This document shows, piece after piece, positions 1 to 64,000 of a stretch of DNA of 64,000 nt. The stretch's first letter is position 1. Each line of letters starts with the position of its first letter. Below the pieces are notes generated by a model. The model searched no databases. It was given only the letters and a program-made list of their open reading frames with translations, and had not been told where the DNA came from. The translations under genes and the position numbers were made by a program. The stretch is from contig NC_086108.1 in assembly GCF_963921235.1 (NCBI RefSeq), forward strand, positions 47,494,001 through 47,558,000, given 5' to 3'. The DNA is from Mobula hypostoma. Lineage: Eukaryota.

Positions 1-420
1 TCAAGCTGAGACCCTGCGTCAGGACTGAGAGGGTAAAGGAACAATGGCTTGTAGAGAGGTGCAGCGGAGAGGTGGGACAGGAGCTGGTAGGTGATGGGTG
101 GAACCAGGAGGTGGCAGAGGGCAATGAAGGGCAGATGGAGCCAGGTTGGGGGAGTGATGGAGGTGGGTGGTAAAGGAGAACAAAGAGAGAACCTGGGAGG
201 ACTAGTGAGAGGAAGAAAGGAATATTGAATTTTCCAACTTCAGGTAACCAACCCTTCATCTGCCCCGTCCCACCCCTACCCCACACTTCCATATACAAGC
301 CATCTTTTCTCTTTTCCCCCTCTAGTCCCAATAGAGAAGCTCATTCTGAAAAGTCGACATGTTCCCTCTGCTTCCACAGATGCTGCTTGACCTGCAGTGT
401 TGTGGATGCTTGCTTTCTTG
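1..420. mobile_element. Penelope-like element terminal remnants in opposite orientations
   Basis: Minus strand 1-30 reads tctcagtcCTGACGcagggtctcagc (pLTR/hammerhead-like), followed by a purine-rich tract. A degenerate plus-strand pLTR lies at about 320-420 (gaaaagtcgac...cacagatgctgcttgacctg). Confidence 0.6.
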
Positions 421-669
421 TTGTCATCTTTCTAATACTTCATCCTCTTCAGCTTCTCATTTTGTTCTGCCTGACTGCTCATCACTTTCCCTGGGCCGCA
501 GTGCCCCGAGGTACCGCCTGATCTAGCCACCCATGAATGCTAAGAGCCTCACACACCCTGCCCACAACTGTGCACGAGAAAGTATCTGTTAATTATGATT
601 CTAGTCTGACTGTTTTATTTTAATTTATCTACTCATACTGAATAATTCCAACTTTTTTTTTAAAATAAG

Positions 670-885
670 GAACAAAGAGTGCCCGACCTGCAGGAAAAAA
701 CTGGTCTCCAAGAGATCGCTGCGGCCAGATCCAAACTTTGATGCTTTAATCAGCAAAATCTATCCCAGTCGAGATGAGTATGAGGCCCACCAAGAAAGGG
801 TGCTGGCTCGCATCAGCAAGCACCACAACCAGCAGGCTCTGAGCCACAGCATTGAAGAAGGACTCAAAATGCAGGCACTTAATAG
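670..885 (+). CDS. RNF2: RNF2/RING1B internal coding exon (end of RING finger and following helix)
   Basis: AG acceptor at 668-669 after a T-tract and GT donor at 886; 216 nt, phase 2/2. Translates (G)[72 protein letters not shown], nearly identical to vertebrate RNF2. Not in the ORF track. Confidence 0.97.
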
Positions 886-1104
886 GTAATTATGCTACCT
901 TCCTTACTTGATAAATACCAGTGAATTGCCCATGAATTTATAGCTGTAGAAAGGAGATGCAGCAGGTTTCTAATGGATTTTTATAGAAGAGGAGATGCGA
1001 CACCTCCCAGAAAGGTGGGGTGGTGGGCACGTTTCTGTACCAAATTGACTCGGTGACACTCCTCCACCCAACAAATGAGGAGTATGCACAGAGGCTGCAT
1101 TCAT

Positions 1105-1720
1105 TTCATGAGGTCTGGAATACGAGAGCAAGGATGTGATGCTGAGGCTTTATAAGGCCTGGTGAGGCCTCACCTTGAGTATTCTGAACAGTTCTGGGCT
1201 CCTCATCTAAGAAAAGGTGTGCTGGCATTGGAGAGAGTCCAGAGGAGGTTCACAGGAATTCCAGGAATGAAAAGGTTATCATACAAGGAACGTTTGATAG
1301 CTCTGGATCTGTACTCGCTGGAAATTAGAAGGATGAGGGGGGATCTGGTTGAAACCTTTCAAATGTTGAAAAGCCTAGACAGAGTAGATGTGAAAGGATG
1401 TTTCCCATGGTGGGGAGTCTGTGACAAGAGGGCACAGCCTCAAGATAGAGGGACGTCCATTTAAAACAGAGATGCAGAGAAATTTCTTTAGCCAGAGGGT
1501 GGTGAATTTGTGGAATTCAGGCAGCTGTGAAGGCCAGATCACTGGGTATATTTAAGGCAGAGCTCAATAGGTTATTGATTGGATATTGATCGGGGAGAAG
1601 GCAGGGGAGTGGAGCTTGAGGGGTGGAGGGTGCGGGATAAAAGGATCAGCCATGATTGAATGGTGGAGCAGGCTCGATGGGCCAAGTGCCCTAATTCTGC
1701 TCCTATGTCTTATGGTTTTT
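1105..1720 (+). mobile_element. CR1 LINE 3' fragment
   Basis: RPHLEY..QFWAP..LERVQRRFT..LYSLE.RRMRGDL ORF2 C-terminus, plus the 3' tail ctgctcctatgtcttatgg. Confidence 0.9.
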
Positions 1721-2209
1721 TAATTGGCATGGTAAGAATATGGGTTGTGTTTGCTGTTCCCAATCATGTTGTGGCTTTCAAAATTCAACTGGGGATTTTC
1801 ACTGATGAGCTGCTTAAAACATGCAAAGGAACAAATTATATTTTTATTTCTTGAATTATTCTCCAGTTGGCATGTTCAGCAAGAGTCAAAGGATAGAGAA
1901 AAGTACAAAGGAATAGATTCTGGAAAGGAGAAATAGAGTAACTGAGAACTTGTGGAGAGGAGGAGCAAAGAAACAGTGAGGTGGGGAGTGGAGTCAAAGG
2001 GCATCAAGAAGACAGTGACCATGAGACAAATGAATCTTCTCTCAAACTTTATAATTAAATAATTCAGACTAAAAGACAAATATATTAATGAGCATAATGT
2101 TTGCCTGTAGGAGCATATTTAAACCATCAAGTTTTTTTTTGCAAAAGCGTTATGAAGAAAAGAAAAATTGAGTGAACAATGAATTGCAATACAAAGACTC
2201 CGGCAAACA

Positions 2210-2620
2210 TGTGCCCATTGGTCACTTTATTTGTACCTCCTGTACTTATCAAGTGGTCACTGAGTACATGTTCCTTATCTTCAGCTACTGTAACTCATCA
2301 ACTGCAAGGTCTGATGAGTTGTGCGTTCAGAGATGCTCTTCTGCACACCACTTTTGTAACGTGCGGTTATTTGAGTTGCTGTTGTCCATCACCATCTCCT
2401 TTGTCTTACTGATGTTGAGCTGCAGATGGTTCAGCTTGCACCATTTGACAAACTCCTCCACCAGGGCCCTGTACTCATCTTCCCATCCTCCCTTTACACA
2501 CCCAACTACTGCTGAGTCATCAGAGAATTTCTGCAGATGACATGACTCAGTGTTGTACCTAAAATCTGAGGTATACAGGGTAAGCAGGAAGGGAACCAAT
2601 ACAGTCCCAATAGCCAAGAG
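2210..2620 (-). mobile_element. Rex1/Babar-like LINE RT fragment with an adjacent degenerate repeat
   Basis: GTVLVPFLLTLYTSDF...LQKFSDDSAVVG...LQLNISKTKEMVMD on the minus strand at about 2390-2610. Confidence 0.75.
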
Positions 2621-4739
2621 TTGCAGATCAGGTATGGTCTTGATTTTCAAAACGCAACCAAAGGCTAAATAATCTAGATCTTCTCTCACAGAAATGCTTT
2701 ATCTTTTACTTGCTTTTACTAAAACGTTAGTCATATACCTTATCTGCTCAAGTTTGGATTCCAAAGGTGAGCCCTTATTTAAAAAACATCCAAAGTATTC
2801 AGCAACTGAAATTAAATATTAATATGAAACTGCAGCACCTTCCTTTGACCTCAGTAGGACTCTCTAAACTTGCATACTTGGAGTTTTAAATGTATAGCTT
2901 TGGTGTTCAGTTACTTATTACAACTAAATCTTAATTAATATTAATTACCTGGTTAATTCCTACACTGTTTCAATTGGACTCATTGTTTCCCACACAATAG
3001 AAAGTGTACTTAAGTCAATATTGAGCAGCATTGATTATATGAGAATGCTTTGGGTTATTTAATACCCATCAGCAAGTTCCTGTTAAGTAAATTATTTACT
3101 TGTTACTTAAGACAGTACATCTGATTGGCATTGATAAATAAAAAGAACTTTATGACTGTGTGTACATCAATAAAATAAAACATGGGGAGGAAAGATATTT
3201 TGCAGCATTTCTAGCCTTCATTATTTTTTTGTTTTATAGTTCTACCATTATTGGAAATTGTTTTCTATAAATGAGAAGCAGGAACAAACTTAATATGGGA
3301 GTTTCAAAGAAACTCCCTGCAACAATCACATTGGCTGTATTTTTTTTGGAAACTGTAGGAAAATTGCGTTGTCAGAAGCTAAACCTGACAAACGTGCCTG
3401 GTGACCAATGCCACTGCAGTATTGTTGCCAAGAATTGAAAACACCAGCAGTCTGTGCACAGTCCCTAACGTCCATCAAATGAGGTAATTGCAAAATAGGA
3501 TTGATTGACCTGGATTAAATGAAAAGTTAGTAAAAGATTGCACACCATCTAAATGCAGCAATGAAAAGAACTTGCCCCATGAGGCAACTATTTGGTTTTA
3601 TGGTGAAGATTATTTTTGATTGTTTTCCCCAAGCTCCCTTCATTTGGAAAACTGACATTTCAGAGTTATCAGGCCTTCCAACAGTGTTGTATTAGAAACA
3701 CAGACTTAAGTTTCCATATTATGCTGCTTAAAGCTGCAACAATTTTATATTTGTAAATGGACAAACGGTGTCTTTTGTGTGTCTTTACCACTGTTTTTGT
3801 TAATGTAAAAGGTAATTACTGTTGAATAATTTTCTGCAGGAGAGAAGAAGCGCTCCATTTTTATATCTTGAAGCATATCCTGATTTCATTTTTACCACCT
3901 TCTGATCAATGATGAAATTCTTTGGCAATACCCTGTCGCTGTTTTGAAGTATGCCACATGGAAATTAGTCAGTAATACCCCTTCTCTTAAACAATCTAGG
4001 AAAGGAGAACATTGAACCGGTATCGTACTTGTAGGAGAATGCTTACAAGAAAACTTGGATTACAACCTGCTGATTTCCTGTGTACAGCTTTTGATGCTAG
4101 CAATGATGGAAGTTGAAGTGATGATGGTTAAATAATGCAGAAAAAAATTACAGGCAAATTAAGGGCTATGGGGAAAAGGCTGACGGGTGGAGATGAGTCC
4201 ATGGCCAGATCATCCATGATCTTACTGAATGGCGGAGCAGGCTTGACGGGCCAGGTGGCCGACTCCTGCTCCTATTTCTTATGTTCTTATGACAGAACAG
4301 AATCATGCATTAAAGAATGAAGTGACATCTGAGGGATGGGAGGGGAATGGAGGGGAGAATCTTTAAATCAGAGCATGAACAACGAAATTGATTGATTAAC
4401 AAGCTGGAAACAGTAAATTAAGACTGATGTCAAGCATTTCATAATTTCAGTATATCCCAAAGTACTACCTGTATATCAACAAAATACTTTACTTTGTCTT
4501 TATTTTAATTTTGACAATCACTGCTGCCAACTTGCATACAGAAAACTCTGTTTCTGTTGATAAAGTAAATGATGCACTTGTGTGGTTTGGTGGTGTCGGT
4601 TAAGGCCTAAGTATGGTTCAGTGCACCAGATGAGTTTAGGGGAGGGTAAGGATTGATTGGCCTTGCTTTCAAATATAATCATTGGAACTTGCGACATAGG
4701 AGACTATTTGCTGAGTGACTCTGCTGGACTCAGTGATAC

Positions 4740-5020
4740 ATTTTTATTTATTTAGTGATACAGTGCAGAGTAGGACCTTTCCTGCCCTTCGAGCCACGCC
4801 ACCCACCAACCCCTCCTCCCCCCCCGACGACCCTGGTCTAACCCTGACCTGAACACGGGACAACTCACAGTGACCAGTTAACCTACCTGCTACGAATTTA
4901 GACTGTAGGAAGAAACTGGAGGACCTGGAGAAAACCCACACATTCCACAGGGAGGACCAACAGAGACTCCTTACAGAACGGCACCTGAATTGAACTCTGA
5001 ACTCTAATATTGTCATGCTA
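4740..5020 (-). mobile_element. V-domain tRNA-type SINE
   Basis: Reverse complement of the V-domain core (ggaagaaactggaggacctggagaaaacccacac). Confidence 0.75.
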
Positions 5021-5134
5021 ACCATTGCATTACTGGTCACCCATTCTGTGCCCATGGGCTCTCTTTTATTCATTTCCCTGCAGGACTTTGCCAAACACCT
5101 TACCAAAAAGAAAATCTGTGACTATATTACATGT

Positions 5135-5420
5135 TTGCAGCATGGTATTGTAGTGGTTAGCACAACGCTTTATAGTACCTGGATTCAATTCCTGCTGCTG
5201 CCTTAAAGAAGTTTGTACATTCTCCCCGTGACCATATGGGTTTCCTCTGGGTGCTCCGGTTTCCTCCCACCGTCCAAAGACCTACCAGTTGGTAGGTTAA
5301 TTGGTCATTGTAAATTATCCTGTTCTTAGACTGGGATTAAATTTGAGATTGCTAGGTGACTCGGCTCGAAGGGCCAGATGGGCTGATTCTGCTCTGTACC
5401 TCAAAAGTAAATAAATAAAT
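5135..5420 (+). mobile_element. V-domain tRNA-type SINE (HE1-like)
   Basis: tRNA-like head (gtagtggttagcac...ttcaattcc), V-domain gggtttcctctgggtgctccggtttcctcccac, and a (TAAA)n tail. Confidence 0.85.
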
Positions 5421-6150
5421 ATCGCCTCCAAGTTATTTACTCAAAAAAAATTCATTAAATAGCATCAACTTTATTAATGGATGGCACAACTGATAATGCA
5501 GCATTTGTTTCTAGAGGGCTTGGCCTTGAATGCCTGTTGAAAGATTTTTGTACTAAGGCCAGAAGTGCAAACCTTTGACTCGGTCAAGTCTAAGTCATGT
5601 GCATTGTATTATTTTGATACTTGGCTCTTTTGTCACATAAATTGATTTCTGTTCTAGATTAACTTGTGAGTACTGTGAAGTTTGATCACTTTATTGAAAT
5701 GGAGAGTCAATTCAAATGTCATATTATTTTCATACTTGCCTAAGAGTGTGAAGACAGTCTCTCCCTCTCAGGGCAAATGCCGCCTTCTTTTGAGTTTTGA
5801 AGCCCTTTAAATTGCTTTTGTGAGTAAGAATAATGTCCAGTTTTACAGACCTGTGTGCCTGAGCTTCATTGTATTAAAAACGCATCAGCATTGCAGTAGT
5901 AACCATGTGGCTTACAAACCTTCTAGCTTTGGTTTGTCAACAGTTCATATGAATGTTTAAAATTTCAATCTGTCTTGGAAAAGTAATGATTATTCTGCAA
6001 ATTAAACCATCAGAAGAACAACAGAACTACTTGAACTATTTTGCACTTTGTAATGAAGTAATCTCAGTGAATCAAAGATGTTTGCCCATGAGTTCTTGGT
6101 GAGCACCCACTTCAATACCAGTGTGCAAAATTTTTGTCTGTCTGGTACAG

Positions 6151-6429
6151 AGCGCAGAGGGTAAGAAAGCACCAGGCTGAGAACGGCAGTGGGGCAGAAG
6201 ATAACGGGGACAGTTCACACTGCAGTAATGCCTCCACTCATAGTAACCAGGAGGCTGGACCTAGTCAGAAACGTGCAAAAACGTCAGATGATTCGGGGCC
6301 TGATCTTGACACCACGAATGAGAATGGAACAGGGGATCCTGATCCAGTAACCGATGGAACTAATGAAATCGAACTGGTCTTCAGGCCTCATCCTACGCTG
6401 ATGGAGAAAGATGAAACAACACAGACCAG
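6151..6429 (+). CDS. RNF2: RNF2 internal coding exon (linker and start of RAWUL domain)
   Basis: tggtacAG|A acceptor and AG|GTATGT donor; 279 nt, phase 2/2. Translates [38 protein letters not shown]...[22 protein letters not shown]. Confidence 0.97.
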
Positions 6430-6459
6430 GTATGTATAGAAAAGGGATTGTTGCATTTC

Positions 6460-8550
6460 ATTGGATTGAATTGGCTTTATAACTGACATCCTTGATATAC
6501 ATGAATAAAAATCTTTACGTTACATCTCTGTTTAAATGTGCAATTATAGTAATTTATAATAAATAGTATGTGCAACAAGATAGACAATATAACCTAGAAA
6601 TACAGTTATGAGTTCATCAGTCTGACGGCCTGGTGGAAGCAGCTGTCCCGGAGCCTGTTGGTCCTGGCCTTCATGCTGCGGTACCGTTTCCCAGATGGTA
6701 GCAGCTGGAATAGATGGTGATTGGGGTGACCCCAATGATACTTTGGGTCCTTTTTACACACCGGTCTTTGTAAATGTCCTGAATAATGGGAACTTCACAG
6801 CTACAGATGCGCTGGGCTGTCCGCACCACTCTCTGCAGAGTCCTGTGATTAAGGGAGGTACAGTTCCCAAACCAGGCAGTGATGCAGCCAGTCAGGATGC
6901 TCTCAATTGTACCCCTGTAGAAAGTTCTTGGGATCTGGGGGGCCATACCAAACTTCTTCAACTGTCTGAGGTGAAAGAGGCGCTGTTGTGCCTTTTTCAC
7001 CACACAGCCGGTTTGTACAGACCACATGAGATCCTCAGTGATGTTTATGCCGAGGAACTTAAAGCTGTTCACCCTCTCAACCCCAGATCCATGAATGTCA
7101 AAAGGGGCTAGCCCATCTCCATTCCTTCTGTAATCCACAACCAGCTCCTTTGTTTTTGAGGGAGAGGTTGTTTTCCTGACACCACTGCGTCAGGGTGATG
7201 AATTCTTCTCTGTAGGCTGCCTCTTATTATTTGAGATTAGACCAATCAGTATAGTGTCAGCAAATTTAATTAGCAGATTGGAGCTAACCAGATTGGGTGG
7301 CGACGCAGTCATGGGTATATAGAGAGTAAAGGAGGGGGCTTAGTACACGGTCCTGAGGGGTTCCTGTGTTGAGAGGCAGAGGGGTGGAGGTGAGGGAGCC
7401 CACTCATACTATCTGCTGGCGATCTGACAGGAAGTCCAGGGTCCAGCTGCCCAAGGCAGGGTCAAGGCCAAAGTCTCTGAACTTCCTGTCGAACCTGGAT
7501 GGAATTATGTGTTGAATGCTGAACTGTAGTCCAAGAACAGCATTCTCACATAAGCATCCCACTTCTCCAGGTGTGTAGAGCTGTGGCTATTGGGTCATCT
7601 ATCAATCAGTTGTGTCGGTAGGCGAATTGTAGGGGGTCCACTGTGGGTGGTAGCAAGCTGCAGATGTAGTCCTTGATCAGCCCCACCCTGGGATGCTGTC
7701 CGGTCCCACAGCCTTGCGACTGTCCACTCATTGGAAACACCTGAGTACTTCACCTTCAGAGATGACCAAGGTGCAGGTCGCATCAGCTGCAGGTCTCCTC
7801 GGGCTCAGTGTTAGCAACATTGAATCGAGCGTTTTTAAAAAGAAAAAAAAACAGATTTAGCTCGTCTGGGAGAGAGGCATCGATGTTGGAAATTCCACTG
7901 CATTTAACTTTGAAGTTTGCAATGGTGTGCAGACCTTGCCACAAAAAGCTGCGTATGTTGTTGGTGGAGAGTTGGGTCTGGATCTTGTCCCTGTAATTGT
8001 CATTTCGCTGCCTTGATGACTTTGCTCATTTCTTGAGCTCCTGTTGGTTACCGACAACGTAAGCTCTGTGTCACGCAGTAAGTGCTGCTTGCACAGAACT
8101 GTTGATTCGGGGTTTCTGGTTTGGGTAGACCCTGACCAATTTCTGGGTGACAACATCCTCAATACACTTGTAGTTGAAACTAGTGACCCCATTGTGAACA
8201 TGGAAACATCCTCATCATGGAAGACATTCCAGTTGACGTCATTCGAGCAGTTCTGTAGCATGGAGACCGATTAGTCGGACCAACAGTGGATGGTTTTAAC
8301 TATGGCCGCCTCTTGTTTCAGCTTCTACCTGTACATCGGCAGCAGCCTCACCTCGGAGGGGTGATCTGACTTACCAAGTGGCAGGCGAAAGAGCGCTTTT
8401 TAAGCGTTGTGGAAGAGAGAGTAGCAGTGGTCAAGTATCCTATCTCCTCGTGTGCTCACCTGAATGTGTTGACAAAACTTTGGAGAGACTTTAGTCAGTG
8501 ACGCTCTATGAAAGTCACCGATGACGATGGAGGCAGTCTCCAGGGTCTCG
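6460..8550 (-). mobile_element. Rex1/Babar-like LINE, degenerate
   Basis: VNSFKFLGINITEDL.WS...KKAQQRLFHLRQLKKFG...FYRGTIESILTGCITAW on the minus strand, with APE remnants near 8400-8540. Begins about 30 nt into the RNF2 intron. Confidence 0.88.
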
Positions 8551-9956
8551 TATTAATTCAGATATTTGAAAAAAAAAGAAACAGAATATGACATTGAAAA
8601 CAAATTTCTAGAAGTACGTATGTGGTTGGTCACTATTGGAAAAAGAAACACTAATATTCTGAAATACTATTATTGGAGGTTTGTTGTCCACTGCAAAAAC
8701 AGCTGCAGTTTTTAAAAATAAATTAAATATGAAAAACTTCAAATATTTATGTAGAGTTTGCAGAGTAACCCAAGTGGGATGGTGAATTTGGGCAACAAGA
8801 TGAAGTTGAGAGTGATTTTTAAGAGTTCTAATGTGGAATAATAGTCATTGGGAATTCACAGATTTAAAATTTATGGACATGCAGAGACTTTTTATTATCT
8901 AAATAGATAAACCTTAAGTGGTATGACAATTTGATAAGATAGTTAAAATTCATAGGTGGAGAGGTTGTGAACAATTTTACTTTTTATTTATTTATGGGAT
9001 GTGGACATTGCTGTCAATGTCGGCATTTTTTGTACATCATAAATTTCCTTTAAAACGAGGAGGCTGTCCAAGGTCAACTAGAATCAAATCTAACGCTGAG
9101 AAATGAAATCTGCCAATCTTACCTGAATTAAAAGATGTTAGTTAACCACATGGGATTGGCTAACACTAACCTTTTATTTTAATTGCTGAAGCTTCTTATA
9201 CAAACAGGGTAGAATCTGAACTTGTTCCTCTGAATCAATTTCCTGCAATTCTGGGTGATCCTCATAATCTTCTCAAACTGATATAATACGTCTACTTCAA
9301 GACAAGGTGTCGTTGTGTTGATCTCTGCTTTATTTGTTTTTAATATTCCAGCCAGGGCAAGGGCTGAGACAATAAACTTGGATTTTTCTGAGGCAAGGAC
9401 ATGGTTTCCTCTCTTGCTAACTATCACTGGAAGTGATATCTGTGGATAAATTTGAGATTTGCTTTTGGTAGTATGATGATCATTTGTTCTACCATCCATT
9501 GAGATGCAGGGCAGTCTAATTCTGGGGCTGTTACTGGGAGGTATCTTCCTCCAGTGGGGTCAGTGATCGCAGGAAATAGAAATTGGAAGAAAACTTGAAG
9601 TAGTAGAGAAATGAAAAGTGCAATATTGTAGACAAGCTTATCATAGTTTTGAAAAAGATAGAACTGTGCCTGAAGATGGTGATGCTGCATTCTGAGTGTT
9701 TCATGATGCTGATATTTCTATTTAGCAGAAGCAACCGTGAATACAAATAATATACAAACAGTTATGAGCCACCATTTACTATGACTCTAAATGGTTTTCT
9801 GCTTTAACCAAGGCAGGTCACGGTTGGTGTTCAGAGGATTGTGGGCCGTACACCGGTGTCCAGAAAACGGTAAGCAGTTTCACCAAACTAATTTCTCCAT
9901 GCACTAGTAAAAGACTGCTAACTACGTAGATCTGGTAAACCCACTCCAATTATGGT

Positions 9957-10201
9957 CACACGAGGAAATCTACTGATGCTGGAATTTCAAGTAACACACA
10001 TAAAAATTTCTGGTGAACGCAACAGGCCAGGCAGCATCTCTAGGAAGAGGTACAGTCGACGTTTCGGGCTGAGACCCTTACGAGATCTCTTACTAACTCT
10101 TCTTTCAGTTAGTCCTGACGAAGAATCTTGGCCCGAGACGTCGACTGTACCTCTTCCTAGAGATGCTGCCTGGCCTGCTGCGTTCACCAGCAACTTTTAT
10201 G
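9957..10201. mobile_element. Head-to-head Penelope pLTR pair with hammerhead-like core
   Basis: Imperfect inverted repeat (about 10000-10079 vs about 10120-10201). Plus-strand agtc-CTGACGA(10115-10121)...GAGAC-GTC-gact. Confidence 0.8.
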
Positions 10202-10235
10202 CCAGCGACGGTCACTCTTATTTTCTGCCTTCCTT

Positions 10236-12980
10236 GTAAACCTTCTCTGCACTCTTTCAACCTTATTAATATCCTTCCTGTAATTTGGTGACCAAAACTG
10301 CACACAATACTCCAAATTTGGCCTCACCAATGCCTTATACAACCTCACCATAACATTCCTACTCTTATACTCAATACTTTGATTTATAAAGGCCAATGTA
10401 CGAAAAGCGCTCTTTACGACCCTATCTACCTGTGACGCCACTTTTAGGGAATTTTGTATCTGTATTCCCAGATCCCTCTGTTCTACTGCACTCCTCAGTC
10501 CCCTACCATTTACCTTGTATGTTCTACCTTGGTTTGTCCTTCCAAAGTGCAATGCCTCGCACTTGTCTGTATTAAACTCCATCTGCCATCTTTCAGTCCA
10601 TTTTTCCAGGTGGTCCAAATCCCTCCGCAAAGCTTTGAAAACCTTCCTCACTGTCCACTACACTTCCAATCTTTGTATTATCAGCAAATTTGCTGATCCA
10701 ATCTACCACATTATCATCCAGATCATTGATATAGATGACAAATAACAATGGACCCAGCACTGATCCCTGTGGCACATCACTAGTCACAGGCCTCCACTCA
10801 GAGAAGCAATCCTCCACTACCACTCTCTGGCTTCTTCCATTGAGCCAGTGTCTAATCCAATTTACTACCTCTCCATGTATACCTAACGACGGAATCTTCC
10901 TAACTAACCTCCCATGCGGGACCTTGTCAAAGGCCTTACTGAAATCCATGTGGACAACATCCATTGCCTTCCCTTCATCCACTTTCCTGGTAACCTCCTT
11001 GAAAAACTCTAATAGATTGGTCAAACATGACCTACCACGCACAAAGCCATGTTGACTCTTCCTAATAAGTCCCTGTCTATCCAAATACTTGTAGATCCTA
11101 TCTGTTAGTACTCCTTCCAATAATTTACCTACTACCGACGTCAAACTTACCGGCCTGTAATTTCCCGGATTAGTTTTAGAGCCTTTTTTAAACAACAGAA
11201 CAACATGAGCTATTCTCCAATCCTCTGGCACCTCACCCATAGATACCGACATTTTAAATGTATCTGCCAGGGCCCCTGCAATTTCAACACTAGTCTCCTT
11301 CAAGGTCCAAGGGAACACCCTGTCAGGTCCTGGGGATTTATCTACTCTGATTTGCCTCAAGATAGCAAGCACCTCCTCCTCCTCCTCCTCCTCAATCTGT
11401 ATAGGTTCCATGACCTCACTACTTGTTTGCCTTATTTCCATTGACTCCATGCCAGTTTCCTTAGTAAATACAGATGCAAAAAAAAACTGTTTAAGATCTC
11501 CCCCATTTCTTTTGGTTCCATACATAGCCGACCACTCTGATCTTCAAGAGGACCAATTTTATCCCTTACTATCCTTTTGCTCTTAATATACCTGTAGAAG
11601 CTCTTTGTATTATCCTTCACCTTGACTGCCAAAGCAACCTCATGCCTTTTAACCTTCCTGATTTCTTTAAGTATTTTTTTGCACTTTTTATACTCAAGCA
11701 CCTTATTTGCTCCCTGTTTCCTATACATGTCATACATCTCTCTCTTCTTCTTTATCAGAGTTCCAATATCCCTTGAGGACCAAGGTTCCTTATTCTTATT
11801 CACTTTGTCATTAATCCTGACAGGAACATACAAACTCTGCACTCTCAAAATTTCTCCTTTGAAGGCCTCACACTTACCAATCACATCCTTGCCAGAGAAC
11901 AACCTGTCCCAATCCATGCTTTTTAGATCCTTTCTCATTTCTTCAAATTTGGCCTTTTTCCAGTTTAGAACCGCAACCCAAGGACCAGATTTATCTTTAT
12001 CCATGATCAAGTTGAAACTGATGGTGTTATGATCACTGGAACCAAAATGTTCCCCTACACACACTTCCGTCACCTGCCTTAACTCGTTTCCTAATAGGAG
12101 ATCTAATATTGCATTCTCTCTAGCTGGTGCCTCTATATATAGATTTAGAAAACTTTCCTGAACATATTTTACAAACTCTAACCCGTCTAGACCATTAACA
12201 GTATGGGAATCCCAATCAATATGTGGAAAATTAAAATCCCCTACTATCACAACTTTATGTTTCCTGCAGTTGTCTGCTATCTCTCTGCAGATTTGCTCCT
12301 CCAATTCACGCTGTCTATTGGGTGGTCTATAATACAACCCCACTAATGTGGCCATACCTTCCCTGTTTCTCAGCTCCACCCATATAGCCTTGGTAGACAA
12401 GCCCTCTAATCTGTCCTGCCTGAGCACTGCTGTAATATTTTCCCTGACTAGCAATGCCACCTACCCTTCATTCCTCTGCCTCTATTACATCTGAAACATC
12501 GGCACCTGGAACATTAAGCTGCCAGTCCTGCCCCTCCTGTAGCCAAGTTTCACTAATGGCTATAATGACGTAATTCCATGTGTCAATCCACGCCCTCAGC
12601 TCGTCAGCCTTCCCCACAATACTCCTTGCATTGAAATATACACCTCAGAAGATTATTACCACCACACACAACCCTTCTATTTGTGACTTTGCATGAACTT
12701 TTAACATTTATTTTCACCCCCGCTCCACTATCTGCTCTGGCAGTCTGGTTCCCATCCCCCTGCAAACCTAGTTTAAACCCTCCCCAAAAACACTAACAAA
12801 CCTCCCTGTAAGGATATTGTTCCCCTTGTAGTTCAGGTGTAACCCATCTCTCTTGTACAGGCCCCACCTGCCCCAGAAGAGGTCCCAATGATCCTGAAAT
12901 CTGAAACCCTGCCCCCTTCACCAGTTCCTCAGCCACGTGTTCATCCGCCAGAGCATCCTATTCTTACCGTCACCTGCCCC
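10236..12980 (-). mobile_element. CR1 LINE with nearly complete, frameshifted ORF2 and the end of ORF1
   Basis: Overlapping minus-strand ORFs 11432-12460 (APE: YYRPP, GDFN, SDH), 10593-11525 (RT: SPGPD, YRPVSLTS, DFSKAFD, PQGSVLGP, KFADN) and 10184-10651. Confidence 0.93.
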
Positions 12981-13074
12981 AGTATGTAACCGATGAGTTT
13001 GTATCTCAGGAATTATACCATACAAACATGTAAGGAAGCAGGAATACACCCATCAACTCTGGATCTATTCTGAC

Positions 13075-15320
13075 ATTCTGTAAGATCATGGCTGATCTGA
13101 TTTTAACATAACATTAGAAATAGGAGCAGGAGTAGGCCATCTGGCCCATTGAGCCTGCCCCACCATTCAATAAGATCATGGCTGATCTCTCCATAAACTC
13201 AGCTCCATCTACCTGCCTTTTCCCCATAACCCTTAATTCCCTTACTATGTAAAAACCTATCTAACTGTATCTTACATATATTTAGTGAAGAAGCCTCAAC
13301 TGCTTCCCTGAACAGAGAATTCCACAGATTCACCACTCTCTGGGAAAAACAGTTTCTCCTCATCTCCGTCTTAAATCTTCTCCCCTGAATCTTGAGGCAA
13401 TGTCCCCTAGTTCTAGTCTCACCTACCAATGGAAACAACTTTCCTACTTCTACCTTATCTATCCCTTTGAAAATCTTGTATGTTTCTATAAGATCCCCTC
13501 TCACTCTTCTGAATTCCAGAGAGTATAGTCCCAGACGACTCAATCTCTCCTCATAAATTAACCCCTTTATCCCTGGAATCAACCTGGTGAACCTCCTCTG
13601 CAGTGCCTCCAAAGTCTGGAGACCAGATCTGCACACAATACTCCAGGTGCGGCCTCACCAGTACCCTGTATATTTGCAGCATGACCTCCCTGCTCTTGAA
13701 TTCAATCCCTCCAGCAATGAAGGCCAACATTCTGTTTGCCTTAATAACCTGTTGCACCTGCAAGCCAACGTTTTGCGATTCATGCACAAGCACTCCCAAG
13801 TCCCTCTGCACAACAGCATACTGCAATCTTTCACCATTTAAATAATAATCTGCTCTTCTATTATTCCTTCCAAAGTGGATGATCTCGCATTTACCAACGT
13901 TGTATTCCATCTGCCAGACTTTGGCCCACTCACTCAACCTATCTATATCCCTCTGCAGACTCTCCACATCCTCTGTACAATTTGCTTTTCCACTCAGTTT
14001 AGTGTCATCGGCAAATTTTGCTACGTTACACTCAGTCCCCTCTTCCAAATCATCAACGTAAATGATAAACAGCTGCAGGCCCAGCACCGACCCTGTAGCA
14101 CGCCACTCAACACCGACTGCCAACTGGAGAAACACCCATTTATACCTTCTATTGGTTAACTAATCCACTATCCATGCCAATACACTTCTTCTGTCTCCAT
14201 GCATCTGTATTTTATTTGTAGGTCTCTTGTGCGGCACCTTATTGAACGCCTTTTGGAAATCCAAGTATACGACATCCACCTGTTCCCCTGTATCCACTGC
14301 ATTCATTATGTCCTCAAAGAACTCCAGTTAGTTTGTCAAACAGGACCTGCCCTTTCTGAATCCATGCTGCATCTGTCTAATGGAACCACTCCTTTCTAAA
14401 CGTTTTGCTATTTCTTCCTTACTGACGGCTTCAAGCATTTTCCCGACTACAGATGTTAAGCCAACTGGCCTATAGGTGCCCGTCTTTTGCCTACATCCTT
14501 TTCTAAAAAGTGACGTGACGTTTGCTGTCTTCCAATCTGCTGGGACCTGCCCAGAGTCTAGAGAATTTTGGGGTAAGTGATTACCAACACGTCCACTATA
14601 ACCTCCGCCAATTCCCTCAGCACCTTGGGATGCATCCCATCAGGACCAGGCCACATTAGCCAATTCCTCCCTCCTCCTGTTGTAGTCTCCCTTGTTGAAG
14701 CATAATACACTAGTTTTAGATCTAACTATTTCATCCTCCATCTGTATGCGAAATTCAATCATACTGTGATCACCCTTTCCAAGAGGATCCCTGACTACAA
14801 GATCATTAATCTTACCTGTCACATTGCACAGGACTAGATCTAAGGTGTCATTTTCCCTTGTCGGGTCACTAAAATGCCTCTCAGGAAAGCCATCACGGAT
14901 GCATTCTATGAAGTCCTCCTTCAAACTTCCTTGACCAACCTGATTCACCCAATCTACGTGGAAGTTGAAATCCCCTATGACAACTGCCGTTCCGTTCTTA
15001 CAAGCCTCAGTTATTTCTTGGTTAATCGCCTCTGCCACTGCAATAGTTTTATTAGGTGCCCTATAGACAACTCCTACCAGTGATTTTTTTTCCCCTTTAC
15101 TATTCTTAATCTCTACCCAGATGGACTCAACATTCTGCTCCGTAGATTTTATATCATCTCTCACAATCGTCTTGATCTCATCCTTAATTAAGAGCGCCAC
15201 CTCACCTCCTTTGCCTTCCTGCCTATCTTTCCGTATTACCTGATACCCTTGGATATTTAATTCCCAGTCATCTCCACCTTGCAACCAGTTTTCTGTAATA
15301 GCCACTAAATCATATTTTGT
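13075..15320 (-). mobile_element. CR1 LINE, internally deleted
   Basis: Minus-strand ORFs 14640-15305 (APE), 13551-14135 (RT, KFADDTK) and 13199-13636 (C-terminus), with a CR1 3' tail near 13110. Confidence 0.92.
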
Positions 15321-15889
15321 GCTATCTGTTCCCAGTGCTTCTCATTCCCTTGATCATAACATGAATTAGTTGCTTTCATCAAAGAAAGTGATAACAGCTT
15401 TGACTCAAATTCTCTGATCAAGGTCAATTAGGGCCAGAAAAAGTCCATTTCTCAGGCTTCCAATTTCAGGGTTTCGGAGTAGTGCCAGGCCTAGGTTTTT
15501 CTGACACCCTAGTTTGCTAATACTGAGTCCAACCAAGTTGTCAGTATCTGAGTCTAAAATGGAGTTTTTAGATGGGGACCTACAGCTGAAACCATTCTTG
15601 TCCTTGCCCTACATATCTGAGATTGTCAAGCAGGGACCAGGGAATAAACCTCTTCGTCACTAGTAGACAGTAACTTACCTGGTTGTCATTTGGCTCACAC
15701 AGAAGAGCTCCCTGTGAATTTGATCTGTATTAGAATTAGCATTTCAGCAACCCTGCTCAGTGCAATTATGACACAACCTGCATTGCAGTAGTCATGATTT
15801 TTCAGTACCCTAAGCATAGCTTGTGTTTCTATTTCCAAAGTTGTTGCACCATTTTTTAAGCTCATGTTTGACCAGTGATGGCCACAGCC

Positions 15890-16515
15890 AATCAGAATCA
15901 GGTTTATTAATCGCTGATACACTCAGTGGCCACTTCATTAGGTATCACGGGTTGCAATGAAGGCACGACGGCAGCTTTTATCGTCAGGAGTTTGAGGAGA
16001 TTTGGTATGTCATCAAAGACGCTCGCAAATTTCTACAGATGTATCACAAAGAGCATTTTAACCGGCTGCATCACCGTCTGGGATTGGGGGTGGGACACTG
16101 CACAGCATCGAAGTGAGCTGCAGGAAGTTGTGAACTCAGTTAGCTGGGTACCAGCCTCCTCAGCATCCAGGATATCTTCAAGGAATAATACCTCAGATAG
16201 ATGGCATCCATCAGTAAGGACCCCCATTACCCAGGACATGCTATCAGGGAGGAGGTACAGGAGCCTGAAGGCACACATTCAGTGATTCAGGAATAGCTTC
16301 TTCCCCTCTGCCATCAGATTTCTGAATGGACATTGGACCCAAGAACACTACCTCACTACTTACTTTTTCCCTCTTTTTGCACTATTTATTTAATTTAACT
16401 TTTTAAATATATTTACTTTAATTCAGTTTTTATTATTATGTATTGCAATGTACGGCTGCCACGTAACGACACATTTCACGACATGCTGGTGATATTACAC
16501 CTGATTCTGAGTCTG
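15890..16515 (+). mobile_element. Rex1/Babar-like LINE 3' fragment
   Basis: RSLRRFGMSSKTLANFYRC..SILTGCITVW, ending in cctgattctg. Confidence 0.8.
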
Positions 16516-16552
16516 ATATCTCCTGCACTTTATGAAGTGGCCTCTGAGTGTA

Positions 16553-17020
16553 CATATAACCATATAACAATTACAGCACGGAAACAGGCCACCTTGGCCC
16601 TTCTAGTCCGTGCCGAACTCTTACTCTCACCTAGTCCCACCGACCTGCACTCAGCCCATAACCCTCCATTCCTTTCCTGTCCATATAGCTGTCCAATTTT
16701 ACTTTAAATGACAATATCGAACCTGCCTCTACCACTTCTGCTGGAAGTTCGTTCCACACAGCTACCATTCTCTGAGTAAAGAAGTTCCCCCTCATGTTAC
16801 CCCTAAACTTTTGCCCCCTAACTCTCAACTCATGTCCTCTTGTTTGAATCTCCCCTACTGTCAATGGAAAAAGCCTATCCACGTCAACTCTATCTATCCC
16901 CCTCATAATTTCAATTACCTCTATTAAGCCCACCCTCGCCCTTCTACGCTGCAAAGAATAAAGACCCAACTTGTTCAACCTTTCTCTGTAACTTAGGTGC
17001 TGAAACCCAGCTAACATTCT
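16553..17020 (-). mobile_element. CR1 LINE 3' fragment
   Basis: LSYRERLNKLGLYSL...TRGH...NFFTQRMVAVWNELP. Confidence 0.88.
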
Positions 17021-17339
17021 AACATGTCATGAACTTTGCTGTTTGGCTGTGGTACAGTTCAAGACATAAAAAAAAGTTACTGTAACTTAGAATAAAACAA
17101 AATGAATAAGGCAAAATAAGTGAGGCAGTGTTCTTGGGTTCATGGAACATTCAGAAATCTGGTGGTGGATGGGAAGAAGCTGCTCCTAAACAGTACAGTG
17201 TGGATCTTCAGGCTCCTGTACCACCTCCTTGATGGTTGTAATGAGAAGAGGATATGTCCTACATGGTAAGGGCCATTAATGATGGATGCTGCCTTCCGAG
17301 ACACCACCTTTTAAAGTCGGTGCGGAGGTTTGTACCCTT

Positions 17340-20300
17340 TTTCTTTCTTTCTTTTTAAATCTTTTTATTGAGTAAGTATACAAAAAAGGTAAGCCATATA
17401 AACATTAATACAATGTTAAAGTATAATAAAATTCCAAAAGATAACAATACCAAAAAGAAAATACTACAAACAATGTAATTTAAGCATAAGAAACCAAGAT
17501 AACATAATAGTATACTAAATTTTATATATATCAATGGAAAAAAAAAGAAAAAAAAACCCCAAAAAAAAAACCCACCGTGCAACTAACTAAAAGCAAAGCA
17601 AAGCAATGGGCTAACTTGAAACCAAACAGAGTTAAACTTAAAATCACGTCCTCAATCCCGACCTCCATTAAAACAGTGAAGAAAAAACAAGAAGGGTAAA
17701 TATTACATTAAATGAAAATATCGAATAAAAGGTCCCCAAATCTGTTCAAATTTAAATGAAGAATCATAAAGGTTACTTCTAATTTTCTCCAGATTCAAAC
17801 ATAAAATCGTCTGAGAAAACCAAAAAAAGGTAGTTGGAGCATTAAGCTCTTTCCAATGTTGTAAAATACATCTTTTCGCCATTAAAGTAAGAAATGCAAT
17901 CATTCTACGGGCTGAAGGGGAAAGATTACTAGAAATTTTAGGTAGTCCAAAGATAGCAGTAATAGGGTGAGGAGAGATATCTATATTTAATACCTTAGAA
18001 ATAATATTGAAAATATCTCTCCAAAAAGTTTCCAAAGTAGGGCAAGACCAAAACATATGAGTTAAAGAGGCTATCTGCCCCGAACATCTATCACAGAAAG
18101 GATTAATATGCGAGTAAAAACGCGCTAACTTATCTTTGGACATATGTGCTCTATGAACCACTTTAAATTGAATTAGGGAATGTTTAGCACAAATAGAGGA
18201 AGTATTAACTAATTGTAAAATCTGCCCCCAATCATCCACAGAAATGGTAAGCCCCAATTCCTGTTCCCAATCTACCCTAATCTTATCAAATGGAGCTTTC
18301 CTAAGTTTCATAATAATATTATAAATCATAGCCGATGCACCTTTCTGACATGGATTAAGGTTAATTATCGAATCTAAAATATATATAGGAGGAAGCATTG
18401 GAAAGGAAGTAAGTATAGTACTTAGGAAATTTCTAACTTGTAAATATCTAAAAAAATGTATTCTTGATAAGTTATATTTATTAGATAATTGTTCAAAAGA
18501 CATAAGGGAACCATCTAAAAATAAATCCAAAAACCGTAAAATACCCTTAGTCTTCCAAGTTTGAAAAGCGCGATCCGTAAAAGAGGGAGGAAAAAATATG
18601 TTACCTAAAATAGGAATCGCTAACCCGAATTGATTAAGATCAAAAAATTTTCTGAATTGAAACCAAATGCGCAAAGCATATTTAACTATCGGGTTAGAGA
18701 CCTGCTTAAGACGTTTCGAATCAAAAGGAAGAGAGGAACCTAAAATAGAACCAAGTGTATAACCCTGAACAGATTGTAATTCCAATGCTACCCATTTAGG
18801 AATAAATAGTATGTCCCGGTCAAGTAACCAAAATTTCATATGTCGAATATTAATAGCCCAATAATAAAATCTAAAGTTAGGTAATGCTAAACCTCCATCT
18901 CTCTTAGCTTTCTGTAAATGTATTTTACCCAGTCTCGGATTCTTGTTCTGCCAAATAAATGAAGAAATTTTAGAGTCAACTTTATCAAAAAAAGATTTAG
19001 GAACGAAAATTGGTAATGCCTGAAACACATATAAAAATTTTGGCAAAAAAAACATCTTAACTGCATTAATACGACCAATCAAAGTTAAATATAAGGGAAA
19101 CCATTTAGATGAAAGTTGAGTAATATGGTCTATTAATGGTAAAAAGTTAGTCTTAAATAAATCTTTATGTTTACAAGTAATTTTAATCCCAAGATATGAA
19201 AAGTAATTATTAATCAATTTAAATGGAAATTTATAATATAAGGGAAGATGTTTATTAATCGGAAAAAGTTCACTCTTACTAAGATTTAATTTATAACCTG
19301 AGAAAAGACCAAATTGTGCTAATAACTCTAAAACAGCAGGAATGGATCTCTCAGGATTAGAAATATATAAAAGTAAATCATCAGCATAGAGTGATAATTT
19401 ATGGGACTTTAATCCCTGAGTTATCCCAGTAATATTTAAAGATTCTCGAATAGCAATTGCAAGAGGTTCTAATGCAATATCAAATAATAGGGGACTAAGA
19501 GGACAGCCTTGTCGAGTACCACGAAAGAGAGGAAAAAAAGGTGAGTTTAAGGAGTTAGTACGAACCGAGGCTACAGGGGAGTAATATAACAGTTTAATCC
19601 AGGATATAAATTTCAAGCTAAAATTAAACATTTCAAGCACCTTAAATAAATAAGGCCATTCTACTCTATCAAAAGCTTTCTCGGCATCTAAAGAAATAAC
19701 ACACTCAGGAACATTTTGTGAGGGAGTATAAACGATATTTAACAATGTACGAATATTATAAAAAGAGTAACGACCTTTAATAAAACCCGTTTGGTCTTCC
19801 GAAATAATAGAAGGAAGTACTTTTTCTAGTCTATTTGCTAATAACTTAGAAAAAACTTTAGAATCAACATTTAATAAAGATATTGGTCTATAAGATGCAC
19901 ATTGAGCAGGGTCTTTATCCTTCTTTAGTATTAAAGAAATTGATGCTCTATTAAAAGATTCCGGAAGTTTACCAAGTTTCAAAGAAGCCTCAAAAACCTT
20001 ATAGAGCCAAGGAATCAATAAAGAAGCAAAACATTTATAAAATTCAACGGTAAACCCATCAGGGCCAGGAGCTTTCCCCAGATTCATAGAAAAAATAACA
20101 TTCTTAATCTCATCCATTGTAATGGAAGTATCTAATAAAGAAGACATATCCTGTGAAATCAGAGGGAAGTCTAACTTATCTAAAAAATCATTCATATATT
20201 TAGAATCTCGAGGAGACTCTGATTGGTATAAAGAAGAATAAAAATCACAAAAGGTTTGATTAATCCCCACATGATCCAATATCAATCGATCATTTTGGTT

Positions 20301-21425
20301 ATAAATCTGATTGATTTGAGATTTAACATAATTAGATTTCAATTGATTAGCCAGCAGCTTGCCAATTTTATCACTGTGAACATAAAAATCACTTCTTGTT
20401 TTCTTTAATTGGTTTACAATCGAGGACGAGAGTAGTAAACTGTGTTCCATTTGAAGTTCAGTTCTTTGTTTGTATAGCTCCTCAGAAGGAGCCATAACAT
20501 ATTTCTTATCAATTTCTTTAATCTTGTCCACAATTACCATCTCCTCCTGCTTCTGTTTCTTCCTCAAAGCAACGGAATACGAAATAATCTGACCCCGAAT
20601 ATAGGCTTTAAAAGTGTCCCAAAGAGTGTTAACCGAAATATCTTCTGTATGGTTAATTGTAAAAAAAAGCTCAATCTGTTCATTCATAAAATTAACAAAG
20701 TCCGAGTCCTGAAGCAACAGCGAATTAAAACGCCATTGTCTATTGTTTGGTATATTGGCCATAATTTTAATAGAAAGCTTAAGTGGAGCATGATCCGAAA
20801 TGGTTATAGAATCATAATCACATTTAATCACTGAAGGAATGAGACGAGAATCAATGAAAAAATAATCAATTCTTGAATAGGAATGATGAACATGTGAAAA
20901 GAAGGAAAAATCTTTTTCCTGAGGATGCAGAAAACGCCAAATGTCCGTCGACCCAGAATCAGAAAGGAAAAAATTAATCAAATTTGCAGATTTATTAGGT
21001 AAAGTCCGTAAAGGAGCCGAACGGTCCAAAGCTGGAGATAAACAGGTATTAAGATCTCCGCCCCAAATCAATGAAAACTCGTTCAAATTCGGAAACTGAT
21101 CAAACAATGATTTATAAAATTCCGGACAATCCATATTAGGAGCATAAACATTAACCAAAACTACTTTTTTATTAAATAATAAACCACTAACCAATAAAAA
21201 TCTACCATTCGGATCAGAGATAATATCCTGTTGTATAAAAGTAACTGAGGAGTCTATAAAAATAGAGACGCCTCGAATCTTAGCATTGGAGTTCGAATGA
21301 AATTGTTGTCCCTTCCAAAATTTGAAAAAACGTAGTCTGTCCCCCCTCCGTACATGGGTCTCTTGTAAAAATAAAATTTGTGCTTTAAGTCTCCGGAACA
21401 CTTTAAAAACTTTTTTCCTTTTAAT
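17340..21425 (-). mobile_element. L1-clade LINE, 5'-truncated and very young, within an RNF2 intron (antisense)
   Basis: Perfect 14-bp TSD AGGTTTGTACCCTT at 17326-17339 and 21426-21439. 3' AATAAA plus an A/GAAA tail at about 17340-17370. The target reads TT/AAGG on the element strand. Confidence 0.95.
17703..21425 (-). CDS. L1 ORF2 (APE endonuclease, reverse transcriptase, C-terminal CCHC), open but missing its N-terminus
   Basis: Uninterrupted frame of more than 1230 codons with motifs LQETH, NVYAP, GGDLN, SRIDY, SDH (APE); KAPGPDG, YRPISLLN, LDAEKAFD, RQGCPLSP, LYADD (RT); CDRC...HMFWSC. Starts at IKRKKVFK directly after the TSD, with no ATG or WN motif. Confidence 0.93.
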   Translation of the reverse strand: MKRKKVFKVFRRLKAQILFLQETHVRRGDRLRFFKFWKGQQFHSNSNAKIRGVSIFIDSSVTFIQQDIISDPNGRFLLVSGLLFNKKVVLVNVYAPNMDCPEFYKSLFDQFPNLNEFSLIWGGDLNTCLSPALDRSAPLRTLPNKSANLINFFLSDSGSTDIWRFLHPQEKDFSFFSHVHHSYSRIDYFFIDSRLIPSVIKCDYDSITISDHAPLKLSIKIMANIPNNRQWRFNSLLLQDSDFVNFMNEQIELFFTINHTEDISVNTLWDTFKAYIRGQIISYSVALRKKQKQEEMVIVDKIKEIDKKYVMAPSEELYKQRTELQMEHSLLLSSSIVNQLKKTRSDFYVHSDKIGKLLANQLKSNYVKSQINQIYNQNDRLILDHVGINQTFCDFYSSLYQSESPRDSKYMNDFLDKLDFPLISQDMSSLLDTSITMDEIKNVIFSMNLGKAPGPDGFTVEFYKCFASLLIPWLYKVFEASLKLGKLPESFNRASISLILKKDKDPAQCASYRPISLLNVDSKVFSKLLANRLEKVLPSIISEDQTGFIKGRYSFYNIRTLLNIVYTPSQNVPECVISLDAEKAFDRVEWPYLFKVLEMFNFSLKFISWIKLLYYSPVASVRTNSLNSPFFPLFRGTRQGCPLSPLLFDIALEPLAIAIRESLNITGITQGLKSHKLSLYADDLLLYISNPERSIPAVLELLAQFGLFSGYKLNLSKSELFPINKHLPLYYKFPFKLINNYFSYLGIKITCKHKDLFKTNFLPLIDHITQLSSKWFPLYLTLIGRINAVKMFFLPKFLYVFQALPIFVPKSFFDKVDSKISSFIWQNKNPRLGKIHLQKAKRDGGLALPNFRFYYWAINIRHMKFWLLDRDILFIPKWVALELQSVQGYTLGSILGSSLPFDSKRLKQVSNPIVKYALRIWFQFRKFFDLNQFGLAIPILGNIFFPPSFTDRAFQTWKTKGILRFLDLFLDGSLMSFEQLSNKYNLSRIHFFRYLQVRNFLSTILTSFPMLPPIYILDSIINLNPCQKGASAMIYNIIMKLRKAPFDKIRVDWEQELGLTISVDDWGQILQLVNTSSICAKHSLIQFKVVHRAHMSKDKLARFYSHINPFCDRCSGQIASLTHMFWSCPTLETFWRDIFNIISKVLNIDISPHPITAIFGLPKISSNLSPSARRMIAFLTLMAKRCILQHWKELNAPTTFFWFSQTILCLNLEKIRSNLYDSSFKFEQIWGPFIRYFHLM

Positions 21426-22795
21426 AGGTTTGTACCCTTAATGCTGAGTCTACAACTGTCTGCAGCCTCTTGCACATCCTTGCATTGGAACATCAAATCA
21501 TTTAGAATGCTCTCCAGAGTACATTTGCTAGAGTATTTGGTAACATAAGTCTCTTCAAACTCCTAATGAAGTGTAGCTGCTTGTGCCCCTCTTTGGTGAT
21601 TGCATCAATATGTTAGGCCCTGAATATATCCTCTGAGATGATTGTGTGCAGAAACTTGAAGCTGCTCGCTCTTTCCAATGGTTGACCCCTCACTGAGGAC
21701 TGGTGTGTTCTCCTGACTTCCCGTTCCCGAAGTCCACAATCAGTTCCTTGGTCTTGCTGACATTGAGTGCAACGTTGTTGTTGTGACACCACTCAACCAG
21801 CTGATCTCTCTCACTCCTGTCTGCCTCCCTGTCACCATCTGAGATTTTGCCAACAGCAGTGGTGTCATCAGCGAATTTATAGATGGCATTTGAGCTGTGT
21901 CGAGCCACGCAAAGGGTGTAGAAAGTAGAGCAACTTGCTAAGCGTGCGTCATTGAGTTGAGTCTGTGTTGATTGTCTGCGAGGAGATGTTACTACTAATC
22001 TGCACTGACTGTGATCTCCTGATCTGGAAGTCAGGGATCCAGTTGCAAAGGGAAGTACAGAGGTCCAGGTCTTGAAGCTTGTTGATTAACACTGAGGGGC
22101 TGACGGGTGTTGATCGCTGTACTGTAACCAATGGACAGCAGCCCGATGTGGGTATTGCTGTTGTCTAGGTGGTCCAAGGCTGGGCGGAGAGTGAGGGAGA
22201 TTGCGTCCGCTGTGGACCTGTTGTGGTGGTAGGCAAACTGCAGCGGGTTCAGGACCTGCTGTAGGAGTTAATTCTAGCCATAATCAACCTCGCAAAGTAC
22301 TTCCATCACAGTAGAAGTGAGTGCTGTCAGGCGATAGTCACAGAGGCAGCTCGTTCTGCTCAGGTTTTTCAGTACCTGCCAGGTACACCATCAGAGCCTG
22401 AGGACTTGTAAGGGTTTGCCCTCTTGGAGGAAGTTCTGAATTCTTCCTGTGAGACAACGATCACAGGACCACCGGGTGCTATGGAGATTTGCACAGTTGT
22501 AGTTTTACTCTCCGTTTCAAACAGCACATAAAAGGTGTTGAGCTTATCGGGGAGTGAAGTGTTGCAGCCAGTTAGGTTTTGCCTTGTAGGAAGTAGTGCC
22601 TGCAAACCCTGCCACAACTGTCATGCATCAGATTGTCACCTGCCCTCAATGTTGCCGAGACTAGGCACTCTGGTTGAAATGTAAGGTAGTGGAACCAGTG
22701 TTACAGTTAGCTTTCATAACTAACATTTGGAATTTGAGGTAGTGAGGGTGCACATTTCATTTCTCCTATTTTTTTTCTTTGTTTGGTTTAAAAAG

Positions 22796-22967
22796 GTACA
22801 TAAAGACAACAGGAAATGCTACAGTTGACCACCTGTCCAAGTATCTGGCAATGAGATTAGCCTTGGAAGAGCTCAGGAAAAATGAAGAAGCAAACCCAAT
22901 GAATGTGGAGACTGTCAGTGAGAAGCAGTACACCATATACATTGCAACGGTGAATGGCCAGTTCACT
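22796..22967 (+). CDS. RNF2: RNF2 internal coding exon (RAWUL domain)
   Basis: Long pyrimidine tract with AG acceptor, ACT|GTAAGT donor; 172 nt, phase 2/0. Translates [57 protein letters not shown]. Confidence 0.97.
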
Positions 22968-23914
22968 GTAAGTATCTGACCTGCTTTTCAACAGTGGGTC
23001 ACCTGCAGTTTATTTCAGATCAATGGAAAATCTCACTTATTATAAAATCTGGGGAGAGTTTGTTGTCATTGGAAGGATAAAAACAGAAAATGCTGGAAAT
23101 ACTCAGAAGGTCACTCTCCATCTGTGGGAAGAGGAAACAGTTAATGTTTTGGGTGAAAGACCCTTTGTCAGAACTGGGAAGGAGAGTAAAGAATCTCGTG
23201 GGGCTGCAGAGAGGGCGGGATATCTCTGATCAAGTTAAATTCATGTGGCTGAGGGATAAACAGGGTTACCTGTGCAAGAGGCAAAGGGGTGCAGATGGAG
23301 AACATAGACAAAAAAATGTGGGAGTTGTGAAGTTCATTACAGGAAGACATGCATGAAACAAATACGCTGAGCCAATATCACAGATGGATGATTGAAATTT
23401 CATATGCTTGATTTTAGTTTTCAAGAAAAGATAAACTTTCAAATATAAATTACAAATAACACCTGATGGTTGCAATTCCATTAAGTGACATCACAATTGA
23501 CAGTAATTGCTGATGATTTTGAGGCCTGAAAAATAAGTTACTGTTCTGTGCAACTTCCAACTCTTAAGATATTTCCATTTCCATTTGGCTTGGATTTAGA
23601 ATGTGTCCCTGATAATACCCTGTTGTAGAAGAGTTGGAGAGGGGAGCAGGTGAGAAGGAATAAGGTGATACGTACCTATCACCATTACTAATTTTGCTTG
23701 AGGTTTTCTATCCTTTGTTGTACAATGCTTGAAAAAACATGGCAGTGCAGTCATTTCCTCATCCCCTGTAGTCTGAGAACAACTGCACTATTGGGCACTT
23801 CCTAAACAATCGTTAACCTTAAATTCATTCCACTTGATTTCTAACCACCTTGCACCTCTTGGAGAAGAACAGGGAGAAGCTGAAAACCTGGTTTTAGTAG
23901 AGGAAGACAAGACA

Positions 23915-24246
23915 TGACATGAGGAGGGGTGAGTCCAGGACAAGAGGCCATAGTCTTAGAATTAGAGGGTACCCAGTTAAAACAGAGATGAGGAGAAATT
24001 TTTTTTAGCCAGAGGGTCGTGGATTTGTGGAATTTGTTGCCACATACGGCTGTGGAGGCCCGATCATTGAGGATGTTTAAGGAGGAGATTGACAGGTATC
24101 TAATTAGTCAGGGTATCAAGGGATATGGGGAAAAAGCCGGAAATTGGAACTAGATCGGTGAATAGTTTAGCTCAGGGGGGAGCTGTGGAGCAGACTCGAT
24201 GGGCCGAATGGCCTACTTCTGCTCCTTTGTCTTGTGAACTTGTGAA
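23915..24246 (+). mobile_element. CR1 LINE 3' end
   Basis: gagatgaggagaaattttttt agccagagggt...gatgggccgaatggcctacttctgctcct, with a (cttgtgaa)2 tail. Confidence 0.85.
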
Positions 24247-25689
24247 ATCTTTTGGGGAGCTTTGTTGGTGGAGTGCGAGCGGTGGTGCTTATGGAGTGGA
24301 GAACGAGAGGTAGGCTGGTGTTCCAGGAGCAATAGTCAACACGGATGTTGTCAGCCAAAGATCATGTTTTATGTCTTATGACTGTGAGCTGGAAGGATAC
24401 AGCAATGCATGGCTGGGGAAGATATTGCTGTTAGAAATGGATGTGAGAAGTTTAGAAGTTGCAGGGTTTGAAAGTGAACACAGATATTAAAATTTCAGAT
24501 TGGTGATTGGAACTAGGATGAAGGTGGGAGAGAAAGTGAACAGAAACATTCTGAAAGGAGAGTGAAAGCAGGTGACAAGTACGACATTGGAGAATCCCAG
24601 TCTTCAAGTGAATAGATGTGAGTTTACAATTTCATAGGCAGAGAGGGAAAGAATGTACTGTCAGATAATTTAGGAGGTAAAAGAAAAAGTTGTTTTTTCA
24701 TAAATCCAGTGTGGAAAACAATACTAATCCCAGTTATGAATCATGCCAAGAATAGTTACTGCTAGGCAAAACCCTAAGTGGATGTGAAAGTTGGAAAAGG
24801 TTAGTGAAAATAGAAACTTTATTGCTGGGTCAAAAGTCTAGTCATATGCCATTATTGTAAGTCTCATAAAGGTGGTCTGGTCTTTGACATAAACATGCCA
24901 GAGAAAACATGGAAGTATTGCTTTAACTGAGATGAGAATGGAGAATTGCAAGCTAATATCAGAAATTGCTCATAGTCACAGCTAAGAAGGCCCAGTTACC
25001 CTGATGGTAACATATCATGGGACTAGTTTCTTTGAACAGTGTCACATCCACTGAATACCTGTTTTATAACAGCTAACTGATGGTGTCCTGGCTGACAAAT
25101 CAAGTAGCTGGGATTTACTTTTCTGACCCCACTAGCTGCAGTTTCTTCATTTTTATAGGTATTTGAGCCATACTGTAACAGTAAGTCAGTCGATCAGATT
25201 TAAAGCCACATTATAAGGTCAACCACTTCCTTAAATGTTTTGCCTTGCTTTTCCTCGCAGAAATTGGAAGTAAGCCTGTAAGGTGATTCTAGGAGGTCTG
25301 AGGAAACACTGCAACCAGTGATCATTGTTGGAAGCGTATGGTAAAGTGTTATGTCAGCTTGAATGTAGGGGAGGAGATAGGAAAGACACTAATCGTTATA
25401 CTGTAGTTGAAGACTGGGAATTTGTATCATAGCAATAGAGGATAGTAACTTGTTGCCATTCACTTCAAGAAAGGAAAAAAAATTAAAAGAAATTCAGGTT
25501 GTGTTAAAAAGTCATTTGAGATTAAATTTTCAAGATCTGTACAATGGGACGTAATTAATGGCTACCAAAACCAAGACATGGGATCGTCTGAGGCAAAAAA
25601 AAACATTAGTGAGCCCATACTGTTGATTTAATACAGATTAAAGATTCCTCTGAGGCCTCTTAACACTACAGACCTAGAATCTGAATAAA

Positions 25690-26860
25690 TGAACATGAGA
25701 GATTCTGCAGATGCTGGAAATGCAGAGCAACACACACAAAATGCTGGACGAATTCAGCAGCTCGGACAGCATTTTTATGGAAAAGAATACAGAATTAATG
25801 TTTTGGTCTGAGACCTTTCAGGACTGGAAAGGGATGGGGAAGAAGCCAGAGCAAGAGGGTGGGGGGAGGGGAATGAGTACAAGCCAGAAGGTAATGGGTG
25901 AAGTGAGGTAAGGAGGAAGATAGGTGGGTAGGGGAGGGGGTACAAAGTGAGAAGCTGGGAGGTGATGGCGGAAAAGGTGAAGGGCTGAAGGAGGATCGTA
26001 TCTGATAGGAGAGGAGAATGAACCATAGGGGAAAGGAGGGGCATCAGAGGGAGGTGATAGGCAGGTGAGGAGAAAAGAAGGGGTAAGGGAAAAGCTGGAA
26101 TGGAAAATGAGAGCATGGGGAGGGTGGAGAAATTACCAAAAGTTCAAGAAATCGATGTTCATGCCATCAGGTTGGAGGCAACCCAGATGGAATTAGATGT
26201 TTTGCCTCATCGTGGCAATGGAGAAGGCCATGGACCAACAAGTTGGAATGGAAATGGGCAGTGGAATTAAAACGGTTGGTCACTGAGAAATCCTATTTGT
26301 TGCAGGCGGTGCAAATGTGCTTGACAGAACGATCCTTCAATCCGCTTAGTGTCTCACTGATTAGAGGAGGCCACACCAGGAGCACCAGATACAGTAGATA
26401 ACCCCAACCCCAACGTGGGTGAAGTGTTGCCTCAGCTAGAAGGACTGGGGGCTCTAAATGGTGGTGAGGGAGGAAGTGAATAAGCAGGTGTACTTCCGCT
26501 TGCATGGATAAGTGCCAAAAGGGAGATTCGTGGGGAGGGGTGGATGCAGAAAGTGGGGAAGAGGCAAAGATATGTTTGGTGGTAGGATCCTGTTGAAGAT
26601 GGCAGAAATTGTGGAGAGTGACGTGCAGGATTCGTAAGTTCATGGTATGGTAGGTAAGGGCAAGAGGAACTCTACCCCTGTTAAGCTGGTGGGAAGATGA
26701 GGTATGAGGGTGGTGTCCAGAAAATAGAGGAGATGCGGGTGAGGGCACCATAACCAGTAGTGGAAGGGAAACCCCGTTCTTTGAAGGAGGATGTTCTGGA
26801 AAGGAAAGCTTCATTATGTGGCAGAGACAGGGGAACTGAGAAAAGGAAATGACTTTGGGT
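25690..26860 (-). mobile_element. Penelope-like element 3' portion (GIY-YIG remnant and pLTR)
   Basis: pLTR ctgcagatgctggaaat...gagaccttt caggactgg, a purine-rich tract, and RVPLALTYH...HLQQDPTTKHIF remnants. Confidence 0.8.
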
Positions 26861-26954
26861 TCATCGTTATTATCACCTCTTGGTTTATTAGTTTAGTAAG
26901 CATTTGTGCCAGACACTTCAGTTGATGATGATTTCTAGTGTATGTTGCAGTTAA

Positions 26955-27190
26955 GGTAAGATGAAGATTAGCTTTATTTGTCACATGGACATTGAAACAT
27001 CAAAACATACAGTAAAATGCATCTTGTGTGAACGACCATCACAGTCCAAGCATTGTGCTGGGGGATAGCCTGCAAGCTTCACCAATTTTCCAGCTCCGAA
27101 GTAACATAATCACAACTCACTGATTCTAACTGTATTTGGGAGGAAACTGGAGCACCTGGAGGAAACCTACATGGTCATGGGAAGAACGTG
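26955..27190 (-). mobile_element. V-domain SINE remnant
   Basis: gggaggaaactggagcacctggaggaaacctacatggtcatgggaagaacgtg. Confidence 0.7.
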
Positions 27191-27461
27191 TTAACTTTTG
27201 TTATCCAAAAGGGTCTTGGTGATGATGCCGATCTCTGGGTACGTCTCTAAATCACTGTTCCAGAATTGGATCTTACAAAACTCTGCAATGGGATCAGAAA
27301 AAAAGATTTTCTTTGAAACAAGAAAGGACCAAAAGGTAAACATAAGCAGATGTATTTGTTTGACAAAGGATCTGAGGTAATTACCATTGAGATTGTCACT
27401 AGCCATGATTGTAGTCCTTTGGAAAAATTGATGAAAGTAACTTCTGTCATATTTCTTCCAG

Positions 27462-27563
27462 CTCCTGAATGGCTCCTTCTCTCTCGAGCTTGTTAGTGAG
27501 AAATACTGGAAGGTCAACAAGCCAATGGAACTGTATTACGCACCAACCAAGGAACACAAGTAG
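27462..27563 (+). CDS. RNF2: RNF2 terminal coding exon
   Basis: atttcttccAG acceptor, phase 0. Translates [33 protein letters not shown] (TAG at 27561-27563), the RNF2 C-terminus. Confidence 0.97.
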
Positions 27564-28600
27564 ATGACAGCATGAGGTCCATGTCAGATAAATGGAAATG
27601 GTGCTTTTGATGGTAGTGACTTGTTTGTCTTCCATGCAACAGCAACCACTATCAAGAGATGTTCTGTTGAATAAAAGCCTGTCACATGTTCAGATATACA
27701 GATCTGTGGCATGCAAATCACAACTGAATAATCATGGGCAAGAGGACAGTTTCCCAAAGGGTTCTTTTACCTTGTCGTGATATTGTGGACACCAACTTGA
27801 ATCCAGGAAGTAGAAGTTTGTAGCGTGCTGCATTTCTGTTTCTTGGTTTATGGAATACATAACAGTACAAGGGATCAATTTTCTTTGTCACTAACAAATT
27901 TGCAAATTTATTGTAAAAGTCCTAATTTTTACAATAAGATTTTGTTGTGAAATTATTTTCTTCTGTTCATGTATCTCCCAGTTGGCTCTGCGTACTCTGT
28001 ATTGACACCATAGCACCACTGTATTCCTTCAATTTAATTCCTTCACTTTTGACAATAGGTGAAGGGAATATTGCAGCCAAGTTCAATCTTTTGCTTCTGC
28101 CACTTCTAGTAGAAGCCCCTGCAGAGCAATCAAAGATATGAATTCAGTTGATTTCTCTCATACCTGAAGGTATTAAGGCTAATTGTTGTGGATCGAGCTG
28201 TGTTCCAGTTGGAATAATCATGTTCTGGGAATTGAATCTGGGGCCATTCTATGCAGTGTATTAACCCACAACGTTCGTGGGAGGAAAACTAAATTATTAT
28301 TTTCTTTGAAGGCAAGTGTCCTTTTTAACATTGCAAAGCTATGTTTTCAAACAAACTTCTACTATTCCAAGCTGAAGTACTACAGGACACCAGTGCATTG
28401 CAAACACAGATAAATATATTTTCAGTGTCTTTTGATTTTTAAAAAATCAGTTTTTCATGTGAAATGTAAAATGAGTATTTATGTTGTCAATCAAGTTCTG
28501 GTAGTTATACCGTGAAACTATGCTGTATCTGGGCATCTACTAATTATTTGTACACTTAAAAAAATGAAATTAAATAATTGTTTCTTTACTTGAATAATAG
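27564..28600 (+). other. RNF2: Probable RNF2 3' UTR with candidate polyadenylation signals
   Basis: Repeat-free AT-rich sequence after the stop codon. AATAAA at 27670-27675; ATTAAA at 28569-28574 followed by T/GT-rich sequence. The 3' end is inferred. Confidence 0.55.
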
Positions 28601-29119
28601 TTTTGGCATTTATTGGAGAACACAGGCAATTGTTGGCACCTCATTCACACATTGGTTGATTAATCAAGGAGGAGTTTAGGATTTGATTTACAACAGTGCT
28701 CAATAAGCAAGGTTTTTCTTTGTGTTGGTGAGCCAAAAGATGATGATTCATATTCCCTTGTGGTACTAGGGGAATTTAATTAAATAAACTGAAACTTAAA
28801 AGCTAGTATCAGTAATGGCAAACATCTGCTAAATTTTGGTATTAAAGTCACATGGAATGCACTAACATTCTTCAGAGAAGGAACTTTGCTTTCTTGTGAC
28901 TCCAGACCAAGTTTGACCCTCTTGCAATTTGCTACCTGCAATGTTGAGCACTGTTTGCAAGAAGCACTGAGGTTGACACTTAAAATGTTTTCTAACAATA
29001 GAAATATTAGAAAAAGCTTGGTCACAATACATTTCCTCCTCACTTCTGCATTCTGGGTCCTATATAAGAAACCCGGTTTATCAACTGCACCTGAGAATAG
29101 ACAACACTGCTTTTGACAT

Positions 29120-31530
29120 TGTAAATTGGTTTATTATTGTCACATGTACCGTGAAAAGCTTGTATACCATTCATACAGATCAGTCCATTGCAACTGTGCT
29201 CTGAGATAGTACAAGGTAAAATAATAACAGTGCTGAATAAACTGACAAGGAAAGTGCAGTGCAGGTAGTCAATGGGGTTAAATACCGTAACAAGGTAGAT
29301 TGTGTAGTTAGGAATCCATCTTATCATTCAATAGTCTTATAACAGCAGGATAGGTGCCTTCCTTGAGCCTGAGGGTACCTGCTTTCAGGCTTTGTATTTT
29401 CTGTTTGATGGGAGGGGAGCGAAGACAGAATATCCAGTGTGAGTGGGGGTCTTTGATTACGCTGGCAGTTTTATCAAAGCAGCAAGAAGTGTAGACAGTT
29501 CATGGAGGGGAGTCTGGCTTCCATGATGTGCTGAGCTGTGTCCACAACGCTGCAGTTTCAGCCTGAGCAGTCGCCATATCAAACCGTGATGCATCCAGAA
29601 GGAATGCTTTCTATGGTGCATCAATAAAAGTTGGTGAGATTCGTTACTTGAGATATGGCACCCTACAGTAATATTGTCTACAAACTTGCAGATGGAACTA
29701 GAACAGAACCTGGCTACAGTCCTGAGTGTACAGGTAGCAGAGGAAGGTGCTGAGGACGCAGATTTCTGGCACACCAGTGTTGAGGACAATCCTGGTAGAA
29801 GGTTGCTACCTATCCTTACAGATTGCAGTGTGTTGGTCAGGAAGTCAAGGATTCATTTGCAAAGGATCTTGAATTTTGGAGATGAGTTTGCTTGGAATTA
29901 TAGTATTGAAAGCAGAGCTATAGTCAATAGTCTAATAATGTCCAGATGCTCCAGAGATGAGTGTAGAACTAGGGAGATGGTGTTTACTCTAGAAGTTTTG
30001 GTATAAAGTGAAGGCTCCCCACCCTCCACATTCTAACCAAATTTTGTAAGAGCACCATCGAGAATTGAATTGACTTTATTGCGGCCCCTGCCATTACTCC
30101 AGTTGACTTTATTTCTTACATCTTTCACATACATGAGGAGTAAAAATATTCACGTTACGCCTCTGTCTAAATGTGCAATGTGTAATCATAGTAATTTATT
30201 AATAAATAGAACAGTCAATATTAATGAAATGCACTCAAATCAGTGTGAGCTTCCTGTCGAGCCTGGAGGGAATTAATGGTGTTGAATGCTGAACTGTAGT
30301 CCAAGAACAGCATTCTCACATAAGCATCCCTCCTCTCCAGATGTGTAGGGATGGTGTGTAGACCAGTGGCTATTGTGTCACCTGTTGATTGGTTGTGTTG
30401 GTTGGCAAATTGCAGGGGGCCCTAACTAGCTGCATCGCCATCTGGTACGGGAATTGCAAGGCATCTGACTGCAAGTCCTTACAAACGATTGTGAGGACTG
30501 CTGAGAGGATCATCAAGATCTCTCTTCCACCCATCAGAGATATTTATCAGGTGTGTTGTGTACACAGCACCCTTGGCATTTTCAATAATCCCTCCCATTT
30601 GACCAACAATCTCTTTGTCCCCCTACCATCAGGCAGGAGGTACCATAGCATAAGGACAAGAACTGTTGGGATGGGAAAGAGCTTCTTCCCCCAGGCTGTA
30701 TGACTGCTGATCTCCCTGCCACCACCCAGGTCTCATCACGCATGAAGTGGCAGTAGCATTATACTGTTTGTTTTATAGCTTGTCAGATATGCACCTTATT
30801 ATTCGTTAATTTACAAGTACTTTGTGTTATGTGTGTGAGTTATGTGTACTGTGTTGTGCACCTGACCCAGAGGAACATTGTTTCGTTTGGTGGTATGCAC
30901 GTGTATGGTTGAATGACAGTAAACTTGAACTTGAATTGCAGTGGGTTGAAGTTATCTGGAAGGCTGGAGATGATTTGTGCCATTACAGAACTTCACGATG
31001 ATGGACGATGGTGGATGTCCAAGCGACCGGCTAGTAGTCATTAAGGTACGTTACTTTGTTGCACTTTCACCAGAAAGAATGTGGTCTTTTCAAAACAGGT
31101 GGGAACCTCAGACTGAAGTAGGGAGAGGTAAAAATGTCTGTAAATCCCCCAGCCAGATGATCTGCACAGGATCTAAAGACGTGGCGGGGCCACCATCCAG
31201 GCCTGATGCTTTCCGTGGGTTCACTCTCTGGAAGGTTTGCCTTGTATTTGTGGTGAAGGCTATGAGCTCAGGTGTATGGAAGCTTTCAAGGTGGGTGCTG
31301 TCATTCCGGTATGACAGAGCAGACACAGCTCATACAATAGGGAATTTGAATATTATTGTCACATGCACCACAGGATAGTGGAAAAACTAGTCTTGCATAC
31401 CATTCAAATAGATCAATTCATTACACAGTGAACTGGAGTGGTGCAGGGTAAAACAATAATAGAAGTTGACAGCTCTTGAGAAAGTGCTGTAAGATGCAAG
31501 AACTTACTGAGGTAAATTGTGAGGTCAAGA
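29120..31530. mobile_element. Cluster of degenerate Rex1/Babar-like LINE fragments in both orientations
   Basis: Minus-strand RT remnants at about 29120-30410 and 30935-31300; plus-strand C-terminal fragment at about 30415-30935 (LTSCIAIWYGNC...LPSGRRY...SFFPQAV). Confidence 0.75.
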
Positions 31531-32001
31531 GTCATTCAAGGGAAACTTTAGAAAAGACCTTATGACATCAAAATGTCAGCAGATCTCTTTCCCATTTTCT
31601 TCCCATCCTTCAAATGATATGGTTCTGTAAAGTACAGCAGGAATCTAACTACAACCTCAAATCAGAATTCAAATCCTCACTTATTCATTCTGTGGTTGAT
31701 AAATTAGTCAGTTTTTATTTTTGTAGCTTAAACTTTCAGATAAATAAACTGCACATGTTCTTCAGGATGGTCTAATTTTCTAACCAAGGTGAGATTTAGC
31801 TGCTGCCAATACCACCCTGACACTGTGTTCTGCATTCTACTACATCAGTTCTAGATATTTGGCTAGCTTTTCATACTTGGTGGCTGAGTACAATGGATTT
31901 TCCCAACAAGATGAGTTGTGCAGCAAAGGTCCGGGGTGCTGAGCTGCAGTTTCCCACTCTGCATTATAGGAGTTTGATCCTCTGACATGTCGGACTAAAG
32001 T

Positions 32002-32506
32002 TGTTCGTCCATCATTGACATCGATGAGGACCTCGACACCATTATGATGGTGTCGAGACTAGCGCGTGATTTGGATTTAAGTGAGGGAGAGTTGCGCAGC
32101 GTCAGCCTCACTCTCTCTTCCCAATTCCCATCTGGATCCAGTGGCAAGACAGAGTCTAGATGGCTGGAGATGGGACTGGGCGCAGTGGATGACCAGGACG
32201 TCTTCTGTGTCTTGTCCTGCTCTACACGTTCCACGACGCTTGCAGAGACTGCCTTCTTGACCGTTGGACCTTCCATTGGTCTCATCCGCTCAATCCGCCG
32301 GAGTCTGTCTTCACATGCTGGGATAGACAACTCTTTATCACACCAAGGGTTTGAGACCCGTCGGCTACCCTCACCTGGTTTAGCCAGCTTGTCGAAGCCA
32401 TTGCCCGGGGTGTGGCCGCTGTCGCATGCAAACAGCTACGGGGAGCCACAGGTGAGAGCTGAGTGCCAGGTGGGGACCAAAGGTGGACTAACCACCTTGA
32501 AAAGGA
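32002..32506 (-). mobile_element. Young 505-bp non-coding retroposon (RTE-related SINE-like)
   Basis: Perfect 11-bp TSD CGGACTAAAGT at 31991-32001 and 32507-32517. GC- and CpG-rich relative to the flanks, with a stem-loop at 32032-32057. Family and strand assigned from remembered similarity. Confidence 0.7.
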
Positions 32507-33919
32507 CGGACTAAAGTACAGCTTGGAATACCTATCACACACTCCTTAAGCATTTCTAATGCACAAAGTATCTCCTTCATTTTCTTGAAGCTCCCCATAA
32601 TTTAAAATACAAGTAGCTGAAATCATACGCAGAGCATGATAAATTGCAGCCAAGGTAACTCCACCATTGCACAGTGCATTCTTTGATGTGTGTATATTTA
32701 TGTTTTTACTTCCAATGATTTCATTCCAGAGAAGCAGATATGTAATAGGGGCAGAGGTAAAGGTATAGTAAAAGGTATGCAGGACAAATACACGAAGTGA
32801 ATCTAAGTCTGAGGCAAAATTTACATGGAATCAATAATCCTGACAAATGATATTTGTGCACAGCCAGGTATGGAAACTTGAGAAAAATACATTTATCAGA
32901 GCATTTAAAAAAGGCCTTTTAGGAAGAAGCAAGACTTTTACATATGCAATGCAAATGAAGATGAAACATATCAAACCAGCATGATTATTATGTAGAGCAA
33001 AGCAAACAAGGCCAAAAACACAGGCTGTAGTGAATCTAAAACAATTACCAAGAACAATTATTACAATAATCACCGTAAGCAATGTTAACTCCTGCAAACA
33101 AAATAGATTAAATATGAAATATTTGAACTGGATTCAAATATCACCAATCTTTATCTTCCCATCTCAATAATGTCATTCCTGGTTATTACAAGCAGATAAT
33201 TTGGAAATCCAGTATAAATAAATTACTTGCAATTTGGACAAGGATATAAATATTTATAGCTAGAGCTCACTTTAATGCATATTAACTTAATATCATCTTT
33301 AATGCTCATACATTTCCATTTTTGCAATTAACTGCATATTCAGAAGGATTGAATTAATATAAACTGTCAGTGTCCTGTAAGAGACCCCAGACAATTTATA
33401 CTTAAAAATCTAACAAAAATGGATTATTAACTGCAGTTAAAATGCTTCTTTCTGAGCTAATCGGAGCAAATGCTGAGACTTTAGGGATTAAACACTGCAG
33501 TAGATCAGATTCACCACCTAGGGGAATAGGGCTGTATCTTACTCGAGTTTTAAAATTCAGAGTAGAAAGGATTGTTGTTATTTAGCCCAGACTCCAGCTT
33601 CCAGTGGTAAACTAAAATTGAAAATTGGACAGTGCCTGCTGTCTATCTTTAAAATTGATGCATTTTGAATAAATGCAAAATAGTCTATGTTGTTTTCTAC
33701 TCTGGGAAGCCTAGCAGAATGCATTTGGCTAACTATGCCATGAACATGGTATGTTCCTGTTTTAAACTAACTGTGTGGCATCACAAAAGGAACACTGGGT
33801 GCCACCCTGCAAGTGTATATTTATTCCATGACTGAAGCTGATAGACGGTAAATTATTTCACAAGGAAACATTTAGCACTGTCTTTAACATACATATCATA
33901 ACTTTCAGTTTTCAATTAG

Positions 33920-34200
33920 TTAGAATATAGAACATTACAGCAGAGTCCAAGCCCTTTGGCGCACGATATTGTGCTGACCTTTTAACCTACTGAATGATCA
34001 ACCTAGCACTTTCTTTTTGCATTTCCCATACGCCTATCTAAGTGTTTCTTAAATGCCCCTAATATATCTGCTTCTACCACGACCCCTGGCAGGACATTCC
34101 ACACACTCACCACTCTGGGAAAGAAGTTACCTCTGACACACCACCTATACTTTGCTCTGGTTACATTAAAATTATGACCTTTGAGTTGCCAAATCAACTT
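33920..34200 (-). mobile_element. CR1 LINE 3' end
   Basis: GHNFNV...RGNFFPRVVSVWNVLPGVVVEAD.LGAFKKHLDR. Confidence 0.8.
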
Positions 34201-35635
34201 TAATAAACAAAGACAAGTGTCCATTTAATGGGGTGAAAGCATGACTTCACACCCACAAGATTCTAACAATTCTATGAAGTCTCTAATATAAATGTGGGAA
34301 CTCAGCTGAAAGACGTTCAACACCACATAATCCCCCCCCCCCCACATGAGCCCTGCGTTTCAGTGGCCAAGTCTGCATCCTATACAGACTCGGCGGGCTT
34401 TGCTGGGGCCTGAGCAAATTCCAAACTGCTGATTTCAATGAAGAGCTTCTCAGCCATCACATCACTACTCTGAGTTGCCTTCCCAAGATCACAAGGATGG
34501 CGAGGCATAGAATTGCAAAGAGGAAAAGTAAATACTGTTGGTATACAGGGGAATGTACATTGCCATTTTATCCCAGTTTACCATTGGGTTGTGCTATTAT
34601 CACGTCTTAATTTTCTGTTCCTCCTAATTTTGATTGCAAGTTGAAGTGGCTTTTTAGTTCTGAAGAGCAGTAAAATCTGGATTGATGCTGAAAATAGACA
34701 GAACTCCCACTGAAAACAGCACTGATAAATTGAAGTAGTGAGTGGGAAAGAGACATTGTTACAGGGTGGGACCCACTTGAAAAGAACAAGTCTCGTCGGG
34801 AGCGAGTTTTATCTAACCCAATAAAAATAAGGGACATGTAAGCAGATCAGCCATTTTTGGTGTGGACCAATGTTAGAGTGGAAGGCTTTGGTCCAATACG
34901 CTTGGGCAAGCACAGGCAGAGGTTCTAAGTAAGTTTCTAGGAATTTTTTTCTCTTTCTTTGTCTATTAGTCTATGACTAGCGTGCTGAGAATGGGTCCAG
35001 AGTTAGTGGTATGTTCTTTGTGTGAGAACCCTGATAACTACATCTGCATGACGTACGCCAAGCTGCAGCTCCTTAAAGACCAGGTTAAGAACTGGAGCAG
35101 TAGCTTGACAGTCGGTTCTTACAGGAAAATGAGGTGATAGATAGGAGCTACAGAGAGGTAGTCACCCCAAAGTTAGGGGAGGCTGTTTGGAGAAGGAAAG
35201 GGAATAGGCAGCTCATGCAGGATACACCTGTGGTTGTTCCCTCAAATCACTTTGGATACTGTTGGGTGGAACAACCTATGGGGGGGGGGAAGCTACACTG
35301 ACCAGGTCTCTGGCACTGAGTCTGGCTCTGTGGCTCAGAAGGGAACAGCGGATAAGAGGAGGACAGTAGTGAGAGGGGATTCCAGTGTTAGAGGTGCAAA
35401 CAGCAGATTCTCTGGATAGATAAAAAAACACCCGGATGATGTTTTGCCTACCAAATGCCAGGGTCAGGGTCAGACGAATGTGTGTGTGTGAGGAACTGGT
35501 GCAGGAGTAGGGTTTCAGATTTCTGGATCATTGAGATCTCTTCTGGGGAAGTATGACCTGCACAAAAAGGACAGGTTACACCTGAACCAGAGGGGGAACA
35601 ATATCCTGGCAGATAGTTTTGCTACAGCTGTTTGA

Positions 35636-36530
35636 CTATAAGACCATGAGATAAAGGAATAGAGTTAGGCCATTTGGCCCATCGAGTCTGCTCCACCATT
35701 TCATCGTGGCTGATCCCATTTTCCCCTCATCCTCAATCTCCTGCCTTTTCCCCTATCCCTTCGTGCCCTGACTAATCAAGAACCTATCAACTTCTGCCTT
35801 AAATATCCATAAAGACTTGGCTTCCACAGCTGCCTGTGGCAAAGAATTCCACAGACTTAACACACTCTGGCTAAAGAAATTCCTCCTCATCTCCGTTCTT
35901 ACGGACACCCCTCTACTCTGAGGCAGTGTCCTCTGGTCGTAGACTCTCCCACCATAGGAAACATCCTCTCCACATCCACTCTATCAAGGCCTTTCACTAT
36001 TCGATAGGATTCAAAGAGGTCACTCCTCATTCTTCTGAATTCTAGTGAATACAGGCCCAAAGTCATCAAACGCTCTTCATTTAACAAGCCATTCAATCCT
36101 GGAATCATTTTCATGAACCTCTTTTGAACCCTCTCCAGTTTCAGCACATCCTTTCTAAGATAAGGGGCCCAAAACTGCTCACAATACTCCAAGCGAGGCC
36201 TCACCAGTGCTTTATAAAGTTTCAACATTGTATCCTGGCTTTTATATTCTAGTCCTCTTGAAAAGAATGCTAACATTGCATTTGCCTTCCTCACCACAGA
36301 CTCAACCTGCAAATTATCTTTTAGAGCATCCTGCACAAGGACTCATAAGTCCCTTTGCACCTCAGTTCTTTGTATATTCTCTCCATTTAGAAAATAGTCA
36401 ACCCATTCATTTCTTCTACAAAAGTGCTTGACCATACACTTCCCGACACTATAATCCATCTGCCATTTCTTTGCCCATTCTCCTAATCTGTCTAAGCCTC
36501 TCTACAAAACTACCTGCCTCTCCACCTACC
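35636..36530 (-). mobile_element. CR1 3' fragment nested in antisense inside the longer CR1
   Basis: Minus-strand ORF 35899-36336 (KANAMLAF...RPRLEYCEQFWAPY...TRGH) with a CR1 tail near 35640-35700. Confidence 0.88.
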
Positions 36531-37685
36531 TTTTAAATCAATATCACAAGGCGATGGGAACTGGAGTTCCCATCTGAGGATGGGACAGTTGGTACTTAAG
36601 TAGAGAGATTGTGAAGAAGGACAGGCAGAAGGTAAGGCAAAACTGATGATTGGGATGAGTTGAAGTGGCAAAATTGAAACAGGCGATGAATACAGGACTA
36701 AAGGTGTTACATTTGAATGAACGTAGTATACAGAATAAGGAAATGTCTTGTAGTGCAGTTAGAGATTGGCAAGCATGATGCTGTGGGCATCACTGTGTTG
36801 TGGCTGAAAGAGGATTGTAGATAGGATCTTAACGTCCAAGGATTGTATCAAGAGGACAGGCAGGTAGGCAGAGGAGGTGGGGTGGCTCTGTTGGTAAAAA
36901 ATTAAAATCATAACCTTAGAAAGAGACGACATAGGATTGGAAGATGTAGAATCTTTGTGGGTAGAGTTAAGAAACTGCAAGGGTAAAAAGACTCTATTGG
37001 GAGTTATATACAGGCCCCAAACTGTAGCCAGGATGTGGGATACAAGTAGCAATGGGAGATAGAAAAAGCATGTAAAAGGGGCAATGGGGAATTTCAGTAT
37101 GCCTCTGAGATGGCTTTTTTGAGCAGCATGTGCTTGAACCCACTAGGTGAAAGGCAGTTCTGGATTGGGTGTTAAGCTATGAACCAGAGTTGGTTAGGGA
37201 GCTTAAGGTAAAGGAACCCTTAGGGACCAGTGATCATAATATAATAGAATTCACTCTATGGGTTGAGAGGGAGCAGATAAAGTCAGATGTATCAGTATTA
37301 TATTGGAGTAACAGGAATTTCAGAAGCATGAGAAAGCAGCTGGTCAAAGTTGATTGAAGGGGACACCAGCAGGGATGATGACAGCACAGCAATGGCTGGA
37401 GTTTCTGCGGACAACTTCGAAGAATTCTGAGGGAGGATGAGAGAACTTTGGCTGATAGGGACGTCAATGACAGCATAAAGGCAAAAGAGGGGGCTTATAA
37501 TATAACAAAAATTAGTGGGAAATTAGAGGGATTGGAAAGCTTTTAAAAACTAACAGAAGGCAACTAAAAACATACGGAGAAAAAAGATAAAATACGAAGT
37601 TAAGGTAACCAATAATATAAAAGCAGATAGTTACATTTTTTCAGATATATAAAGAGTAAAGGATAGGCGAGAGTGGATATTAGAC

Positions 37686-38450
37686 ACTCACAACACACTG
37701 GAGGAACTCAGCAGGTTGGGCAGCATCCGTGGAAACAATCTGTCAATGTTTCGGGCCGGAACCCTTCGTCAGGACCGTAGAGGGAAGGGGCAGAGGCCCT
37801 ATAAAGAAGGTGGGGGGAGGGTGGGAAGGAGAAGGCTGGTAGGTTCCAGGTGAAAAACCAGTAAGGGGAAAGATAAAGGGGTGGGGGAGGGGAAGCAGGG
37901 AGGAGATAGTCAGGAAAGGTGAAGAAGGAATAGGGAAAAGCACAATGGGTAGTAAAAGGAGGCAGAACCATGAGGGAGGTAGTAGGCAGCTGGGGGAGGG
38001 GGCAGAGTGAAACTGGGATAGGGGAAGTGAGGGGGAGGGAATTACCAGAAGTTGGAGAATTCAATGTTCATACCAAGGGGCTGGAGACATCCCAGATGGT
38101 ATATGAGGTGTTGCTACTCCAACCTGAGTTTAGCCTCATCATGGCAATAGAGGAGGCCATGTATGGACATATCCAAATGGGAATGTGAAGCAGAGTTGAA
38201 GTGGGTGGCAACCGGGAGATCCTGTCTGTTGTGGCCGACGGAGTGGAGGTGCTCAACGAAGAGGTCCTCCAATCTGCGTCGGGTTTCACCTTCTTTATAG
38301 GGTCTCTGCCCCTTCCCTCTTCAGTCCTGATGAAGGGTTCCAGCCGGAAACGTTGACTGATCGTTTCCACGGATGCTGCCCAACCTGTTGAGTTCCTTCA
38401 GCGTGTTGTGAGTGTCGCTTTGACCCCAGCATCTGTAGTGTATTTTGTGT
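37686..38450. mobile_element. Penelope-like insertion: truncated minus-strand body plus inverted pLTR, with two hammerhead cores
   Basis: Perfect 14-bp TSD AGTGGATATTAGAC at 37672-37685 and 38451-38464, interrupting a CR1. GIY-YIG C-terminal remnant at about 38050-38290. Confidence 0.9.
38321..38360 (+). ncRNA. Minimal type I hammerhead ribozyme motif
   Basis: Stem I TCAGTC/GACTGA, core CTGATGA (38327-38333), short stem II, GAAAC (38347-38351), GTT triplet. Confidence 0.7.
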
Positions 38451-39612
38451 AGTGGATATTAGACCATGGGAAAATGATGCTGGAGAATTTGTATTGGGGT
38501 AAAAGAAATGGCAGATGAACTTCATAAGTATTTTGTGTCAATCTTCACCGTGGAAGACACTAGCATTATGCTAGATATTTCAGAGTATCGGGGGGCAGAA
38601 GTGAGTGTAGTTACTATTACTAAGGAGAAGGTGCTTGGGAAGTTGAAAGCCTGAAACGTAGATGTCACCTGGACCAAATGGACTACACCGCAGGGTTCTG
38701 AAAGAAGTAGCAGAAGAGATTGTGGAGACATTAGTCATGATCTTTCAGGAATCACTAGATTCTGAAATGGTTCTGGAGGACTGAAAAATTGCAAATGTCA
38801 ATCCACTTTTTATGAAGGGAAGTAGGCGGAAGAAAGGAATTTATAGGCCTGACTTCAATGGTTGGGAAGATGTTGGGGTCCTTTATTAAGCATGAGGCTT
38901 TGGGATGCTTGGAGGCACATGACAAATAAGGCAAAGTCAGCATGGTTTCCTTAAGGGGAAATCTGGCCTGGCAAATCTTCCGGAATTTCTTAGAGGCAAT
39001 AACAGGCAGGATAGACAAATGAGAGTCAGTGGATGTTGTTTATTTGGATTTTCAGAAGCCCTTTGACAAGGTGCCGCACCTGAGACTAATTAACAAAAGA
39101 GCCATAGTATTACAGGGAAGATACTAGCAAGGATAGAAGATTGGTTGACTGGCAGGAGGCAAAAATTGGGAAGAAAAGGGGCCTATTATGGATGGCTGCC
39201 TATGACTAGTGGTGTTCTACAGGGGTCAGTGTTAGGAGTGCTTCTTTTTTACGTTATATATCAATGATTTGGATGATGGAATTGATGGCTTTGTGACCAG
39301 GTTTGCAGATGATATGAAAATAGTTGGAAGAGCAGACAGTGTTGAGGAAGAATGGAATCTGCAGAAGAACTGCAGATGTTTTAGAGAATGGGTAAAGAAG
39401 TGTCAGATGGAAGACAGTGAAGGGAAGTGTATGGTCATACACTTTGGTAGAAGGAATAAAGCCATACACTGCTCTTTAAATGAGAAGAAAATTCAAAAAT
39501 CAGAGGTCCAAATCGAATTGGGAGTTCTTGTGCAGGACTCACTAATGGTTAACTTGCAGGTTGAGTTGTGGTAAAGAAGGCAAATGTAATGTTAGCGTTC
39601 ATTTCAAGAAGA

Positions 39613-40352
39613 TGGTAATTAATTTAATGGTATGACTCAGCAGTGTGGAGGATCAGCAAGATCTTGGGGTCTGTGTCTATAGGACACTCAAAGCTGCTGC
39701 ACAGGTTGACAGTGTTGCTAAGAAGGCGTATGGTGTGTTAGCCTTCATCAACCGTGGGATTGAGTTCAAGAGCTGTGAGGTAATGTTACAGCTATATAAG
39801 ACCTTAGTCAGACCACACTTGGAGTACTGTGTTCAGTTCTGGTCACCTCATTATAGGAAGGATGTGGATACCACAGAGAGAGTGCGGAGGAGACTTACAA
39901 GGATATTGCCTGGATTGGAGAACATGCCTTATGAGAATAGGTTGAGTGAACTTGGCCTTTTCTCCTTGGAGCGACAGAGGATGAGAGATGACCTGATAGA
40001 GGTGTATAAGATGATGAGAGGCATTGATCATGTGGATAGCCAGAAGCTTTTTCCCAGGGCTGAAATGGCTAACATGAGGGGGCATAGTTTTAAGGTGCTT
40101 GAAAGTAGGTACAAAGGGATGTCAGAGGTAAGTTTTTTTACACAGAGAATGGTGGGTGTATGGAATGCACTGCCAGTGACAGTGGTAGAGGCGGATACAA
40201 TAGGGTCTTTTAAGATAATCTTAGATAGGTACATGGAGCTTAAAAAAATGGAGGGCTATGCAGTAGAGAAATTCTAGGCAGTTTCTAGAGTAGGTCACAT
40301 GATCGGCACAACATTGTGGGCTGAGGTCCTGTAATATGCTGTAGATTTCTAT
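39613..40352 (+). mobile_element. Second CR1 subfamily 3' fragment nested in the CR1
   Basis: ORF 39645-40277 (RPHLEYCVQFWSP...) flanked by the imperfect duplication TTTCAAGAAGA / TTTCAATGAAGA; the host CR1 resumes afterwards. Confidence 0.8.
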
Positions 40353-41742
40353 GTTTCAATGAAGACTAGAACAAAAGAGCACAGATGTGATGCTGAAACT
40401 TTGTAACGCATTGACCAGACAGCACTTGGAGTATTATGAGCAGTTTTGGGCCCCTTATCTAACAAAAGATGTGTTAGCATTAAAAAGGATCCAGGGGAGG
40501 TTAATGCCAATAATTCTGGGAAAATGTTAATGTATGAGGAGTGTTTGATGGCTCTGGGCCCGTACTTGCTAGAGTTTAGAAGAATGAGGGTGAATCTCAT
40601 TGAAACCTTTTGAATGTTGAAAGGCCTAGATAGAGTGTATATGGACAGGATGTTTGCTATAGTGAGGGAGTCTAGGGCCAGAGGGCACAGCCTCAGAATA
40701 GAGGGACATCCATTTACAGCAAAAACAAGGAGGAATTTCTTAAGCCAGATGACTGTTGAATCTGCGTAATTTATGACCATATATGGCTGTGGAGTCCGCC
40801 ACTGAGAATATTGAAAGTGGGAGTTGAGAGGTTCTTGATTAGTCAGGGCATCAAAGGGTACAGGGACAAGGCAGGAGTATGGGGTTGACAGAGATAATAA
40901 ATCAGCCATGATGGAATGGCTGAGCAGTCTCAATGTGCTGAATGGTCTAATTCTGCTCCTTTGTCTTCTGATAGTTGGACAGGTTTCCATCCAGTTGCCT
41001 GAAGTGTTTTATTACCATGTCCTTGGTTTGCTGAATGACTCATCCAGCCATTACGCTGGTTTGCTTCATTTCACTCTTGAGGCTCATTTGTTTCATTGCT
41101 GCCCACTATCTCTAAATTATCAGGCAGCTTCGAGATGTGGGGAGTTCAGACAGGGTGATCTACCCAGACCCTGCGCAGCCGGGCATGACCCATTCACCCT
41201 GAAACAACCCACTGACCCTGCACTCTCTACATGGAATACAGTGTTGGGAAGTGTACAGTCACGCACTTTAGTAGAAGGAATAAAGGCGTCGACTATTTTC
41301 TAAACAGGAAGCAAATTCAGAAGCAGAAGATGCAAAGGAATTTGAGAGTCCGAGTGCAGGATTCTCTAAAGCAGTGGTTCCCAACATTTTATTTTGATTT
41401 CTGATCTCCTTGGCTGCCAGACCGGATCCCCAGTGCCCCCTCTCCCTTTCTGGCTGTTACATAAAAGCTATAAAGATTGTTGATTTACAATGCATAGTCA
41501 AAGAATATTGGAACTGCAAATTCAAAGCAGTGACAAATAATTGCAAAATTATTCAAATCAATTTAAAGCTACAAATAAAACTATTTACTTAATTATAGTT
41601 AAAAAATAATCTTCCTCAACAATTTTAGAGCATACATTAGTATTCCAACTATTCACTACTTCATTGCTTGTTTGTGTTTCACTGAGATGGATGGGCTTGG
41701 TGCAGTTTTATCACCTTCTTGACGTCAGGCTGAATGTCACCT

Positions 41743-42497
41743 AGAATCAGAATCAGAACCAAGTTTATTATCACTGGCATGTGACGTGAAATTTGTTAAC
41801 TTAGCAGTATCAGTTCAATGCAATACATAATATAGAAGAAGAAAATAATAAGAGTAAATAAATAAGTAATTCTTATTCGGTATATTTTATACAGTATATG
41901 TATATTGAATAGATTAAAAATCGTGCAAAAGACAGAAATACTATATCTTAAAAAAAGTGAGGTAGTGTCCAAGGGTTCAATGTCCATTTAGAAATCGGAT
42001 TGCAGAGGGGAAGAAGCTGTTCCTGAATCACTGAGTGTGTGCCTTCAGGCTTCTGTACCTCCTATCTGATGGTAACAGTGAGGAAAGGGCATGCCCTGGG
42101 TGCTAGAGGTCCTTAATAATGGATGCTGCCTTTCTGAGACACCGCTCCTTGAAGGGGTCCTGGGTACTTTGAAGGCTAGTGCCCAAGATTGAGCTGACTA
42201 AATTTACAACCCTCTGCAGCTTCTTTCAATCCTGTGCAGTAGCCCCTCCATACCAGACAGTGATGCAGCCTGTCAGAATGCCCTCCACGATACATCTATA
42301 GAAGTTTTGAGTGTACTTGTTGACATGCCAAATCTCTTCAAACTCCTAATAAAGTATAGCTGCTGTCTTGCCTTCTTTACAACTACATCGATATGTTGGG
42401 ACCAGGTCAGATCCTCAGAGATCTTGACACCCAGGAATTTGAGACTGTTCATTCTCTCCACCTCTGATCTCTCTATGAGAACTGGTGTGTGTTCCTT
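41743..42497 (-). mobile_element. Rex1/Babar-like LINE 3' fragment nested in the hAT transposase
   Basis: [18 protein letters not shown]...RSLKRFGMS with an (ATTCTG)n tail. Same subfamily as 60960-62303. Confidence 0.88.
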
Positions 42498-42887
42498 CAG
42501 AAGCAGCCTCAGACCCCCACATTCAATAATTTACAGTCTGTTTTGTTGCTTTGAAAGAAGTTGGACAACTGCACTGAAACTGCACTGCACAACATACAGT
42601 ATATGACCTTTTTCCACAGTGCAAGATAGTGTTCAGAGATTTCTTTCTGCAACCAAAAGATTTGATATGATTTTTTGAACCTCAGCTTCGGCTCAAAGTT
42701 ATTTTGTAGTGAGATTATTTCTTCATCCATCCTTCCTGTTATTTCAATATTACAAGTGTTCAGGAATGGCTTTATTACCTGAACTGCAATTTGGATCAAG
42801 AGATGTTCCTGAAATCTCGTTGACATACATTTACGCAGCTCACCCAGGTTTTCACTGAGTGACTGAAAATAAGGAAAGTTATTGCTT

Positions 42888-43110
42888 CACAACAGGAATT
42901 CTGCAGATGCTGGAAATTCAAACAACACACATCAAAGTTGCTGGTGAACGCAGCAGGCCAGGCAGCATCTGTAGGAAGAGGTGCAGTCGACGTTTCAGGC
43001 CGAGACCCTTCGAAGGGTCCTGACGAAGGGTCTCGGCCTGAAACGTCGACTGCACCTCTTCCTACAGATGCTGCCTGGCCTGCTGCGTTCACCAGCAACT
43101 TTGATGTGTC
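42888..43110. mobile_element. 223-bp Penelope pLTR-derived foldback insertion with hammerhead core
   Basis: 12-bp TSD AAGTTATTGCTT at 42876-42887 and 43111-43122. Perfect 86-bp inverted repeat at 42927-43012 / 43024-43109. Confidence 0.9.
43016..43051 (+). ncRNA. Minimal type I hammerhead ribozyme motif
   Basis: GGTC-CTGACGA(43020-43026)-AGG gtctcgg CCT-GAAAC(43040-43044)-GTC-GACT, with a palindromic ACGT stem III. Confidence 0.75.
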
Positions 43111-46100
43111 AAGTTATTGCTTGCTTTATCAGAGTGTATTCTCTTCAAATGTTCAAGGAGCCTGGGTGGTTTCATTGCCTCATTTAACAAAATCCTTTTT
43201 AACACAACTGACACATCGGCTACTTGCTGCCGGTATATGTAAATCTATTTTTTAGATACTCCACACAAAATTGTTTACACTTCTCTTTTGTTTGGTCTGC
43301 TTCTCCCATTTTCATTACGGATTAACAACTATGATCAATCACCTATTGCTCGTGCACTGCGATCAATAAAGGGGAATGTTATAGCTCAGGCAAAGCCAGG
43401 CTCTCTGCCTGAAGGTGCAGCGATATCTCAGTTGGGCAATGGACTAGAGAAATGCAGTCAAAACCATTTGAAAGCACAGATTCTGAACCTTACCCTATGA
43501 ACACCATACCCTAATTCACCGTAATTGCATTTCTCTGTGACAAGAGTATGGGAATTGTACTAGCTAACACCGCACTACAGTAATGAATGGTAATAATGTG
43601 CAAGCTGGACCTAAAATAATGTGGTTCTTTCAGTCAAGATTTCTCATGATGTGCCAAATACAGAAGTGCTATGTTTGCTTTTAAACAACTATAACGTGCT
43701 TCGAGCACAGTCTGAGAGAATGGTGGGTTAGCGAGAGACGAGGTGACTGCATAATCATTGTCATTAATTATGAGGCACTGAGGACCAAATGGTTATAATA
43801 AGCAATTCGTTTCTTACATTAAGCCATAATCCCTCAGCTGCCCCCTTGCTACCAAGCGCCCCCACCACCCCCTAAGAAATTGCCCCCAGGCGGGCGATGT
43901 TGCCCACTTTGGGAACCGCTGCCCTAAAGATAAACTTGCAGATTGAGTAGGTAGTAAAGAGAGCAAATGCAATGTTAGCATTCATTTCAAAAGGTCTAGA
44001 ATATAAAAAGCAAGGATGTAATTCAGAGGGTTTATAAAGTCTTGTTTAGATCATATTTGGAGTATTGAGAGTAGTTTTGGGCTTCATATCTAAGAAAGAA
44101 CATGCTGACATTGGAGAGGGTCCAAAGGAGGTTTACGATAATGATCCTGGGAATGAAAGGCTTAACATACGAGGAGCATTTGACAGCTCAGAGCCTTTAC
44201 TCACTCAAATTTAGAAGAAGGAGGGTGGGGGGGGTGTGGAATTTCATTGAAACCTATTGAATACTGAAAGGCCTAAATAGAGTAGACATGGAGAGGATGT
44301 TTTCAATAGTGGGTGAGTCCAGTACCAAAGGACACAGCCTCAGAATAGAAGGACTTCCCCTAAGAAAAGAGATGAGGAAGAACATCTTTAGCCTGAGGGT
44401 GGCAAGTCTGTGGAATTCACTGCTACAGATGGCCATGGAGGCTAAATAACTGGGTACACTTAAAGTGAAGGTTAATAGGTTCCTGATTGGTAAAGGGATC
44501 AAAAAGTCATGGGGAGAAGGCAGGATAATGAGGCTGAGAGGAAAATACGCCAGCCATGATTGAATGGTGGAGCAGAGTGGCCCAGTTCCATTGCTATGTC
44601 TTATGGTTTTATGGACCCAGAAGCTGAAGAATGAAATTCAAAATGTAATTGTGTTTTCACAGTTTTCACATTTGCTTCTTCTCTTTTGTGTATAGGAACT
44701 GGGATATTCACCGATGAGCAACATTACACTTATATACTGCAGTCACTGAATATCTGCACAAATGTGACTGATGTGTTGTTAAGCATCCTGGCAGGACATC
44801 AGTGGCCTGAACTCAGTTCCACATGGAGCCAATTCTTCTCTTTAATGACTGGATGGGTTTTCTTGGATGTCTGGGGTAGATACAACCTAGCTCCACAGGT
44901 CTGCATTGGGAAACTATCCCAAAATTGGCTCCAAGTGATCATTTTGTTCAAATAGGAAATACTAACAGCAACAATGACAGGAATGTTGGGATGAAATGGA
45001 AGCAGCTTAAGTCTACTCTGGGATTGTGTGACTGGACAGTGCAAAGGGAACTTCATCCCACTTTTTTTATATAAAAAAGGGTTATTTACGGCCGTGTAGC
45101 CTCAGTTGTAGTGAGAATTAGGCCTCAAGCCTTGGGCTTGCCTGCTGCTGCAGGGCAGGTGAGCGAGATGGAAGTGCTACAGCATGGTTGAGCTCGGCTG
45201 GGGCCTAACCACGTCTGTAAGTGCTGCCCTCCAGTGTTTGAGTGGTGGAATGACAGGCTGGATTACGTGCGTCTGTACACTGCCAGGAGACTGTGCTATT
45301 GATTGCTGGACATTGTTGCTCAGGGCCTTGGACTATATATTTTTTTTCTGAGAGAATATGCATCTTTGCTCTATATTTTGAATTATGTTACTCACCATTT
45401 TTGAATGTTTGCTCCCTATTTTGAATGTTTCGCACCTTGGTCCCAGCGGAACGCTGCTTCTATGAATGGTTTGAATGATAATTAAACGATTTGATTTAAA
45501 TCTTTATTATATTATTTGAATAGTTAATGATACTCAGCATGTTGGGAAAGGCAGCCCAAGCCACAAAGTAAAGTATTTTCTAATTTTGCCTGGTATCATT
45601 GTAAGAAGAGACATTCATCTTCCCTGCTGTGACAAATAAACCATCCATCACCAGTATTAGGCCCTTTTGGTCTGCTCTGTGGGAGCACCTGTAAATACCT
45701 GTGGCAGAACCCTTGAAGGGAAGGTAGTGCTGACTTTGTCTAGCACTGGTGGTAAGTGACCACAAATTCAATTCGGCATTACATTTAAAAGGTTATAAAT
45801 ATTAGCCAGTATCAGATTATAATAAGATTCTTTTTTGGTACAATATGAGACAAACATTTTACTGCACCCCTATACTGCTAATTTATAGATTAAACTACTT
45901 TCTTTGCAATGTGCAATTTTTTTTCAATTAGCCCTTCATCTAGAGCACTGACTTCATGGGCCAACATTTAAAATAATTTATATATGCTGACTGTCTCCCT
46001 CTGAGAAATATTCAAACTGGAGGATGCTTAGTGATCAAAAGCAACAGACAACAAATGGCTAAACTGTTAACTGTTCAGTCGTAGCCATAGAGTCTGCAGG

Positions 46101-46440
46101 AATAGCACCTGCCCCCTACTGCAGCAAGCTCAATTTTGCTGGGACCAAAGATGCAAAATTTCTTTGAAATTATTCTTCCAATACATTCATGCACAAGAAC
46201 AGACTCAACAAAGCACAACGAAGTTGAGTTTATTGTCATACACACAAGCACACAAATGCGTAGGTGCAATGTAAAATAGACACATAAGATCACCACTGAC
46301 AGGCTGTCAATGGCATTTTGTGCCACTTCTCCAGGATCTCCCTTGCTCAGCTTCAGAATGCTTGTAACTGTGAACTTCTGCACAAACCAAACTATCTTCC
46401 AGATTAACATTGGAGGCACCAAAGCTAATTACCAATGAAT

Positions 46441-46577
46441 TAATGGCCCGATGAAGGGTCTCGGCCTGAAACGTCGATTCTTTATTTCTTTCTATGGATT
46501 CGGTCTATCCTGCTGGGTTCCTCCAGCATTCTGTGTGTTTTACTCTGGATTTCCAGCATCTGCAGAATCTCTTGCGT
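46441..46577 (+). mobile_element. Solo 137-bp Penelope pLTR fragment starting at a mutated hammerhead core
   Basis: 12-bp TSD TTACCAATGAAT at 46429-46440 and 46578-46589. Reads cCGATGAagggtctcggcctGAAACGTCga...ccagcatctgcagaatctcttg. Confidence 0.85.
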
Positions 46578-47760
46578 TTACCAATGAATCTGCCCACTGA
46601 ATGCGTAGTCCGGATGGACCAAGTTGTAGATAAGCTCGTCTGCAACTTGGCTCTACTTGCATCTGTCCTTTGAAAACTGGCCACTGTAGACCCAGTGTAT
46701 CACAGTCTCCTCCTGTTTTTACCCTCCCAGTTTGTTATCAACCCACAATCACATCGAACTGCAGCTTCTCCGTAATTCTGCAGCTTGCACTTCAACCTGC
46801 AGTATACTTTGAAATACCAAACACCACTTCATCCTTGCTGATCCATCACTCCGCCATCCTCTGAGTCACCAGAATCTGTGAAAACTTAAATCCTTGCCTG
46901 TTTGGCTGGTCCCACCCCTCAACCTCATTCCCTAATTCCATCTTTCCTGGGTCCCACAATGCCACCCTTCCTTCCAATAGCTGATTCTTTTCCTAACTTC
47001 CTCCAGCTTCCAAGCTCTTTTTATAACCTCTCCTTTTGATCAAGCTGTTAAATCCAGATAGATGCACTACAGGAGTTCTGCTCAGCTTCCTGGCCTTTGG
47101 TTGTAGGCCTTCAATAGCCCACTCTCCACCTCATTACCTTCTTCTCCTGCAGCACTCTGGGGCAATTTCCTGCATTAAAGAATACTAACTAAGGCTACAA
47201 ACGTACTGTGCACTTGACGGTGGAGACAAACGTGCGATAAAACGGGAGGGCTAAGCTGACTTTGACAGCTACTGACGTTACATTAACACCACTGACAATA
47301 CATACATTATTGATAACCTTAATGATAACCAAGCCTTATCACAAACTCCCTGCAGTCAATACAGTTATTCTCATGCATTGACAATCGATCTACAATACTG
47401 TGTGTATATGTATATATCTCAATAAAGTTTGCCTTGTCGACTGCCACTACAATGAACATCAAAGATCAAAGGCACCATAAATACACAATAAATAGTTCTC
47501 AGCTGCAAGTATTTAACACCAAATCAGCAGACAAGAATGACTGCAGCACTGCATCTTTCAGAAGTTTAGCAACTGCTACCTACTGAGGCACACATAGCAC
47601 CTTGTGGTCAATCAGACACACTTTTTACAGCTAAGTGTTCAAAACATGAGATTTGGCTAACCACTGCTGTTCAATTGCAGAGAAGCACAAAACAATAATG
47701 CAGAACAACTTTATGGTAATTTCACTTTTACTCCATCATTTGGAATCATTTATTAATTGA

Positions 47761-47823
47761 ACTACTATATTGGAGTCATTCTTAATACCATTAAAGTATT
47801 AAGAATGACTCCAATGCAGTAGT
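47761..47823. repeat. 28-bp-arm hairpin (inverted duplication)
   Basis: Arms at 47761-47788 and 47796-47823 match at 26/28, with the inner 20 bp perfect; 7-nt loop CATTAAA. Confidence 0.9.
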
Positions 47824-48079
47824 CATTAAAGATTAGCTGAAGCTGCTTTACCTTTCCATAGTTATTCTGAAATTTTATAAACATTTTTGAAGTTGTACCT
47901 CATGGCAGATCCACAGGCCTCTGAATCCTGTGCCTTCTCAGTGTATGTACAACACATGAATGATTCATGAGCACACATTGAAAGGAACAATAAAACCACA
48001 GCTGTGCAAATCCTTACCACATCTGGTAACCCCGTGATCTCCGTCTTGGAGGCTGACAGAAGAAAATCTTTCAAAAGGG

Positions 48080-48159
48080 CTAAAATTGGATTGATACAGA
48101 GATTAGCATGGCCTCTTCCGAAGGATGACACACACACTTGTGAAGCAATCCATACTTCT
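48080..48159 (+). pseudogene. U6 snRNA pseudogene (5'-truncated, diverged)
   Basis: CTAAAATTGGAttGATACAGAG-ATTAGCATGGCCtCTtCcgAAGGATGACACaCAcAcTtGTGAAGCaaTCCATAcTT is colinear with U6 from about nt 25 to its 3' end, including the ACAGAG box and AGC triad. Confidence 0.9.
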
Positions 48160-48405
48160 GAGTTGTGCACTCTCTCCTGTCTTGTTTTTGTGATGTATAG
48201 AACCCTTTGCAAAGCCATCAAGAAGGACAAGAGCATAAGAGGGGTGACGTAGCTGGGTAGTGGAGGGCCCCAAGTGAAAACCTTCCTGTACGTGGACAAC
48301 ATCACTGTCTTCTGCTCGGACCTGAGCTCAGTTTGCAGATTGAGTTGGCATCAGGGGCCAGCATTAACCCCATGAAGAGCAAGGCAATGCTCTTCGGCAA
48401 CTGGG
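48160..48405 (+). mobile_element. Tx1/L1-clade RT fragment fused to the U6 copy
   Basis: Degenerate (G)CALSPVLF..IEPFA..IKKDKSIRGVT*LGSGGPQVKTFLYVDNITVFCSD..SGASIN..KSKAMLFGNW. Confidence 0.75.
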
Positions 48406-48719
48406 CGCCATGGCAGTGGAGCGATTAGCGTGGCGCTATTACAGCTTGGGCCAGAGTTCAGAGGTCATTTCTTTCAGGTTACTTATACACCATTGTTTCA
48501 CCCCTGTTGCATCACAAACATTTTCTCATGGACAGATTGTATTCCATTTCCAGGCATTTGCACATTACTCATTAATTTATTAACAATAAAAAAACAAATT
48601 TATATTTAAATATTTATGAATTATTCACTTTTTTAACAGGAGCTTGCTGCACAGATTGTACTATGTTGGTACGTGTCACATTTAAAGTATTTAATTGCTG
48701 ATGAAATATGATGGGAAAC

Positions 48720-50022
48720 ACCAGGGAGGAAAGGGTAACAAACTGGCGTCCTGTCACACTCACCTCAATGATAAACAAATGCTTTGAGAGGCTGGTCAAG
48801 GACTACATTTGCGGCTTGCTACCACCCACACTGGACCCCTTACAATTAACCTACCGACACAACCGATTGACAGACGACGCAATAGCCACCGCTCTACGTA
48901 GCATCCATACACATCTGGAGAAGAAGGTTTATGTGAGGATGTTGTTCTTGAGCATTCAAGACCATAATTCCCTCCAGGCTCAACAGGAAGCTCAGAGACC
49001 TTGGCCTTGACCCTGCCTTGTGCAGCTGGATCCTGGATTCCCTGTCAGATCGCCTGCAGGTGGTAAGAGTGGGCTCCTTCACCTCCACCCCTCTGACTCT
49101 CAACACAGGAGCCCCTCAGGGCTGTGTACTAAGTCCCCTCCTTTACTCCCTATATACCCATTACTGTGTCACCACCAACAGCTCCAATATGCTAATTAAA
49201 TTTGCCGATGACACTACATCGATTGGCCTTATCTCAAACAATAACGATGTGGCCTACAGGAAAGTCATCTCTCTGACACAGCGATGTCAAGGAAACAATA
49301 TCTCCCTCAATGTCGCAAAAACAAAGGAGCTGGTTGTGGACTACAGGAGGAATGGAGACGGGCTAACCCCTATTGACATCAATGGATCTGGGGTTGAGGG
49401 GGTGAACAGCTTTAAGTTCCTTGGCATCCACATCACCGAGGACCTCACGTGGTCTGTACACACCAGCTGTGTGGTGAAAAAGGCACGACAGCACCATTTT
49501 CACTTCAGACAGTTGAGGAAATTTGGTATGGGCCCCCAAATCCCAAGAACTTTCTACAGGGGCACAATTGAGAGCATCCTGACTGGCTGCATTACTGCCT
49601 GGTATGGGAACTGTACTTCCCTCAATCGCAGGTCTCTGCAGAGAGTGGTGCAGACAGCCCAGCGCATCTGTAGATGTGAACTTCCCATGATTCAGGACAT
49701 TTACAAAAACAGGTGTGAAAAAAGGGCCCGAAGGATCACTGGGGACCCGAGTCACCCCAACCACAAACTGTTCCAGCTGCTGCCATCCGGGAAATAGCAC
49801 CTCAGCATAAAAGTCAGGACCAACAGGCTCCGGGACAGCTTCTTCCACCAGGACATCAGAATGATTAACTCACACTGATTTGAGTGTATTTCTATGTTAC
49901 ATTGACTGTTCTATTTATTATAAATTATAAATTACTATGATTGCACATTTAGACGGAGATGTAACATAAAGAATTTTACTCCTCCTGCATGTGAAGGATA
50001 TAAGAAATAAAGTCAATTCAAT
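48720..50022 (+). mobile_element. Rex1/Babar-like LINE 3' half
   Basis: ORF 49018-49797 ([25 protein letters not shown]), ending in an aataaagtcaattcaattc tail. Same family as 6460-8550. Confidence 0.92.
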
Positions 50023-50639
50023 TCTAATTTATATTATTATAATACTAAATGATTTGGATGTGATGATAACAGAATCCTTCAAATGTAACACCAGACGACT
50101 CAATAGGGTCACTAGTAAAAGTGCATTACTACCTGGATTTGTGCAATGCAAATAAATCCTCATGAAGTCTAGCAGAAGACCTCTTCAGTTGTCAGATATT
50201 TATCATACAGTCTAAATGCACTGTTGCCAAAAAAACCCACAAAATTAAAGTCAAGCAAGAAGTTTTTTAAAAATATAAATTAAAACAGAAAATTAGAGAA
50301 AGACCTAGAGTAGGCAGTAGCAGTGGGGAGCCTGATGAACTGGTGCTTCAGACATAGAAACTGCATATGATCTATTGCTTTTTGTTTAGCAGTGAAAGCT
50401 CAGCAACTGGTTTTTACCTTCAGAACTTCCACCTGTTGCTGAACTTGTTTCAGAAACAGTTGTTTTCCTTTAGGTTCCAGTGGTTTTTATTTCCAAGTTT
50501 TCACGGGCAACTTGGATTCTCATTTCTAAGGTAATAAAGAAATACTGTATACAAAGATGATCTTTGTTCCTAATTTCCCCATGAGATGGTTATATCAGTT
50601 AATAGCTCTCGTGCTGTCGAAATGGTTGTTGTGGTGCAT

Positions 50640-51132
50640 GTGGTAGTGTAGTGTGTGGTGCTCTCCTCTCTCACTTTCAGCTTCCACCGCTGGCTAGCAC
50701 TCTTGCTAAAATGAGAGCTGAATGTGTAAGTCTCTCCCTGCCAGTACATAACCTCCCCAACAGCAAGCCTCCCTACTGGTGAGACAAGGAAACTGAATTC
50801 TGTTCAGACTCAGGCTGAACTACAGAGGATGAGGAGCAGGTCTGGCCCCTGCACAGGTAGCACGCAGGCCCACTGGCGTGTGCACATGCCCTGGTGCTCA
50901 TGAATCAGATCCCCAGTTACGGGTAAATAGCCCCATTGTCTTGTGGGCAGCTTTGGGACAGACGAAGGCTACGGGAGTAAACCCAGCCAGCAAATCTGGA
51001 GTGGAGTCCTAAGGCAGCTGAATGTCATTGAACATCCTTCCAGCAGCTCCTACAGCCAAGCTGGTGGCAAATGTAATGCTTCATAATGCTCCATACCTTC
51101 CGCCAAGGCTTGTGACGATGGTCAACCAACCA
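50640..51132 (+). mobile_element. Putative non-autonomous retroposon (RTE-like UTR sequence)
   Basis: GC-rich island of about 490 bp in AT-rich DNA, ending in caaccaacca. No clear TSD found; the family assignment is weak. Confidence 0.35.
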
Positions 51133-51299
51133 CTTTCTGTAAAATGATAAAATATTTTTATCCTCCTCTCTGCAATAAAACAAGACCCTTTGTTTTCCTT
51201 AGCCCAATTTTGCCACACAAAAGAGCAGAATTTTCACAAACTATCAGAAGGATCAACCTTGTGACCTTGAGGAGCAGAAAACAACTACAGATTTCACAT

Positions 51300-53007
51300 T
51301 TTTTCTGGTATTCATATTTTATTCACTCTGAGAAAGTTTAACACAAACACAACTGGTATCATGAATTCTCAGCTCTTAATGACAGACAAACACATTAAAG
51401 CCCTAACTGGGGAGGCCAATGAGAATTCTAATATCTCACAGAACTGAAAAGAATTCACATCCAGACAGAAAGGTCGATTCACAAATGTACAAAACGTATT
51501 CCTCCAGCAACTGAATTCTGAAGCAGGATTTCTTAAGCCTAAAGCTTTGAAGATGGCTGCAAAATTAAAATCTTGCTTTTCAACCAATTTACAAATTTAA
51601 CAGATAAATAGATCTATACAGTGGTTTCTAGTTAACTGGGCCATCGGTTAATCGGGTCAGCCACTTATTTGAAACAACTCTTAAAGAAGAAAAACTAATT
51701 CAGGAAAATAGCTGGGATTCCATTAGTTTATTTGAGACACTATGTTGCTTTAATTGGGACAGGAGACAGTTGCCAAAATTTTTAATTAGTGTCATTCACG
51801 TGCGCTTGTGCGGCCATTAAACACTGCACTATACTTAAAGCACAGAGTTTTTAAAATAGCTTCATTTGTATGTGCTTGTGTTCAAAGAGCAGTGATTTTT
51901 GTCACTGATAGTTGGCGAGAAATAAGCAGAAGAAAATTTAGAACTGTTTTGCTCACTGCGGTTTCAAGCATTCAGGTGTGGAGAATCGAGAAATGGTTGG
52001 GAGTGAATATGAAATGATTTCACTACTTCACTAAGTTAGGATCTATGAAGAATTTAAGGTGTCAACAATCGTCTTGAATGTTATAACGAAAAGGAAGATT
52101 TGGGGATGCAATCATTGAAAGAATTGTATGAAGGCAGTCCATTATCTGTACTAGGAGTCTGTGTGGATTTTGTTCTTTTACAGTCAATCTAAAGAATGCG
52201 GCAGAGTACACTGGATAAATTCCTTTGTCAATAAATATTAGGAATTAATACAGTCTATAGTTACTTATTTAAATGATACTTTGTCTTTTTTATGTTTTTA
52301 ACTATTTCCATGAAACTTTGGCTAATTGGGGCATCGCTTAATTTGGCCAAAATGCACTGGTCCTAATGTGTCCTAATTAACCAGAATCCACTGCATATTA
52401 AAAAAGAAACTAATTGATTTCTGTGTTTCAGTGTGGATCAACTTCCCTTTTACCTTGAAAATACAAGGTCTAAGTTAGAAGCTTAAAACATTTCCATAGA
52501 TAGGGTTGGTGTTTACTGGCAGCGCAGTGCTAAATTCCAATAGGAATTTTCTTTTGTGCGATTGCTCGTGGTTTTGAATCATTGCTTAATGAAAAAAAGT
52601 AAAATGAAATAATGCAGTGCAATATATTATTTTAAAAAATATTTGAAAGCTTCTTCCATTAAGCCTCAAAACATAAAAATAAACATTCAGTGTAGGTTAA
52701 GGATGCCACAACACTGCAATGAAAGTACATAACTGCTACATAGAACCAACAAATTATCTAAAGGGAGAATGACCTCTTTATTATTTGGTATTCAAGGTCA
52801 GCTGTACAAATCCATTGATTTATTGGTGAATAATACACTGTGGATTCTTCTTTACAAAGGTTATAATCAGTTTTACAGCGTATTATGCAAATGGCATTAA
52901 TCTCCCCTATTGATTCTTCATCAATGCAGAATCAAATGACCTGCTGCAAATCCAACCTGGTCAGAGGGCTACAACAGTCAATTTGGTCAATGCAGAGTCA
53001 GTAACGT
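51300..53007 (-). other. TRMT1L: Probable TRMT1L 3' UTR with candidate polyA signals
   Basis: Minus-strand AATAAA (plus-strand TTTATT) at about 52819-52824, 52777-52782 and 51318-51323. The site actually used is unknown. Confidence 0.45.
51619..52393. mobile_element. Tc1/mariner (pogo/Tigger-like) non-autonomous element
   Basis: Imperfect TIRs CAGTGGTTTCTAGTTAACTGGG and CCTAATTAACCAGAATCCACTG; TA on the left flank (51617-51618) and CA on the right. Confidence 0.75.
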
Positions 53008-53275
53008 TTATCCAGACTCAGGTTTTACTTCTTCAGCAGGCTGATCCAGTTCAAGTAGCTTTGGAGTTGGATCTTGTGCGGTTTCTGAAAGGGGTTCTGT
53101 TGAAGCATGATTCTGAACACCAGGCTGATTGTCAGTGTGTGTTGGCACACTGTATTTCATCAGGATGGCTTTCAGTTGTGCTAAAGTTGCATCCGTGCGA
53201 ATTCCTGTTGGGTCGAAATGAGTACGACCGACTCGGAAACCAGCTTGTGTGAGGTAGGGCAGAAATTTATTTATC
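53008..53275 (-). CDS. TRMT1L: TRMT1L (tRNA methyltransferase 1-like) terminal coding exon
   Basis: Minus-strand acceptor tttcttgtttctgcAG|G. Translates [47 protein letters not shown]...EVKPESG*, with the Trm1-family GF(R)VxRTHxxPxGxRTDA motif. Adjacent and convergent to RNF2, as in human. Confidence 0.92.
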
Positions 53276-54629
53276 CTGCAGAAACAAGAAAGTTTCTTTA
53301 GGAAAATACAAAAAGCAAGGGCAATTCATGAAATAAATGGTCGCAAAGGAACATATCCTGAACAATAGTGCCAGCAATGACATCATCATCATTAAAGAAA
53401 AGGGTATTTGCAAATATAAAAGTATTTTCTAAGCTTTTAAGCATTCCCAATGCAAATGATCTTTTTTCTTTTGTCTGCATGAGATTGACATGCAAAAACA
53501 TAAAATGAATTGCTGTTTTGTTCCTTGAAATTCTGCAAATTACATGTGTGCATACTGCACGAATCTTTCAAAATGCCATTCATGGTTATTCCATTTACTA
53601 AAAAGGCTTACTATTCAATCTACACTTCTGATATAGATTGTGAATCCCACATCTATACCAATTAAAAAAAAACTCTTTAATCTTTCAGCAAACCTTGAAG
53701 ATTGAAAATGATGACTTGGGCACTGTAGATCAGTATCCTAGCTAACACTCAGAAAATGGTGCTAGTTGACAACCTGAATCTATATATCGCTGGGCAGTGA
53801 TTGACCAATATTTATATACAAGTTAATGTTTCAGATGGAGTGTTCAAAGGACAGCATTACAAAAATTGACTCATAATTCGTGTGTTCAAAGTACATTCAG
53901 CTTTTTCCTTAGTTCAATAGTTCAACAATAAAAAAGTTGTTTACTAAACAAAGGGTGCAGATTGAATCATGTACCATCTTTCTCAATAATATATATTTGA
54001 GGATTTACAAGGTTATCTTAAAAGTTCAAATATCTCAGCTAATTTTAAAAATAATCTTTAGTTAAGGGTCGTAATGTTTTTTTAAAAATGATATACACAA
54101 AGTTGTTCATAATTTCCTGTAACAATTATCCTGAAATAAAATGAGTTTTTGTGTGTGCATCACTAATTTTTGTATTCTTTATTTGAGATACATTCTTGGA
54201 AATACTTAGACATGATAGGTGATTTAAATTTTTAATTACTATTTTATTCTGGTAGATATTAAATGGCATGTCTGGGAGGTTGGAAACCTGTGGCCTAGAG
54301 GCTGAGGAGTAATAACTCACCATGGTTACAGAGTGAAGTATGTTATTGATTACATTGGACAAAACTATTCTGAAGCTGTGGGAAAGGCCAGAATCTCACT
54401 GGAGGGATACAATCAGAGAGCAGTGGGAGGCAACAACGTGTTTCAGGACTACTCTTAAAACATTACAAATGATACATCTTTATTAGAATGAATAAAAAAA
54501 AAATCCATGTCCTGAGGAGATGTACTTGAAGCAGTCGAGAAGGGAGCATTTCTTAAAATGAAATATTGGCTAAAATATGGAAATATTGCAGTTAGTGGGA
54601 TGAAGTGAAGCGTAACATGTGACTGAGTG

Positions 54630-57205
54630 ACTGTCATGAGGGTAAAAGGGGTTAAACACCCTGTGGCCATCCCCCCCAAAAGCAGCTATACCACTTTGGA
54701 TACTGTTTGGGGGGGGGGGTGTGGAGGAGGAAAGTCAAAACATTCAGGATTCTGGCACTGAGCCTGGCTTTGTGGCTCAGAAGGGAAGGGGGGAGAAGAG
54801 ACAAACTGTGGTGATAAGGGGGAGTTGTTAGGGGAACAGAAAGGAGGTTCTGTGGACGAGAATGAGATTCCTGTATGGTACGTCGCCTCCCAGGTGCCAG
54901 GGTCTGGGACATTTTGGATCGAATCCTTGGTCCATATGGGTATCTATGACAGCGGTAGGAAGAGGGACGAGGTTCTGCAAAGTGAGTTCAGGGAGTTGGG
55001 TGTTAAGTTAAAGGACAGGACCTCCAGGGTTGTGATCTCAGGATTGTAACCCGTGCCATGTGCTAGTGAGACCAGAAATAGGAAGATCACACAGTTTAAC
55101 ACATGGCTAAGGAGTTGGTGTAGGAGGGAGGGCATCAGATTGATCAGATTGCTGGATCCTTGTGCTCTCTTCCAGGGAAGGTGCGACCTGTATAGAAGAG
55201 ACAGTTTGAATCTAAACTGGATGGGGCCTAGTATCCTAGTGGGAAGGTTTGCTAGTACCACACAGGAGGTGGGGGTGGGTTATATTGTAGTTGCAGGGGG
55301 AAAGGGAACTAGAGCACCAGAAGAGATAGTGGAGTGGTTGTGGAGACAGATGTTGCTAAGACCTCAGACAAAGTCAGGAATCAATAGGTTGAGCATGATG
55401 AGACTAATCTTCTGAGTTGTGTATATTTCAGTGGAAGGAGTGTTGTAGGAAAGATAGATAGCTGAGGGCATGGATTAACACATGGAATTACAACTTTGTA
55501 GCCATTTTTGAGACTTGGATGCAGGATGGGCAGGACTGTCAGCTCAGTGTTCCGGGGTTCCGTTGTTTAAGACATGATAGAATGGAATGGAATGGAAGGG
55601 GTGGTGTTACTAGTCAGGGAAAATGTCATGGTAGTGCTAAGTCAAGACATACTGGAGAACTTGTCACTGAGGCTGTATGGATGGAACTGAGGAATAAGAA
55701 AGGTTTGACTATGTTAGTGAGGCTATATTACAGACTATCCAACAGTCCACAGGATTGAGAGCAACAAATTTGCAGAGAGATTGCAAATTGTTGCAAAAAA
55801 CATAAGGTTGTGATAGTAGGTGATTTTAACTTTCACATATTGACTGGGACTCCTAGACTGTAAAAGGACGAGATGGGATAGAGTTGGTCAAATGTGCTCA
55901 GGAAAGTTTTCTCAATCAGTACATAGAAAATCCAATGAGAGAGTGTGCAATACTGGATCTATTAGGAATGAGACGGGGTGACAGAAGCTTGTGCAGGGGA
56001 ACACTTTGCATCAAGTGATCATAATGCCATTAGTTTCAAGGTAGTTATGGAAATGGATAGGTCTGATCTTCAGGTTGGAGATTCTAAATTGGAGAAAGGC
56101 TAATTTTGATGGTATCAGAAAGGATCTGACAACTGTGGACTGGGACAGGGTGTTTTCTGGCAAAGGTGTAATTGATAAGTGGGAGGACTTCAGAAGTGAA
56201 ATTTTGAGAGTAGAAAGCTTGTATGTGCTTGTCAAAACAAAAGTCAAGGATAACAGGGTTAGGGAACCTTGGTTTTTGAGGGATACTAAAACCCTGGTTA
56301 AGAAAAAAAATGGAGGTGTAGAGCAGGTATAAGCAGATAGGAATGAATGTGATGCTTATGGAGTACTGCATAAGAAATGCAAGAGAACACATCAGAAAGA
56401 AATCGGGGGGCTAAAAGAAGGCATGAGGTTGCTCTACCAGACAAGGTGAAGGAGAATCCTAATGGCTTCTACATATATGTTAACAGCAGAAGGACTGCAA
56501 GGGACAAAATTGGTCTTCTGGAATGTCAGAATAGTAAATCATGCATTGAGACAAAAGAAATGGGGGACACCTTAAATGGATTTTTGCATCTATACTAACT
56601 TAGGAGATGCTCACAGAGTCTATAGAAGTGAGAAAGCAGGAGCAAGGTCAAGGACCCTACACAGATGACAGAGGAGGAGATGTTTGTTGCCTTGAGGCAA
56701 ATCAGTGTGGACGAATCCCCAGGGCCTGACAAGGTGTCCCCTTGGACCCTGTGGGAGGCAAGTGCAGAAATTGCAGGGACCCTTGCAGAGATAGTTAAAT
56801 CATTCTTAGTGACAGGTGAGGTTCTAAAGGATTGGAGGACAGCTAATGTTGTCCTGCCGTTTAAGAAAGGCTCTAAGGATAAACCAGGAGCTTTAAGTCC
56901 AGTGAGTCTGACATCAGTAGTGGGAAAGCTATTGGAAGCCATTCTAAGGGATTGGATATATGAGTATTTGGATGGACAGGGATAGTTAGCATGGCTTTGT
57001 GCATTGTAGGTTGTGCCTGACCAATTTTATAGAGATTTTTTTGAGGAAGTTACCAGGAAAGTTGATGAAGGCAAGACAGTGGATGTTGTCTACATGGACT
57101 TTAGCAAGGCATTTGACAAGGTCCCACATGGGAGGTCGGTCAAGAAGGTTCAGTTGCTCGGCATTCAAGATGAGGTAGTGAATTGAAGTAAACATTGGCT
57201 TTGCA
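54630..57205 (+). mobile_element. CR1 LINE (esterase ORF1 remnant, APE and partial RT)
   Basis: SRVVISGL, N.WLRSWCRREG, D.LNLNW.G (ORF1); SPGPD, PVSLTSVVGKLLE, DFSKAFDKVPH. Same family as 10236-12980. Confidence 0.88.
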
Positions 57206-59700
57206 GGTAAGGTGGAGTGGCTCTGTTGGTAAAAAATGAAGTCAAATCCTTAGAAAGATGGCATAGGATCAGAAGATGTAGAATCCTTGTGGGAAAAGTT
57301 AAGAAACTGCAAGGGTAAAAGGACCCTGATGGGAGCCATATACAAGCTTCTGTACAGTAGCCAAGATGAGGGATACAATTTTCAACACGAAATAGAAAAG
57401 GTTTTTAATAAAGGCAATGTTATGATAGTCATTGGCTGATTTCAATATGCAGGTAGATTGGGAAAATCAGGTTGGTGCTGGATCCCAAGAGAGGATAATT
57501 TGAAGAATGCCTCTGTGATGGCTTTTTAGAGCAGCTTGTGATTGAGCCCAGTAGGAGAAAGACAATTCTGGATTGGTTGTTGTGTAATGAACCAGAATTT
57601 GATCAGGGAACTTAGGGTAAAGGAACACTTGAGAGGCAGATATCGTAATATGATGGAATTCACGCTGCATTTTGAAAGGGCGAAGATGAAGTCAGATTAC
57701 ATTGGAGTAAAGGGAATTACAGAGGCATTCGAAAAGTGCTGGCCAAAGCTGACTGGAGTGGACATTTGCTGGGAAAACGGGAAAACAGCAAAACAGCAAT
57801 TGCTGGAGTTTCTGGAGGCAATTCAGAAGACACAGGATAAATACATCCCAAAGATGAAGAAGTATTCTAAAGAGATGATTGGGAAGTTAGAGGATTGGGA
57901 AGGATTTAAAAAGCAACAGAAGACAACTAAAAAAATATACAAGTAGTAAAAAGATGAAATGGTAAGATAGCCGAAAATATCATAGGAGATACCAAAGGTT
58001 TTTTTGGATATGTAAAGAGCAAAATAGAGGTGAGAGTGGATATTGGACCACTGGAAAAAGACACTGCAGAAGAGGTAATAGAAGGTAAAAAGAACATAGC
58101 AGATAAACTTACTAAGTATTTTTCATCAGTCTTCACTGTGGAAAATGCTAGCAATATGGCAGAAATTCACGATTGTCAGGGAGCAGAAGTGAGTGTAGTT
58201 GCCACTATTAAGGAGAAGGTGCTTGGGATCTACCAATGCAGATTGGTCACCTGGACCAGACGGTCTAGACCCCAGGGTTCAAAAGGAGATAGCTGAAGAG
58301 ATGGTGGAAGCATTAGTAATGATCTTGCAAGTATCACTAGATTCTGGAAAATTGCAAATGTCACTCCATTCTTTAAGAAGTGAGGTTGGAAAAAAGAAAT
58401 AAATTATAGGCCAGTTATCCTGACTGCAGTGGTTGGAACGATGTTGGAGTCCATTATTAAGGACTTGGTTTCGGCATACTTGGAGGTGCATGATAAAGTA
58501 CGTCAAAGTCAGCATGGTTTCCTTGAAGGGAAATCTTGCCTGACAAATCTATTGGAATTCTTTGAAGAAATAACAGGCAGGATAGATAAAGGAGAGTCAG
58601 TGGATGTTGTTTACTTGGAGTTTTAGAAGGCCTTTGTAAGGTGCTGCACATGAGACTGTTTAACTAGATAGAAGTCAATGGTATTATAGAAAAGATAGAA
58701 AATACAAGGAAGATTTGCTAATCGGTAGGAGGCAAAGAGTGGGAATAAAGGCAGCTTATTCAGGTGAGCTGGTGTTCTGCAGGGATCGGTCTTGGGGCTG
58801 CTTCTTTTCACATTATATGTCAACGACCTGGAGGATGGAATTGATGGCTTGGTGGCCAAGTTTGCAGACGATACAAAGATAGGTGGAGGGGCAGATTGGG
58901 AGAATAGGCAAAGATGTGGCAGATGGAAATTAGTGTATGGAACTGTATGGTTGTGCACTTTGGTAGAGGGAATGAACCTGTAGATTATTTTCTAAATGGA
59001 GGGCAATTTCAAAAATCAGAGGTACAAAAGGACTTGGGAGTACTGTGCAGGATTCCCTAAACAAGTTGAGTCGGAGGCAAGGAAGTCAAAAGCAGTATTA
59101 GCATTTATTTCAAGAGGACTAGAATAAAAGAGCAAGGATATGATGCCAAGGCTTTATAACACATTGATCAGACCGTACTTGAGAGTATTGTTAGTAGTTT
59201 TGGACCTCTTATCTCAGAAGAGATGTGCTGAGATTGGAGAGGGTCCAGTCAAGGTTCACAAGAATGATTCCGCCTCTACTCTCTGGTTTAGAAGAATTGG
59301 GGCGGGGGAAGAATCTCTTTGAAGCCTTTTGAATATTGAAGGCCTTGACAGAGTGGATGTGGAAAGGATGTTTCCTATAGTGGGTGCAAATAGGACCAGA
59401 GGGCACATTCCCTGATTAGAGGGACATCCATTCAGAACAGAGATGAGAAGGAATTTCTTTAGCCAGAGAGTGGTGAATCTGCAGAATTCATTGCCATGGA
59501 TGGCTGTGGAGACCAAGTCATTGAGTATATTTAAAGCAGAGCTTGAAAAGTTCTTGGTTAATCAGAGTATCAAAGGTTATGGGATGAAGGCAGGAGAATG
59601 GGGTTGAGAGAGATAATAAATCAACCTTGATGGAATGGCGGATTAGACACTCAGAGCCAAGTGGTCTAATTTAGGTCCTTTGTCTTGTGGCCCTATGGTC
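57206..59700 (+). mobile_element. Second CR1 subfamily, decayed ORF2 to 3' end
   Basis: Abrupt switch back to APE sequence at about 57206; SPGPDGL, QHGF..GKSCLTNLLEFFE, KFADDTKIGG; CR1 tail near 59690. Confidence 0.88.
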
Positions 59701-60659
59701 AAAAAAGAAAATTCTAAAAGCACATTAAAAATAAATAGACCACATTTCAATTTATTGTTAGTGGCATAGCATTCAGTCAAATAAAATGTAAAATCCATTT
59801 TGAATATGTTCGCAATATAATCACACATGATAAATTTTTTTTAGAATGACTATCTGAGCAAAGTGCTGCATTGCTAGACTCCAAAAAAGGGACATTAATC
59901 TTTAAAGAAAGCCAATACACCTGAATACAGTTGATGTTATGAGCAGCTGCAAAGCAAGCATTACATTAAGTTGAGTGATTTTGGGAAAAAGTGCAGAGAT
60001 AGAAAGAGAACTTCAATTCTTACTTTGGGATGTTCATTCCTCGAATACTGTGCCTATGGATACTGTAGTAGAATGGTGGATGCTCTGCAGGAATATCTCC
60101 TTTCTGACGTTTAGTTGCATTTCCAGGCACTTCAATGGCCTTCCGCTTCTCTGCGAAAATGGAAAATGAACATAGGAACTGAAGAAACTGAAGCATGTGA
60201 TGGTTGTGTGGCCTTTCAAAGCCTTCTCAGCCAAAGATCATGGCTAATTTCATTCTCTGGTCTTCTCCTATTTCCCGTCTGGTTCTCATAACCCTCAACT
60301 TCTCCCAAGTCCAAGAATCTCTCTATGCACCCAGTACCTTCTGCACGACAAAATTCCACACATGTTCTAAGAAGTTCTCCTCATTTGTTTAAAGTGTCTG
60401 TCCATCACTCTTGATCATGTTTTTTAAGTTCTGAAGGCACCAAGGGAGATACGTATCTGGGAAATGCCTTCATTACATCTAACCTGTTCTCAAATCTTAT
60501 GTTTCATTGAGCTCACCTTTCTTTCTGTGGGCCTTCAGAGTTTCGAACCATTCATTGTACAGACAGCTAACAGAACATGAGCAATGTAACACTAAAGCAA
60601 AGCACTCCTGTTATTTACGCAGGGTACAGACCTAATTAGTTCAACAAATTTCACTTTTT

Positions 60660-60955
60660 AAACTGAGTCTTAACAAACTTGGGTTGTTTTCTCTGTATTG
60701 ATGGAGGCTGAGAGGAGATCTGATAGATGTTTATAAGTTTATCATAGATAAAATAGACAGCCAGTACTTTTTTTTGTTCTCCCCAGGGCTGTATTGTCTA
60801 ATACCAGAGGTCACACATTTGCATTTTAGGTGAGAGAGGGTAAGTTCAAAAGAAATGTATGGGGCAAAAGATGTTTTTTTAAAACAGAGTGGTGGGTGCC
60901 TGGAATATGCCTCCTGGGGCAAATACAACAGAGGTGTTCGAAAGGTTCTGAGATA
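60660..60955 (+). mobile_element. CR1 3' fragment interrupted by the following LINE
   Basis: ggaggctgagaggagatctgataga...agagtggtgggtgcctggaat. CR1-like sequence appears to resume near 62304. Confidence 0.65.
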
Positions 60956-60959
60956 GGCA

Positions 60960-62303
60960 CATCGACAGTGATGAAATGCTTTGAGAGGTTGGTTATAACT
61001 AGACTGAACTCCTGCCTCTGCAAAGAGCTGGACCCACTGCAATTTGCCTATTGCCACAATAGGTCAACGGCAGACACAATCTCAATGGCTCTCCACATGG
61101 CTTTAGACTACCTGGACAACACAAACACCTATGTCAAGATGCTGTTCATCGACTATAGCTCAGCATTTAATACCATCATTCCCACAATCCTGATTGAGAA
61201 GTTGCAGAAACTGGGCCTCTGTACCTCCCTCTGCAATTGGATCCTCGACTTCCTAACGGGAAGACCACAATCTGTGCAGACTGGTGATAACATACCCTCC
61301 TCACTGACGATCAACACTGGCGCACCTCAGGGGTGTGTGATTAGCCCACTCCTCTACTCTCTATATACACATGACTGTGTGGCTAGGCATAGCTCAAATA
61401 CCATCTATACATTTGCTGATGATCTAACCATTATTGGTAGCATCTCAGGTGATGACGAGAGGGTGTACAGGAGTGAGAAAGGCCAACTAGTGGAGTGGTG
61501 CCGTAGCAACAACCTGGCACTCAACATCAGTAAGACGGAAGAGCTGATTGTGGACTTCAGGAAGTGCAAGATGAAGGAACACATACCAATCCTCATAGAG
61601 GGATCAGAAGTGGAGAGAGTGAGCAGTTTCAAGTACCTGGGTATCAAGATCTCTGAGGATCTAACCTGGTCCCAACATATTGCTGTAGTTATAAAGAAGG
61701 CAAGACAGCGGCTATACTTTATTAGGAGTTTGAAGAGATTTGGCATGTCAACAAATACACTCAAAAACTTCTATAGTTGTACCATGGAGAGCATTCTGAC
61801 AGGCTGAATGGAGGGGCTACTGCACAGGATCGAAAGAAGCTGCAGTAGGTTGTAAATCTAGTCAGCTCCATCTTGGGCACTGGTCTACAGCGTACCCAGG
61901 ACATCTTTAGGAAGCGGTGTCTCAGAAAGGCAGTGTCCATTATTAAGGTCCTCCAGTGCCCAGGGGTGTGCCCTTTTCTCACTGTTACCATCATGTAGGA
62001 GGTACAGAAGCCTGAAGGCATATGCTCAGTGATTCAGGAACAGCTTCCTCCCCTCTGCCATCTGATTTCTAAATGGACGTCGAATCTTTGGACACTACCT
62101 CACTTTTTAAAAAAATATACAGTATTTCTGTTTTTGCACTTTTAAAAAATCTATTCAATATACGTAACTGATTTACTTGTTTATTTATTATTATTTTTTA
62201 TTTTATTTTTTTTTCTCTCTGCTAGATTATGTATTGCATTGAACTGCTGCTGCTAAGTTAACAGATTTCACGTCACATGCCAGTGATAATAAACCTGATT
62301 CTG
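60960..62303 (+). mobile_element. Rex1/Babar-like LINE 3' half
   Basis: [45 protein letters not shown], ending in aataaacctgattctg. Confidence 0.92.
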
Positions 62304-62499
62304 AGGAAATGGAAGGATATGGACATTGTGCAGATAAACGGGATTAGGTTATCGGGTATTTAATTACTAGCTTAATTAGTTTGGCACAGTATATTGTTCT
62401 ATGTTTGATATCTTACATTTTATAATGACAGCCTTTCCAACCTCACAATTATAAATTGAAATAAAATTAATAAGTCACCATCTTGAATCTTATATATAT

Positions 62500-64000
62500 T
62501 TTGCAGTATTTGCCTTTTTGTTGGCTACATGGAAATGTCCAAGTTCCAAGCCTACAGTAATAACACTTCCCAACTCTTTCTCTGCTACACTGATGACGGC
62601 ATTGGTGCTATTTCATGCACCTATGCTGAGCTCGTCAATTTCATCAACTTCTACTTTGCCCTCAAATTTACTTGGTCCATCTCTAACACCTCTCTCCACT
62701 TTCCTGATTTCTTTGTATCCATCTCTGGAGAAAAATTAACCACCAATCTTTTTACAAACCCACTGAGACCCACAGTTACCCTGACTATACCTTATCCTAC
62801 CCGGTCACTTGTAAAAATGGTATTCCCTTCTCAGTTTCTTCACTGCCTCTGTTTCCATGATGACTCTTTCCATTCCATATCATCTGAGATGTTGTCTTCG
62901 AAATCAGAATCATGTGTGGTGAAATTTAACTTTATTCAGACAACAGGGTTTCCCTTCCACCAGTATTGATGCTGCCCTCAGCCATACCTCCTCCATTTCC
63001 TGCATGTCTGACCTCACCCCAGACACCCCCTCCCCAACTTTACAAGGATAGGGCTCCCCCCTTCCTCATCTACATCTCTTCAGGAGCCTTTGCAACCAAC
63101 ACATTATTCTCTGTGACATGCCATTCCCAATGGGATCCCACTACCAAGCACAATTCCCTACCCCACTCTCCGCAGGGATTTCTCTCTCCATGACTATTAG
63201 AAGAGGAGACCCTACAGACAGAGAATGCTTTAGTTATCATCTTTCAAAATTCTATAAATCCTGGAATGGTTCCTTCATATTGGAGGGTCGCTGACTTCTG
63301 TGAGAGGAAAAAATGAGTGAATGTAAGGGAAAAGAATGTGATATTCCAGGGACATAGGAAATAATAATACTGAGCAAAGACGACACAAACGATGACAGAG
63401 AAGTCACTTTGAGGATATATCCAGTGAAATAGGTGAGGGAAAAGTCAGTGGATGTGGAGAGTTTGACTTTTCAGAAGACTTGTCCAGAGGAAGCTGGTGA
63501 ACACAGATGGAAACTGAAACATTTAATATTTTGCAGGTCAATGGGACCAGGCAGATTAATAGCTTGGGATGGATCAGATGGGTTGATGGACCTGTACCTG
63601 TGCAGTAATGCTCTAGGACGATGACTCTGTAACCACTTAGTCCGCCCATCCTGCCCCAGCCTACTTCATCATCTGTCCATACTGATGGACACCTGCCTTT
63701 CCTGACACTTATCCCTGCAACCCAGCTAAGTGCTACACCTTCCCAGTGGCCACACATTTCAATTCCACTTCCCATGTCTGTCTATGGCCTCCTCTAGTGT
63801 TACAATGAGGCCAGACGCAGGTTGGAGGAGCAACTCCTCATATTCTGTCTTGGTTGTTTCCAGTGTGACACATGAACGTCATGAATTTTTCTAACTTCCA
63901 GTAATCGTTCCCCTCCGTTCCTCTCCCGCCCCCCACTGTTTTCTCTTATTCTTGTGGTTCTCTTACCCTTTCTCTTTGCCTCCCCTACCCTCATGACCTG
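62500..64000 (+). mobile_element. Penelope-like element remnants (RT C-terminal part and GIY-YIG end), interrupted by CR1 debris
   Basis: LFLCYTDDGIGA (RYIDD-like), LKFTWSIS..SLHFPD, QWDPTTKH; cagtggccacacatttcaattcc...ttggaggagcaac near 63740-63900. Confidence 0.75.

Follow-up and report, generated by a model that had tools for sequence, protein, structure and literature searches.

Within the 64,000-nt stretch of the Mobula hypostoma genome analysed here (the window), a short unit at 42888-43110 carries two inverted arms that match each other without a single difference. We asked whether this unit represents a mobile family of its own or the remains of one insertion, and by which route its two arms could have been formed. 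The original prediction had described it as a young 223-bp foldback element built from the ends of Penelope-like elements (PLEs), mobilised in trans and giving an RNA that could adopt either a long hairpin or a ribozyme fold.

The structural elements behind this description, namely the 12-bp target site duplication (TSD), the 86-bp mismatch-free arms, the CpGs, the 11-nt spacer, the 16-bp palindrome and the hammerhead core, were all found in place. The direct repeat at 42876-42887 and 43111-43122 was identical in 12/12 positions (chance at a fixed place 1.4e-7). The arms at 42927-43012 and 43024-43109 comprised 86 nt each, were 100% complementary, lay 11 nt apart and had kept 5 intact CpGs per arm, and a perfect palindrome of 16 bp was located at the inversion junction (43004-43019). 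On the plus strand the hammerhead core consisted of CUGACGA (43020-43026), GAAAC (43040-43044) and GUC (43045-43047), with the nominal cut after 43047.

For comparison with the family, public contigs from 4 of 24 runs (X1, X5, X9 and X13) were aligned to 42620-43400 (781 bp) at 90% likeness. Family homology of the right arm was thereby found to begin at 43017 and not at 43024, as seen in 339 contigs of run X1 with loose ends before 43017 and in another copy at 10112-10201. Since these loose ends run on into upstream sequence of the family, which is also present at 10100-10111, the 4 nt at 43013-43016 are the sole non-family bases of the insert. The two arms are thus asymmetric: a 39-nt tail occurs on the left arm only and the 7 nt at 43017-43023 on the right arm only. 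The locus is composed as follows.

42509 to 42874, minus strand: left part of the target, a hAT (FAM200/SCAND3-like) transposase remnant (Atlas: top three clusters 0.94, PF05699 on 24-53% of members).
42876 to 42887: left TSD of 12 bp, or of 13 bp with 42875 included as a mismatch.
42888 to 42926, minus strand: PLE tail of 39 nt, confined to the left arm, with an outer end that coincides with a terminus seen across the family (contig loose ends, alignment).
42927 to 43012, minus strand: left arm, a PLE 3' end (pLTR) that is 5'-truncated inside the hammerhead core and lacks CUGA.
43004 to 43019: junction palindrome, 16 bp, made up of the end of the left arm and a 7-nt templated copy thereof.
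43013 to 43016: the 4 non-family nt, flanked by the putative microhomologies CG (43011-43012) and GTC (43017-43019).
43017 to 43109, plus strand: right arm, which repeats the pLTR end of the left arm without the tail, extends 7 nt further on its 5' side and begins 3 nt ahead of the hammerhead core.
43016 to 43051, plus strand: minimal type I hammerhead motif with a helix I of 4 bp, the core, a bulged A and a helix II of 4 bp, without helix III.
43110 to 43122: right TSD, of which 43111-43122 are duplicated; C43110 is probably target.
43123 to 43244, minus strand: right part of the target, the same multi-copy hAT remnant (paralog pieces at 43110-43185).

The duplicated target probably measures 13 bp, position 42875 being its one mismatch, which leaves 42888-43109 as the insert, because contigs of hAT paralogs align from 43110 onwards, the C included, and the contig of a sister species diverges at 42875. 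When the insert and one TSD were left out, 166 stop-free codons were obtained in one frame, as compared to 33 and 52 in the remaining frames. This restored hAT frame confirmed a true insertion with target duplication, and the duplication claimed in the original prediction was thereby borne out. Pfam scans of both hAT halves flanking the insert gave no match. The hAT remnant itself (42509-43244, minus strand) seems to be internally deleted; paralog contigs are deep on 43110-43185 and scarce on 42836-42862, and the frame is open across.

The insertion is intergenic and lies between converging 3' ends, about 15 kb past the stop of RNF2 and 10 kb past that of a TRMT1L-like gene. The RNF2 exons are on the plus strand (22797-22970 matches RING2, E 2e-25; stop at about 27561). 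The last exon of the gene on the minus strand, which we take to be TRMT1L from synteny, matched Pfam TRM with an E-value of 3.6e-05, below the cut-off. Three further features of this region were recorded. An uninterrupted L1-like ORF2 of 1244 codons with endonuclease, RT and zf-RVT is situated in an RNF2 intron (17703-21437, minus strand) and is possibly a young LINE. A U6 snRNA-like copy with a decayed 5' stem (48060-48159, plus strand; 55.1 bits against a cut-off of 44) is probably a retro-pseudogene, and an imperfect AT-rich palindrome of 63 bp (47761-47823; 85.7% self-complementary) is unrelated to the PLE.

From which element the arms were derived could be read from the other copies in the window, where the unit matched six other places. 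The following copies and related PLE parts were distinguished.

9957 to 10201: second inverted copy, belonging to the family of the 42888-43110 unit, to which its tail arm is identical in 107/123 positions and its tail-less arm in 82/90.
37672 to 38464: third inverted copy, of a related subfamily, with a 14-bp TSD, the tail on the shorter arm and a junction microhomology of about 4 nt.
46429 to 46589, plus strand: solo truncated pLTR with tail and a 12-bp TSD, starting at the hammerhead core.
25690 to 26845, minus strand: longer, decayed PLE 3' part with thumb/linker, GIY-YIG, 3' UTR, decayed hammerhead and tail.
62487 to 63870, plus strand: decayed PLE RT and GIY-YIG fragments.

The longer arm of the third inverted copy reaches the GIY-YIG end of a PLE ORF: its arm at 37684-38290 passes into a frame that matches the C-terminal end of ray proteins with PF26215, a Cys-rich linker and GIY-YIG. 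Because the same kind of end continues into this frame, we identified the arms of 42888-43110 as the 3' end (pLTR) of an abundant endonuclease-positive PLE; the link from the arms to the ORF runs via the related subfamily (76% over 75 nt) and not the identical one. A PLE origin, as originally proposed, was upheld by this joined ORF and by the one-sided tail of 30-40 nt. In 4/5 ray proteins GIY-YIG scored 18.7-20.9 bits, below the Pfam cut-off of 22.6, and Pfam scans of the GIY-YIG remnants in the window gave no match. The RT remnant at 62487 was placed by Atlas (0.95; PF26215 on 29-70% of members, three clusters) and by tblastn with the ray proteins; protein searches with 62487-62966, plus Pfam, found no match. 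A CX2-5CxxC Cys-rich linker was present in 4/5 of the ray proteins fetched, and a decayed one at about 26500 in the window. Such a linker between RT and EN defines Neptune and is shared by Nematis (PMC8557442), and by this linker the ray family is termed Neptune-type. The best database relatives of the neighbouring retroelement fragment were from Hypanus sabinus and Mobula hypostoma (6/31 candidates passed). A further PLE 3' UTR with a decayed hammerhead (1-450, minus strand) is cut by the window start. Separately, the ray gene models P0001, P0003 and P0006 (kinase-domain, mucin-2 and LAMP3 isoforms) contain pieces of the PLE ORF, likely as annotation contamination.

The contigs also revealed where copies of the family end. 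In run X1, 61,869 contigs aligned to the 781 bp, so that the family must be very abundant. The summed depth of this run reached millions on the arms and 13-15 on the unique flanks; this is not a copy number, and a reading of summed contig depth as such was rejected. Loose ends with unrelated AT-rich flanks accumulated before 42889, in 244 contigs of X1 and 217 of X5, and also before 42923/42924, in 290/130 contigs of X1 and 328/122 of X5. We recognised these positions as two family-wide PLE termini about 35 nt apart, the tail and the tail-less end. Run X9, possibly RNA, gave no cover of the unique flanks of the insert. Searches for the exact junction pattern and for the family pattern in metagenome contigs returned 0 and 0, and the family pattern was likewise found 0 times in viral contigs; both outcomes are expected for vertebrate DNA and are uninformative.

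If the 223-bp unit were a non-autonomous foldback family copied whole in trans, its junction should recur. This reading, also in the specific form of a hairpin 'retro-MITE' of two PLE ends that bears the 4-nt insert as its mark and was spread in trans by the ray Neptune enzyme, is very unlikely in our judgement. In its favour, the unit is compact and has a TSD and both PLE termini, and mobilisation in trans needs no more than pLTR ends according to PMC3846280. The depth at 43013, an upper bound only, was 58,119 in X1, 19,395 in X5, 1,897 in X9 and 22 in X13, which is about 1% or less of the arm depth, yet far above single-copy (about 14), and some other joints had a depth of 90-190 in X1, several times single-copy, so that some junctions are multi-copy. 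Against it, no second copy of the 43013 junction occurs within the 64-kb window, the junctions of the 3/3 inverted copies in the window all differ, and among the 15 of 461 inversion joints listed from the run contigs all breakpoints differ from the 43013 junction. Furthermore, repair accounts for every base of the junction, no promoter is evident, and a perfect 86-bp stem would probably hide the RT start sites. That the excess depth at 43013 stems from short contig-end overhangs counted as aligned can only be argued. The idea of a mobilised non-coding family was thus not supported, and mobilisation in trans is unnecessary, since the element's own enzyme truncating a normal PLE transcript gives the same product. 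As a separate observation, the family joints 42957/43079 and 42970/43066 had a depth of 185-189 (>10x single copy) and are candidates for secondarily amplified stubs elsewhere in the genome.

The second part of the prediction concerned the hammerhead. Its core and helices were located by hand in the pLTR, so that the presence of the minimal motif was corroborated, and the Rfam search of the unit found no hammerhead match at either threshold; Rfam E-value matches to miRNA models (52 bits against a cut-off of 82, and lower) were rejected as generic hairpins. The complete core exists on the plus strand only, and the minus-strand copy is without CUGA, so there is no partner core in cis. Helix I has only 4 bp because the upstream strand of the family is missing. 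In computed folding of the whole unit, helices I and II had a pair probability of 0.0, and they formed only in fragments starting at 43013 or later (0.60-0.93). The fold in which the hammerhead was forced had -147.0 kcal/mol as compared to -195.3 kcal/mol for the hairpin, and with a gap of 48.3 kcal/mol a conformational switch between the two was rejected; the predicted choice of the RNA between hairpin and ribozyme was therefore not supported. In earlier studies, no activity was seen for a single minimal hammerhead and weak activity for dimers (PMC4209133), and the motif of the Anolis element Poseidon_Ac (PAc) needed protein (PMC11167929). We concluded from the modelled folds that the unit is unlikely to be a working ribozyme and that its motif is predicted to be buried in a long hairpin.

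How the two arms came to lie inverted is best considered from their ends. Each arm has sequence missing from the other, so neither is a fold-back copy of its partner and both were copied from the element. A simple fold-back of the cDNA was rejected, because the shorter arm carries 39 nt absent from the longer one. A template cut by its own hammerhead was also rejected: both arms extend through the cut site, and the RNA template was thus uncut. The tail sat on the shorter arm and the spacer formed part of the tail-less arm in 3/3 inverted copies of the window, a rule with n=3. TSDs of 12-14 bp were present in 3/4 of the short or inverted copies examined, and 4/9 PLE copy ends in the window stopped within 10 nt of the first base of the core, albeit in a small sample. 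In the second inverted copy (9957-10201) the arms were alike in 73/81 positions, the junction differed from that of 42888-43110 and no TSD >6 bp was detected; an 8-bp palindrome at its junction (10082-10089) is comparable to the 16-bp one at 43004-43019.

We favour, as the reasonably probable explanation, a single insertion event by the RT and GIY-YIG enzyme of a Neptune-type PLE, with dual priming and end-joined cDNAs. Staggered cuts 12-13 nt apart were made at an AT-rich site in the hAT remnant, as shown by the TSD and the restored frame. Each freed 3' end may then have primed reverse transcription on PLE RNA, one start being at the tail end and the other about 35-39 nt further in, which would yield two cDNAs of the same polarity. 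Both cDNAs, as seen in the arms, passed the hammerhead cut site and ended within the 5' half of the motif, at lengths of about 125 and 93 nt. Their 3' ends could finally have been united by synthesis-dependent end joining, with pairing at the self-complementary CG, synthesis of 7 nt, a slip and re-pairing at GTC; such joining would account for both the 4 additional nt and the palindrome of 16 bp. The junction is accounted for base by base in this way: CG closes the left arm, 43013-43019 repeats 43004-43010 in reverse complement, and with the last three bases of 43013-43019 the right arm begins. A slip with a templated insert is typical of polymerase-theta-type joining. The outcome would be a dead, one-off stub whose read-through transcript would fold as a long hairpin without self-cleavage.

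For the priming steps there is a precedent in vitro, and dual priming in vivo, like the joining pathway, is proposed here. The PLE protein studied in PMC11167929 cuts and extends both strands, acts on AT-rich targets and is predicted to be a dimer; two RT start sites bound the tail and hammerhead cleavage was not needed. The two family termini with AT-rich flanks match these start sites, and dual target-primed reverse transcription with subsequent end joining is the simplest reading.

The same one-off insertion could also have acquired its inversion by self-priming of antisense PLE RNA or of the first cDNA. The 3' end would fold back and prime a copy of the same molecule, whose ends would afterwards be resolved at the tail and the tail-less site. 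Such priming was proposed for palindromes at inverted junctions (PMC3846280), and both same-family copies have a junction palindrome (43004-43019 and 10082-10089). The one-sided 39 nt, however, are beyond a plain cDNA fold-back, the antisense-RNA version requires an extra, exact trimming step, and initiation on sense RNA at both sites and on both strands was seen in vitro (PMC11167929). We regard self-priming as unlikely.

The age of the insertion depends on what the perfect arms mean. Arm differences numbered 0/86 in 42888-43110, as compared to 8/81 in 9957-10201 and 12/130 in 37672-38464; the 0/86 bounds arm divergence at 3.4% only. In a related species (organism B, run X5) an orthologous contig with 3 differences in 245 nt ended its alignment at 42874 with 37 letters left over. 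The aligner would cross one mismatch if the insert were present, and a split to 43110 explains the stop, so that the site is quite likely empty in organism B; the empty-site joint of B was absent among the joints displayed, and 37 letters is also the overrun of A's contig past 42874. Flank divergence between the two species was 15/495, and the insertion is probably younger than this species split of about 3%. The predicted youth, relative to the other copies, was supported by the arm differences and by a sister species that probably does not have the insert.

Perfect arms would not mean youth if an older, longer inverted insertion had later lost its spacer by deletion at a cruciform and its arms had been homogenised by gene conversion. 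Two non-consensus letters do occur beyond the paired arms, at 42875 in the TSD and at 42922 in the tail (where 94% of X1 depth has G), and none in the 172 arm positions, and the 3.4% bound leaves room for such a history. But the letters common to both arms are common family states (e.g. 42971, 42983), the arm CpGs are intact at sites decayed in 13-16% of family depth, the other inverted copies in the window were not homogenised, and the contig of organism B indicates an empty site at this flank divergence. We consider homogenisation an improbable origin of the perfect arms.

An assembly artefact in the form of a fold-back chimera was also weighed. The inverted repeat is perfect, no aligned contig spans the whole unit, the contig at the left edge has 24 letters inside the element, below the 31-letter rule, and runs X1-X4 may be from the source sample. 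The TSD, the asymmetric tail and the restored target frame, on the other hand, are not products of fold-back chimeras; a contig of X1 (42750-42911) crosses the left edge without difference at a single-copy depth of 13.2, and runs X1-X4 contain 0.88-0.93 of the sampled words. An artefact is hardly credible.

Dual priming by a PLE enzyme invites comparison with L1 twin priming, in which the second target strand primes a second cDNA, the junction shows microhomology and the TSD is kept. The insertion at 42888-43110 resembles these inversions in the proposed second-strand priming, the junction microhomology and the retained TSD. The inverted part of an L1, however, comes from another segment further upstream, while the two cDNAs here are copies of one 3' end.

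Inverted pLTRs with a one-sided tail, a TSD and junction palindromes are typical of PLEs (PMC3846280, PMC8557442), and the same inverted architecture is stated in passing in PMC8969392. As in the endonuclease-positive PLEs described in PMC3846280 and PMC8557442, an inverted 5'-truncated copy lies beside a direct one, a tail of 30-40 nt is found on one end, and a TSD and a palindrome or microhomology at the inverted junction are present. Unlike in those elements, both copies are here cut to about 100 nt, leaving two pLTR ends only, and the TSDs are 12-14 bp instead of the 8-10 bp of the rotifer examples. The motif agrees with the minimal hammerheads of metazoan PLEs (PMC4209133) in its core, the extra base between 9 and 10.1, the missing helix III and the palindromic 15.2-16.2. 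It differs by a U at position 11.1, which gives G-U in place of G-C, by a helix II of 4 bp and by having one complete core, locked in a perfect hairpin; the same source reports dual opposite-strand motifs 100-700 bp apart, derived from truncated PLEs. With PAc of Anolis (PMC11167929) the ray family shares two tail-bounding termini, an AT-rich target, a dispensable hammerhead cleavage and the proposed use of both target strands, which PAc cuts and extends in vitro. PAc belongs to the Penelope/Poseidon clade, unlike the ray family with its Neptune-type Cys-rich linker.

Non-LTR retrozymes (bioRxiv 10.64898/2026.07.22.740005) are likewise short, non-coding, PLE-derived, equipped with a type I hammerhead and present in Chondrichthyes. 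They are head-to-tail tandems with at least 2 complete hammerheads, in contrast to the inverted pair with one complete core at 42888-43110, and this identity was rejected. A literature search that largely left subscription papers and supplements uncovered brought up neither a description of inverted PLE stubs from sharks or rays nor one of a non-autonomous foldback PLE. Repbase-like consensus files may describe the ray PLE family.

The unit is in all likelihood a known by-product of PLE integration and not a new element, its architecture having been published in PMC3846280, PMC8557442 and PMC4209133. As a single locus it is of little weight; at best, its presence or absence could serve as a marker for two related species. 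It is valuable as a clean specimen of how PLE inverted ends are formed, a question for which self-priming was proposed in 2013 (PMC3846280) and two start sites with extension of both strands were described in vitro in 2024 (PMC11167929). Since the family is abundant, genome-wide arm lengths, the side of the tail and the junction inserts could tell dual priming from self-priming.
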